64,000 nt of DNA from Eledone cirrhosa. Lineage: Eukaryota. Below the pieces are notes generated by a model, which saw only the letters and a program-made list of their open reading frames with translations, had not been told where the DNA came from and ran no database searches. The position numbers were made by a program, and so were the translations under genes. The stretch spans positions 169,818,001-169,882,000 of the forward strand of contig OZ024742.1 of NCBI GenBank assembly GCA_964016885.1, given 5' to 3'. Within the stretch, counting starts at the first letter, position 1. Every line of letters starts with the position of its first letter. Of this stretch, positions 1 to 64,000 are shown one piece after another.

Positions 1-1130
1 ACCTCAGTAATACAACATGTCAGTACCTCAGTAATACAACATGTCAGTACCTCAGTAATACATGTCAGTACCTCAGTAATACAACATGTCAGTACCTCAG
101 TAATACAACATGTCAGTACCTCAGTAATACAACATGTCAGTACCTCAGTAATACATGTCAGTACCTCAGTAATACAACATGTCAGTACCTCAGTAATACA
201 ACATGTCAGTACCTCAGTAATACAACATGTCAGTACCTCAGTAATACAACATGTCAGTACCTCAGTAATACAACGTGTCAGTACCTCAGTAATACAACAT
301 GTCAGTACCTCAGTAATACATGTCAGTACCTCAGTAATACAACATGTCAGTACCTCAGTAATACATGTCAGTACCTCAGTAATACATGTCAGTTACTCAG
401 TAATACATGTCAGTACCTTAGTAATACAACATGTCAGTACCTCAGTAATACATGTCAGTACCTCAGTAATACAATATGTCAGTACCTCAGTAATACATGT
501 CAGTACCTCAGTAATACAATATGTCAGTACCTCAGTAATACAACAGGTCAGAACCTCAGTAATACATGTCAGTACCTCATGTGGCCTTAATGATGATGGT
601 GCACTTGCCATCACTGACGCTGATAAGAAGTAATACATGTCAGTACCTCAGTAATACGTGTCAGTACCACAGTAATACAACTGTCAGTACCTCAGTAATA
701 CAACATGTCAGTACCTCAGTAATACATGTCAGTACCCCAGTAATACATGTCAGTACCTCAGTAATACAACTGTCAGTACCCCAGTAATACAACTGTCAGT
801 ACCTCAGTAATACAACATGTCAGTACCTCAGTAATACATGTCAGTACCCCAGTAATACATGTCAGTACCTCAGTAATACAACTGTCAGTACCCCAGTAAT
901 ACAACTGTCAGTACCTCAGTAATACAACATGTCAGTATCTTAGTAATACAACATGTCAGTACCCCAGTAATACATGTCAGTACCTCAGTAATACAACATG
1001 TTAGTACTTCAGTAATACAACATTCAGTAATACAACACGTTAATACCTCATTAATCCAACATATCAGTATCTCAGTAATCCCACATGTTAGTCCCTCATT
1101 AATCCAACATCTTCATAACTCAGTATCTCA
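1..1130. repeat. Intronic satellite with mixed 20/23-bp units (GTCAGTACCTCAGTAATACA[AC]AT), decaying after ~1000
   Basis: Tandem units read directly. It explains the spurious ITEVLTC ORFs. Confidence 0.97.
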
Positions 1131-1170
1131 CTAATCCATACTAAACTCTATGTAACATCATATAACTTAC

Positions 1171-1394
1171 CTCGTCTACATAGTTAACATCCATACCAAG
1201 TTTCAAAAGTAATTTGGCTATATCAATATAACCATAGCAGCAGGCAAACAGTAAGGCATTCTCTCCCTTGTTTCCTTGAGCGTATGGATTAGCCCCATGT
1301 TGCAGGAGATATTCCACTGTAGCCAACTGACCATTGGCAGCAGCCCACAGAAGAGCTGTCAAGCCTTGTTCATCAGGTTTATTTATATTGAGAG
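1171..1394 (-). CDS. ANKRA2: ANKRA2/RFXANK-family ankyrin protein, coding exon 6 (LNINKPDEQGLTALLWAAANGQLATVEYLLQHGA...VNYVDE); gene continues beyond the window start
   Basis: Two ankyrin repeats resembling ANKRA2 (TPLMWAAAHGQ...ESALSLAC). Acceptor cag at 1397-1395, donor gtaagt at 1170-1165. Phase is consistent with the upstream exon. Confidence 0.92.
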
Positions 1395-1589
1395 CTGCAA
1401 GTAGAAGAAAAAATATTTAATAATTACCAGGGCTTGCCTAAGGTGCCACACAGTGGGATTTATCCCCAAACCTACATGGTTGAAACGTGAACTTATTAAC
1501 CATACAGACATGCCTACACTGTAACTGTTATTAATTAATTATTATTAAAAAAAAAAAAGAATTTTTAAACATCATCTTCATCATCATTT

Positions 1590-1770
1590 AATTGTTTCTA
1601 CTTTTAGACCAAGGCCAGCAATTAACCAGGACATTACTGGTACTTTATTTAATTGACCCCGTAAGGATAAAAGGCAAAGTTAGCTTCGACGGGATTTGAA
1701 CTCAGACCGTAAAGGGACGTAACTATGCTGGAAAGCATGGTGTCTGACCCTCTACCAATACTGCCAATTC
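1590..1770 (-). mobile_element. tRNA-derived SINE family A (related copies ~18140-18340, 21050-21240, 37180-37300, 55040-55220)
   Basis: Dispersed shared core GAGTTCAAATCCCG..AACTTTGCCTTTCATCC..GGTCGATAAAATAAAGTACCAG with a B-box-like GTTCAAATCC. Confidence 0.7.
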
Positions 1771-2745
1771 ACTCATCATCATTTAATGTCTACTTTTCCT
1801 GCAATCAAGAGTTGGATAGGTCATCGCAGACCAAATCAATACTTAAGTGGAACTACTGACCTCTGGAAGGCCACATTTCACTTACATACATTCCTGCACT
1901 CTATCGAGTGCACTGAGTGCATGGCATTGTGACACCAGCACTGGGAAGGCTGTTGTACCAGTCACAACCAAATAATCCTCTTGACCCTTTTTTGTCATAG
2001 TGGAATACCATTCTTAACCTTATGACTATTATTTACCACCCTCATCATCATCATCAAAAACGAATATAAAACAATAATTCTATTTTCCATGCTAGCATGG
2101 GTTAGACAGGCTGTCCCATTTGAGGCAAGTCAGGTCAGATGACCGTGTCTTGTTCATACAGAACCATTTTGGGCTTGGTTTCTATTACATGGGTATCACT
2201 TGACACCCCGGTAAAGTGAGCTGCTAATGATGACAAGAATAAAGTACCAGTAATAAACTGATGGAATTTTCAGAGCATCAGATGGGAGGCTATGCCATAT
2301 TTATTCTGACTCTTTGTGTATTGAGTTCAAATCTTGTTTTTGCTAGCTTAGGTAGTAGACTTAATTTGTTTCCCAGTTTAACCTTTTCATTACCAAACTT
2401 CAAAAAAACACCTCTGGTTCTTCAATACAAAACTGTTTCTTTTGAAGTGTTTATATTTATCTAATAACCTTTCATCATAATCTTATGTAAGAATCTTTAA
2501 CTTAAAATTCTTAATTATTTTCAAAACTATTTGAAACACATGGGCAGTGTCTTTTATTAAAAATATGGTACTGAAAGGGTTAACATCACCACTTGGCCCT
2601 TGGATGCCTTTAGTAGATTCCATTCTGTTGCAAGCATTCCAACTAGTTCTTGTGTTGCTGGATACTCCCCCTCTCTCCCATCAGTCTTTGAGGCCCTAAA
2701 AAGGCTTGGGGTCACTGCCTTCCCTCCTGGCTAAACAATACTCAC

Positions 2746-2811
2746 TGTCAGTGGACTCCTGCCAAAGTAGAACCAGCTCTCCTTGTGCAGCTTTCTGGTG
2801 AATACTGATAT
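2746..2811 (-). CDS. ANKRA2: ANKRA2/RFXANK coding exon 5 (ISIHQKAAQGELVLLWQESTD)
   Basis: Resembles the ANKRA2 SLSVHQLAAQGE motif. Splice sites tacag and gtgagt; 66 nt, phase 1-1. Confidence 0.9.
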
Positions 2812-3726
2812 CTGTAACAAAAGAAGAGAGATTTCATCAAAAAGGGTTCCTTTACTAGGTTTAATTCAAGTATTAGGGCTGATTTTAATTCTTTCATTAT
2901 CATATTTCTAATGAAAAACACTGTAGTGACTTACATTCCGCGGGCTCACATACATTCTCCGTGCGTGATTTGGCTCAGCTAGGCAATCAGCACCAGAAGA
3001 AGAGAATGTATCCCTACGTGCCCTGTGGGAGAAATTCCCGCGTCGATTTGAGAAATCTCTCTCTTGCATCCTGACCATGCTAATATAAAGATCACTTATT
3101 CTCTTGCTGCTTGAACGCCGAAGGACCAACATAAACAATGTAATGGTGAGATTGGCCTGCTGGCCTGCCTTGGGCCTGGCACAATGCCACATTCCTTTTG
3201 TAATCATTTTTATGTTTAACTTCAACCATACAATTTAACAAACATTACTTTGTGCTGCAATAAAATAAACATACATTTCATCTCACAAACATTTTTCTTG
3301 TTGACATTATTATCATGTTGTCGATATGACTAACATAAAACATCGAAGAGTCTTGTGATGCTGTTACCACAGCAATGCCTTTAAATGTGATAAGGAAGGA
3401 TTCCTTCCAGAGGTATTATCACAGCAGCAGCAGAACCTGAGACTTACAGCCTAACCTCAATTATTTGTGGTGATACATCTACTCTTAAAACTATCCTGTT
3501 AAAACTGGTAACCTTCGACGCAGGAGTATTTAGGCATGAAATGCTCCTTTACAATATATATATATATACATCAACCAACCATCCTGTTAAAACACTCTCC
3601 ATAATATTGAAAGTAATCAAGAATTTGGAAAGATTAATAATATAACTTTCTCATTAGTAAGCTGGAACATAACTTATCAAAGGTTCTTATATTAAATTAT
3701 TAACCGTTTCATTACTGTATTTCTAA

Positions 3727-4423
3727 CTAGCAGAATGACCCAGTGTTGCTCGGGATTCTAAACATAGATTAGCATGTTTATCCCTCCTTTCTGAAACAGT
3801 TTCGTCATATGTTCACCAATTGATGCAGAAGTCCTAATAAAAAGTGAAGTCGCCTTGGGTGAATAGGCAAATAATTTTCCATTAAGATTTTTCAAAAGTA
3901 TGTAATTGCGTTCCCTCTTTTTTTTGGTGTTGTTTTTGCTGATGTCGAGCCTCATGAAATAAATACGTTTGTTTATATTTTGTTATTGTGTATGCAAAAA
4001 TATCTGTACACGAATATATAATTATATATATATATATATATATTTATATATTAAAATAACAGATTAAAGTTTAAGCGAAGAATCGCTGCTTTCACCCTTA
4101 ACGGGATCTTCTGAAACTAAAAAATCAATCTGTGAACGCAGAAGTAAATATTTCGAATATACACACTATATATACACACACACACACACACAGATAGTGT
4201 CATAATGTCGTAATGCAGACAGCCAGACATACAGACATATTATAAGGGCGCGATGTTATAGCTATCTAATGCGGTCCCTAGGGTATTGAAAGTTTAAAAT
4301 ATTATTTGCTCAAAACACTCACACGACCATAAGTATTACATGTGTAAAGTTTGAAAAAAATCGGTTGGGTGGTTCTTGAGTTTTAGGGAGTCAGACAGAC
4401 ATTCTCTGTTTTAGATATAGAGA
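3727..4423 (-). mobile_element. Non-autonomous Helitron-like element
   Basis: On the - strand it starts with TC after an A and ends with a GC-rich hairpin plus CTAG before a T. A second partial copy lies at 42993-43188. Confidence 0.7.
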
Positions 4424-4643
4424 TGTGTTTCATTTAATTTTGAAAATAGCCACAAATTTGGTACAATTTTATAAAATAACTAACATTTTCATTAGTAAGG
4501 TAATATTTAGAACTTACTTAACAAATATGTCTTAAATAAAATTATTATGGAAGATTTTAATATTAGGATAAACATTTTAAAATGAGCAGCTTTGTATCAT
4601 AAATTCAGAATAGTTTCCTGGAGTTTGGAATCAAAAGGATTAA

Positions 4644-4850
4644 CCCTTTAGCATTTACATTACCCTATATTTACTATTATATTTTCATGGTAAAGGCTTT
4701 ACCTCACATAACATCGAATCTATGAGATTTTGATATTATTTATTTTGAAAACAATACCTTAACATCAGTATGAGTAGCCAGTTACAACCTTTTGAACAGA
4801 AAAAGGTGAGAGAATTCTGGCCGGATACAGCTGGTTTAAATGCTAAAGAG
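4644..4850. mobile_element. piggyBac-type MITE (copies at 20415-20635 and ~30840-31052)
   Basis: TIRs CCCTTTAGCATTTA...TAAATGCTAAAG(A/G)G flanked by TTAA; three similar copies. Confidence 0.75.
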
Positions 4851-4877
4851 TTAAAAAAGAAATAAGTAAATTCTTAC

Positions 4878-4944
4878 TTTGAAATATGGAGGGTGTAGTT
4901 GTCTGTACATTACCACGTTGTAGGTTGGTGATCACAGTAGATGG
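4878..4944 (-). CDS. ANKRA2: ANKRA2/RFXANK coding exon 4 (PSTVITNLQRGNVQTTTPSIFQ)
   Basis: Resembles the ANKRA2/RFXANK STTLTNxxRGN motif. Splice sites tttcag and gtaaga; 67 nt, phase 0-1. Confidence 0.9.
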
Positions 4945-5118
4945 CTGAAAAGCAACAAGAACAAAAATATCAAAGAAAAAGGATAAAACAAAAATATACA
5001 GATAAGTTTAATGTTAACATATTTAACTGTTTCTTAACTATATTTCTAATGAAATATACTATATTACAATTAATTAATGAAGAATTTTGAGAGATTGACT
5101 AAAATTATTAATTATTTC

Positions 5119-5476
5119 ATTATGTATATATGGAGAAACTAAGTTTCACTTTAAAATGTTTTTTATTGGATATTGAACATTACATATGTTTCACAAATGA
5201 TTGGCTCTAGGACTTTATCAATATGATAGACCTGACTCCAGCATTGATCTGCTCATCAGATATGTGTATTCAATCAAAACCTTTTCCTCTCTGGGGAAAC
5301 CAACACATTTTCCTCTTAGTTTTTATTGTTGAATACATATATCTGATGAGTAAATCGATGCTGGAGTAAGGCCTATCATATCGATAAAGTCCTAGAGTCA
5401 ATAATTTCTGAAACATGCAATGTTCAATATCCAATAAAAACATTTTAAAGTGAAACTTAGTTTCCACATACATAAT
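5119..5476. repeat. ~150-bp imperfect inverted repeat (5119-5273 / 5329-5476) with a hammerhead motif in each arm
   Basis: The arms are reverse complements with scattered mismatches; CTGATGA...GAAA cores are present. Confidence 0.9.
5173..5273 (-). ncRNA. Type-I hammerhead ribozyme motif, intronic, on the ANKRA2 pre-mRNA sense strand
   Basis: UUGAA..AUAU-CUGAUGA-GCAGAU(long loop)AUUUGU-GAAA-CAUAUG-UA-AUGU-UCAA. Core intact, palindromic stem III, GUA cleavage triplet. Confidence 0.72.
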
Positions 5477-6246
5477 ATATACACTCAGCTATAGCCCTGA
5501 GAGCTCATATTGGTGCAACCTCCAGTAATCAACAAAATTACTGAACAACATGTTTATTTCATTACTAAAATATTAACTTAATATATAATATTAACTTAAA
5601 ATATTAACTTTATATATAAAATTATGTTGAAAGATTCTAATTTAAATAGGAACTCTTTAAAATGGGTGGTTTTGTTTCATAGAACCAGTGCCAGTTTTCT
5701 TTAAGCCGATATCATAAGGGATAATTTTTTAACTCTTTCAATACTAACCCATTCAAAACTGCCTCTACTTCTAGGAAAAAAAGCCACCCATTTTAAATGG
5801 TTCTAATGTAAATTAAATTCTTTCATCTTAATTTTATATAAGAACATTTTGTTATGTTAGAAATACCATCTTAATAATTGAAATCATTTTAGTAAATCTC
5901 TTCTTTAGTAATTAATTCAAATACAGGGTATTTTATTAGAAATATGGTAGTGAAAGGATTGAATAATCAAGAACTGTTAAAGGAATTTGTAAAATAACTA
6001 AGTTTTCTATTATTAGGCAATCTATTTCATTAGAAATACAGTAACAAATGGATTAATGTTTTTTTCTTTCATAACCAGACTAAAATATCAACTTGAAACA
6101 GAGATCAATGTACTTTAGCTCCTTACAAAGCACTCCTATAAGTACCTACTCTGAATGTAGAAACAATGGTATTTTAGCTCCCTACCAAGTACCCTATAAG
6201 TATCTACCCTAAATGTAGAAACCAAGGTACCTATATAAGTACCTAC

Positions 6247-6332
6247 CCTGAATGGTGAAGGAGTCACTTTGATGGCCAAGTCAGACTTCCGGTTTTTGTT
6301 GATTGTTGAGTATTTTTGGACATGAGATTCAC
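6247..6332 (-). CDS. ANKRA2: ANKRA2/RFXANK coding exon 3 (ESHVQKYSTINKNRKSDLAIKVTPSPFR)
   Basis: Splice sites ctcctag and gtaggt; 86 nt, phase 1-0. Joins in frame to give SPFR|PSTVITN (compare SPIKQSTTLTN). Confidence 0.82.
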
Positions 6333-6473
6333 CTAGGAGAAATAAAAAAAAACCCAATAAAATGAGGTATTAAATATAAGTTATGCCATGAGTCCAAATA
6401 TGTTCCTGAAAGAAGGAATGATATATTGGGTAAAGTAGTTCTAGCTACATTATCTTTGAATAGTGGACACACC

Positions 6474-6760
6474 ATGGCTGGATGACTAAAAGGTTCACTT
6501 CACAATCATTAGGTTCCAGGTTCGATTCCACTGCATGTCATCTTGGGCAAGTGTCATTTACCATAACTTCAAGTCAATCTGTACCTTGTGAGTGAAATTT
6601 GATAGACACAACCTGTTTAGAAACCCATCAGATGAACAGTTTCTGTAATTTAAAGGGCCAGCCTTGTCGCACATTGTGTTCTGTTGATCTCCCTGAGAAT
6701 TACAAGGGTATAAGCGTCTGTGGAATGCTTATCCACTTATGCTATAATACAATATATAGA
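6474..6760 (+). mobile_element. tRNA/CORE-type SINE (related copies ~7790-7930, 25205-25810, 52878-53097)
   Basis: A-box-like TGGCTGGATG, B-box GTTCGATTCC, CORE-like TCTTGGGCAAGTGTC. Confidence 0.6.
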
Positions 6761-6769
6761 CTGTACCTC

Positions 6770-7320
6770 ATCATCATCATTTTACGTCTGCTTTTCCCTA
6801 CTTGTAAGGGTGGGACGGGTCCTATTCAGCACAGCATGTCTCTATTCATCACGGTCCTTCCTCATTTCCTCTGTGAGCTTCAGCGATCTGAGATCAGCTC
6901 TCACCACCTCCGCTCATGTTTTTCATGGTCTTCCTCCTACTCGGATTTCTAGGCACTTCTTTATCCAGCGGTCATCCTCCATGCACATCACATGTTCATA
7001 CCAATACAGTCTTCTCTCCCGCACACTACAGCTTATCCCTCTTATACAGTTTCTCTCTCAACTCGTCTATGCTTGGCAACGGAGCATGCTTACTTCATTT
7101 CTCTCTAGCCGTGGCATATCCTCTGCAGTTGCTACCCATGTCTCACTACCATGCAGCATCGCGCATCTCACACAGGTATCATATAACCGGCCTTTCATTC
7201 ATAGGAAGAAACCCTTCTTTGTCAACAGAGAAAGCAGCTCTCTAAACTTCTTCCAACCCATTCTTATTCTAGATACTATGGCCTCAGAGCACTCTCCTTC
7301 CTTGCTAATCTGATCACCTA
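6770..7320 (-). mobile_element. 3' fragment of an RTE-like LINE ending in a (GAT)n tail
   Basis: Encodes KKFRELL...KGFFL..KGRLYD..LHGSETW, as in the longer copies. Confidence 0.85.
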
Positions 7321-7606
7321 ATACAATATATAAACTATACCTGTAATTCAGAGGACCAGTCTGTCACACCCTGTATCATACTGAATTGCTCAAAGAATTA
7401 CGTTAAAGACACATATGTCTATGGAATGCTTAGCTACTTACATGTTAATTATATGAATAAGCTGTTGCATTGTTCAACCAATTGGAACATTCATCATAGA
7501 AACAAATGGAAGTCCATTCCATCTCTGAATAAAAGACAGGATGATCACAGATGAAAAGCTGGAATTTCTATGTCTACTAAACCCCACCACCAAATGAAAT
7601 ACTGAC

Positions 7607-7745
7607 CTTCAGCCAAAACTGTAGCAACTTCTAGATCATTGAGTTCCTGATCACTATCAATAGGAGACATGAGGTGGTAGGAACGTCCAGTGGTCAGTTT
7701 CTTCACAGGACTAATTGGAACTCTGCTTCTGTTGGTCACATGCTG
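7607..7745 (-). CDS. ANKRA2: ANKRA2/RFXANK coding exon 2 (QHVTNRSRVPISPVKK...ATVLAE)
   Basis: Acceptor tttcag, donor gtcagt; 139 nt, phase 0-1, open frame fitting both neighbours. Confidence 0.78.
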
Positions 7746-8119
7746 CTGAAAGAAATAGAAAACAAAAACAAATTAAATGGGGTGCAAGCATAGCTGTGTT
7801 GTTAAGGATTTTGCTTCATAATAATATAGTTGTGGGTTCAATTTCACTGTGTGGTAGTACTTTGGATAAGTTTCCTTGGGTTGACCAGTATCTTGAGAAT
7901 GGAATTTAGTAGATGGAAACTATGCAGAAGCCTGTCATAAAGATATATATAGAAATAATTGAAATGTATGCATTCCAAAGTAAATGACCATAATAATAGT
8001 CGATCACTATAAATAATAGTTGAGAAAATCAGATATAGTACTCCTAGAGATTGATGATGATGATGTATTAGTTTGCATTTAAAAAGACCACAGAATACAA
8101 ATTCTATTTATGACTGGCT

Positions 8120-8362
8120 CGGCAGAGCGACTCAGTAAAGTGGTCAACGGAGTGGTTCAGTAGAGTGACTCAGTAAAGTGGTTCAACCGAATGGCTCAAA
8201 AGAGTAGTTCAGCAGAGTGGTTCAACAATGTAGGTCAGCAGAGTGGTTCAGTAGAGTGTTTCAACAGAGTGGTGTACTAGAGTGGTTCAGAAATGATACT
8301 CAACAGAGTGGTTCTGTAGAGTGGTTCAGCAGAGTGGGTCAACAGATTGGTTCTGCATAGTG
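8120..8362. repeat. Degenerate minisatellite with a ~14-16-bp AGAGTGGTTCAGC unit
   Basis: Tandem units visible. Confidence 0.85.
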
Positions 8363-8407
8363 TTACACTTCAAACAAGAACTGTAGAATACTTAGACTAA
8401 CATTTAC

Positions 8408-8509
8408 CTTTGTAGTAGAATCTGTTAACTTGTGTCCAGGTTCTTGTGGACTTGAGATAGCTACAGCTGGCTGCGGTGGAGGAAACTGAGCCTTGTTTTT
8501 CTCAGTCAT
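8408..8509 (-). CDS. ANKRA2: ANKRA2/RFXANK first coding exon (MTEKNKAQFPPPQP...DSTTK)
   Basis: ATG at 8509 shortly after candidate acceptors; AAG|gtaaat donor at phase 0. No homology support for this low-complexity N-terminus. Confidence 0.68.
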
Positions 8510-9572
8510 ATTTCTGGAATATTCAAGAACTGTTGAAGATAAAATGATCATGATGTTATAAATGCTTATTTTATGGGTTTGTGTAATAAATATACTAAAC
8601 ATGTACTGAATGAAGAACTCATATACTGTTTATAGAGTCAATATAATAATATATATATACGGTAATATACATATGATAATATGTATATTACCAACTTAAT
8701 TTTGAGCAAAACCCATTCTTACTGCTGTCATTAACTTCTATCAGATATGTTATGGACCCTTACATGGCTACCACGCCCCCAACAAAGGCTGTGTCCTTGT
8801 ACATATATATGTGAGGCGGAGTTGATGGAACAGCTTGTCTAAAAACGTTTCATTTTGGTCTCTTGACATGTAACTTCTCATAGCTGACAGAACCGGGGAG
8901 TTTCACTTTCTGATGGAAATTACCCACAGATGAGTATGTGGAATTGGCATCCAACAGTTTCAACAATGAGTGTTCCAATTGTTTGACCAACAGAAAAGTG
9001 TGGCCCTGAAATTAATGTGTAAGTGGCTGAGCATTCCACAGACATGTTTGTATATATATATATATATATATATCATTATCATCATTGTCGTTTTAACTTC
9101 CGCTTTCCCTGTTAGCAAGGGCTGGATGGGTCCATATAGACCAAATCAGTACTACAGTGGAGCCATTGATCTCATCGGCAATCCAGGGACCTGTGCGCTT
9201 ATGTATGGTCTCACGTTCCATCAAGTGCTCAGGAGCAGTTGTCATGCCTTTGACACAACTGAGGGTCCCTCCAACCCTTGTTTGGCAAGATTTCTACGCC
9301 AGGATGCCCTTCCTATCATCAACCACTTTACAATGTGTACTGGGTGCGTTTATTGTGTAGATTCCAACACTACGGATGTTGTCATGCCCTTGACACGATT
9401 GCAGGATCATCCCTCTATATATATCCGAGTCTTCCTTTATTTATACTGTGTCTGCTATTGAAACGTTAGTTCGTGTCTTGATGGAAGATAATATTAGAGA
9501 AAAACAATGAAGAATGACATGATGCTGAATGAAATCAAAAGCAATATATACAAATACACACACCGACCACAA

Positions 9573-9905
9573 CTAAATATGGAATGATATGCGATGGGGG
9601 CCCCCCACAGTCCGGGCGGTCAGAGCGGAGAAGGCGTTTCCCCGGAGGACAAGGGAGACGCGCTGGAAAAGCCACTCCAACTCGCGGGGCTCACACCTTC
9701 GGCTGGGCAGCTCAGCGCCTACGGTGGTGAGTAGGGATGTAGCCCTAGGGCCAAGGACACCAGAAGTCTCCACTGCCAGGGGTACAACCTTAAACCTGTT
9801 GGGGAGCGACCGGTATTTGAAGAGTTTAGCCTCCTCGGCCCGACGTGCAGCGGAACCCGGGTTAATGGCAGACTGCACCAGGTTGCGGCCGCAGAAAGTG
9901 TTTGA
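9573..9905 (-). mobile_element. CRE-like non-LTR retrotransposon fragment (restriction-like endonuclease C-terminus)
   Basis: AEEAKLFKY...PLAVETSGVLG...FQRVSL..RGNA motif. Confidence 0.78.
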
Positions 9906-10378
9906 TGACTCTGATAAACAGGCGAAAATTCAGATTAACAAGACTCACTATTTAGTATTAATAAATTGAATATACACACATATATATATACACACATGTT
10001 TGAGTGTACATTAATGCCGGGTTGTAGATTTATATTTATAGGTATATAAATACATTTACTATATATGGCGACTCCATATATATAGTAGAAGGGTAGATTG
10101 AATTTTATTTTACAGTCCAAAAATAGTGAAAGTAAGTTGGAGATGTTTTGTTGATGTCACCGACCGTTCTCGTGGAAACACTGTAATTCCATTCAAAATT
10201 GATGGATTCACCAGACACCGGTTTAATCTGTTATTTGGGCTTCATTTGTGGGATTAGGAGAATGAGTACAGTGTTTCCGAAGAACGATCGGCGACATAAG
10301 CGAAACAATATTTTCCAATTACTTTTTTTACTGGGTAAAATCCTATATACATAAAATAAGACTCCCTCTCTCTCTCTC

Positions 10379-10433
<55 letters not shown>

Positions 10434-10438
<5 letters not shown>

Positions 10439-11041
10439 ACATGACTTTTAGCGGTCGCAATAATGAAAGTAAATTTATTTTCATTTTCGAACGTCGTGTT
10501 TACATTTTGTGTGTGTTTAAACGAAACATGCTGGCGACGAAGCTTCTTCTTTGCACGGCTCCATGTGTTCTCTATGAGCTGTGTGTGCACATCAGGATCC
10601 GCAGGATCTACAAAGTTCCGTTCGTGCACCACAACATCATGAACGTAAATCCCACCTTCAATTTCCTCAATTTTCGAATAGGAAGCCCAACCATCAGAGA
10701 TGATGCGGCTGCCTGGCAAAATCCCTGCTGAATGATGGGGACGAGAGTCACAGCTTCGATTTGGGACTTCGACAAGGCAGCAGCGTCCAGAATGTCGGAC
10801 TCACCATTCTGCAAGCATCATTACAAGATTACTTCGGTATTGAGTACTCTTCTCTCAACCGTCAACTACACACACACATATATATATATATATAATCAGT
10901 TAAAACGACAGAGGCTCTGATTTTGTCTTTAATCTCAGTAACTAATTTAGATCTAAACACACACACAAAATGTAAACACGACGTTCGAAAATGAAAATAA
11001 ATTTACTTTCATTTTTTAAACCGTTAAAAGTCATGTATGCC
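10434..11041 (-). mobile_element. Internally deleted Merlin (IS1595-like DDE) DNA transposon with long TIRs, inserted in (TA)n
   Basis: TIRs GGCATACATGACTTTTA.. (10434-10519 / 10954-11041). Internal peptide PGSRIISDGWASY...HERNFVDP..VHTQLIENTWSRAK is a typical IS1595/Merlin catalytic segment. Confidence 0.85.
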
Positions 11042-11116
11042 TATATATATACATAAACTAATATGTATGTGATGAAACACAGATACCAACACATCTGTAT
11101 ATATATTGCAAAAGAA

Positions 11117-11163
<47 letters not shown>

Positions 11164-11328
11164 TAGCGTAGCATTGACTCTTTGTCGGTTTCTGGTCGAA
11201 ATAAATTATCAAAAATATTTTTTCTTTCTACAAATCACAGAATTATACACAACATTTATATATGCATAAATACATAAAGGTTAAAGTATATAGCTCAAGT
11301 GAAAACACAATTTTCGCACAACACTTAC

Positions 11329-11400
11329 AGATGACAGAAGAAACGGGATATCAGAATAAATAAAGTAAAGAAATACATAGAAATATATACCAAATGAGAA
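11329..11400 (-). other. ANKRA2: Probable non-coding first exon of the ANKRA2-family gene (5' end approximate)
   Basis: Canonical gtaagt donor on the - strand at 11328-11323, adjacent to the promoter motifs. Confidence 0.5.
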
Positions 11401-11670
11401 AACAGCCAATCAACGACTCAATTATCGAGCATGCTTGCTTAAGAAATCTACCGGAAGCTTTTCCGTATAGTTTTAGCATGTAAGTATTTTATTGGTTGAT
11501 ATGAGTTGACGCATGCGTATAATCAAATGAACGTTAGACCTGCTACTAAGCAGAGGTGTGAGTTACGACTGTCTAAGAACAATATCATTGATATTAGCTT
11601 GTGAAAACTAAACAACTCAAGTAGTTTGCAGTTTTTCTTTGCAAAGAAGTGGAGGAAAAGGGAAAAAGAG
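11400..11670. promoter_or_regulatory. Bidirectional promoter shared by the ANKRA2-like and SERF genes
   Basis: Opposed CCAAT (11406) and ATTGG (11491) boxes; ETS-like CCGGAAG (11451) with inverted TTCCG (11461); NRF1-like palindrome ACGCATGCGT (11509-11518). Lies between two divergent first exons. Confidence 0.65.
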
Positions 11671-11677
11671 ATGAGTC
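11671..11677 (+). CDS. SERF2: SERF (small EDRK-rich factor) exon 1, coding part ATGAGTC
   Basis: ATG AGT C|gtaagt. This 7-nt coding first exon is typical of SERF genes and splices in frame to give MSRGNQR. Confidence 0.85.
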
Positions 11678-13090
11678 GTAAGTTTCAATGGTTTAAGCTT
11701 TAATATTGTAATATTTTATTCATATTTTACTCTAGCTTGTATTGATATTTCTTTCTTTCTTCTAAATGATAAATCTCCAACCGCCATGTTTTGTACTACA
11801 TTATTAGGTTTGTGCTTTTTTCTCTTGGTGTATTTCTATCTTTCTCGCTATTATATATCCCCTTCATTGTGTATATACACATACATACCTACACACATAT
11901 ATTGTATTCATCTATATGTATTTATAGTTGTTTTTGTAAAAATACAGAGTATGGGAATTTAATAGGCTATTACTGTGATTTGTATGATTATATATATATA
12001 TATATATATAGTGTGTGTGTTTGTTGAACCAGGGTACTAAAAGGCTGGAATTTTCTTTACAGTAAGCAATTTTGTTTGAGAACATTTGATACTATTTACA
12101 TATATATTGTGTGTGTGTTTATTTCTTGTAGCCGCAATAGGTTTTCTAACTCGTGGCTGGGTGTATGTAGTGGCTTATCTGAATATATTTTTCGCTGTCT
12201 TTCATTTCGTGTTATGTACACACCCTAATCGGCGAAAACTTCAGAGATAAGACATTCACTTTGTTTTTAAATTTTCCATACAACAAATGCAACGTGCACT
12301 AGATATTTATGTGTGTGTACATGTGTACATCTCTATATGTCTGTGTATGTTTAGCTTTGCATAGAACAAACGTCATCTGTATTTTAAACGTCGTTTGTTG
12401 TGCTTAGAACAAATGTCATTTTTATTCACGAAATTTGAAGATATTAAGAAATTCAGGCTACATTTGCATAACAAATTAAAATAACAAAACAGCCCCCAGT
12501 TAGTTTTATCATATTTAATGAGTGAAGTTAAGGAATATATATCCGAATGTACACAATGTCACAATTTTTTTTATTTTACTTTGGTAATAAGATCAATGCT
12601 ATCAGTACTTTAATGGTTGATTAGATCGACATCACAGTATTTTTTTACTGATTATTTTATCAACCTCGACATTCTGAACTCAGAATGTAAAGGGGAGTTT
12701 CGCTTCTCTATCAATTTTATCATCCATCGCCCTCGGTGGGTTTATGTATGTGTGTGTGTGTGTATATATATATATATGTGTGTGTACTGAGTATGAAGTA
12801 CCTTACGTAATTAACTTTGGATCTGAGTATGTATAAACTGAATGATCTCATCTTCATCACAACTTCTGAAATATATTTTTCTGTGAGTCTGTTAGCTTGC
12901 CTAAAAAACTATTAGAGGGGAAACTCCGGTGCCCCTTGAGTTGTGTGATTGATGATACGTCTTCTACCACTTTTTTCTTTCCACCTATTTTTATATAATT
13001 TTTTCTTTAATCAAAATTTAATTATATAGCATATTACTTCTATATAAGATTGTCAAATACGAAAAACTTTTGGAAAAGAATAGTTTTTTC

Positions 13091-13520
13091 GTTTTTTTTT
13101 CCGTGCTATTAATTAAACTTACCTCCTAATATACTGCAAAATACTTTTTTTTCTCGGAAAAGAGAGGGGGACCATCGGCACCACTCCCATCCAGTTTTCT
13201 TTGCCGTTTTATTGGGGTTTTTTTTTTCTGTGCTACCAATTATTCTTACCTTCAAACATGCGGAAAAGGATTTCTTCCCCAGAAAACGGAGGGGACTCTC
13301 GGGCACCACACCTCCGTTTTCCGGGGAAAAAGTCCTTTGCCGCATATTTGGAGGTAAGATAGTTGATAGCGCACGAAAAAAACAAGGGAAAGGAAACGGT
13401 AAAGAAAACTCGTGGTAAGGAGGTGAAAAGTCCGAAGGTTTCCTCCTCCCTTTTCCGAGGAAAAAAGTAGTTTGTGCCACATTAGGAAGTAAGTTTAATT
13501 GATAGCACACGAAAAAAACA
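13091..13520. mobile_element. Foldback/MITE-like palindrome: two ~80-100-bp subunits followed by their inverted copies
   Basis: 13091-13170 pairs with ~13444-13519 and ~13215-13291 pairs with ~13310-13383. Confidence 0.7.
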
Positions 13521-15441
13521 TTTCCCAATTAAATCAGTGGTATAATACCAATTTTTTAAAAGATATATCTAGGAAGGAAGTAAACTAACAGTATCAATAC
13601 TGACAATCTTGCATGAGAAAGTTTTGTCTCTAGTCCGTTTTTGATTTTTGACAATCTTAAAAAATGAACCCAAAATACTGTGTTCTTTGATCTTGTAATT
13701 TCCTTGACTTTATTGTTTATGAATTACTAAAGGAATAGTGAAGCCCACTCAAATTTATATGTTTTTAAAAAATCCAAGAGTTTTAATGTTTTTTTCGTTT
13801 TCTGGGCAGCATTGCTAAAGTGTTATCAATAAATGTATGTAGTGGTCAACGAGTGTGTAATCATGGTTTATAAATAAGAATCGGATCTAGAATCTTTAAA
13901 TGATCAATACTATAATTAGCAGGTCTTCAGTTAACTTCATATCTTTATCACAGCCAGGGCTAAGTCGAATGCGGTGAAGAAGGCCTTAACTATATTTATT
14001 TTTTGTTGCTCGTTGATCGCCATAACTCTCTTCTATTGTGGTTAACTAGCCATGCTTTGTTTACGTTAATTATGAGTTGTTTACGTTAATTATGACAACA
14101 TATTTGGTGGATCCGCCTGAGATATTAAGAACGTTTCACTGGATAATACAATACACCGTGTCTACTGTACTGTCTAATTTCATTATTGAATATTTTCACT
14201 TATTAATAATTTAGTTGGCCATCATTCGTCTCAGGTCTAAACGACATGAGCAATTACTTTGGCAGTTTCTATACCAGAAATAGTTTATTTTCGTTTTCGT
14301 AGTCGCAAACTGATCAGATACATTTGTGTGTGTCCAGCAATCCTTGTGATGACTGCCTGTCATTCTTTACATAGTTTAGACTTAAAACGAAAGATCATTG
14401 TTTTATTTGGAAATTTTACTTCGTCTCAGTTTGTGTTTTGGTTCTGAAGCGTTGAAGAGCCATTTTAGCCATAAAAGTAAACAGGAACACACACACGCGT
14501 ACAGTTTTATTCACTTCAGAGTGTTAAAAGTTTCGTTGCACTTCTATCATCTAATCACGAATACGGTTCTCTTTTGAATCAAAATATTTTACAGAATATT
14601 TATTTATGAGATGACTTAATAGTAACATCTGTCGTTCGTAAACATTCCATAACTTATGGAACAATCTTTTCAGAAGCAAGTAGACATGACGGAATGTTTA
14701 AGTTAAGAAACTATATGTGGGCGGCAACAACTGAAAGTTTTCTTTTTTAAAACTGTTTTCATTCTTTTTACAATTGTGCCATGTCATCTACTGCTTACCT
14801 CATCATTTTTGGAGGATTTGGGTGGAGTTTAAAACGAGAGACCTTTCATACACACAATTATACTCTCTCTCTCTCTCTCTCTGATGGTGGTGGTTTTAAG
14901 CTAACACGTCTGCTTCATTGTGAAGCTGGCACTGTTTTGTCTAAATCAAATGTTCTCATCCCATTTTGCCCCCCGAAATTACGAAACGCCCCTACCCTAT
15001 TTTTCCATTTTTCAATATACTACTGATTTTGATTTCAGTAGATTACTGGACCAAATCAAGTTATAGAATCTTTTAAAAGATCTTTAAAAAATACTCGTAC
15101 GAATTAAATACAAAAAAGTTTCAGTCCAAAACAAAAGCAAGCTATTTCAAATTATATATTTTTGAAAAATAGACGTGAAAGATTTGATCTCAGTCGAAAA
15201 AGCTTTTTCTTTCAAATTCTATATTTCACTGTTAGCTGTTGTGATATTTTGAGTGGATAGACAATTCTACAATTCAAACTGTACAAAAGATGCAAAATAT
15301 AAAGAATTTCTTACCTTTCTCTTGAATCACAAAATTCAAGGGAAAAATAGTACCTTGCAAAATAAAGTGCCTCGATCACAAAGTTAGTTGCAACAAATGA
15401 ATTGAGATGCTTAGTGACAGTGAGCAAACAATATCTATATC

Positions 15442-15510
<69 letters not shown>

Positions 15511-15684
15511 TAGATAGATACATACATGCGCATGCACACTAACACACACAAACACAAAAACAAACTTGTGTGTGTGTCTGTATGTGCCTTGTTTTTGGTA
15601 CAGAAAGAATTTTGCCTCCAGTTTTTATTGCCGGGTCAAAGGCCACTGCTCTTTTCAACAACGCCATATATCATCATCATCATC

Positions 15685-16860
15685 TTATGTCCGCTTTTGC
15701 CTGCTTGCAAGGGTTGGACGGGTCCTATTCAACACAGCATCTCTCCACTTGTCACGATCCTTCGTCATCTCCTCAGTGAGTTTCAGCGATCTGAGAACTG
15801 CTCTCACCACCTCCACCCATGTTTTTCGTGATCTACCTCTACTGTCTCTTCCTTCCACTGGGACTTCTTGGCACATTCTTCACCCAGCGGTCATCTTCCA
15901 TGCACATCACATGTCCATACCATCTCAGCCTTCTCTCCTGCACACCACAACTTATCCCTCTTATACCCAGTTTCTTTCTCAACTTGTCTATGCTTGGTGG
16001 TTAACGCACATTGACATTGCAATCCAACGGAGCATACTTGCTTCATTTCTCTCCAGCCAACGCATATCTTCTGCAGTTGATGCCCATGTCTCACTACCAT
16101 GCAGCATCGTGCATCTCACACAGGCATCATATAATCGTCCTTTCATACGCAGGGAGAAACCCTTCTTTGTCAACAGAGGAAGCAGCTCCCTAAACTTCTT
16201 CCAACCCGTCCTTATTCTAGATACTATGGCCTCGGAACACCCCACTCCCATGCTAATCTGATCACCTAGGTACCGGAAGCTATCAACCACTTCTATAGAA
16301 CCCACCCTGCATTGGAAAAATGTGTCTATCATTCCCAACTTTCCCTGTACATCTACTGCATACGTAGTTTTCCCTACCTGTTAGTTTGCCTGCTATCCCA
16401 CTACATCTCTTGTGTACCCAAGATCTGCATTGCGTACATTTTATGGAATTTATGCCAGTTCCTTTCCTACATATCAAACATGGCCATTTCCCTGATGGAA
16501 TCAGAGTATTGTCCTCTCTTCTATTTATCAACAATTTAGCTATTTTCCTCTCTTCTATTTATCTTCTATTTAGCTATGTTCACTCTCAGTCCTCTTGCTT
16601 CCAACTGCTGTTTCCATAGCCAGAATTTATTCTCTAGCTCCTCTACTGATTCTGCTATAAGAACCAGATCATCAGCATAGAGAAGTTCCAATGATAAGCC
16701 AGTCTTAAACTCCTCTGTTATGGCTTGGAGGACTATAATGAACAAGAGCGGGCTGAGGACCGAACCCTGATGTACACCTATTTGTATCTGGAATTCCTCA
16801 CTAAACTCCATTCCTATTCTCACTTTACTGACAGCACCCCTGTACATAGCTTGCACTGTC
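15685..16860 (-). mobile_element. 5'-truncated RTE-like LINE (RT with PHD-like insert)
   Basis: GVHQGSVLSPLLF, ELLYADDLVL, WPCLICRKG..CTQC..WVHKRCSG, FRYLG, LHGSETW; frameshifted. Confidence 0.9.
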
Positions 16861-16939
16861 CTCAGAGAGAGAGAGACAGAGAGAGTAAGAAATGTGTGTG
16901 TTTGGTACACGTCTATCTATCTATCTCTCCTATCTCTCA

Positions 16940-18035
16940 CCATTGGTGAGATCCATCTGCTGTCAACACCCTTCTAACGGAGGGTTGGGCATGCCGTGGC
17001 TGATGATATGCAAACACGCGCTGAGGCTACGCCATCTCCAGGTATTCCTGACCGGTGAACCAGTGTGGCTGTCGTTTGTGAGACAAGCTCTTCCACAATT
17101 CGTCTCACTAACAGAGCTGCAGTCCTGGGTCAAGCGAAGACCGAAAATGGGTGCCTGGCACCTCGAGTGCCTTCAGGCGCTCACAGACCTCTACCAAGCA
17201 GATACGGCAATCAGCGGATTAGTGGAGGACAAGTGCAACAACATTCTCGGGGAAACTCTAGGCATCGAGGAGGACGATTCGTCCAGGGCCTATGGATAAC
17301 TTCTAGAGGTCTCTGGCCTGGCAGTGCTACCGAGGAGCTCTATTAGTTTGAGACAAAATCTACAGGCATGGACACCCTAGCAGAGATCCTGCCAAAAGGA
17401 TCTGTCCAAGATGCGAGCAGGACATTGAAATCGTTCTGCACGCAATTGTTCAGTGCCCAGAGTTACTGACCTGTGGAATTATGTCACGTGTGGGACACAT
17501 CCAGTTGTCAGCCGAGTCCATCGTGAGGATCACCCCGCCGCCTTCATTTAAGAATGAAGGAGAAGCGGTTTTCCTCTGTCTGGTGGCTATGACGAAAGAG
17601 GTAATATGGTGGACGAGGTTAAAAGGACTGAGGGCAAACACCTTTCTCTCCAGACAACAACTTATCCCCTTCTTTACGTACCACTTCAGAAGGAAGGTGA
17701 GAGTGGAGAGAGAGGTGCTACACCCCAGTAAATTCGCTGAAAGGTGAGTGAATGGGCTTTCTCTGTATATAAACCTGTAGGTTGAGGAGGATAAACAGAG
17801 GGAAGACAGGAACACCCACAAAACGTGTTCCTGGTGTTGAGGGTTGTTCTATTCACGGGGTGTAAAACGACCCTGCAGTAACGTTCCCCCCTACTGGGGA
17901 TTTCAATTGTTATTTTATTATATATAGTTTATTGTTATTTATTAATGTTAAAGTTATATGATTTTTATGTAAAACCCCCGCTGTCACGTCTTGTAATGTC
18001 CCATTTTTGTACACCCCTGTGGCAAATAAAGAAAG
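16940..18035 (+). mobile_element. Tx1/L1-clade LINE 3' fragment
   Basis: GGLGMP, zinc knuckle CPRC...H...C, AATAAAGAAA end. Homologous to 22182-23380. Confidence 0.8.
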
Positions 18036-21000
18036 ATATCTATCTCTCCAACAGGGGGCTCAAACATGCGGCCCGCAAACTACTTTTATATGGCCCATGG
18101 TAGAACCAATATTTCAGATTCCATTATAACTGGTGAAAATAAGGCGATGAGCTGGTGGAATCGTTAGCATACCTGGCGAATCCGTTTTTTCGTTCCGAGT
18201 TCAAATTCCGCCTATCTCAACTTTGCCTTTCATCCTTTTGGGGGTTGATAAATTAAGTACCAGTTGTGAACTGGGAACAATGTAATCGATGGGACCCTAA
18301 ACCTTAAATTTCATGCCTTGTGCCTATAGTAGAAATGATTATAACTGGTGAAAATCATCACCCACCACGTTTGGCTCAGTGCTTCTCCTCCAGGACGTCA
18401 TGGCCCTTTTATGTCCTTGAGTTTGAGACACCTCTTCTACACAGACACACACACACACATATACACTTTACTTTTTTTCTGTCTCTGGACTACGCCCATG
18501 TTGGAGCATCACCTTGGTAAGTTATGGGGGAGTCAACAAACCAACAAGCATTGGTGGGAGGGCAAACACAAACGCAAAGACACACAGACATATATACATA
18601 TATACGACGCGCTTCTTTGAGTTTCGGCCTATCAAATCCACTCACAGGGCTTTGGTCGGCCCGGGCAGTAGGACTGAACCCGGAAACATGTGGTTGGGAA
18701 GCAAGTTAATCAAGTTAACAATGAAAATAAAAAGAACAAAGTCAAGTTACTTTATAACTTTGTTTTTATTTTGTTGTTTTTATTTTTATTGTTAATTTAA
18801 TACCTAATATCTGACTCTGTATCTAAAGAATTAATTCGGCGAAACACAGAACTTCTCTATGGATTTTACAAGATTACATTGAGTACTATCTACGGTGTGG
18901 ACCCTACCACCAGAGGTAGACCAGACTGAAAAAAGAAAAAAAGTATATATATGTGTGGGTCTGTGTGTGTGTAATATATGATATATATATATATATACAT
19001 ACATACATACATTTACCTATGTATATAGCTATGCATTTATACATTTGTATATATACATGCATTTATATTTAAGTGTGTAAGGATGTTGACATGATTTATG
19101 TTTTTTTTTTGGTAAGGAGAGATTTTTGCCTCCAGATTTTATTACCTAGGGAGATTAAATACCACAGCTCTGGCTGAAAGCTGACCAGGTTCTCAAACTC
19201 ATCAAACACCAACGCCGACTTGTGTGTGTGTATATATGTGTGTGTGTATGTATGTATATGTATACACCCACAGCTTTCATCACCATTGCTTCTTTTTCTT
19301 GTCGTTTCTGTTGTTCTTGTAACTGTTGTAAAAGTTGACATCCTTATTTTCATTTTCTTTGATTTCTTTCATTATTCTTTTATCTCCCTAGGGAATTTGT
19401 TGACAAGCTTTTATTTATTTTCTTCGTTTTCTTCATTCAAATGCATCAATATATTGTTTTTATATCTATAGATGTTGATTCATTTGTAACCTGTGCCTGT
19501 TATTATTTATTGTATGTATGTATAGATTTGCAGGACCACTTTAAGCCGAGCAGAACCCACCCCACCCCTCTCTAGAGAGTGATTGATAGGAAGCGAGAAA
19601 GAGATATTAGAGGAAAAATCGACCCCAGTACTGGACTGGTACTAAATTTATTGACTTTGGTACTGGACTGGTATTAAATTTATCAACTTCAACAGGAAGA
19701 AAGGCAAAGTAACCCTCAGTGAGTTTGGAACTGAAAGTACAGAGAGCCAAAACAAATATTGCAAAGTATTCTATCTGACATTCCAATGACTCTGCTAATT
19801 TTTTGCTTGTTGTTATTCATTACTGCAGACCAATTGAAAGTTCTGACCAATAGAAATATGCAGTGTGTATCCTGGATTTTAGAATAGGTATACTATATTC
19901 CTGTAAGAAGTGATTAAAAGTGTTGGCATGAGGGATGGAATCCAGCTATCAAACACTGCTGCAAAACCCTTCTCCAATCCATGCCAGCATGGGAAAAATG
20001 GACATAAAACTAATGACAATGATGATTCTGTGTCCAACTTATGATGTAACTGCTTAGATATGTCCTAATTTCTGCAATGCAATTCCTATCTCTGTGTTAA
20101 CCCTTTTCATACCCAAAACCACCTGTATGAACACTTGATACCTCAAATCACCTGATATCATTCATATCTCTGTATTAACCCATTTGTTATTAAACTACCT
20201 GAAACCACTCCTGTTTCCATGATACACACCTTTTTATTCTCAAAGGTTTATATTTATCTAAAAATCTGCCATCTTAATTTTATGTAAAAACCTTTGCTGA
20301 GCTCTTTTAAATACTAGCTTAATGAAAGTTCTTTCCACATTTTTGATTATTTTCAAAATTATTTGAAAATCTAAGGCAGTCTATCATTAGAAATGTGGTA
20401 ACAGAAAGGGTTAACCCTTTAGCATTTACATTACTCTATATTATCTATTGTATTTTCATGGTAAAGGCTTTATCTCATATAATTATCTTACATCATATTG
20501 AGTCTATGAGATTTTGATGTTATTTATTTTAAGAACAATACCTTAACATGAGTGTGAGTGGCCAGTTAAAGCCAGTTTGAACAGAAAGAGGTGAGAGAAT
20601 TCTGGTTGGATATGGCCAGTTTAAATGCTAAAGGGTTGAGTCACTTTGCAGCAAGATGACTCTCCACCAAAATCTGTTTTTGTTGTTGTTTAGCCACAGG
20701 TCAGTATTGATTACATTATCTACTGAATCCTTCCTATTTTGAAATAGAGGAAGGGAGCTGCAATAGAAGAATATTTGGGCACAAGTGGTGAGAGAAGATT
20801 TTAAAATGCTGAACCCCACAAAAGAGATAAAGAAAGTACATAACAAATGGAGGGAGAGTTGTGCTGGAAAAGGCTCATCAAGCCCATGCAAGCATGGAAA
20901 AATGAACACCCTAACTACTAAGCCACATGATTTCACAGAGGGCTCCTCCCACATTTGTTCAATCCACTAAGAGCTTACAAAACAGGTGATAGCAGGTTTA

Positions 21001-22181
21001 CCACATCATAGCTCTTTTATATTTTGGTTTACCTACATAATGTATTTAAATAATTGTTTCTACTTTAGGCACAAGGCCAGAAATTCTCCCAGTATATTAC
21101 TGGTATTTTATTTTATCGACCCCTTAAGGATGAAAGGCAAAGTTAACCTCGGCGGGATTTGAACTCAGAAAATAAAGGGCCGTAACTCTATGCTGTAAAG
21201 CATGGCATCCGACCCTCTACCGATACTGCCAATCCACCGCCATATTTAAATAATATTCTTGAGAAAGGTATTGACATTACAGCACTTGGGTACATTTTAA
21301 AATTCAAAGAATTGTTTGCTATTGTTTAACCACATGAGTGCTTTGGTTAAGCAGATTTATGTATGTGAATTTATATCTGCCCAGTCTCCAGAATGTCTGC
21401 TTAGAGACACACCCATAATTTATTGAAAACTGATACTGGATAATTTTGAAATGTACAGCTTGTGAGGTAGTGAGGATGATGAGTGGAGGAATTCTCTGAG
21501 GATTGAGTGGCTAACAGTTGGTGAGTGTGTGTGTGTGTTTACTCCAGTCTAGACTAAATCTAGTTATTTCTCTCCTCCCTTTCCCATGTCTATATATTTG
21601 TATTTATTTTGTTTACTCAGCAAAGAAGGCTGTTGGTTTATAGTGGGTATAAGAAGCAAACTTAATTTTCAGCAGATGTTAGAATCATCACCATTTAACA
21701 TCTATTTTCCATGTTTGCATGGTTAGACAGGTTTCACGCGATGAGACAAATTAGTTTCTACAGCTGGATGCCTTTCCTAATGCCAACCACATTACAATGT
21801 GGACAGGATGATTTTTATCGTGGCACCAAAATGACTGTCTGACAGGGTGGACTGGGTACTTTATCATTGGGGCACCACCATGATCAACAGGGAATGAAAA
21901 TGGAATATCAATTTAAAACATGGATTGAAGTACACCAAAGTTGCTTTCTTCTGGAATCTGGTTATGCAATCTTCACTATTATTTTTCATCATCATCATCC
22001 TTGCATAGGTTGGATGGGTCTTTTCAAGCATAACATTTGTCCACAGGCTGTGTTCGTTTGCCATCTCTGTTCAGGTTTTCCTTGGTCTTCCTCTATTGCA
22101 CCTACCTTCGATAGGGAACTCCTGGCACATCTTCACTCAATGATCATTCTCTTTATGCATCACATGTCCACACTAGAACAG

Positions 22182-23380
22182 TCTTCTTTTGGAAGAGGCA
22201 GGCTCCTTTGGTGAGAAGATCCATCTGCTGCCAACACCCTTCCAACGGAGGGCTGGGGATGCCGTGGCTGACGATGCGCAAACACGCGCTCAGCTGCGGC
22301 ATCTCTACGTATTCCTCATCGGACAACCGGTGTGGGCCCCATTCGTGAGGCGAGCCTTCCCACGACTCGTCTTGCTGACCGAGCTGCAGTCCTGGGTCAA
22401 GCAAAGACCGAGGAAAATGGGCGACTGGCACATCGAATGTGCTCAGGCGCTGACAGCCCTCTGGCAGGCGGACCCGACGATCAGTGGAGACTCCACTTCA
22501 TCATTCTATAGAGCGTTGATCCGCAGCAAGTGCGACGACGCGGTCGGTGAAACTCTAGACGTAGAGGAAGATGAACTGGCCAGTCTGTTCGGTAGGACCT
22601 TCCGCCCGGGACCGATGGACAACTTCCAAAAGTCCCTGGCCTGGCAGTGCTACCGAGGAGCTCTACTAGTTCGAGACAAGCTCTACAGACATGGGCGCCT
22701 GGGCAGGGACTCTGTAAAAAAGATCTGTCCGAGGTGCGTGCGAGACGAAGAAACCGTCGCGCACGCATTCATACACTGCCCGGGAGTCACCGACCTGTGG
22801 GGCTATGTAGAATGACTATTGTCGCGGGTGGGACCAATCCGGTTGACCACCGAGTCCATTGTCATGATCAAACCGCCACCCTCCTTCAAAAACGAAGGAG
22901 AGGCGGTTTTCCTTTGTGTGATAGCTATGGCGAAAGAGGTTGTATGGTGGACAAGGTTGAAAGGGCTGAGATCAGACACCTTTCTCTCCGGCCAACAACT
23001 GATTCTTTTTTTCAAATACCACTTTGGAAGAAGAATGAGGATGGAGAGAGAGGTACTGTACCCCAGCAAGTTTTATGAAAGGTGGGTGAAAGTGGCGAGA
23101 ATGCCCCGAGTGAATGGGCTTTCTCTCTATATCAGCCTGTAGGTTGAGGAAAAGGAGGAGGAGAGGAAAGGAGTACAAACTCTTTGTACTCCTGGAGATG
23201 AGGGTTGCACATTTTTTGGGGGGTATGTGTTACCCATATGAACTGTCTCCCCCTATTGGGCAAAATCGACTAATTTTTAAATTGCATTTGTGATAATATT
23301 TTACACGTTTTTATTGTATGTAAACTTCCCCCTTTGTATTTGTCCCCTTCTTTTGTGCCCCTGTGGCTAATAAAGAAACA
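22182..23380 (+). mobile_element. Tx1/L1-clade LINE 3' fragment
   Basis: FFWK..PLVRRSICCQHP..GGLG, LAWQCYRGALLV, CPRC..EETVAHAFIHCP (zf-RVT type); AATAAAGAAA end. Confidence 0.82.
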
Positions 23381-23911
23381 TATATTAGATTAATCTTATA
23401 AATAGTTTCTCTTTCAGTTCATCCCTGCTTCCCTGTTCATACACATTAACATCACACATCCACTTAAAGTTACACAGTTATTAGGCATTAGGTTGTGTGA
23501 CATTCATATCTTTCTGTAAATCTTTATCTGAGAACTAGATAAATTTTATTTCAAATAGTTTTTTTACTCTTTGGATACTAAACTGTCCCTGATTCTATGA
23601 TATGAATCTGTTTGTTTTAAAGTGGGGTCAATTCTTCCTCTGTATCTCATTCTCACTTCCCCTCTATCACTCTCTCTCTCTTTCTTTTTCTCTGGAAGAC
23701 ATTGGCTATGTTCAGACTTAAGGAGAGATAGGCTCCATCAAGAGTTACAGGTCCATACATAAGTATATCTGTAGAATATTTAATTAGCCCCTTGATCAAA
23801 CAATTGAAACTGTCATTCATTCATATAAACTCATATAAACAATGAGAATAGAGTGTCTATGTATAAACGTCTATTGTAATTATACTGTATAAATATTCTT
23901 TAAAATACTAG

Positions 23912-24035
23912 GTGGAAACCAAAGAGATAAAGCCCGGCAGAAAAATTTGAAAAAGCAAGAAGAAGTTCGAAAAAAAGCTACAGCTGATAAGAAAACTGGT
24001 AATAAAGGAATGACACTTGAAGAACGGAGATATCG
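23912..24035 (+). CDS. SERF2: SERF exon 2 (GNQRDKARQKNLKKQEEVRKKATADKKTGNKGMTLEERRY)
   Basis: SERF/4F5 signature RGNQRxxARQKNxKK. Splice sites tag and gtaatg; 124 nt. Confidence 0.95.
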
Positions 24036-24119
24036 GTAATGATTTAATATCGGTCTATTTATCTGTTGGTTATATTGTACCTTGTCAGGTGGTAATGATT
24101 TAATATTGGTCTGTTTTAC

Positions 24120-24440
24120 TGTAAAGTGGTCATTTTGGTGCCATGACAACGAGCGCCCAGTTCACAATATAAAGTGGTCATGTAGTTGTCATAACAAAAA
24201 GTGCCCAGCCCACACTGTAAAGTGGTCATGCAGGTGTCACAGCAAAAAGCACCCAGTACACGCAGTAAATGTGGATGGCATTAGGAAGGGCATCCAGCCA
24301 TAAAACCCTAACCAAAATCAGTTCTGTTTAAGCACAACATGGTCATCCGACATGGCTTGTCTCACAATGGACAGCTTGTCTAACTTGTGCTAGCATGGAA
24401 AATGAACGTTAAATGGGGGTGGTGATGATGATGGTGATAT
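24120..24440 (+). mobile_element. SINE family with internal tandem subrepeats and an RTE-like (GAT)n tail (copies ~25840-26060 -, 33260-33530, 35750-35995, 40150-40420)
   Basis: Shared AAAAAGCACCCAG..CACTGTAAAG..GGCATTAGGAAGGGCATCCAGC..CCATGCTAGC..GGACGTTAAA(GAT)n. Confidence 0.7.
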
Positions 24441-26224
24441 ATAATCATCACCCTTTTACACCTATTTGCCATGCTTGTATGAATTAGACAGGGTGTCATG
24501 TTCTGCGGTTTGGCAGACAGATCAGATGGCTCTGTCTTTTTCATACATTCTTGGGCATCCAGATGTAGGATACCTTCGAAACAAAGGGTCAGGAGGACTC
24601 TTCAGCTGTCAGACAACGACATGATAAAATGCACTCAGTATAGCAAGGAAATATATGTAAGCAATATGTGGGCTTCATCTGTGAGGTCAATAGCTCTGCT
24701 TGAGTATTCACTAGGTCTGTTGCAACCTGTCCAACCTTTGTAAGCAGGATAAACAGTCGTTAAATGATATATATATTCATCATTTACCATTTTAGGTCTA
24801 TTGCTTGCAGGGGTTAGATAGGTTGTCACATGTCAGATGACCACATATTGCTCATATGTTCCATTTTGGCATGGCTTCTACAACTGGATGCCCTTCCTAC
24901 TGCCATCTGCTTCACAGCATGTACTGTGTGTGTTTTATTGTGACACCAATATATGTAAAACGGTTGACTTAAGCATTGGGAAAATTTGAATTTTGTCTGT
25001 CCCAATTCAAATAGCCATGATAATAGTTGATTACTATAAATAATTAAGAAAATGAAGTACCTCTAGACAGAGGCACCTCTGTCCACTTTCTTTCATCTCC
25101 AGGGTTACTTTACATGAATTTCTTAATTATTCTTTATAATGATTGACTGTTACTATGGTCATTTGCGTTGGTGCACACACATTTCAAATATATATTTATA
25201 TGCAGACATAACTGTGTGGTTAAAAAATTTGCTTTGCAACCATGTGGTTTTGACTTTCATTCTGTTGCATGGATCTTCAATTCAGTGTTCATGCCTACCC
25301 TTACCTATGGTCATAAATCTTGGGTAATGACTGAAAGAATATGATTGTGAATACACATGGTCGAAATAGGGTTCCTTCGAGGGTCTTTGGAGTAATGTTA
25401 CTCAATATAGAGTGTAGCTTAGAAGTCACTCCAAGTAGAGTTGCTATTTCTTCAAATTGAGAGATCACAGCTCTGGTACTATGGGCATGTGGTTAGAATG
25501 TCATGGCAGATAATTGCTGAGAGATTTTACAGACAAAGTCAACTGGCAGCAGACCCAGAATAGACCATGAGCAAGATGGTTGGATAACATACTGAGCACA
25601 ATTTATCTCACGTGAGGATCTAGCTGCATCATTTGGAGATGTTGTTTCTGATAAGACCCTCTGGAAGGTGTGCCTGAGGACTGTGCCCTTATCTCAAGAA
25701 TATGTGGATAAAGAAGATCCAATTGCATGATGCCTTTGGGCAAGTATCTTCTACTTTAGCCACAGACTGACCAATGCTCTGTAAGTGAATTTGGTTGACA
25801 GAAACTGTAAGGAAAAATGTGTTTATATATATATATATCATCATCATCATCATCATCGTTTAACGTCCATCTTCCACGTTAGCATGGGTTTAGACGGGAA
25901 TTGTCCCACTTGAGGCAAGAGTGGTTGTCTTGCTCACATAGGACTGTCTGGCGGGTTTTCTACGGCTGGATGCCCTTCCTAACACCAACCACGTTTACAG
26001 TGTGGACTGGGAGGTTTTTACCGTGTTACCTACACGGCCTCATTACAGCGTGGACTGTGTGTCTTTTTGTTGACACCTACACGACCTCATTTGTTTCGGA
26101 CTGGATGTTGTGGTACCAACATAACTTTACATTGAAAGGGGTGGTGTGGATGGGGTGGGGGTAGTGGGATGAGGGTGTATTTTGTTAGAGGTGCCTACTG
26201 ACTGTAGTAGGTTTCACTTTGTAC

Positions 26225-27545
26225 TTAGGCAAGGCGGGTCTTCTGTATTACTACGTAGCGCCAAAGATCTCGGTCCAGTGACATTGTCTTGGAGAGATGT
26301 AAGTGTGTGAAGTCGGAATTTATCAAGTCGTCCCAAGTTTTTCTGGGTCTGCCTACTCTGTGGCTACCGTCTATTTTTATTGCCCTGCACTTTTTTATAC
26401 AGCTGTCGTCTTTCATGCGCATCACGTGACCGTACCAACGTAGTCTTCTCTCGAGTAAACAACATCTGATCCCTCTTATTTCTAATTTTTCACTTAGTTC
26501 ATTTATGCTTTGCCGTTCACGTATATTACTATTACACATCCAGCGAGCATGCAAGCTTCGTTCCTCTCCAGTCTGCGTATATCCTCAGCACACAATGTCC
26601 AGGTCTCACTGCCATGCAACATTGCTGTTCGTATGCAGGCATCATACAGCCTGCTTTTCATTTTTAGAGAGAACCCTTTAGCGGCTAATAGTGGTATAAG
26701 CTCTCTGAACTTTTTCCATCCAGTTCTGACTCTAGCTACTGTACTTTCAGAGCACCCTCCACCACTGCTGATTTTGTCACTCACCCAAGTAACGGAAGGT
26801 GTCCACTATTTCTATAGAACCATCTGTGCAATGGAATGAGCTAGTATTCTGTGGGCACTTGCTGCTACTTATTGCACCAGAGCACCGGCCACATATAAAA
26901 TCTATATTCTTAGTTAGCTTACCTGTGATCCCACTACATCTTTTATGCACCCATACTTTGCATTTGGGACATAAAATGGAGTTTCTGCCTACTCCTTTCC
27001 TACACACTGAGCATGGCCATTTCCCGGATGGGACCGGTGCCCTATTTTCCTTCCTACAAACTAGAACTTTAGTCTTAGACAGGTTAATTTTAAGGCCTTT
27101 TGATTCTAGGCCATGCTTCCATGTTTGGAATTTCTTCTCTAGTTCAGCCATTGATTCAGCTATGAGTGTTAGATCATCTGCATATAGAAGTTCCCATGGG
27201 CAGCTGGTCTTGAACTCCTCTGTTATAGCCTGAAGGGCAATAATAAATAGTAGGGGGCTAAGAACGGAGCCCTGATGAACACGAACTTTTATGCTAAACT
27301 CTTCACTATATTCGTTGTTAATTCTAACCTTGCTGACTGTTTCTTTATACATGGCTTGTATAGCTCTCACAAGCCATTCCTCAACACCTAGTTTTCTAAG
27401 GGCCCACCAGATAATGGAACGGGGGACTCTGTCAAAGGCTTTCTCCAAGTCGACAAAAGCTAAGTATAGGGGTTTACTTTTAGCTAGGTACTTCTCCTGT
27501 AGTTGTTGTACAATGAAAAGAGCGTCTGTGGTACTTTTACCTGAC
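26225..27545 (-). mobile_element. RTE-like LINE, RT to 3' end, with PHD-like insert
   Basis: FVDLEKAFDRVP, QGSVLSPLLF, YADD, C4HC3 finger, LRWYGHVMR, GRPRKTW. Confidence 0.93.
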
Positions 27546-27607
27546 ACAATATATATATCTCTATCAAAACACCCCCCCGTGCAAGCGTGGAACACGGACG
27601 CTAAACC

Positions 27608-27638
<31 letters not shown>

Positions 27639-27659
27639 ATATATATATATATATACATA

Positions 27660-29060
27660 TATGATGCTCTAGAAAGGAGCAACTATAGAGGAATAAAACT
27701 AATGGGTCAAGTTATGAAAGTGATAGAGTTATGAAAGTGATAGAGTTCTAGCCCGGCTAATTAGGGAAAGAGTCACACTAGACGAGATGCAGTTTGGTTT
27801 TGTGCCTAAAAGTACTACAGATTCCCTCTTCCTAGTAAGACAATGACAAGAGACGTTCCTAGCCAAGAATAAACCACCATATTTAGCTTTTGCTGATCTA
27901 GAAAAGGCCTTTGACAGAATACCTCGATCTGTTATCTTGTGGTCCTTAAGGAACACCAGATGTAGAATGGCTTTTGGGAGCAGTTAAAGCCCTGTACAGA
28001 GGAGCTGTCAGTAAAGTGAGAGTAGGAAAGGAGTTTAGTGAGGATTCAAGGTACAGGTAGGAGTTCATGAGGGTTCAGTCATAAGCCCACTTCTATTCAT
28101 TATAGTTCTCTAGGCCATACCAGAGTAGTTTAAGACTGGCTGTCCATGAGAACTTCTTTATACTGACGATCTGGTTCTTATAGCTGAATCCGTAGAACTA
28201 GAGAACAAATTGAGACTGTAGAAACAGAATTTACAATCAAAACAGCTGAGAGTAAATTTTAAAAAACCTAAAGTGTTAGTAAGTAGGAAAGAAATTAAGA
28301 CCCTGATCCCATCAGAGAAGTGGCACTATTTGATATGCAGAAAAAGAGTAGGTAGAAATTCTATATGATGTACAATGCAAATCTTGGGTACACAGGATGT
28401 GTAATGGGATAGCAGGCAGACTAACAGGAAAGGAAGACTTTGTATGTGATAGTTGCATAGGGATAGTAAGATAGGCAGAGATGCAATTAATCCTTCTCCA
28501 ATCACATGAAGATCCATAGAAATGGCTGATATCTTGTTAAATAGGTGATTTAATTAGCAGTGGAAGAGGGTGCTCTGAGAGCATAGTAGCTAACATACAG
28601 GGAGGCTTGAAGAAGTTTAGAGAGATACTCCCTCTGTTGACAACAAAGGGTTTCTCCCTACGACTTAAATGCCAGAAGCATTGTAGGGAATCATGGGCAG
28701 TGACAGCTGAGGATATGCATAGGCTAGAGAAAAATGAAGCAAGCATACTTTGATGGATGTGCAGTGTTAATGTGAGAGAACGACAGTTTGGCTGAACTGA
28801 GAAAAAAAAGAGTTTAAGAAGAATCAGAAGTACAGCTCAAAAGAGAAGATTGTATTGGTGTGGACATATGATGTGCATGGATGATGATTGCTGGATGAAA
28901 ACATAGAAGGAAGGTTCAGTAGAAGACTTTGGGTGATGTGAAAGCTGATCTCGAATTGTTGAAACTCATAGAAAAGATGACAAAGGAATTCAACAAGTGG
29001 AGAGATGCTGTGCTGAAAAAGATCTGTCCAACACATTCAAGCATGGAAAAACTGACATAA
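27660..29060 (+). mobile_element. Decayed RTE-like LINE of the same family
   Basis: NYRGIKL, QFGF, DLEKAFDR and later motifs, with many stops. Confidence 0.85.
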
Positions 29061-29139
29061 AAACAATGAAGATAATATACACACACACATATACATATAT
29101 GTAGTTATATGTGTGTCTGTGTATATATATATATATACA

Positions 29140-30525
29140 TATCTAATTAGAGAAAGGGTCAAATTAGATGAGATGCAGTTTGGTTTTGTGCCTGAGAAGA
29201 GTACAACAGATGCCCTCTTCTGAGTAATCAACTACAAGAGAGGTTCTTAGAGAAGAATAAGCCACTACACTTAGCTTTTGTTGACCTAGAGAAGGCCTTT
29301 GATAGAGTACCCCGATATGTCATCTGGTGGTCTCTAAGGAAACTAGGTGTAGAGGAATGGCTTGTGAGGACAGTGCAAGCTATGTACAGGGGTGCTGTCA
29401 GTAAAGTGAGAGTAGGTATGGAGTTTAGTGAGGAATTCCAGATACAAGTAGGAGTGCATCAAGGTTCGGTCCTCAGCCCGCTCTTGTTCATTATAGTCCT
29501 CCAATCCATAACAGAGGAGTTTAAGACTAGCTGCCCATGGGAACTTCTCTATGCTGATGATCTGGTTCTTATAGCAGAATCAGTAGAGGAGCTAGAGAAT
29601 AAATTCTGGCTATGGAAACAGCAGTTGGAAGCAAGAGGACTGAAAGTAAATCTAGATAAGACTAAAGTGTTGATAAGTAGAAAAGAGGACAAAACTCTGA
29701 TTCTATCTGGGAAATGTTCGGTATGTAAAAAAGAGTTGGCATAAATTCTATAAAATGTACACAATGCAGATCTTGGATACACAAAAGATGTAGTGGGATA
29801 GCAGGCAAACTAACAGGTAGGGAAAACTACATATGCAGTAGATGTACAGGAAAATTTGACAGTAGAAGTCGCAGTGATAGACATATTTTTCAAATGCAGG
29901 TAGGATCTATAGAGGTGGTTGATAGCTTCCGATACCTAGGTGATCAGATTAGCAAGGGAGGAGGGTGCTCCGAGGCCATAATATCTATAATAAGGACGGG
30001 TTGGAAGAAGTTTAGGGAGCTGCTTCCTCTGTTGATAAAGAAGGGTTTTTCCCTACAAACGAAAGACTGGTTATATGATGCCTGTGTGAGATGCGCGATG
30101 CTGCATGGTAGTGAGACATGGGCAGCAACTACGGAGGATATGCGACAGCTGGAGAGAAATGAAGCAAGCATTCTCAGTTGGATGTGCGATGTCTATGTGC
30201 ATGAATGACCAAGCGTAGATGAGTTGAGAGAGAAACTGTTGTGTATAAGAAGGATAAGTTGTAGTGTGTGGGAGAGAAGACTGCGTTGGTATGGACATGT
30301 GATACGCATGGAGGATGACCGATGGGTGAAGAAGTGCCAAGAAATCCCAGTAGAAGGAAGACCAAGAAAAACATGGGTGGAGGTGGTGAGAGCTGACATC
30401 AGATCGTTGAAGCACACGGAGGACATGACAAAGGACTGTGACGAATGGAGAGATGCTGTGCTGAATAGGACCCGTCCTACCCTTGCAATCAGGGAAAAGC
30501 GCACGTAAAATGATGATGACGATGA
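29140..30525 (+). mobile_element. RTE-like LINE, RT to 3' end (close to 15685-16860)
   Basis: ORFs 29364-29744, 29894-30208 and 30224-30508 carry RT motifs; (GAT)n tail. Confidence 0.92.
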
Positions 30526-31683
30526 TCTACACACACACACACACACACATATTTGTGTGTGAGTTAAGCACATGCTTCTTTATATCAATATTTAAAGTAG
30601 TGTTTTTTTATGTTCTACATAATGTCCCACAATGTTACAGTTCAACAAAAATGATCAGTATATACTATACTTATAAAGTATGGCTTGGACATAGTAAAGA
30701 TGTTTTTTTTTTAATCTTCTCTCGCCCATGCTAGTATGGAAAAAGTGGACATAAAAGTGAGATACACACATTCACAATACATATATATAGCCCCACCTTC
30801 CCCAACTCCTGATAGAGGCGTAAGAACACCATGTGTCGATCATTTAAACCAGCCGTATACGGCCTGAATTCTCTCACCTCTTTCTGTTCAAAATGGTTGT
30901 AACCAGCTGCTCATACTGATGTTAAGGTATTCTTTTCAAAATAAATAATATCAAAATCTCATAGATTTGATATTATGTGAAATAATTATGTAAGATAAAG
31001 CCTTTACCGTGAAAATATAATATTAAATATAGAGTAATGTAAATGCTAAAGGTTAAACTTGGCAACACCCACCCCTCTCCAGGTCTGAACACAGCTGATT
31101 TCTTCCTGAGAAGGATTGAAAGGAAGTGAGGAAGGGATATAGAGGAAGAATTGAACCCAGAACTGGATTGACACTTATTTTTTATCAACTTTAAATTAAA
31201 TGGATGAAAGGCAAAGTTAACCACAGCAGGATTTGAACTTAGAAAGTTAGAATGATTCTTGAAAAGCGTTCATCATCATCATCATTTTATGTCTGCTTTT
31301 CCCAGCTAGCCTTTATAAATACCTTATTTCAAATTTGTGCTTATAATATTTAACCCTTTCAATACTGTATTCCTACTTTGTATTTTAATTAGTGGAAAGT
31401 GTGAGAAGGATTTACTACAATTATGATGATGATGGTAATTTGTAACAAAACAAAATGCTTCTCATATAAAATTATTTTGGAAAGTGGGTGATTTAGTTTC
31501 ATAGAACCAGAGGTGGTTTTGAGTGGGTTGGTATCAAAGAGATTAATATTGAATTGATGATGTATTTTTGACTGAGTTAATTAGTTTTTCTTATATTAAC
31601 TTTATCACTATTGATGTGTGTTTTTGACTGATGACTTTTATTAGTTTTCTAATATTAACTTTACCACTATTTTCTTATTTTAG

Positions 31684-31762
31684 AGATGCAGATATAATGA
31701 GGAAGAAACAAGAGAAGAACAAATCGGTGGACTCCTCTGCAACAACAGCCGCTGCAAAATAA
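31684..31762 (+). CDS. SERF2: SERF exon 3 (RDADIMRKKQEKNKSVDSSATTAAAK*); full CDS is 210 nt / 69 aa
   Basis: SERF RDxxIMxxKQ motif; ttttag acceptor; TAA at 31760-31762; AATAAA downstream (~31895, ~32170). Confidence 0.93.
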
Positions 31763-32584
31763 TATTTTGTCTAGAGCTATACATTGTGTGGCTCTCCCCT
31801 TTGCACTCTGTCACCTTTTCTCAAAGCAGCTCTAAGTAGTTTCTTAGGAAATTGGCTCTTGTCCACGCCTCCCCTCTTTCTCCCCTCTCTTCAAAATAAA
31901 ACAATGATGTATTTTTCTTTTCTTTTTAGTGAATCAGTTATTTTACTTATTTACTCAATTTATAAACCTTCTTTTCCTCCCCCTCACCCACCCCCTGAAG
32001 TAACATAATACCCTGTAAATTAATTGGTACTATCTCTGTGCTGTGGTTTTCCACTGTTACAAAAAAAAAAAACCTTTGTGTTGCCAGACAGCCTAAAAAC
32101 TCATGCCATTTATGTACATAAAAAAAACATCCTTCAAACTTTTTAATCTTACCAGATGATCATCGGTTGAATAAAATAAGTTCTCTTTAACTTTGCAAAT
32201 ACAGCTGAACCTTTCTAACCAGATTTTTTTCCCTCCTAAATATTTCTTCTTGTCTCCTTAAAATAAAAAAAAGGTGTGCAGATGAAACTATTTGCAGTTT
32301 TTCCTTTATTCATTCTCAGATTCCCAGTTGTCTGTCTTTTATCTTGACTTGTGTAATTCATTAAAATTGCATGGAATCTTGATAAAGAAAAAGGGTGCTG
32401 TTTAGGATTTTTAGTACCATAACGGCAATGTACAAGAAACTGAAAGAATGAATAAAAGATTGGAAATGGAGAGAATGTGTTCCATCTCCCACACAAAAGC
32501 TAGTTCTGAGCCACCTACAGATTTTGTTGAAAAAAAAAAAAAAGGCAAATTATTTCCACAAGAAGAAAATAGTATGACAGTAAT

Positions 32585-32820
32585 GGGGCCACTCGTCTCA
32601 TCTTTACCTAAAATAATGACATGACTGGAACCCTTGGTGTTATCTTTACATAAAACGACAAGACTGGAGTCACTAATCTCATCCTTACATAAAATGACAT
32701 GACTGGAACCCTTATTGTTATCTTTACATAAAATGACAAGACTGGGGCCCCTAGTGTCATCTTTACATAAAATAATGACAAGACTAGATCCCCTATCATT
32801 AAAATATAAGAGACTAGCAA
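32585..32820. repeat. Minisatellite with a ~39-45-bp unit (TCTTTACATAAAATGACA(A/T)GACTGG...), downstream of or within the SERF 3' UTR
   Basis: About 5-6 tandem units visible. Confidence 0.8.
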
Positions 32821-35800
32821 AACCTGTGCAGGTTTCAGCTTTAAAAACAATAAATGAATAGCTTGGAACATTCATTTATCATAGCATTTTATTCAACGTT
32901 TGCAATATTTGAAAGGTAATGCTTGTAAAATGGTTGATGAGAAATTGTGATGCTCCTATCTTAAATATTATATATTCTATTTTTACATTACTTGAGGTGA
33001 CAGGTAACCTCAAGAAATATTCATATTGGACATTATTTCCCAATGTTGTTTTTTTCAAATCATCTATTTCTTATAAAATATTTTTTCCTCTGAGGAGCAT
33101 TATTATTATTATTTCTTTAAGTAGAGAAGAAACTTCTCTACAATCTCTAATATTATCGTTTCTCTCTGAAAAGGGAGATCTTATCAAATTCAGTCAGTAA
33201 ATAGAGTTGAAATTTTGTATATTTATTTTGTCCACATTATCAGCTAACTCTGTGTGGTGGTAGTGCTGGCACCACAACAAAAAACATCTAATTCACCCTA
33301 TAAAGTAGTCATGCTGGTGCCACAAAAAAAGCACTGAATCTGCCCTGTAAGGTGATATTGCTGTTCATGATAAAATGCACCCAGTACATGTAAAGTGGTT
33401 GGCATTAGATCGGTCATCCAGCGATAGACAATCAAGCTGGAAATGGTATGAATAAGACATGGTCACCTGACAGTAGATGTAGTATGTGACAGCTTATCTA
33501 ACCCATGCAACCCTGGAAAATAAATATTAAATGGTAATTTGAGACCTCTGCTGATGGGAGTTATATTATATATCTGACACTTGCCAGGTGACCACACTAT
33601 TAATCATACTTTATTAGGCAGAGAAAAAAATAGTAGATAACTAGCTGGAGAATATCATACTTTGAGAAAATGGATTGACAAGTTCTCTTTATTTTGTGTA
33701 CATTGGTATTAGATTGACACAAGTCCAAAAAAGAATGAAGACAACAGGTGTAACCACAATGTCATAGTCATCACAGAATAATACATTAGTAGTAGTATGA
33801 CATCTTCCTACTATGTGGGTGGCTAGTTTGTGTCCTGTTCCAATGGACAGTTTAAACATCTCAGTAACAATCTCCGATGAGCCAGCTGTCTTCCTTACAT
33901 TCATATTCTGAATTGCCTTTTCTATTATACTGTTGTCCACATGACTGATTCCTCAGTTGGGTCTACTTGGGCTAAACCCTCCCCACTTTCCAATACATTC
34001 TCTTCATTCAATGACTTATAACGCTTCCATGTGCATACATACACACACATATATAATATATATATTCATAGAAAATGTAGGAAACTCAGACAGAAATAAC
34101 TATACAGTCAGTTGCCATAATTAATAGCTTCGAAAATGGGGTAAAATGCCCCTCTTGATGGAAAAAAAGTGACCAGCAGCTGGATGCAGAATATATGTGA
34201 AGGCAGGAGAAAAATGAAGTGAATCTGCTCTATTGGAGATGTAATGTTAGTGTGTATGATTAACAAAGTATGGATAAGCTGAGAAAAAAACTGGCTATAA
34301 AAAGAGTCAGATATTGTGTGCAAGAGAGAAGACTGTTTTGGACATGTGATGTGTATAGATAAAAAAGTACAAAAAGATCACAGTTGAAGGATGCTGTAGC
34401 AGAGGAAAACTTGGACAAGGGGTGAGAGCTAATCTCAAAATGCTCCTCAATGAGTACAGGCAGGTTGTGCTGGAGAAGGCTACTCTAACCCAGGAAAACA
34501 TGGACCTCACCACAATGAGTCGAGGCAGAAAATGCTGAAGAAGGCCTGTCCAACCCAGGTAAACAGACATCACCTCCTGTGTTTAGAGGCAGGTTGTGCT
34601 GAAGAAGACCCAGCTAACCCAGACAGACAAGCATGAACATACAATAGATGATGAGAGAGAGATCTATCTGGCACAGTAAAGATACCATAGCATTTGGAGA
34701 GAGCAAGTAGCTAAAGGAAGTCCAGAGGGTTCTGATCACATTGATGCAACAGAAGAATGAAAGAATAACTAAATGTACACTTAATGATGAAAAGTAATAT
34801 TTACAGATTTCTCTTTGATGTTATCTACATGAAATGGAAAAAACAAAACAAAAAACAATAACTCAAGTTAAGATATTCTATTTATTGAACATTACAAAAC
34901 TAACTAGAAAAGAATAGTGGTGAAGAAAAAACATTTAACCATTTTTATTTTCTCATGAAATACACTGATTATGTATTTCAATTATTTTTGAAAACAACTA
35001 GTTGATATTATGGGTGGAAAGGTTTTGTTATAAACATTCTTAAATGAGTAGTTTTGTATGAAAAGGGTTAATCAATATCAGCCATAGAAAGCTTGCCAAA
35101 CAAAGAGTTGGGAGACCCCTTCAATTGTAACAAAACATGACATCCTCCCTAGTACTGGTGCCACAATAAAATGCATTTAGTAAAGCATGGGTGCATATGC
35201 AAGCGAGATGCGGGCTCCCAGTCTGTCTCGGAGATCAGTAGATCTGCCTCAGTACCGACATGGTCTGTGAACACCTGACCAGACCTTAAATAATGATGAT
35301 GATAAGTTAACATTAAATCATCATTACCATTGTCATCAACATCTGTTTTTCTGTGCTGGAATGAATTAGACAGGATTTTGAAGCAGTGTTTTATAGCTTA
35401 ATTCTCTTCATGATGACAAAACTTGAAGTCACCTCCTATGACAGTCAGAGATAAAACACACCTATTCTAAAAACTGCTACACATGAATAATAATTATGCA
35501 TTCAAATTTAGATTTTTTAAAAGAATTATAAAATATTTTTCATTCTAGGATTCGTACTATAAATACAATTTAACTCTTAATGTCTTGTACCACATGAAAC
35601 CACATTAGTAAAACAATCTTGAAAAGTATAAAACAGTACTGTGACTGTATCACATTAAAAATTGATTTATAATATTAATATGGAAGTTATTTAATATATA
35701 ATACACATGCTAGCGTGGAAGAACGGACGTAAAACGGTGATGATGACATAAAGTGGTCGTGTAGGTGTCACAACAAAAAGCACCCAGCCCACACTAAGGT

Positions 35801-38800
35801 GGCCGTGTAGGAGTCACGGCAAAAAGCAGACACTGTAAATGTTGTTGGCATTTGGAAGGGCATCCAGCTGTAGAAACCTAGCCAGAAACAGTCCTATATG
35901 AGTAAGACACGGTCACCTGACCCAACTTACCTCAAATGGGATGACCAGTCTAACCCATGCTAGGGTGGAAAATGGACGTTAAACGATGATGATGAATACA
36001 ATATCAACATGGGAGTTATTTAAAATATAATACAATATTAATATGGAAGTTATTTAATAAAAGCTTGAAAATGAATTAAAGTAATTTCAGTCCCAGCTTC
36101 AGTTGGCTTTGGCATCCTATCTAGGGTTACATAGTTGACTTCAAAATACTAGATTAGTTTTCGGTTTGTGTGGAGGAGGATGGAGCACGAAGCTAGCAAC
36201 TTCATCTTCATTCATAAAAAAAATGTTATAGAAACAATGAGTAAACACCTAGTCTGGAAACAGACTTATGGCAGGGGTTCTAGCCATGTGGAATGGAGAT
36301 ATCTTATAATTCAATGCTTCATGAGGAGCAAAAGGAATTGACTAAGAAGATAATAAAATATTAACATGATGTTAATTAAGAGAAGAGAAATATCAACATG
36401 AGAGTTATTTAGGACAAGATTTAAATGAAATATTAGAATTAAATAAATAACTATAGCTAAGTATCACTGCCAACAGTTTTAGATAAATAAAAAAAAAAAC
36501 ACCCGAACATATTAAACAGAAAACCACGATAACGGTTCTCCTTACATTGTACAAGTAACTAAGGACCTCATCAGATAGGAAAAATTACTTCTCTCATCAT
36601 ATTGTCTCGACATTGTTCCTACTCATTAGCATTTCATTAAGGAATTTACAAAATCATTTCGATAAATTTATGTAAACATAGGTAAATTTGGCTATCAAGG
36701 GATTCCTAGAGTGATAGTTCAATTTTATGTTATTTCTACAAACGAGTTCCAACCCCGTTTCAACTAATGTTGTGGATGACCATTTTTGCTTTTCTAAATT
36801 TAAGTTATTTCACTTTAGATTGACTAAAACGTTTACTAACTTCTGAGAGATCCCCATATCACACTTGTGTTATATAATAAATACTTAGTGCTAGCATCTC
36901 TCAATAGAACAGGTTTCTACAGAGCTTGTGAATGTAATTAGTTAAATTAGAGTTGATTCCCCTGACGTTGTTTAAAGTTAACCAAAATAGATTTTCTTCG
37001 TCAACTTTAGTTATTATTTATAACATAACTGTAGTTTGTTGAATGTTCAGTTGGACCTATGTGGACTAGCAGTAATATAGGTAAACTAGTTGCTAATTTT
37101 CAGAAGTGAATATTGATGCTGACCTCTATCTAGGTCATTTCAGTATTTCATATTGGGACTATATTGATATGTAAGTAGCATTCAGCATAGTTACGTCCCT
37201 TTACTATCTAAGGTTGACTTTGCCTTTCATCTTTACGGGGTCGATAAAATAAAGTACCAGTAATGCACTGGGTAATTGCTGGCCTTGTGCCTAAAGTAGA
37301 AAGAATTATATCTATTTAAATCAAATACATCTTACGTTCAGATGTTAGCTTAATATCTGGGGAAATATGCTAGAAGATATCTTTATTTTACCTCAGTATT
37401 AGCCACAACGTTATACCACTTTGATTGGTTTGTGTGATTGTGTATTCAAGACTCTCTTCTCTCTGTAGACTACATTTCATGTTGTGTTTATTACATTTGT
37501 AAACATAACAGAGGCGATGACTACTCTAATATTTAGGATAGTTTCCCACATGAATGTTGTAACAAAATATATTTTTTCATTATTGAATACTTTCTGTTTG
37601 TAACATTAATCACAACTCAAGAATACATATATATATGTGTGTAACAAAGAAGATGTGGTAAGATACCAGGTGGACCATAACGCACCAGAACACTCGATAC
37701 TTAGGGTAGTAGAGTGGGTAATATGAAAAGAGTCAGGATCCCGACACATATTTGTGTGTGTGTGTTCCAAATCGCACCAGTTTTAAAATTGTGTAGAGTG
37801 TGCTATCACTATACATCAAGTTGGAACGAGAGTTCTCTTCGATTTTAACTTGTATTTTACAAATCAAAATAGCGGTATATAATCATCAATATATTCTCCA
37901 TTGTTTTCGATAATGTTATTCCATCTGTTAACAATAAATACCTTGTTTATATAATTACTTGTGTACAGTGCTCAGGTGCACTACAACTCATCAAAGGTGC
38001 ATGTATAGTACATAGAATAATGTACAAATGTCAGGAAAATTAACAGTGTATGAGTCATGATATAATAATAATAATAATAATAATGAAATATTGTGTACAG
38101 TGCCCAGGTGCACCACAACTCATCAAAAAGTGCATGTACAGTACATAGGGCAATGCACAAACATCAGTAAAATGGAGACCAACTCACTTTTTACTCCATC
38201 TCTTGATATTAGGATACATTTTTATTATTACAGTCTCAGAGACGAGTATGATGTTATCGATTTGGGGAACCAATAAAAAAGAAAACGAGTACGACGATTT
38301 TAAATGCCATATTCGATCCAAACATAAAAAATCACTGAAAACATTCCAGATTTAGAAACTAGTATTAAAATTGAAAAATATTTACTACTTATACTCTTCT
38401 GCGAGACTAGTGTAATAAAAAAAAATTACTGATGGTTGCATAAATTTATCGAAATGATTTTGTAAACTCCCTAAAGAAATGCTAATGAGACGTAGGATAT
38501 ATTTTTATTATATGCAAATGAGCATTACCAACCAATATTTTCTATTTGCTAACATTTGTACAAAAGATATATCTGATATAAATAGATATAATGCTACTTA
38601 CATATTAATATAGTTCCAATTTGAAATATATATATAAGAGACAAAAAGATTGGAGAGACATGCACACTCAATCACACAACAATGGGCTCTGGTATTTCCC
38701 TCCTGTAATTTTTGAGGCATGTCACAGGTGATAGCAATCCTGTTGGCTTACCTAAAGAATTATATTTTATGTTTATTTGAATTATTAATTGTATAAACAA

Positions 38801-38919
38801 CATTACAAATTATTTATAATTCTGACAATAAAAATGTACACACATAATATATACAATACTTAATTATATAAATATTTTGCATAAAATGTAATGTGTGTCA
38901 ATCAGTCATACATCACCAC

Positions 38920-39860
38920 AAGGAGCACTGGAACCTCTCTCTAATACTTTTTGCAGCAAACCAACACACTGATCACATTACCATGAAAAATAGCAAGGCT
39001 AAGGCATTGGAACAACCAAGCACCGGCATGGGCATCAACTGACACCTCAGTAAGGCGAGCTGCCAACGATAACAAGAACTCTGTTGTCAGCGGTCCAGCT
39101 CCTCCAATCATCTCAAATGCCACAGGTTGGAAAGAATAATATGTTGATAATTCCTGACATCTTAGAATTTTATTCCATTCGGCTATGGAACCAGAGACCA
39201 TCACATTTACTGCAGCATCCAAAATGTGAGAAGGAGCAAAAGAGTCACTGACTGTGGTGTCCCAAATGAAACATCTACCTCTTACTCAGGGACAAAGGGT
39301 AAGACAACCTGGTCTCTTCCCATCAACTCTGGACAATCCAGAATTCAGTGGATATTTACCTGAGCCAGGGCCCTTTTAATAATTAAGTTTAACTCAGTAC
39401 GATGAGCGAAATGCATTCAGACTGCAAGACAAACCATAGAGACCTATGGAGTTGACGGGCCTACCACGGTAACATTTCAGTTCCCCCATCCCCAGGTATT
39501 GACTTCTACTCTGAGTGTAATGGAGAGACAGAGCTCATTCGGACTGAGTAGGCTACTAATGTTGGCTATGGGCAGGGCTTGACCCAGTTCCTCGAGAACT
39601 TGTAGATAGGTGACAACTTGAGAATTGATCATATTGATCAAAGAGAGTTAAAGGTGTCTCTCAAATGCAGATTATCTTTGCTTCAGTCTATCCTCCTCTG
39701 TATCAGGAACTAACAAACCTAGCCCCCTCCACTGTAGTAGAGTTTCATCCATCTCCCTGTTGGAACTAGTCCATGATAGAGAGGAGAAGATCTTACCTAC
39801 CAAAGAGGAGCAAGCATGGATGGAGGAATGAAAGCAGGGAAGTGGTGTGACCAATTGACA
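38920..39860 (-). mobile_element. Decayed CRE-like non-LTR element, 3' part
   Basis: FQPVAFE..G..G...AGAWLFQCLSLAIFHGN; its 3' tail is shared with 54861-54883 and 56781-56803. Confidence 0.75.
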
Positions 39861-41573
39861 CAGTGTTGAATTAAGATTTTCTTTCATTTTGATTCTATAT
39901 TTTTATATAACATATGTAATTAAATATTGTATATATTATGTGTGTATATTTTCTTTCTATAAAAATTCTGAGTAAATAAATAAAACAAAGTGAGTATAAA
40001 AATAGTATATAAACAACATATATAGCATATAAATTTGCTTTATATATTAGTATATACGACCGTGACCTCTGGCGTCATGCAGTAATACAGAGTACCCGAC
40101 CTCCTATGGGTACAAGCTGAAGCATATAGACAATATTCCCCCACACCCTCCCACTGCAAGGTGGTCGTGGAGGTGCCACGGCAAAAAAGCACCCAGCCCA
40201 CACTGTAAAGTGGACATGTAGGCGCCACGAAAAAGCACCCAGCACTCACTGTAAATGAGGTTGGTGTTAGGAAGGGAATCCAGCTGTAGAAATCAAGCCA
40301 AATCAGTTCCTGTATGAGCAAGGCATGGTCAGCCGACCAGACACTGCTCACAACAGGACAACCCGTCTAACCCATGCTAGCGTGGAAGAACGGACGTAAA
40401 ACGGTGATGATGATGATGATATATATACACAATCTATATTATAAAAGAAGAGCTGTTTTCCGTCAGTTTGTCCATCCCACTTATATGTATATATGTAAAA
40501 AAAATATTTGTTGTTGTTGTTTGTGTGTGTGTTTCTGAATGTCTGTCAACATATAGACAAGGCAACACAGACTTTGAAAAAAACAGGTTGTTGTTATTGA
40601 GAAAGAAATACAGTGCAAGAGAGGGTGTGTAATTTGTTTTAAGAAAAATCAACGGGCTTTTGTTGTTAAGAGAGAGATTGTGTGTGTGAAAGACAGAAAG
40701 GTAGCGTGTTGTCACCATAGGAACTAACGAATTTTGATTGAAATTGAGAGAATTTTAAGTGCAATTCTGTCAACATGTGTGGATAAAAATCGTGTGCATG
40801 TGTTTCTATATTCCCTAAGGAAAACCGGGCTACAGCTAATTAATATTAAAAAAAGTGGGAGAAGATTTGCTCACACAGTCACATACCACGATAATTGGGT
40901 GCTGAAGAAGTTAAGAAACTTTACTTGAGTGAAGGAGTGGAATTAATCTAGATTTATTATACTAAAAAATTGTCACAATCTTATGGGCAGGGGTAAGCAT
41001 TATGGTATGGTTGAAATTTCAATTCAATCTTATATCAACATTCTAAGAAATGATAAATATACATTCCATAGTAGATATATTGTTGGTGGTGGTCACTTTG
41101 ACTTCATATTTTCTTTAGTTTTGATTCTATACGTTCGTGTGAAATATTTATGTAATTAAGTAATAGCTATACATGTGAGTATGTGTTGAATTTTGACAGC
41201 TATGACATGTGTTTGCAATTCCAAGCTATCGATATTGTCAGCATATTTGTTTGGGAAAATGTGTAATGTCATCTACATCGTTTATTTCCATATAATAGGT
41301 ATAAGGCCAACAATTTTGTTTTTGTGTATGTGTGTGTGGGGGGGGGGGGGTCGATTAAATCGACCCAGCGCATTATTAGTACTTTATTTTATCAACCCCC
41401 TAACAAAACGTTGTATCGCGCTGCTATTTTTAGTGGCATGATCAACAAGTTTATAATAACCAGCTTGTGGCCTAATTTTGCGTGTGTCACTTTAACGGCT
41501 TGACCACATGCGTTGGGCAGGAAGCGAAATATTGACTTACTATGAGATTTGCACCCTTATGGTATGGAAATAA

Positions 41574-41653
41574 GCTGTCTGAAGATCTAATTCTTTCCAT
41601 TGGAAATTCTCTGGATTTCCAATCTTTGGATTAGTGAAACCGTCGGTAACAGC
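41574..41653 (+). ncRNA. Type-I hammerhead ribozyme motif (solo, probably a PLE pLTR remnant)
   Basis: GCUGU-CUGAAGA-U-CUAAU(..UUGGAAAU..AUUUCCAA..)AUUAG-U-GAAA-CCGUCGG-UA-ACAGC. The first stem II pair is a U-U mismatch. Confidence 0.72.
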
Positions 41654-42422
41654 AATAGAACAGGTAAATATTTAAATCGTTTTTTAATTTATTTAAAAGA
41701 TTGTTTGATAATTGCTTGCTCCGCTCATTTTTATAGTTCTGGTATCTCAAATTAGTACCATCGAACCACAACTATTATAAACACCATGCATATTTCTATA
41801 GGTACCTAGTGCCTGTTGGAATATCCATACCCTTTTATATATATATATCATATGCAACCCATGTGCAAACCACGCAGTATTCTTCTTTCTTCTCATGTTT
41901 TTTTTATATATATTTACCTCGGCTGCGTTTGTCTGTTTCTCTCTTACTGCTTCCCCGCTCTCTCTGTTTCTCTCACCTTCTTTCGCCCCCTCTGTCAGTT
42001 ACACTTTCTCTCGACTGACCTCTTCCTCACACTTCCACTCACTCACTCTCTGTTTCTCCCCTTCTCACTTCCTCCCGTTTGGCTTGTGTGGGTCTCTTCT
42101 TGCTTACATCTCACACATCGACACGGTCTGTACCTCTCTCGCTCATGAAATCCACCCAGATTATGCTGACCGGACAAACATGTTGTTTGTTTATTTTCCT
42201 ATCTTCGGTTTGCTTTTATCCTTCTATGTTGTTTACTTGTCCCCCTCGCTTTACGCGAATTACTGGTCCCAATAACTCTTTTTAGTTATTGCTCGCACCA
42301 AATTGAGGTATCTGATTTTTAATGCGATGAAATACCAATGATGGTTGGAAAATCACTGACGAAGGACTATTTTTATCATATGTAACCCATGTGCAAACCA
42401 CGCAGTATTCTTCTTTCTTCTC

Positions 42423-42474
<52 letters not shown>

Positions 42475-42652
42475 TATCCTATTCACTCTGGCGAATCTGG
42501 TCCCTTACGATTTGATCACATATATGTATATATCTGTGTTTATCTCTCTTTATTATATAGAATTATATTACACGGCCCGGAAAAAATTCTTTCCTTGACC
42601 TATTTAATTGTAAGAGACTATTTTGAGTTTCTAACTCAATAAATACTTTTGG

Positions 42653-42693
<41 letters not shown>

Positions 42694-42781
42694 TATGAAA
42701 GACCAAAGTTCATATTTTCAATGAACTTATAACATGAAGTTCACATGAAGATATGACACTATCTTTACACCAATCATTGTA

Positions 42782-42838
42782 TTTTATCTGACGAGCGCGT
42801 ACTAAAATAGTAGTACCCTTGAAATACGTATAAAAAAA
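42782..42838 (+). ncRNA. Degenerate type-I hammerhead motif
   Basis: UUUUAU-CUGACGA-GCGC-GUACUA(AAAUAG)UAGUAC-CCUU-GAAA-UACGUA-UA-AAAAA. Stems I and II are mismatched. Confidence 0.5.
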
Positions 42839-42992
42839 ATAAATATGGTTTTATAAAGATATTTTCCATTTATTAATATTATTGATATTAATGATACTCC
42901 GGAAAACCGTTGAGAGCTTCTAATCTGTTGTAAATTAACTTTATTGAATAATCAACAAACCAAATAACTCGTTGTTTATATATATATATATA

Positions 42993-43138
42993 CTAGCAGA
43001 ATGGCCCGGCGTTGCTCGGGATTTGCTCTAGGCTTCTTATATATTTGATATATATTTATCCTTATCGAGCCTCGTGAAATAAATACGTTTGTTTATATTT
43101 TGTTATTCTGTATGCAAAAATATCTGTACACGAATATA

Positions 43139-43188
<50 letters not shown>
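42993..43188 (-). mobile_element. Helitron-like 3' part (same family as 3727-4423), interrupted at its (TA)n tract by the PLE
   Basis: CCCGAGCAACGCCGGG hairpin plus CTAG; 43068-43143 is nearly identical to 3946-4023. Confidence 0.7.
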
Positions 43189-43192
<4 letters not shown>

Positions 43193-43233
43193 GAAAAAAG
43201 AACAAAGGAACTTTTCTGACATTACAAGTTTAT

Positions 43234-43280
43234 TGCCGACAGCCGTTTCGTCCGACCATATGGTGGGACTTTTCAAGGCA
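43234..43280 (-). ncRNA. Minimal type-I hammerhead, U3-A8 variant, in the 3' pLTR
   Basis: UGCC-UUGAAAA-GUCC(CACCAUAUGGUC)GGAC-GAAA-CGGCUG-UC-GGCA, followed by AUAAA. Confidence 0.82.
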
Positions 43281-45903
43281 TATAACAGGTAATTGTAAGT
43301 TCATTGTTTTCATCAACGTTTCACTCAAGATTAGCAGTTTGTAATCGTGGTATATATCAACAGCTCAGCTTGTTTATCTGGGGTCTATATTCTAAGGGGG
43401 CTCTTTTATAATAGTTGTAAAAGGGATGGGTTAGAGGGAATTAAGAGAATTTGAAAAGGGCCTAAAAGTTAGGGATTGAAGGTTAAAAATTAAAGAATTT
43501 ATAAGTTACGCATTAAAAGTAAAAGATTTGGGATCCCCTAAAAGCCCCTTAAAAAACACATCGATAAGCGCATAAAGCTTATAAGCCCCAATAAACCTAA
43601 AAAACCAGAAGAGATTAAGAGAATAAAAAAATAAAAAAGTTTCATAAAAATTCCTTCAAAAAAAAATTTTTTCTAAGAAATTCCCTTAAAAAAATTTAAG
43701 AAAATTTACGAAGATTTAATAATCCCTACTAAAGTTCTAAACTTAAAAATTAAAAATTTGGGGAAAAAAATACTTTCATAAAGATTTAAGAGGTTAATAA
43801 AGTTAATGATTTAGGGAATCCATAATATAAAGATTAAGATTTAAGTTAGGATTTGAAGTTTAAGAGTTCCAAACCCAGAAATTTAAAAATTTAATGAATT
43901 TAAGATTAAGAAATCTTATATATCCAAGATTAAAAATTAAAGATTAAGAGGTTGAACATTAAATTTAAAAATTAAGAAATAAATAGTTGAAAGAAATTAA
44001 TCAATTAAAGGTTAATTCAAAAAGCCTTCAAAAAATCCCCCAGAAAAGGCCCTTTTAATATTTTTAATAAAAACCTCTTCCGAAAGACCCTTCAAAGAAT
44101 TAAAATTTTAGAGAACCTTTAAAAATATATATAAATGAATTGAGGAAAATTACAAATTAAAAATTACGGAATTTGGGAGATCCGATGAATTTCCAAAGGG
44201 TTGCTTCAACAGATACAACAACTTAGGTATAATAAATAAAGTAATTTAAGTAATCTAATTAAGGAGCAATTCAAAGAGCTTATCAAGTTGGGCTCGAAGA
44301 TTAAAGAAAATGATAAGAAAATATGCAAAAAAACAATAATTATAAAATGTATTTTTAAGAAGGTATTAAATAGCTTAAGTAATCTAATAATGTATTATCA
44401 AAAAAATATGAATACAGGATTAACAAAGATATAATAATATATTCCTGCCTAATTAACAAACAATTAATAAACAATTAACAGTCAAGCAAATTTACTCAGG
44501 GATATCCCACACACGGATACTTTACACATATACAGCAAGATGAACAATATAGGTGACCTTGTAGGTGCGATATCCATTGTGCGCATGCAATCATCTGCAT
44601 AGCTCCAGGCACAGTTGGTCTTGTTGAAAAGTTCCGAGTTCACGAATCAACTGGGATTCACTATCAGCTGTGTGCACTCTCTGGGAGATGGACCTGCTGA
44701 TCAAACAGCTAGTGGTCGCAGGGTGTGCTCCGTTCGATCCTTTCCATGTAGTTTCGGTTGTGCCAGTTATTAAGCCATACGTGGGATCGCACGCGTTTGC
44801 GATAGATCAGCCTGCCGGTACTAAATCCAAGGTTTTGCTGTATAGGATATATTGGTGTATGATATATTGGTAAAAAAGTCCAGTATGGACTTGACTGGGG
44901 TGGTATATTGTGTCTCTCGCTATTATCCCCTCCTCTCATCAATTCCAAGTTCACACGCGACTGGTTAAATGCTAAGGACTGTCCCCTCTTTGTTTGTTGT
45001 TATATGTAGTAGGGGTCGGTTCTAGCTTAGATGGTGGTCGTATTATCCATGTTGCTTCTATATCCCGTCAGTCATGCATATTCAAGATAGATCGCGGTAT
45101 ATATGCAGATATTTGCGGGTATGGTCCGGCGTCTATGCTATCTAAAGGATCTCTCTTGTGGCATTTTCAAATTCGCATGTCATCTCCCGGTTAAGTCTGC
45201 GCATGCTTCGGTGATACTCGTACATGGAATATTGGGGTATCATATTACACGGGGTGACTAGCAGAAAATACATACTCCATGCTACCGCGCAGGCCTGTGG
45301 CTACGACCATGCCCAGTCACGGGTAGTAGCTGACAGCAGGTAGACGAGCAAGATATACCCTAGTTCAAGGGGCATAACCCCTAACTTATCGAGTGGTCAG
45401 ACATCAAGGGAGTCAACTCTCCAAACTTATTATGTCAACCGTGGTAATATACAAAAAAATCCTTATTAATAAAGAGCGAACTCAAAAAAATGAATGGGAG
45501 AGAATGAGGAGGGGGAGCTATTAGGGCGGGGGTTTACTAGGGGAGGGGGGGAGTGATTGGTTACAGGCAGGGAACGGCCGCCACATTGGGTGCTCCGCTA
45601 CTGTTCCCTTGGGCAATTTCCCGAATTTGTTGATATGTATCCCCGACGGTACATCCTCAGACCAGGTGGCGTGGGTCCAGGCACTCGCAATATCCCACAC
45701 CGCAGGCGTCAGCGGCCCCCAGAGCGCCCAGCAACAATGTTGCCACCAATCCCATTTTGGCAAGTGGGGCACAGGATCGACTGTTTCTCACCAGAGTCCC
45801 CATCGGCAAGTGGGGAGCCCCAGGCATCAATGGGGTCGGGGTTACTCAAGAGCACCCTATTCGCCAGCGGGGCAGCCATGTGCGAGACAGGGTGGGGTCA
45901 GGG

Positions 45904-48515
45904 TTAGGTGTCCGGTCTGAAGAAAAAGAAAGAGCTAAGTATAGTATGGGGGCAGGACGAGAAGATTTCTGACCTCCTGTTGAGCAAGTTAAGTCCTGAG
46001 AATACTATGGCATGAGATTCAGTTAGGCACAGGCTACAAAACCTGCTCAACGAGCTATATGGAGGAGCTTTAGTAAGGCATCTCCAGCTTAGTGTGTAGG
46101 GGGGTTTTGCTTGTTTTAAGTTATGTATGTGTCCCGCTAACGACGTGGTATTTTTAAGCTTCTCATTTCGGAAGCTATGCTGGTGGGCGTTGAATCTCGT
46201 CTTGAACTGGTTAGCGGTTGACCCCACATACGTCTTAGTATACGTGTCTGTGGTTACATTACAAGCATATACTACGTTCTTAATAAGGCAGTGTCCAGCT
46301 AGTGGGCATTTGTCCTTCCGTCGGCAATTACACTTCCTAATAGGGTCATGCTCCTCAATCAGGGGTGTATGTCCCTCCAAGCGGCCGTGGGGCTGCCTAG
46401 TGGGACCGGGTCTATTGCCTGTTATCCCCCTGGGTCTTTCACTCAGTGGGTCGGTCCCATGTTGTCGTGTGTACTGGCGTGGTTCACTATTTCGGAAGGC
46501 CTTAAGTCCCTCTTTAATCTTAATCTTATTGGTCTTAGCTAGGTGGGAGGCCAGATTAATGGTTGTCGAGTACGATAGTTTGATAGTATTCTTATTGATG
46601 ACACTACCGTACCTACTACCTGGGGGGAAGTTCCTATCTATTAAAGAGAAAAAAGATTTGGGGAGGTCTGTAATAATATTAGAGTTGAAGGGCGGGTTAA
46701 AGAAGGTGCTATTACGTCTTCTATTCTTTCCACTGCGTTTCTTATCCCCCATGCTGCTTACCCTCCCTTCATCTAGATTATTATGGGTTCTACCAGGTGT
46801 GCGTCCTGGGCTCCCGGTGGTATGCGTATTGGTCTCGAATCTCCTAGACCTCTGGCCCCCGTTTTCACTGTTGGTCTTGCTTGGGGCGGCGTAACGCTCT
46901 CCAGCCGTGCGGGCCCTATCCGAGTCTGCATTGCGAGTGTTGGTGTTCTTAGCTAAATTCTTATTGTCCCTATTCGTCTTTCTAGACCTCCTTCCATCCC
47001 CCATGGACATATTATGCGTGATTATAGTGCTGGGTTGGGGTAGTGGGGTGGTGCCGTTTGTCTCAATATAATGAAGTTTATCCTTGTGCCCTGACCCAGC
47101 TAGCGCCTTGTTGTAATACTCCGCATTTGCCTCAAATTCGGTCACGTTGCTAGATAGTCCGCTAATCCTACTAGATACTCCCTTAACTATTGCTTTGAGG
47201 ACTGAGCCTGGGTGGTTGGAGTTGGCATTGGCGTATGTCAGCCTCTCGTTAGGTTTATGGCACGGTGTATATTCTAACTTATCTAGGTCTAGTGTGGCAT
47301 CTAGAAAGTTGACTACCTTACTATTTCTATCCATAGTTATTGATAGGTTAAAGTTCTTGAAGAATTTATATAGGTCCTTTCTAGTTCTTTCTGGTTGTGT
47401 CGTTTAAACTCCACAGTAAGCAATGTGTCGTCACGGTACAGCCCACCTCTGAGGTGTGGGAACTGCTCGTTGAGCTCCTTGAGCAGGTACAAGCCGACGA
47501 GGTCTGTCACCTGTGCCGAGTCACTAAACCCCATAGTGATGTCGAAGTTATTATGTGTGTTCTTGCGCGTGCACAATTCATCCTCAAATGTGATAATTGT
47601 TTTACGAGCGGCAAGAACTATGTCAATCTGGGATCTAGTGATTCCGCCCGTCCGCATTGCCAGTATGAGCGTCTTATTCAGTACTATGGGGGATATAGAC
47701 GTATAGTAGGAGTCTATATCGAACTGGATGAAGCGTAGTGATTTGTGGTTGCTAATGCTTGAGAACCACTTTATCACTTTCGCAGTGTTTCCCCTTAGCT
47801 CAAGGCTAATCCTATCCTTAACTTTAGGTATGACTTCATCCAGTATTTTTTTACTTATAATCCCTATGTCAGATTTAGAGGGGCTAATGAGCCTGACAGA
47901 GGGGCTACTTGCAAAGTCCTCCTTATGATCTTTCAACGTGAACCTTGGTTGGCGGGGGGTGTAAGGTTGTGTGCATTTCTCTAATCCTAGCTTCGTTACT
48001 ATCACTTTAGCCTCCCTGTTAATCTCATTTAGGTTGGCTACAGTGGTTTTTTATAGTTTTTATGTAGTTCATTGTATATGAATCCGCGGTATTCTTCATA
48101 ACTCAGGTTGTACATATTTTTAGTCTTGTCTGAGGGTACGAGTATACAATTTCTGTCCTTAAAAGATTTAACTAGTGATTCTAACTTAGTTTGGAAGCCG
48201 CTACGCTTACTGTTTTTCTTTTTATACCTAATAGACCGGACGAGAGACAATAGGTCACTCTCAAATTTATCGAGTAGAGGGTTGGGGGGGGCTCCTAAAT
48301 GTTCTAAATCCATACTTATTATTCGATGGACTCTCTAGTGGGGCGCTACGGCGTCTATCGAAGTGGAAGGTGCGCCATCTTATTCTCCTTACAAACGAAT
48401 TAACGCTGGCTATAAGCTGCTTTTCATAAGTACCCCTTGGTGGTATGGGTATATTCTTAAGTGATAACGGAAGATGGTCCTTTGTCAGCATACTGTCGGT
48501 GTAGTGAAAAGCCAC
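45904..48515 (-). pseudogene. PLE polyprotein (RT + GIY-YIG endonuclease) broken by about 3 frameshifts
   Basis: SLKNIPIP..RRIRW, TLKDHK, QFDIDSYYTSI, FDITMG..DSAQV, LYRDD, VNFLD, FNPPFN, CNC-x5-CPL-x-G-x-C, VVYAC..TYVGST..FKTR, LNRRSEI..CPH. Confidence 0.92.
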
Positions 48516-48722
48516 TCCAGGGCGGTGTGTCTTTCAGTGAAGATTAAGCTCTACCGGAGGGAGCTAAATAAGCAAGATGTATGGTAGGTCGTACGTAAAT
48601 CGCGATGATCACGCCTGGCCTACCAAATATGCGACGGTAGCTAGTTAAGCTCTGTGCGTATAAGCAGAGCAGAAATATTAAGGAAAAAGAACAAAGGAAC
48701 TTTTATGACATTACAAGTTTAT

Positions 48723-48769
48723 TGCCGACAGCCGTTTCGTCCGACCATATGGTGGGACTTTTCAAGGCA
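48723..48769 (-). ncRNA. Minimal type-I hammerhead, U3-A8 variant, in the 5' pLTR
   Basis: Identical to 43234-43280. Confidence 0.82.
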
Positions 48770-49876
48770 TATTTGTAAGTTCATTGTTTTCATCAACGTT
48801 TCACTCAAGATTAGCAGTTTGAAATCGTGGTATACATCAACAGCTCAGCTTGTTTATCTGGGGTCTATATTCTAAGGGGGCTCTTTTATAATAGTTGTAA
48901 AAGGGATGGGTTAGAGGGAATTAAGAGAATTTGAAAAGGGCCTAAAAGTTAGGGATTGAAGGTTAAAAATTAAAGAATTTATAAGTTACGCATTAAAAGT
49001 AAAAGACTTGGGATCCCCTAAAAGCCCCTTAAAATACACCTCGATAAGCGCATAAAGCTTATAAGCCCCAATAAACCTAAAAAACCAGAAGAGATTAAGA
49101 GAATAAAAAAATTAAAAGTTTCCTAAAATTCCTTCAAAAAAAAATTTTTTCTAAGAAATTCCCCTAAAAAAATTTAAGAAAATTTACGAAGATTACGAAT
49201 TTTTAGGAAACTTTAGGTACAGATTAGAGGTTAGAAATTAAAAAGAAAAAGGAAGAAAGGAAAATGATAAAGAGGAATGATATAGAATGAGTAAATTGTA
49301 TTATATAATATATAATAAATATTATTGAAATAAGGTAGAAAGATGGGTATATTTGTAAAAGATATATAAGCCTTTGAGAAAAAGGATTTTAAACTAGTAA
49401 GGTATTAGATATTAGCTGTATACTTTATGGAATGTTCTGTGGAATTTATGCAAGCTGAGAGAAAATAAATCCGTGCGTCTATTTATTATAGAATTGAAAA
49501 TAGATATAATGGTAAATTTCTCGGCTAGGCAGAGATTACATGTTCTGGATAGGGAAGAATTCAAGTAGTTAAAGGCAAACCTTCCTCCAAGAGATGTTAT
49601 AGTTAATATTTTTCTCTTTCAAGGACCATATGAGTTCCGAGAGTGCCGTGTTAGTCTTTTAGATACCAACTTAAAAGTACTAACACGGCACTCTCGGAAC
49701 TCATATGGTTTATACTCCAGTCCTACAAACTGTAGAGTGCTACTTATCCGATATTTGCATTGCTTTATTGTGCTATAATAAAACTCACCTCCTACATTAT
49801 ATATATATATATGTATGTGTGTGCATGTATATATACGTATGTATATATATATATATATGTTGGTGTATTTATGTAT

Positions 49877-49946
<70 letters not shown>

Positions 49947-49990
49947 AAGTTAAATAAAAGTCAAATGATTAAAATTTAGCTTCGTTTATT

Positions 49991-50045
49991 ACTGCTATAT
50001 ATATTTCAGTGACAGCCATCTTTGGCTGTGACCTCTTCAGGCAGT
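49991..50045 (-). ncRNA. Type-I hammerhead ribozyme motif (left arm)
   Basis: Reverse complement of 50126-50180. Confidence 0.8.
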
Positions 50046-50125
50046 TTGAATTAGTATGGTATAGAGTATTGACAATATCATACACCTAAATAACATATGT
50101 ACTTGTCTATACCATACTAATTCAA

Positions 50126-50180
50126 ACTGCCTGAAGAGGTCACAGCCAAAGATGGCTGTCACTGAAATATATATAGCAGT
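50126..50180 (+). ncRNA. Type-I hammerhead ribozyme motif (right arm)
   Basis: ACUGC-CUGAAGA-GGUCACAGCCA(AAGA)UGGCUGUCACU-GAAA-UAUAUA-UA-GCAGU, then AAUAAA. Confidence 0.8.
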
Positions 50181-50792
50181 AATAAACGAAGCTAAATTTT
50201 AATCATTTGACTTTTATTTAACTTTATTTTACACTACTCCGGAGTAACCAAACCAACCTGCGCACTTCGTCGAGTGCTCCAGCCTGCATACTGAGGTGTT
50301 GGTATACAACCAACATAAACTCAAAATCTATATATATATATATATATATATATATGGGTGTGTGTATGTGTGTGTATATGTGCCTCTGTGTATGTGTGCG
50401 TGTATATATTTATATATATATGTATGTATGTGTGTATATGTGAGTGTGTGTGCGTGTGTGTGTGTACGTGTGTGTTGTTATATATTCTTATTTATTATCC
50501 CCCCCCCCTTTTTTTTCCCTCTAGCCTCACTTTCATATCTGTTATATTTTTGTTTTTCAAATCCACTGTCAATAATAAAGACACCAGGATTTTTTCATTC
50601 TGATGAATGAAAGCAATTTTGGTTGCTTTCAAGAAACCACTGGTAAATGAAATAATTATCTTATGTTGTTTATTACATAACTATATATATATATATAATG
50701 TAGGAGGTGAGTATTGTAGCACAATAAAGCAATGAAAATATCGGATAAGTAACACTCTACAGTTTATAGGACTGGAGTATAAATAATATCTT

Positions 50793-50968
50793 ACAGGATC
50801 ATTGTGCCACCAACAAAATTATAACACCTGAGCAAGCTGGTGGAAAGAAGGTGTGACGCTGCATAGATCACCTACTAACAAATAAAATGATACGGGAAAA
50901 AACAGCAAAGAATTGCAGGAACATAGCTGTGGTGTGGCTTGACTATCAGAAAGATTTTGATAGTGTAC
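50793..50968 (+). mobile_element. R4/Dong-like (RLE clade) RT fragment
   Basis: Translates to IITPEQAGG..CIDHLLTNKMI...RNIAVVWLDYQKDFDSV. Confidence 0.65.
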
Positions 50969-51084
50969 ATCAAGAATCATTTGACAAAGAGATTTACCAG
51001 TTGTACTATCTATATTGTAGATTCCTAAAACATCTTCTTTAATTTCAAAATAATCATTCACATGACGAACACAAATGACATCCA
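50965..51084 (-). mobile_element. hAT (ZMYM1-like) transposase fragment
   Basis: ICVRHVND.FEIKEDVLGIY..DSTTGKSLCQMILDV resembles the hAT DDE N-terminal segment. Confidence 0.55.
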
Positions 51085-51899
51085 TTGCTTCTTTTTCTAG
51101 TCATTTCTGTTGAAGTTGTTCTTGTAACTGTTGTCATAGTTGACGTTGTTCTTATTTTCATTTTCTTTGATTTTTTTCGTTTTTTCTTTTATCTGCTTAG
51201 GGAATTCATTAACAAGCTTCTTTCATTTACTTTTTTTGTTTCTTTTAAATTTATTTTTTTCCTCGTCTGGCTTGTGGGCCGCTTAAACTCATGGGCCTAG
51301 GCATATACAGGACAGCTAGGTAGTCCTGTATATGCCTAACGCATTTTCACTCTCTATACGCTTGAATATGTACTGCTAGTGTCCTCGTTTTGCGAGTAGC
51401 TTTCTACCTTAATGCCTCTTTAATTATTATACTATTCCCTTGTAATCTCTGTCGCATGCATTCCACTTTGTGCCTCTTTAATTATTATACAATTCTCTTG
51501 TAATCTCTGTCACATCCATTCCACTCTGTAAATACGAAACTGCTGATGACAACATTAATATCTATGTATATACTATATGATTGTTCAGTTGAATAGGAAG
51601 TTAATTATATGTCCAAACTTTGCTAGTGCTCCGATGATTTCAACCGAGAGTTTGGAAGAAACGATTGTCAGCAATAAAATGATTTGAACATAGTTTTGAT
51701 TATTGTGTAATTTATATATATATCGTTTCTGAATTTGTTTAGCAAGATTCTTTATCTGAAAACGTATGTTGAAACCGATATTTTTATACTTTGGGAGGGT
51801 CATGTTGCCAATAAGAAACACACGCACCAGTTGCTTTCACTTCAATTTATTATAAATTAAATTTATAAATTTAGGAATTTATAAATTTCCGGTTGGTTG

Positions 51900-54440
51900 G
51901 TTGGTTCCACAACCAGACGATTGTTCATATATTGTCAAAGTTCTTTCGTCACACATTCTGTAACCTCTTCAGTGACTGGGGATTCTTTTCTTTGTTTTTG
52001 TGCCTCTCCTTTGTTCTGTCCTACGCTATCTTGTTTTTGTGTGTGTTGTGTGCTTAGTTTGTGCATGTGTTACATCCGGGTGTCTGTGTGTGTTTATATT
52101 TATTTATTTGTTTATTTACATGTTACTGGTTGGTTGTTTGTTCTATGTGTGTGTGTGTTTTCATTTTGTCCTTAATTGTAAGTTGTGATGTTACTGTTCC
52201 ATTCATGTTTTCTATTTAATTTTGGTTGGAGTTCATTTATGTTTATTGCCTCTGTGATTTGTCTAAAGATTGCGTCTTTTCTGTGTGTAGATTCTATTTT
52301 TATTTCTATGTTCTCTAATTTACCCTTATGTTCTATTTTAGCATGTTGGTGGAGTACAGATGATTCTTTACTATCTTGAAGCTCTCGCCAGTGTTCATTT
52401 ATCCGTTCCCCTATACTACGAGCTGTCTCTATGTACACTATATTCTTATCTCTCCATTGTCCTTCAGTACATGTTATATACTACATTTCTAGTTTTACAG
52501 TTAATATGGGGGCTTAATTTACAGATTATACATTTCGTATCTATACAGAGAGGTCTTTGAAAAGGGTATGTATTGCTAATAAGTGTTTTTATGGAGGTAC
52601 CTGGTCTTTCTACTATCTTAATATTGAGTTTATGTTTATCTAGGGCCCTTCTGAATTTGTAAGCTAATTCACCTCTAGGGGTTGTATCGATGAACATTAC
52701 ACTCTGGTATTTATTGCTATCATGCCATGAGTTTATTCTATTAACCTTATTCCTAGTTCTTTCTATTCTATTCCAACATTTGCTCCTATACAAGGGGCAG
52801 GTCCCATTTGTATCATTATATCCATTTTTTCCCATTTGGTTCTGGCTCCTCTATATACTCTGATTTTATCTCTCTGAAGCGAAGGCGTGTGGCTGAGTGG
52901 TTAGAGAATTGGATTCGCAATCGTAAGGTTGTGAGTTCGATTCCTGGACCAGGCGATGCGTTATGTTCTTGAGCAAGACAATTTATTTCACGTTGCTCCT
53001 TCTACCTGGAGTTGCGACCGATAGATAGTATTAGCAATTGGAAAGACCAACGGAAACATTGTTGCCTCGGTCCGATTTGACGAAAGTCGATCGTTCCTTT
53101 ATCTCTCTGATTGTAACCAGAGAACTGCATACGGTGGATGAAGTGTTGTATGTGTCTCTCTAGTTCTTTGGGGTTGCACATGCGGGACACGTTTCTCATC
53201 ACCCGTACCAAATCCGCAATCAGTATGTTGATTTTGGTATGGTCCAAAACAGCTGAGTTTCGGTGGATCAGATATTTGGAAGTCATGGGTTTGGCATAAT
53301 GGGAATGGAGGATTTGTTTTTTGTTATTAATGGTATCTAACCAGAGCTCTGTGTCTAGTACAGGTAATCGATGGTTGGGGTGTTTACTTGGGTAGTCTAT
53401 AGTAACTCTAATACTCTGGTGGATGGAGTTAGCTATTTGCTGGGTGCTTTCCATGGTGTTTTTCTCTAATTCCTGACTGTTCTCTTGTGGGGTGTTTTTA
53501 CTACGATGTTTATATCATCAACGTAGCGGGAGTACATTATCAGGGTTAAGAGGTTGCTGTCTTCTAATTGTTCTTTAAGTTTAAGTTTAAGTCTATTGTC
53601 CCACCATACCATGAATAGGTTAGCTATGTCACCTGCAATGCTAACACCAATGGCTGCTCCCTCCTCTTGGGCATGTTTTTCCATTAAATTTGAACATATG
53701 TTCCTTAAGGGTTAATTTTATACTGGCCCCCACCGCATGTGCAATCATTTTCTTTAGTTCATCGTGATTTTCGGGGGTACGTATGGCTCTGGTCCACCCG
53801 TTCCATCTATCTGTGTGGGTTTTCTTGGTCATTGAGGTAATGGTAGGTGGTCTGCCTCTTGCTGGTCTTGTAGGGCACAGGTTGCTAAGGTCATATGTAT
53901 CTAGATAATCATTACTGTAGGTAAGTTTAAGTAAGAGTCCCAGCTCACTGGTATCAATCCCACGGAATTCAACATTGCTCTCACTGATCATTTCTACGCA
54001 TTTCTCCGCAGCAAAATCCACGTCAATACATGGATACAGGGACACAACATCCATACTACCTATTATGCAGTTTGTTAGGTCTCTAGATCGGTTTCTCTCG
54101 CCGATTCTGCTGAGGAGGTCCTCCGTGCTGTCACATATATCTGGGGACATTTCAATGATGGGGCGTATGATCAGGGAGAGGAAGTAGGAAAGTCCGTAGT
54201 TACTAGCAATGTTAGCTCCACAGTCTGGCCGTGTTGGTGGTCCTGTGACAGGGTCACTGCTTGTTTTATGGTCTTTTCGAAGCCCATACAACGCTGGCAC
54301 GTCATTGTTCCAGGCCTGGAAGTTGTTGGCAGTCCTTTTGTTGGGCTGCATTAAATTTGTTCACATCATCATAAGGGCATTGAGGGTTTTTTCCCTATCC
54401 TCATGCTCTTGTGGTGTTACTTCTCTTGTGTTAGTGATGT
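51900..54440 (-). mobile_element. Second, decayed and 5'-truncated Penelope-like element (RT + GIY-YIG) with a degenerate hammerhead at 51934-51976
   Basis: ALYGLRKDHK, SMDVVSLYP, GAAIG, RYVDDI, LPVLD, CKTRNVVY, ETARSIGERINEH, RQITEA..LNRKHEW. Downstream GUCA-CUGAAGA-G-GUUACA..UGUGAC-GAAA..UGAC. Confidence 0.88.
52878..53097 (+). mobile_element. tRNA-derived SINE inserted in the PLE ORF with a 13-bp TSD
   Basis: A-box TGGCTGAGTGG, B-box GTTCGATTCC; TTTATCTCTCTGA at 52865-52877 and 53098-53110. Confidence 0.88.
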
Positions 54441-54482
54441 GGGGAACTGGGAATACCCCCGTATTACCGGGTACCTCAGCTA

Positions 54483-54536
<54 letters not shown>

Positions 54537-54539
54537 TAG

Positions 54540-55020
54540 CAGATGCCTTGTCTGGGACGTCACAGTTAGTGACTCTTTTGCTTCTTCCCACATCCTGGAT
54601 GCTGTGGTTAGGGCGAGATCCACAGCTTCTACAGTCGAACAGAACAAAATGATCTGTCGGCCAACTACATTTTCCAGCCTGTGGCGTTCGAGACGTTTGG
54701 GGAAGTCGAGCTATTGACTGCGAGACTCCTATCTTCACTGGCGGCTCGCTTAACAGAGGTAACTGGTGAATCTCGCGAGGGCGCTTGGTTGTTCCAGCGC
54801 ATCAGCCTCGCCATCACCCGAGATAATGCCGTGAGCATGCTGGCTTGCCTCAAAAATCATTAGAGAGGTTTCCCAGTGCTCCTCGTGATACTATTATCTT
54901 TCACTCTGGTAGCGGCTGGGTTGTCCACCCGTTTCGCCTGCCTTTTGTTGTATGTGGTCCCAGATGTGTGTGCTAACTGCTTTGTTTCCCTTCCTTTATA
55001 TTATATTTGTTTGTGCTACC
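54540..55020 (+). mobile_element. CRE-like element 3' fragment
   Basis: WDVTV.D..A, VAFETFG, REGAWLFQRISLAITRDNA. Confidence 0.75.
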
Positions 55021-56039
55021 GTTCAGTAAGCATTGTATTATTATTGGCAGTATCAGTAGAGGGTTGGACTCCATGCTTTCCAGCATAGTTATGTCCCTTT
55101 ACAGTCTGAGTTCAAATCCCGCCGAGGTTAACTTTGCTTTTCATCCCTACGAGGTCGATAAAATAAAGTACCAGTAATGCACTGGGGTAATTTCTGGTCT
55201 TGTTCCAAAAGTAGAAACAATTACCATATTTCTTTTTATGCAACAGTGAATAAAATTTAGTGACAATATAATATCAAAACTCTGTATAATAACACAATAA
55301 TATAAATTCATTGAACAAAAATGATAAAGGAAAGAAAAAAGAAGGAAGCGGGGGGAGAGGGGACAATTCACCACCAAGTGTGATAATTGGCCGCACCTTA
55401 CACCTTAGGGGTTTATTTGTCAATCTCTAAGTTGTATTTCCTTAGAGTTAGTCCCTCTTACAAATTCTCGTCGTTACTCCAAACGCTTCGACGACCTAAT
55501 ATCCAGCGAGGTCTGTAGTAAGCAAAGGCACTACTTGCCACGGCGGAGAAATTGGGTTGCACTTGGTAAATCGCTGGGCCTCTAAACCGGCGGCGCAGAA
55601 ATACCAAAAAACAACTTCCGCCCAGTTAAAAAATACGCGCTTCTTCTTTTTAGTTTATTTCAGACAGTTGTTCCATTCACTTCGTGAAGACAAGATCTAT
55701 TTACGTTCCCGTGTCGATACTAGCAAGGTGTAACGTTAAAAAAGCAGCTTTGGCTATATCGGCAAGGGATCAACCTCTTTCTTCCAACACTTCATTTTTG
55801 TTCAAATTACTCACGCGGAATGCCGGCAGTATTTTATTGTAATTTTTTACGGTTGAAAATAAACCCTTTGTAAAATATTTAAACAGCCTTCTGATAATTC
55901 CTGCAACTATTGAATCTGCACACATACTAAAAATATTTCTTCTGACATGATATGGGAAAATCATTTTTCCGAAGGTAATATCATTTCGCACCACAAGTGA
56001 GTACAGTTTTTTGTTCCCTTAAATTGGACATAGCTTCTC

Positions 56040-56520
56040 TCAACTCACTGAGATCAACTTCACTTACTCACTTGCCCTAACAAATATATTCAAGATTTGG
56101 TGGGTGACATCCTCTCCTTCCCAACTTGGACTAGTTCCATCATCAGGGAGTTGGATGAAGCTTTACTACAGTGGAGAGAGCTGGGTTTGTCAGTCCCAGT
56201 TACTGATGAGGATAGGCGGAAGCAGAGAGTATGGGACAATCTGCGTTCGAGGGAAATTTTCAACTCTCTCTCTTTGATCTTTCCAATCAATTTTCTTGGT
56301 GCCGCTTACTTTCTGCTAGCGCAAAGTTCTCGGTAGACTGGATTGATGCCGTGCCTGTGGCCAACACTGGTGGCTTTCTCAGCCAGGATGAACTCCGCAT
56401 CTCCATTGTACTTCGCGTGGGAGCCGACGTCTGTTGGGATCTGAGATGCTACTATGGTAGGTCCCTCGACTCCACAGGTTTACATAGTTTGTCCTGCCGT
56501 CTGAATGCTGGTCGTTTTTC
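56040..56520 (+). mobile_element. CRE-like element fragment
   Basis: KQRVWD, DWIDAVP..G..LS.DELRISI.LRVG, C..G...D.TGLH.LSC zinc-knuckle region. Confidence 0.7.
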
Positions 56521-56689
56521 GATGAAATTGGAAATGGGAGGGTAAAACAAGTATAACGTTTTATTTATTTATTAACTCTTTTTTTAAAAACTCATTTAAT
56601 ATAATGGTTACAGAACAAAAACACTAACAAATATAATATATACAAAGGAAAGGGAAAGGAAAAAAAAGAAATAGAAAAAATACACAAGC

Positions 56690-57237
56690 AGGTAATACAC
56701 ACATCTTAGGCCACAGCACAATATGCAGGCGAAAGAGTGGAAAAAGAGCCTCTACCAGAGCAAAAGATAGCAATATAGCGAGGAGCACTGGGAAACCTCT
56801 CTAATAATTTTTGAGGCAGGCCAGCACGCTCAAGGCGTTACCTGGGGTGATGGCGAGGCTGAGGTGCTATAAAAACCAAGTGCTCTCACGAGCATCACCA
56901 GTTACCTCTGTTTGGCGAGCCGCCAGTGAAGATAAGAATCTCCCCCAAACGTCTCGAACGCCACAGGCTGGATAATGTAGTTAGCTCACAGAACACGGTA
57001 TTTTAGGATTTTGTTCCGTTCAGCTGCAGATGCTATAGCTCTCGCCCTTACCGCTGCATGCAAAATGTGGGAAGAAGCAAAAGAGTCGCTAACTGTGACG
57101 TCCCAGGTAAGGCACCTGACTCTTGACCAGGAGCACAGAGCAAGACCGTCAAGACTTTTCCCATCAATTCAGGACAACCCAGACGGTTCCAAAATTGAGG
57201 GGATGTTTGCCCGGGCCAAAGCTCTTGAGTGGCAATA
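56690..57237 (-). mobile_element. CRE-like element 3' fragment, inverted relative to 54540-55020
   Basis: Homologous to 54540-54970 (KSLDGL.L.PWSR..CLTWDVTVSD). Confidence 0.72.
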
Positions 57238-57379
57238 GGACAGTGTGTGTATGTGCGCGCGTGTGAGTTTGTCGGCGTTCTTAAATTAGAGACACGCGTG
57301 TGTGTGTGTGTCACTGTTTTTAAGTTAGACATTATATGTGTGTATCCCTTTCCTTCCTTTTACACACACATCTCTTTCT

Positions 57380-60300
57380 TGGTTGTCCATCGTAAACGAT
57401 GATGACATCTTCTTTATTTTAGTTCCCGTCTGCCGTGAGCACGAAGGTGGCTGTGGAGGCCGATCCTTGACTTGCAGGTCCGGGGACAGTGGGGGCAGGG
57501 GAAGAGACCGGAGTCGCGTGGGGCAGCTGTTGATGCCTTTCTCCTCCTTTCACGGGCCTCAGTGACCTCTGCCCGTCTCTTCTCTTCAAAAGAGTCTTTG
57601 ACGCGTCTGGTGAGGTCTCGCCACTGAGTCCTGTCCTGAGCATGGGACTCCAGTTGTTTTGGGATGTTTCCAGTGTTGTTGATGCTGGACTTCACGCAAT
57701 CTTTGAACATCAGTTGCTTCGGAAGCCTGTGATCGTCCATCCGGATGACATGTCCCACCCGTCGAAGTATCATAGCTTCGACACTGGTTGTCTCAGCCAT
57801 GTCAAGAACTTCGAGGTTGGAGAGTTTGTCCTGCCATTTGATGTTCATGATTGACCGCAGGTGCCTTCTGTACAGGGTCCATGTCTCACATCCGTAGAGG
57901 AGGCTGGTGATAACAACGGCCCTGTATACCTTGAGCTTGGTGGACTGCCTGATGTTGTGCTGGTTCAGGACGCGTGTTCTCAGGCGGCCAAGGTCTTGAC
58001 TGGCCTTGCAGATACTGGTGTTTATCTCCTTGTCGAGGCTTCCATCGCTGCTGATGACACTGCCGAGGTAATTGAAGTCGTCCACCGTCTTTAGCTGGGT
58101 GTCTCCGATGAAGATGGAAGGAGGGTGGGCGACGGAGGCAGGTGCAGGCTGGAACAGGACCTCAGTCTTGCCAAGGCTAATTGTGAGACAGAAGTGGCAG
58201 GAGGCCTCCGCGAACTTGTTGACGATGACTTGGAGGTCAGACTCCCTGTGGGCCATGAGGGCACAATCGTCAGCAAAAAGTGCCTCCTGGACGATCCTCT
58301 GCACGGTCCTTGTCTTGGCCGTCAGGCGCCGCAGGTTAAACAGGGAGCCGTCCAGTCTGTATCGCAGACTGAACACGCAGATGAAGAACAGGTTGAAGAG
58401 GATGGGAGTCAGCACGCATCCTTGCTTGACGCCGTTGGTGATTCCGAACGGCTCCGATGCCTCTCCGCCCGAGCTTACCTGCCCGGTCATGTCGTCATGG
58501 AATTGTCGTATCAGGTTCACAAACTTTGTCGCGCATCCAAACTTCGACAGGATCGACCAGAGGGCTTCCCTGTTGACAGTGTCGAAGGCATTCGTCGAGT
58601 CTATGAAGATGCAAAGAGGTCTATGTTCTACTCGACACACTTCTCCTGCACCTGCTGTACAGAGAAGATCATGTCGATCGTGCTGCGGTTTGGGTGGAAC
58701 CTACACTGGGTTTCAGGCAGGTTGTCCTCCGAGGTGTTGGCAATGAGGCGATTGAGCATAACCCGAGCCATGACCTTCCCAGTGATGGACAGGAGAGAAA
58801 TGCTCCGATAGTTTCCACAGTCAGTTTTGCTGCCTTTGTTCTTAAAAAGCGAGACAACTGTGGCATCCCTGAAGTTTTTGGGCACCTCTCCTTCCTCCCA
58901 GATGCTAACGAGGAGGGTGTGGAAGGCCCCCAGGGCAGCTGGACCGGCCGACTTGAAGATCTCGGCAGGAATCCCGTCTTTCCTAGAGGCCTTTCCTGAG
59001 CTGGTCTGGTTGATTGCCTTCGTGACTTCATCCAACGTGTGTGTGTGCGGGGGGGGGGGGGGGGGGGTCGAGGCTGCCGACTACGGGTTTCTGTGGCACC
59101 TGGTCGAGGGCGGCAGGGTCAACAGTGGAGGGCCTGTTGAGCAGGTTGCTGAAGTGTTCTCTCCACTTTGAGTTGATGCTGCTCTTCTCCTTCAGCAGGG
59201 TCGAGCCGTCAGCAGAGAGGAGCTGTGTGGTGAAAGGCTTGGGGAGTCCGTAGACGTCCCCGATGGCGCGGAAGAACATCTTGGAGTTCTTTTTGTCAGC
59301 GTATCTCTCGACTTCTTCGGCTTTCTTTTCCCACCACTCGTCCTGCATTCTGCGTAGCATTGTTTGGGTCTGCCTCTGGAGGTGCTTGAAGCGGTCGCGC
59401 TTCTAGGTGGAGGAGCTGTCATTCTGCCACTCAATGAAAGCCCTCCTCTTCTCGTCCAGGAGTTGTCTGATGCGCTCATTGTTTTCATCAAACCAGTCCT
59501 GGTGGACTCTCCTCCTCGGCTCGATGGTTGCCTTGGCTGACACTGTCACCAGCGACCTGAACTGGGCCCACTGTTGAGTTAGGGGTCCGGTCAGTGGTCC
59601 ATGGGCAGTCAGCCGGCCGTCCAGGTCTTCCGCGAACCCATCACGATGCTCTGGCTGCTTGAGTTGTGCGACGTCGAAAGCTGGTCTACAGACTTTCGGA
59701 GTCTTGCGATGTGTCGGGGTGATGTGCAGTGACAGGAGGGTCCTGACAAGGCGATGGTCGGTCCAACACTCTGCACCACGCATGGCCCTGGTGATTCTGA
59801 CGTCACGGATGTCCCTCCTGCGGCATATGGCAAAATCAATCAGATGCCACTGTTTAGATTTGGGGTGCATCCATGTCGACTTGAACTTGACTGCTTGGCG
59901 GAACAGTGTGTTGGTGATGGTGAGGTCGTTCTCGGTGCAGAAACTCAACAGTATGAAGCCGTTAGAGCTCAGCTTCCCTGTGCTGTGAGGTCCTAGCACG
60001 CCTCTCCAGTTGCCGCTGTCAGACCCGACTCTTGCGTTGAAGTCTCCCAGTAGGATGAGTTTATCGCTTTGGGGGACGCCCTCCACGAGTGCGTTGAGTT
60101 CCCCGAAGAAAGCGTCCTTTGCTTCATCGCTGCTGGTGAGAGTACGCGCTGATGACTGTAACATGCTAAGATGAGTCGAGGGGGAAGCGGAGCTTCATCA
60201 GTCGCACACTCACAGGTGTTGGGAGGTCTGGTAGCTGCTTGCAGAGCGAAGTCCTGATAGCCAGGCCTACCCCGTGGATTCTGTCCTCGTCCTTTGCATT

Positions 60301-61335
60301 GCCCTTCCAGAAGAAGGTGTAGCCTCCTTTCGGTTCTGCTACTGATCCTTCTTCGGCGAGTCTGGTCTCGCTAAGGGCGGCTATGTCGATCTGGTAGCGA
60401 GCTAATTCCCCCGCTATGAGGGAAGTTCTTCTCTCTGGCCTCAAGGAGGTTTCCCTATCCATGAGGGTGCGCACATTCCATGCGCCAAAAATCAAGTTCT
60501 TCTTTCTATTATGTTGGTTTCGACCGCTTGGAAGGGTAAAACCGCCAGCCGCGGTAGACTGGCTGGCTTTGTGTGGGACGAGTATTTGGTTAGGGCTCCT
60601 TTTATCGCCCCTCCCTTCGTTCGAGGGTGAGCAGTGCTCCCCTGAAAAGGGCTGCTCAGTCGCCCGGTGGAACGCCTGATCTCCTCTGTCATCCCAGAGT
60701 CAGGAGGAGAACGACTTGCGTATCCAGGCCGCCCACGTGTAGGTTTGAGACTGGCAACTCCCAGAGGTTACCTCCACCTGTTACCTCCGCCTCTCGCCCA
60801 TCGCCGCAGGGCTTTGCGAGTGCACGCTAAAGAAGAAACCTGTGCAGGAAAGGTTTACACTGGGAGGGTCAGTGCACAGTGACGGTCCCACTCACTCGAC
60901 CGCAGAAGCCAGAATCCGGTGGTACGGAGGGCCGTCACGACCAGGGACTTCCTTGGCTGCAGAGGATGGCCATCACGTCTGTAGTGCCTTGCCGTGCTCT
61001 AGCGCTCCACACCGCTTGCTGTCGTCGCCTTCGTGACTGTTAAGACGATTTTGTCCTCCTCCACTCACTCCGCCGAGTCCAGTCTTCGCATGCAGGGGCA
61101 GGCATCCCCTATCTAACTCACCGGGGGGTTTCAGACTCATCCGGCTACCCTAAAGCTGGTTCGGCCCGCCAGCCAAGGCGGTTTACCGAGGTGTGACCGG
61201 TGTCGCATGCTACAGCTTCTTGGGGCCACAGGTGAGAGCTGAGTGTCAGGTGGGACCCAATGCAGGACGAGTTGTCCTGAAAAGGGCATGGCTAGCCCCC
61301 CCCCTACAGAGGTACATGCCCCTCCCTGACACCCC
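57380..61335 (-). mobile_element. Full-length RTE/BovB-like LINE: ~840-nt GC-rich 5' UTR, then APE endonuclease, RT and C2H2 finger; disrupted
   Basis: GAWNVRTL, IAALSETR, LGDFNARVG, WHLID, TDHRLV, NYRSISLLS, GVKQGCVL.P.LF, LFADD, YLGS, LLYGCETW, CPHC..H..H; several frameshifts and stops. Confidence 0.95.
61145..61335 (-). ncRNA. Candidate HDV-like ribozyme at the RTE 5' terminus
   Basis: P1 GGGGUGU/ACACCUC, P3 GGC/GUC, L3 CCC[22-nt insert]CG, GG after P1, P4 CCGCC/GGCGG, CGAA. P2 is weak. Confidence 0.45.
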
Positions 61336-62114
61336 AGGCATATATACACACGTATATACATACACATACATATGTACATGTGTATATACATATTTACACA
61401 TTTTTGGATGGCCGTTGACTCTTATCAGTTCTTCCGCGCTTTGTCAGGTTTTGTTTTTTGTCCTGCAGGGTGTCCAAAATCACCTTCCTCAGCAAGTAAA
61501 CTTGGTGGGGTTGCCAGTTTAGTCTCCGACAACCCAACCATGCGACAGGTAGTACTGGTTTACATGTTACCAGTAGCACTCAAGAGTGACTCGACACACA
61601 CATACATTTGACACAAACACACAAACACATTGCGTGATGGACGGGTGGACAGAAGTCCCTCAAATTTATATACATGTGAATGGAGTTCTACTGAAGCAGT
61701 TAGAGAAGTTCAAGTATCTTGGAGCCATGTTCATGAGTGATGGAATGCAGAAGGCTGAATTAAGTGCAAGAATTGCAAAAGCTGATGCAGTAATGCGCCA
61801 GCCTCAGCATTCAGCAATCAGAAGGGGGTAGGTGTAAAAGCCAAACTCGCTGTCTTCCTGGTATTCCTGACAACTCTTACCGAGGATCATGAATCTTGAG
61901 TAATGACCAAAAGAATACAATTGCAAATAAAAGTGGCAGAAATGGGGTTCCTCCGAAGGGTCTTTGGAGTAACGTTACTCGATAAAGTGCATAACTCAGA
62001 GACCAGAGAGTCACTCCTGGTAGAGCCGCTACTTCTCCGAATTGAGAGATCACAACTCCGACATTATGAGCATGTGGTTAGAATGTCTCAGTAAAGAATC
62101 GCTGGACACAATAA

Positions 62115-62600
62115 ATAATTGTTGTGGGTAAAATGATTATGTGGGTAAAATGATTATGTGGGTAAAATGGTAGGTAAAAAAATTATTGTGGGTAAAGTGG
62201 TAGGTAAAATAATTATTGTGGGTAAACTGGTAGGTAAAATAATTATTGTGGGTAAAAGGTAGGTAAAATGATTATTGTGGGTAAAGTGGTGGGTTTAATG
62301 ATCATTGTGGGTAAAATAATTATTGTGGTTAAAATGGTAGGTAAAAGGATTATTGTGGGTAAAATGGTGGGTGAAATAATTATTATGGGTAAAGTGGTAG
62401 GTAAAATAATTAGTGTGGGTAAAGTGGTAGGTAAAATAGTTATTGTGGGTAAAGTGGTGGTTAAAATGATTATTGTGGATAAAAATGTGGGTAAAATGAT
62501 TATTGTGGATAAATGGTGCGTAAAATGATTATTGTGGGTAAATGGTGGGTAAAATAATAAATGTGAGTAATCTGGTAGGTAAAATAATTATTGTGGGTAA
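62115..62600. repeat. Minisatellite with an ~18/30-bp GGTAAAATAATTATTGTG unit
   Basis: Tandem units visible. Confidence 0.92.
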
Positions 62601-63160
62601 AAAAAAGACCCCCCCCCCCACCAAACGGATTCCCCCCAAATAAAAAACGGACCTCCCCAAATAAAAAACGGATCCCCCCAAATAAAAAAATGGATCCATC
62701 CCCAAATAAAAAACGGACCCCCCCCCCCCAAATAAAAAACGGATCCATCTCCAAATAAAAAACGGTACGCCCCAAATAAAAAACCGTACGCCCCAAATAA
62801 AAAACGGATCCCCCCAAATGAAAAACGTATCCCCCAAAATAAAAAACATGACCCTCCGAATAAAAAACGGATGCCCCTCGAATAAAAAACGGACCCCACC
62901 CGAAATAAATAACGGACCCCAAATAAGATGGATTCCCCCAAATAAAAAACAGATCCATCCCAAATAAAAAACGGACCCCACCCAAATAAAAACCGGACCC
63001 CCCCCCCCCCCCGAATAAAAAACGGACCCACAAATAAAAAATGAACCCCCAAATAAGACGGATCCCCCCAAATAAAAAACGGGATCCCTCCCCCATCCGA
63101 ATAAAAAACGGACCCCACCTGAAATAAAAAATGGACCCCCAAATAAGACGGATCACCCCA
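62600..63160. repeat. Minisatellite with a ~21-bp CCCCAAATAAAAAACGGA(T/C)C unit
   Basis: Tandem units visible; they explain the G/F-rich spurious ORFs. Confidence 0.92.
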
Positions 63161-63264
63161 GATTCTTAATCGACACAGAAGTAGAAGTCAGTGTCGTCCC
63201 GGCGTCTGCAAACGACCTCTGTTATGGAGAGGGGAGCCAGTGGCGCTGCTAATGATTCTACAAG
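63160..63264 (+). mobile_element. Ty3/Gypsy aspartic protease fragment
   Basis: RFLIDTEVEVSVVP...AANDS resembles FLVDTGAEVSVIP...AANGS. Confidence 0.6.
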
Positions 63265-64000
63265 CAAAAGAATACAATTGCAAATAAAAGTGGCAGAAAT
63301 GGGGTTCCTCCGAAGGGTCTTTGGAGTAACGTTACTCGATAAAGTGCATAACTCAGAGACCAGAGAGTCACTCCTGGTAGAGCCGCTACTTCTCCGAATT
63401 GAGAGATCACAACTCCGATATTATGAGCATGTGGTTAGAATGTCTCAGTAAAGAATCGCTGGACACATTTTACAGGCAAAACCAACCGTCAAGAGACCCA
63501 GAGGTAGACCCTGAGCAAGATAGTTGGATAACATCCATGAGCTTGGTTGGTCACGCTTTGGGATCCAGTTGCATTAATTAGAGATGTTTGTTACTGACAC
63601 TCTCGCTGGAAGGAGTGTTTGAGAAGGACCCAGGCCCCCCACGACTCTCTCAGAAATAAGTGGGCGAAGAAGAAGATATTGTCAATTTACTTTTCAATTT
63701 ACATATATATATTTGCGTATAATACCAATATGCACACTACATATGCTAGCAGAAAACCAGCCGAAGGGCGTTTTTACTGCTAGTTTAATTAATTGATCAT
63801 GTAGCATAATTTCTGCACAAGTGAGAGTGGGGATACTCACAAGCCTCTGGCAGTCAAAATGTGTTATGGACTAGATACCATTAGGAGAGAGGATTCTTGA
63901 AGCTTAGGCTGAAAAGATAGATCTCTGTGGGTGGTACATGTTTATGCACCAAACAAGGAGTCCGAATACAGGTCCTTCCTTGATAAAGTAAGAGCAGCAT

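What the first reader, a model, noticed from the sequence alone, without database searches (positions are those of the whole stretch)
49940..50231. Perfect 292-bp palindromic double-hammerhead cassette
Seen: identical 126-bp arms (hence young), each with a complete hammerhead plus AATAAA, pointing outward. The geometry matches the unrelated cassette at 5119-5476: in either transcription direction the antisense copy precedes the ribozyme. Inference: a recurrent class of minimal non-autonomous elements made only of inverted pLTR ends ('ribozyme MITEs'), which are self-silencing and possible endo-siRNA sources against the parent PLE.
Basis: partly seen in the sequence, partly recalled or inferred. 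Interest (0 to 1): 0.72.

Follow-up and report, generated by a model that had tools for sequence, protein, structure and literature searches.

The report
Back-to-back Penelope retrotransposon stub
This mirror-image DNA is two clipped ends of a common Penelope-type jumping gene joined back to back in a TA repeat, likely built afresh at insertion when both cut DNA strands copy the same RNA, so it is a known kind of insertion by-product rather than a self-contained ribozyme element.

Summary
The palindrome is real: 126-nt identical arms, 40 nt apart, each with a minimal type I hammerhead motif and AATAAA. It is not a mobile 'ribozyme MITE'. The 'spacer' is simply the longer arm. In 77 sampled loci, 37 head-to-head insertions have 31 different junctions. 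This exact junction recurs once, in another subfamily with the tail on the other arm. The architecture is published. My counts add: exactly one tail in 36 of 36 resolved insertions, both arms from one subfamily (371 of 379 sites), either arm longer, and 377 palindromes folding at one site against 6 at a control site. These favour double priming of one RNA at two fixed sites over fold-back. No excess of ends at the ribozyme cut was found. RNA, small RNA and cleavage were untestable. The scan noted the same reading before on other DNA, in this genome and others.

The parts
49880..49939 (.). (TA)n target microsatellite, left flank
   Evidence: sequence; nearly all family 3' ends abut (TA)n
49940..50065 (-). 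Tail-less arm: 5'-truncated pLTR copy, reference positions 3972-4097 of the 4097-bp unit L033:2831-6927, 98.4% identical
49985..50045 (-). Minimal type I hammerhead motif (49991-50045) and AATAAA (49985-49990) of the left arm
   Evidence: activity untested
50063..50065 (.). AGA microhomology at the head-to-head junction
50063..50231 (+). Tailed arm: 5'-truncated pLTR copy, reference 3929-4097, 97.6% identical; includes the 40-nt apparent spacer 50066-50105
50126..50186 (+). Minimal type I hammerhead motif (50126-50180, predicted cut after 50175) and AATAAA (50181-50186)
   Evidence: activity untested
50232..50334 (+). 103-nt tail = first 103 nt downstream of the pLTR in the full element (99% to reference 1-103); the last bases merge with TA
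50335..50355 (.). (TA)n target microsatellite, right flank
5119..5476 (.). Comparison only: older head-to-head hammerhead palindrome of an unrelated family, with a probable tail to the right; parent element not identified

Best explanation
The cassette is a short insertion of a 4.1-kb Hydra-clade Penelope-like retrotransposon: two 5'-truncated copies of its hammerhead-bearing end joined head to head in (TA)n with a 103-nt tail on one arm, likely made in one event by two reverse transcriptions primed on opposite strands of one cut. Shown: parent element, boundaries, junction microhomology, one tail per insertion, same-subfamily arms, variable junctions. Inferred: the RT-endonuclease cuts both strands of (TA)n; one 3' end primes at the tail end (+103) and the other at the pLTR end (0) of RNA from one source, probably one molecule; both cDNAs stop (here at 3929 and 3972; most often at about 3875, the likely RNA 5' end) and are joined through microhomology. 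The product is a non-coding dead end that lacks the likely start site. If a host transcript read through it, it would form a 126-bp hairpin with the ribozyme inactive. Odds: identity as a PLE by-product about 0.93; the double-priming mechanism about 0.6-0.65.
For: 4238 exact hammerhead-core hits in G000, 0 for the reversed control. Tandem pLTR-body-pLTR copies L033, L048 and L088 give the 4097-bp unit with RT and C-terminal GIY-YIG pieces (Pfam GIY-YIG E=0.0013, under its cut-off; atlas leads). One tailed and one tail-less outer end in 36 of 36 resolved head-to-head insertions. From two independent end patterns on C1: 36 of 39 head-to-head pairs mixed, 0 tail-less on both arms, 3 tailed on both (overlaps the sample). 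Tail-less arm longer in 18, tailed arm longer in 8, within 5 nt in 11 of 37. In 8 of 77 loci the partner arm is only a piece of the tail and shares no sequence with the other arm. Arms agree at 371 of 379 subfamily-site comparisons, about 141 disagreements expected if independent; 48 of the 50 listed centre-pattern loci carry the same variant on both sides. 377 palindromes centred at 3873-3875 against 6 at a site with the same CATATG word. Published biochemistry of another PLE: both strands cut and extended, two RT start sites bounding the tail, predicted dimer (PMC11167929, parts 1-2 of 4).
Against: No RNA or biochemical evidence for this family. Near-symmetric junctions are over-represented away from the hotspot (9 of 21 within 25 nt against 1.8 by permutation), which fold-back also predicts. 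Arm concordance could come from gene conversion between arms. One locus (L126) has tail sequence on both arms, the right one running into another piece of the element at tail base 90. 8 of 77 loci have a short inverted fragment with no 3' end, which double priming alone does not explain. All long copies examined have broken ORFs, so no active source copy was seen. The sample is the first 100 of 4238 hits, all on C1, and needs an exact core in one arm.
Confidence: 0.75

Rival explanations
1. Same element and same product, but the second arm arises by self-priming (fold-back) on the cDNA or on an antisense RNA, as proposed in PMC3846280, followed by nuclease resolution that leaves one tail.
For: Same-subfamily arms; excess of near-symmetric junctions (25 palindromes in a 16-nt control window); junction microhomologies; an RNA hairpin is predicted just inside the hotspot.
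Against: Fold-back of a tailed first strand requires the tailed arm to be the longer; the tail-less arm is longer in 18 of 37. Tail-only partner arms with no overlap (8 of 77) cannot be hairpins. L092 has the window's junction with the tail on the shorter arm.
Confidence: 0.15
2. This copy inserted as the common 446-bp symmetric palindrome and later lost its centre by a microhomology-guided deletion of the cruciform tip (instability of perfect palindromes is recalled, not sourced; one search gave no direct paper).
For: Both arms lie inside the 3875-4097 interval of the modal class; AGA microhomology; identical junctions recur at microhomologies; short inverted remnants with non-TA flanks at L002, L046 and L084.
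Against: The arms carry no mutation against each other, leaving little time. It explains this locus's size but not how palindromes first form, nor long asymmetric ones. It is compatible with the best explanation as a later step.
Confidence: 0.15
3. One reading: a non-autonomous 'ribozyme MITE' made of inverted pLTR ends that moves as a unit and is kept as an endo-siRNA source.
For: One size class is fixed and abundant (446 bp; 7 of 37 in the sample, 377 loci with the exact centre). A second family shows the same geometry.
Against: This cassette's junction has 2 copies, independently formed. The 446-bp class spans at least 5 haplotypes, and short copies share the common haplotypes with long ones. 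Terminal asymmetry (one tail) and (TA)n ends are those of PLE integration. A predicted -231 kcal/mol fold would likely hinder reverse transcription (inference).
Confidence: 0.05
4. Assembly artefact (a fold-back read or a collapsed repeat).
For: No contig spans the whole cassette or meets the tool's 31-letter bridging rule.
Against: Asymmetric junction, one-sided tail and a locus-private base; dozens of like structures with distinct junctions; the same junction at a second contig. Short-read contigs of 52-55 nt in 2 of 4 runs cross this junction type with 1 mismatch, perhaps from the C7 copy.
Confidence: 0.02

Closest known systems
Hydra clade of C-terminal EN+ Penelope-like elements (Craig et al. 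2021, PMC8557442; section 11 read whole, other passages, supplement rows)
   Same: RWK, DKT, CxCX5C linker, no CCHH, CxxC and CxH around E/N, hammerhead in the pLTR, (TA)n targets
   Different: Unit is 4.1 kb (Hydra 'generally <3 kb'); tail is 103 nt against 30-40 nt described for PLEs; no tree was built
EN+ PLE insertions with an inverted 5'-truncated pLTR and one-sided tail (PMC8557442 Fig. 2 legend; Adineta Pen2a and others, PMC3846280 passages; D. virilis Penelope, PMC2377424 passages)
   Same: Head-to-head inverted copy, microhomology or palindrome at the junction, tail on one end
   Different: Here both copies are truncated inside the pLTR, so no ORF remains; a TSD cannot be read in (TA)n; PMC3846280 explains the junction by self-priming on an antisense template, which my counts disfavour
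Anolis Poseidon PAc in vitro (Frangieh et al. 2024, PMC11167929; parts 1-2 of 4 and passages)
   Same: Two RT start sites bounding the tail, both strands cut and extended, hammerhead not needed for insertion
   Different: The parts I read do not tie the two start sites to opposite target strands or to inverted insertions; the tail there lies in the ORF, here upstream of the likely start codon
L1 twin priming (Ostertag and Kazazian 2001; title seen in a reference list; content recalled)
   Same: Second target strand primes internally on the RNA, giving a head-to-head junction with microhomology
   Different: Here the second site is fixed 103 nt from the first, so arms overlap and form palindromes; no poly(A)
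Animal non-LTR retrozymes (bioRxiv 10.64898/2026.07.22.740005, part 1 of 5)
   Same: Non-coding, type I hammerhead, PLE pLTR-derived
   Different: Retrozymes are direct tandem arrays with same-strand ribozymes; here one ribozyme lies on each strand

Membership tests
EN+ Penelope-like element insertion | Parent ORF with RT and GIY-YIG endonuclease | tested here: met
   YRDD core and C-terminal VYG...YIG in L033, L088, L082; Pfam GIY-YIG E=0.0013, below cut-off; atlas neighbours 0.93-0.97, with RVT_1 on 12-13% and GIY-YIG on 31% of members in some clusters; Pfam and PDB did not name the RT
EN+ Penelope-like element insertion | pLTRs from partial tandems, with a hammerhead motif | tested here: met
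   pLTR-body-pLTR in L033, L048, L088; motif
EN+ Penelope-like element insertion | Inverted 5'-truncated copy and a tail on one end | tested here: met
   36 of 36 resolved head-to-head insertions
EN+ Penelope-like element insertion | Target-site duplication | not testable with these tools
   both flanks are (TA)n
Hydra clade | RWK present; DKG changed to DKT | tested here: met
   MRWKAF and HADKTNN in L033 and L088 translations against section 11
Hydra clade | CxCX5C linker; CCHH absent; CxxC and CxH flanking E and N | tested here: met
   CNCRNPESC; one Cys between VYG and YIG; CKLC...CRH
Hydra clade | (TA)n insertion preference | tested here: met
Hydra clade | Placement in an RT phylogeny with Hydra references | not tested
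   no reference sequences fetched, no tree built
Neptune/Nematis clades | CCHH motif and CX2-5CxxC linker | tested here: not met
   this was my first guess and was dropped
Minimal type I hammerhead of PLEs | Core nucleotides, stems I and II, short palindromic stem III | tested here: met
   10.1-11.1 is G-U where PMC4209133 reports conserved G-C
Minimal type I hammerhead of PLEs | Self-cleavage (as a dimer or protein-assisted) | not testable with these tools
   no RNA; as an indirect test, 15 palindromes near the cut site against 25 in a control window
MITE-like non-autonomous unit | Homogeneous size and junction across copies | tested here: not met
   31 junctions in 37 insertions; 2 copies of this junction
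MITE-like non-autonomous unit | Own lineage apart from the autonomous element | tested here: not met
   7 of 7 haplotypes with 3 or more arms include long copies; 12 sites only, no full tree
Non-LTR retrozyme | Direct tandem monomers, each with a hammerhead | tested here: not met
   one copy per strand
Hairpin endo-siRNA locus | Transcription and 21-22-nt RNAs from the stem | not testable with these tools
   no RNA holder listed

The most novel reading that the evidence does not exclude
The family's insertions are a genomic record of the unsolved Penelope integration step: one RNA is copied twice, once from each cut target strand, from two fixed sites 103 nt apart, one site per strand, and both copies usually run off the RNA's 5' end about 120 nt upstream of the hammerhead. 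Every insertion, including apparent solo copies, would be a two-cDNA product, and about a thousand resulting hairpins could feed small-RNA silencing of the parent.
Probability: 0.55. Interest if true: 0.58.

Novelty: new member of a known kind. Interest (0 to 1): 0.36.

Why it matters
The cassette itself is ordinary and should be annotated as a Hydra-clade PLE fragment, not a new element class. The family matters because papers call the origin of PLE inverted ends undefined (PMC8557442) or attribute it to antisense self-priming (PMC3846280). The strict one-tail rule, same-source arms and tail-only partner arms give sharp predictions for the existing in vitro PLE assay (PMC11167929). I did not find that model in print in three searches, but the library lacks most subscription papers, and older PLE reviews (Arkhipova 2006; Evgen'ev and Arkhipova 2005) were not read.

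Tried and rejected
DNA search of G000 with one arm returned nothing, not even the window (the tool skips very common words), so exact patterns were used. Rfam: only low-complexity miRNA matches below gathering score. Pfam and PDB did not recognise the RT pieces. Neptune assignment: dropped after reading the Hydra section. Microhomology alone as the cause of the 3875 hotspot: rejected, 377 against 6; an RT stop at the base of the predicted hairpin is not excluded. Hammerhead cleavage defining cDNA ends (a lead from note e1-8622537): 15 palindromes near the cut site, about 8 ending at or within a base or two of it, but 25 in a control window, so no excess. My one-RNA versus two-RNA test using mixed 3875/cut-site junctions found 21 loci, mostly at TATA microhomology, and is uninformative without a cut-site peak. 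No RNA holder listed. Contigs of 4 runs each, kind not on record: no piece spans the stretch, 2 runs have 52-55-nt contigs across the junction, under the bridging rule and possibly from the C7 copy; X6 and X4 laid nothing. Rows dropped before counts: L085 (right end broken) from the tail count, L079 (end outside the fetched stretch) from the 37, and 4 complex loci from the span list. L036 and L039 look like duplicates and were counted as 2. Host genes around the cassette were not examined. PMC311219 is not held. Supplements of the bioRxiv preprint could not be seen, and supplements of PMC11167929 and PMC3846280 were not opened; they may bear on the novelty claim.

Full report
Observation. The arms 49940-50065 and 50106-50231 are exact reverse complements of 126 nt with 40 nt between. 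Each carries, pointing outward, a minimal type I hammerhead motif followed directly by AATAAA. One arm folds with stems I and II in its minimum-energy structure, though no better than shuffles (z = -1.19). Rfam has no hammerhead match. Stem III is short and self-complementary, the kind that PMC4209133 (passages) reports to work only as dimers and weakly. The two motifs here lie on opposite strands, so one transcript cannot supply both.

The parent. The 37-nt hammerhead core occurs 4238 times exactly in the 3.0-Gb genome G000. I fetched the DNA around all of the first 100 hits (contig C1, 1.8-92 Mb), which form 77 loci. Tandem copies define a 4097-bp unit (L033:2831-6927). Its broken ORF has RWK, DKT, a YRDD RT core, a CxCX5C linker, a C-terminal GIY-YIG-like domain without CCHH, and CxxC and CxH motifs. 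These are the diagnostics of the Hydra clade in PMC8557442 section 11; no tree was built. Mapped on this unit, the cassette is [3972-4097] on the minus strand, [3929-4097] on the plus strand, then [1-103]. So the 'spacer' is the longer arm, the junction overlaps by AGA, and a 103-nt tail extends the insertion to 50334. Both flanks are (TA)n.

Is it a mobile unit? By hand, the 77 loci are: 38 head-to-head pairs of pLTR-bearing arms (one with an end outside the fetched stretch), 8 with a partner arm that is only part of the tail, 2 with a tail remnant of about 10 nt, 8 with a short inverted fragment lacking a 3' end, and 21 solo or tandem. The 37 fully seen pairs have 31 different junctions; the 33 simple ones span 194-3443 bp. 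24 of 77 are short double-hammerhead palindromes like this one, which scales to roughly 1,000 in the genome (an extrapolation, biased upward because pairs have two chances of being sampled). The window's junction occurs at one other locus, where the tail is on the other arm and the subfamily differs, so it formed twice. Identical junctions recur wherever microhomology exists. One class is fixed: a 446-bp palindrome centred at 3873-3875, 7 of 37 in the sample and 377 loci with the exact centre. It spans at least 5 haplotypes, and all 7 haplotypes with 3 or more arms include long copies.

How it forms. Shown: exactly one outer end has the tail in 36 of 36 resolved pairs. Two separate end patterns give 36 mixed, 0 tail-less on both arms and 3 tailed on both among 39 head-to-head pairs (overlapping the sample); two of the three are internal tandem junctions and one (L126) is a complex exception. 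Either arm can be longer (tail-less 18, tailed 8, equal 11). Arms agree at 371 of 379 subfamily-site comparisons against about 141 expected disagreements, and differ by 1.4% against 4.4% between loci (41 pairs). Inferred: both strands of a (TA)n cut prime reverse transcription on RNA from one source, one at +103 and one at 0, and the two cDNAs are joined at their 3' ends. This matches PMC11167929 (parts 1-2 of 4), where another PLE cuts and extends both strands and starts at two sites bounding the tail. Fold-back, the reading of PMC3846280 (passages), cannot give tail-only partner arms or a tail on the shorter arm. Against my reading: near-symmetric junctions are enriched away from the hotspot (9 of 21 against 1.8), which fits either fold-back or two copies running off one broken RNA; conversion could homogenise arms; and later central deletion may have shaped this locus.

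The hotspot. A control site with the same CATATG word gives 6 palindromes against 377, so position 3875 is likely the RNA's 5' end or a strong RT stop. An earlier scan note suggested the first; PMC2377424 (passages) shows an internal promoter in Drosophila Penelope. Both arms of this cassette stop short of that site. No excess of ends was found at the predicted ribozyme cut (15 against 25 in a control window).

Function of the cassette. Read through in either direction it is predicted to form a 126-bp hairpin, with the hammerhead fold disfavoured by 82 kcal/mol, against 0.9 kcal/mol in a single arm. That follows from any perfect inverted repeat and is not evidence of selection. siRNAs from Penelope inverted repeats are reported in Drosophila (PMC3681739, passages). 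Expression and small RNAs could not be tested here.

Second cassette. Its core pattern has 14 hits at 13 loci. The window copy and L119 are full head-to-head pairs, L117 is partial, and L111, L113 and L120 look by eye like tail-only inversions. Its parent was not found within 1.5 kb. The geometry recurs across families, as expected of an integration by-product.

Verdict. Observation confirmed, boundaries too short; interpretation partly supported. This is a new member of a known kind. The architecture is in print (PMC8557442 Fig. 2 legend). The double-priming reading was not found, within the library's limits. The scan's earlier notes reach the same reading in at least 11 genomes and elsewhere in this one; they are unchecked AI notes and are not counted as support. 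Interest 0.36.

Noticed in passing
window 49215-49709: Another repeat family (128 exact hits of a 29-nt pattern; 82-93% over about 450 nt to 11 of 12 fetched loci and in two pieces to the twelfth) ends here with its own short head-to-head inversion (49651-49709), which makes the hairpin at about 49626-49708; possibly a third family with PLE-type ends.
   Followed up: partly
window 49697-49810 and 50674-50789: Inward-facing inverted copies (92% over 78 nt) of a further repeat that ends in (TA)n enclose the microsatellite holding the cassette; also present in L153, L157, L159 and L055. Two insertions into one microsatellite or a TIR element; not resolved.
   Followed up: partly
window 5613-5698 and 5755-5840: An 86-nt inverted repeat, 81% complementary, next to the second cassette; similar sequence at 2378-2498 and 20175-20295.
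   Followed up: no
L002:1347-1384, L046:1154-1189, L084:4851-4886: Three loci have an inverted fragment from the hotspot that stops at reference 3908-3910, just before the 3' side of a predicted hairpin, with non-TA flanks; unexplained.
   Followed up: partly
L130 and L131: Smallest palindromes of the family, arms of 38-39 nt centred on AAATTT at 4060 plus the tail; they lack the hammerhead entirely.
   Followed up: partly
L034, L036, L039, L065, L079, L101, L106 and others: Many tail ends continue into (CT)n before (TA)n, as if the terminal TCTC of the tail were extended by slippage.
   Followed up: no
Runs under four different organism codes hold 0.68-0.92 of the sampled words of the pLTR and tail, so the family may be shared with relatives; X4 and X5 laid 3 and 1 contigs.
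   Followed up: partly
L053 minus strand, 495-aa ORF; L063, L085, L015, L009: Other PLE-like RT/GIY-YIG ORF pieces of different families lie close to the sampled insertions.
   Followed up: no
window 27018-29716, 16022-16864, 29365-30523, 6768-7320: Several long dispersed and inverted repeats of another family, 72-94% alike.
   Followed up: no
window 4-1149, 8131-8367, 62127-63142: Minisatellite arrays with periods of 21/24, 13, 30 and 21-23 nt.
   Followed up: no
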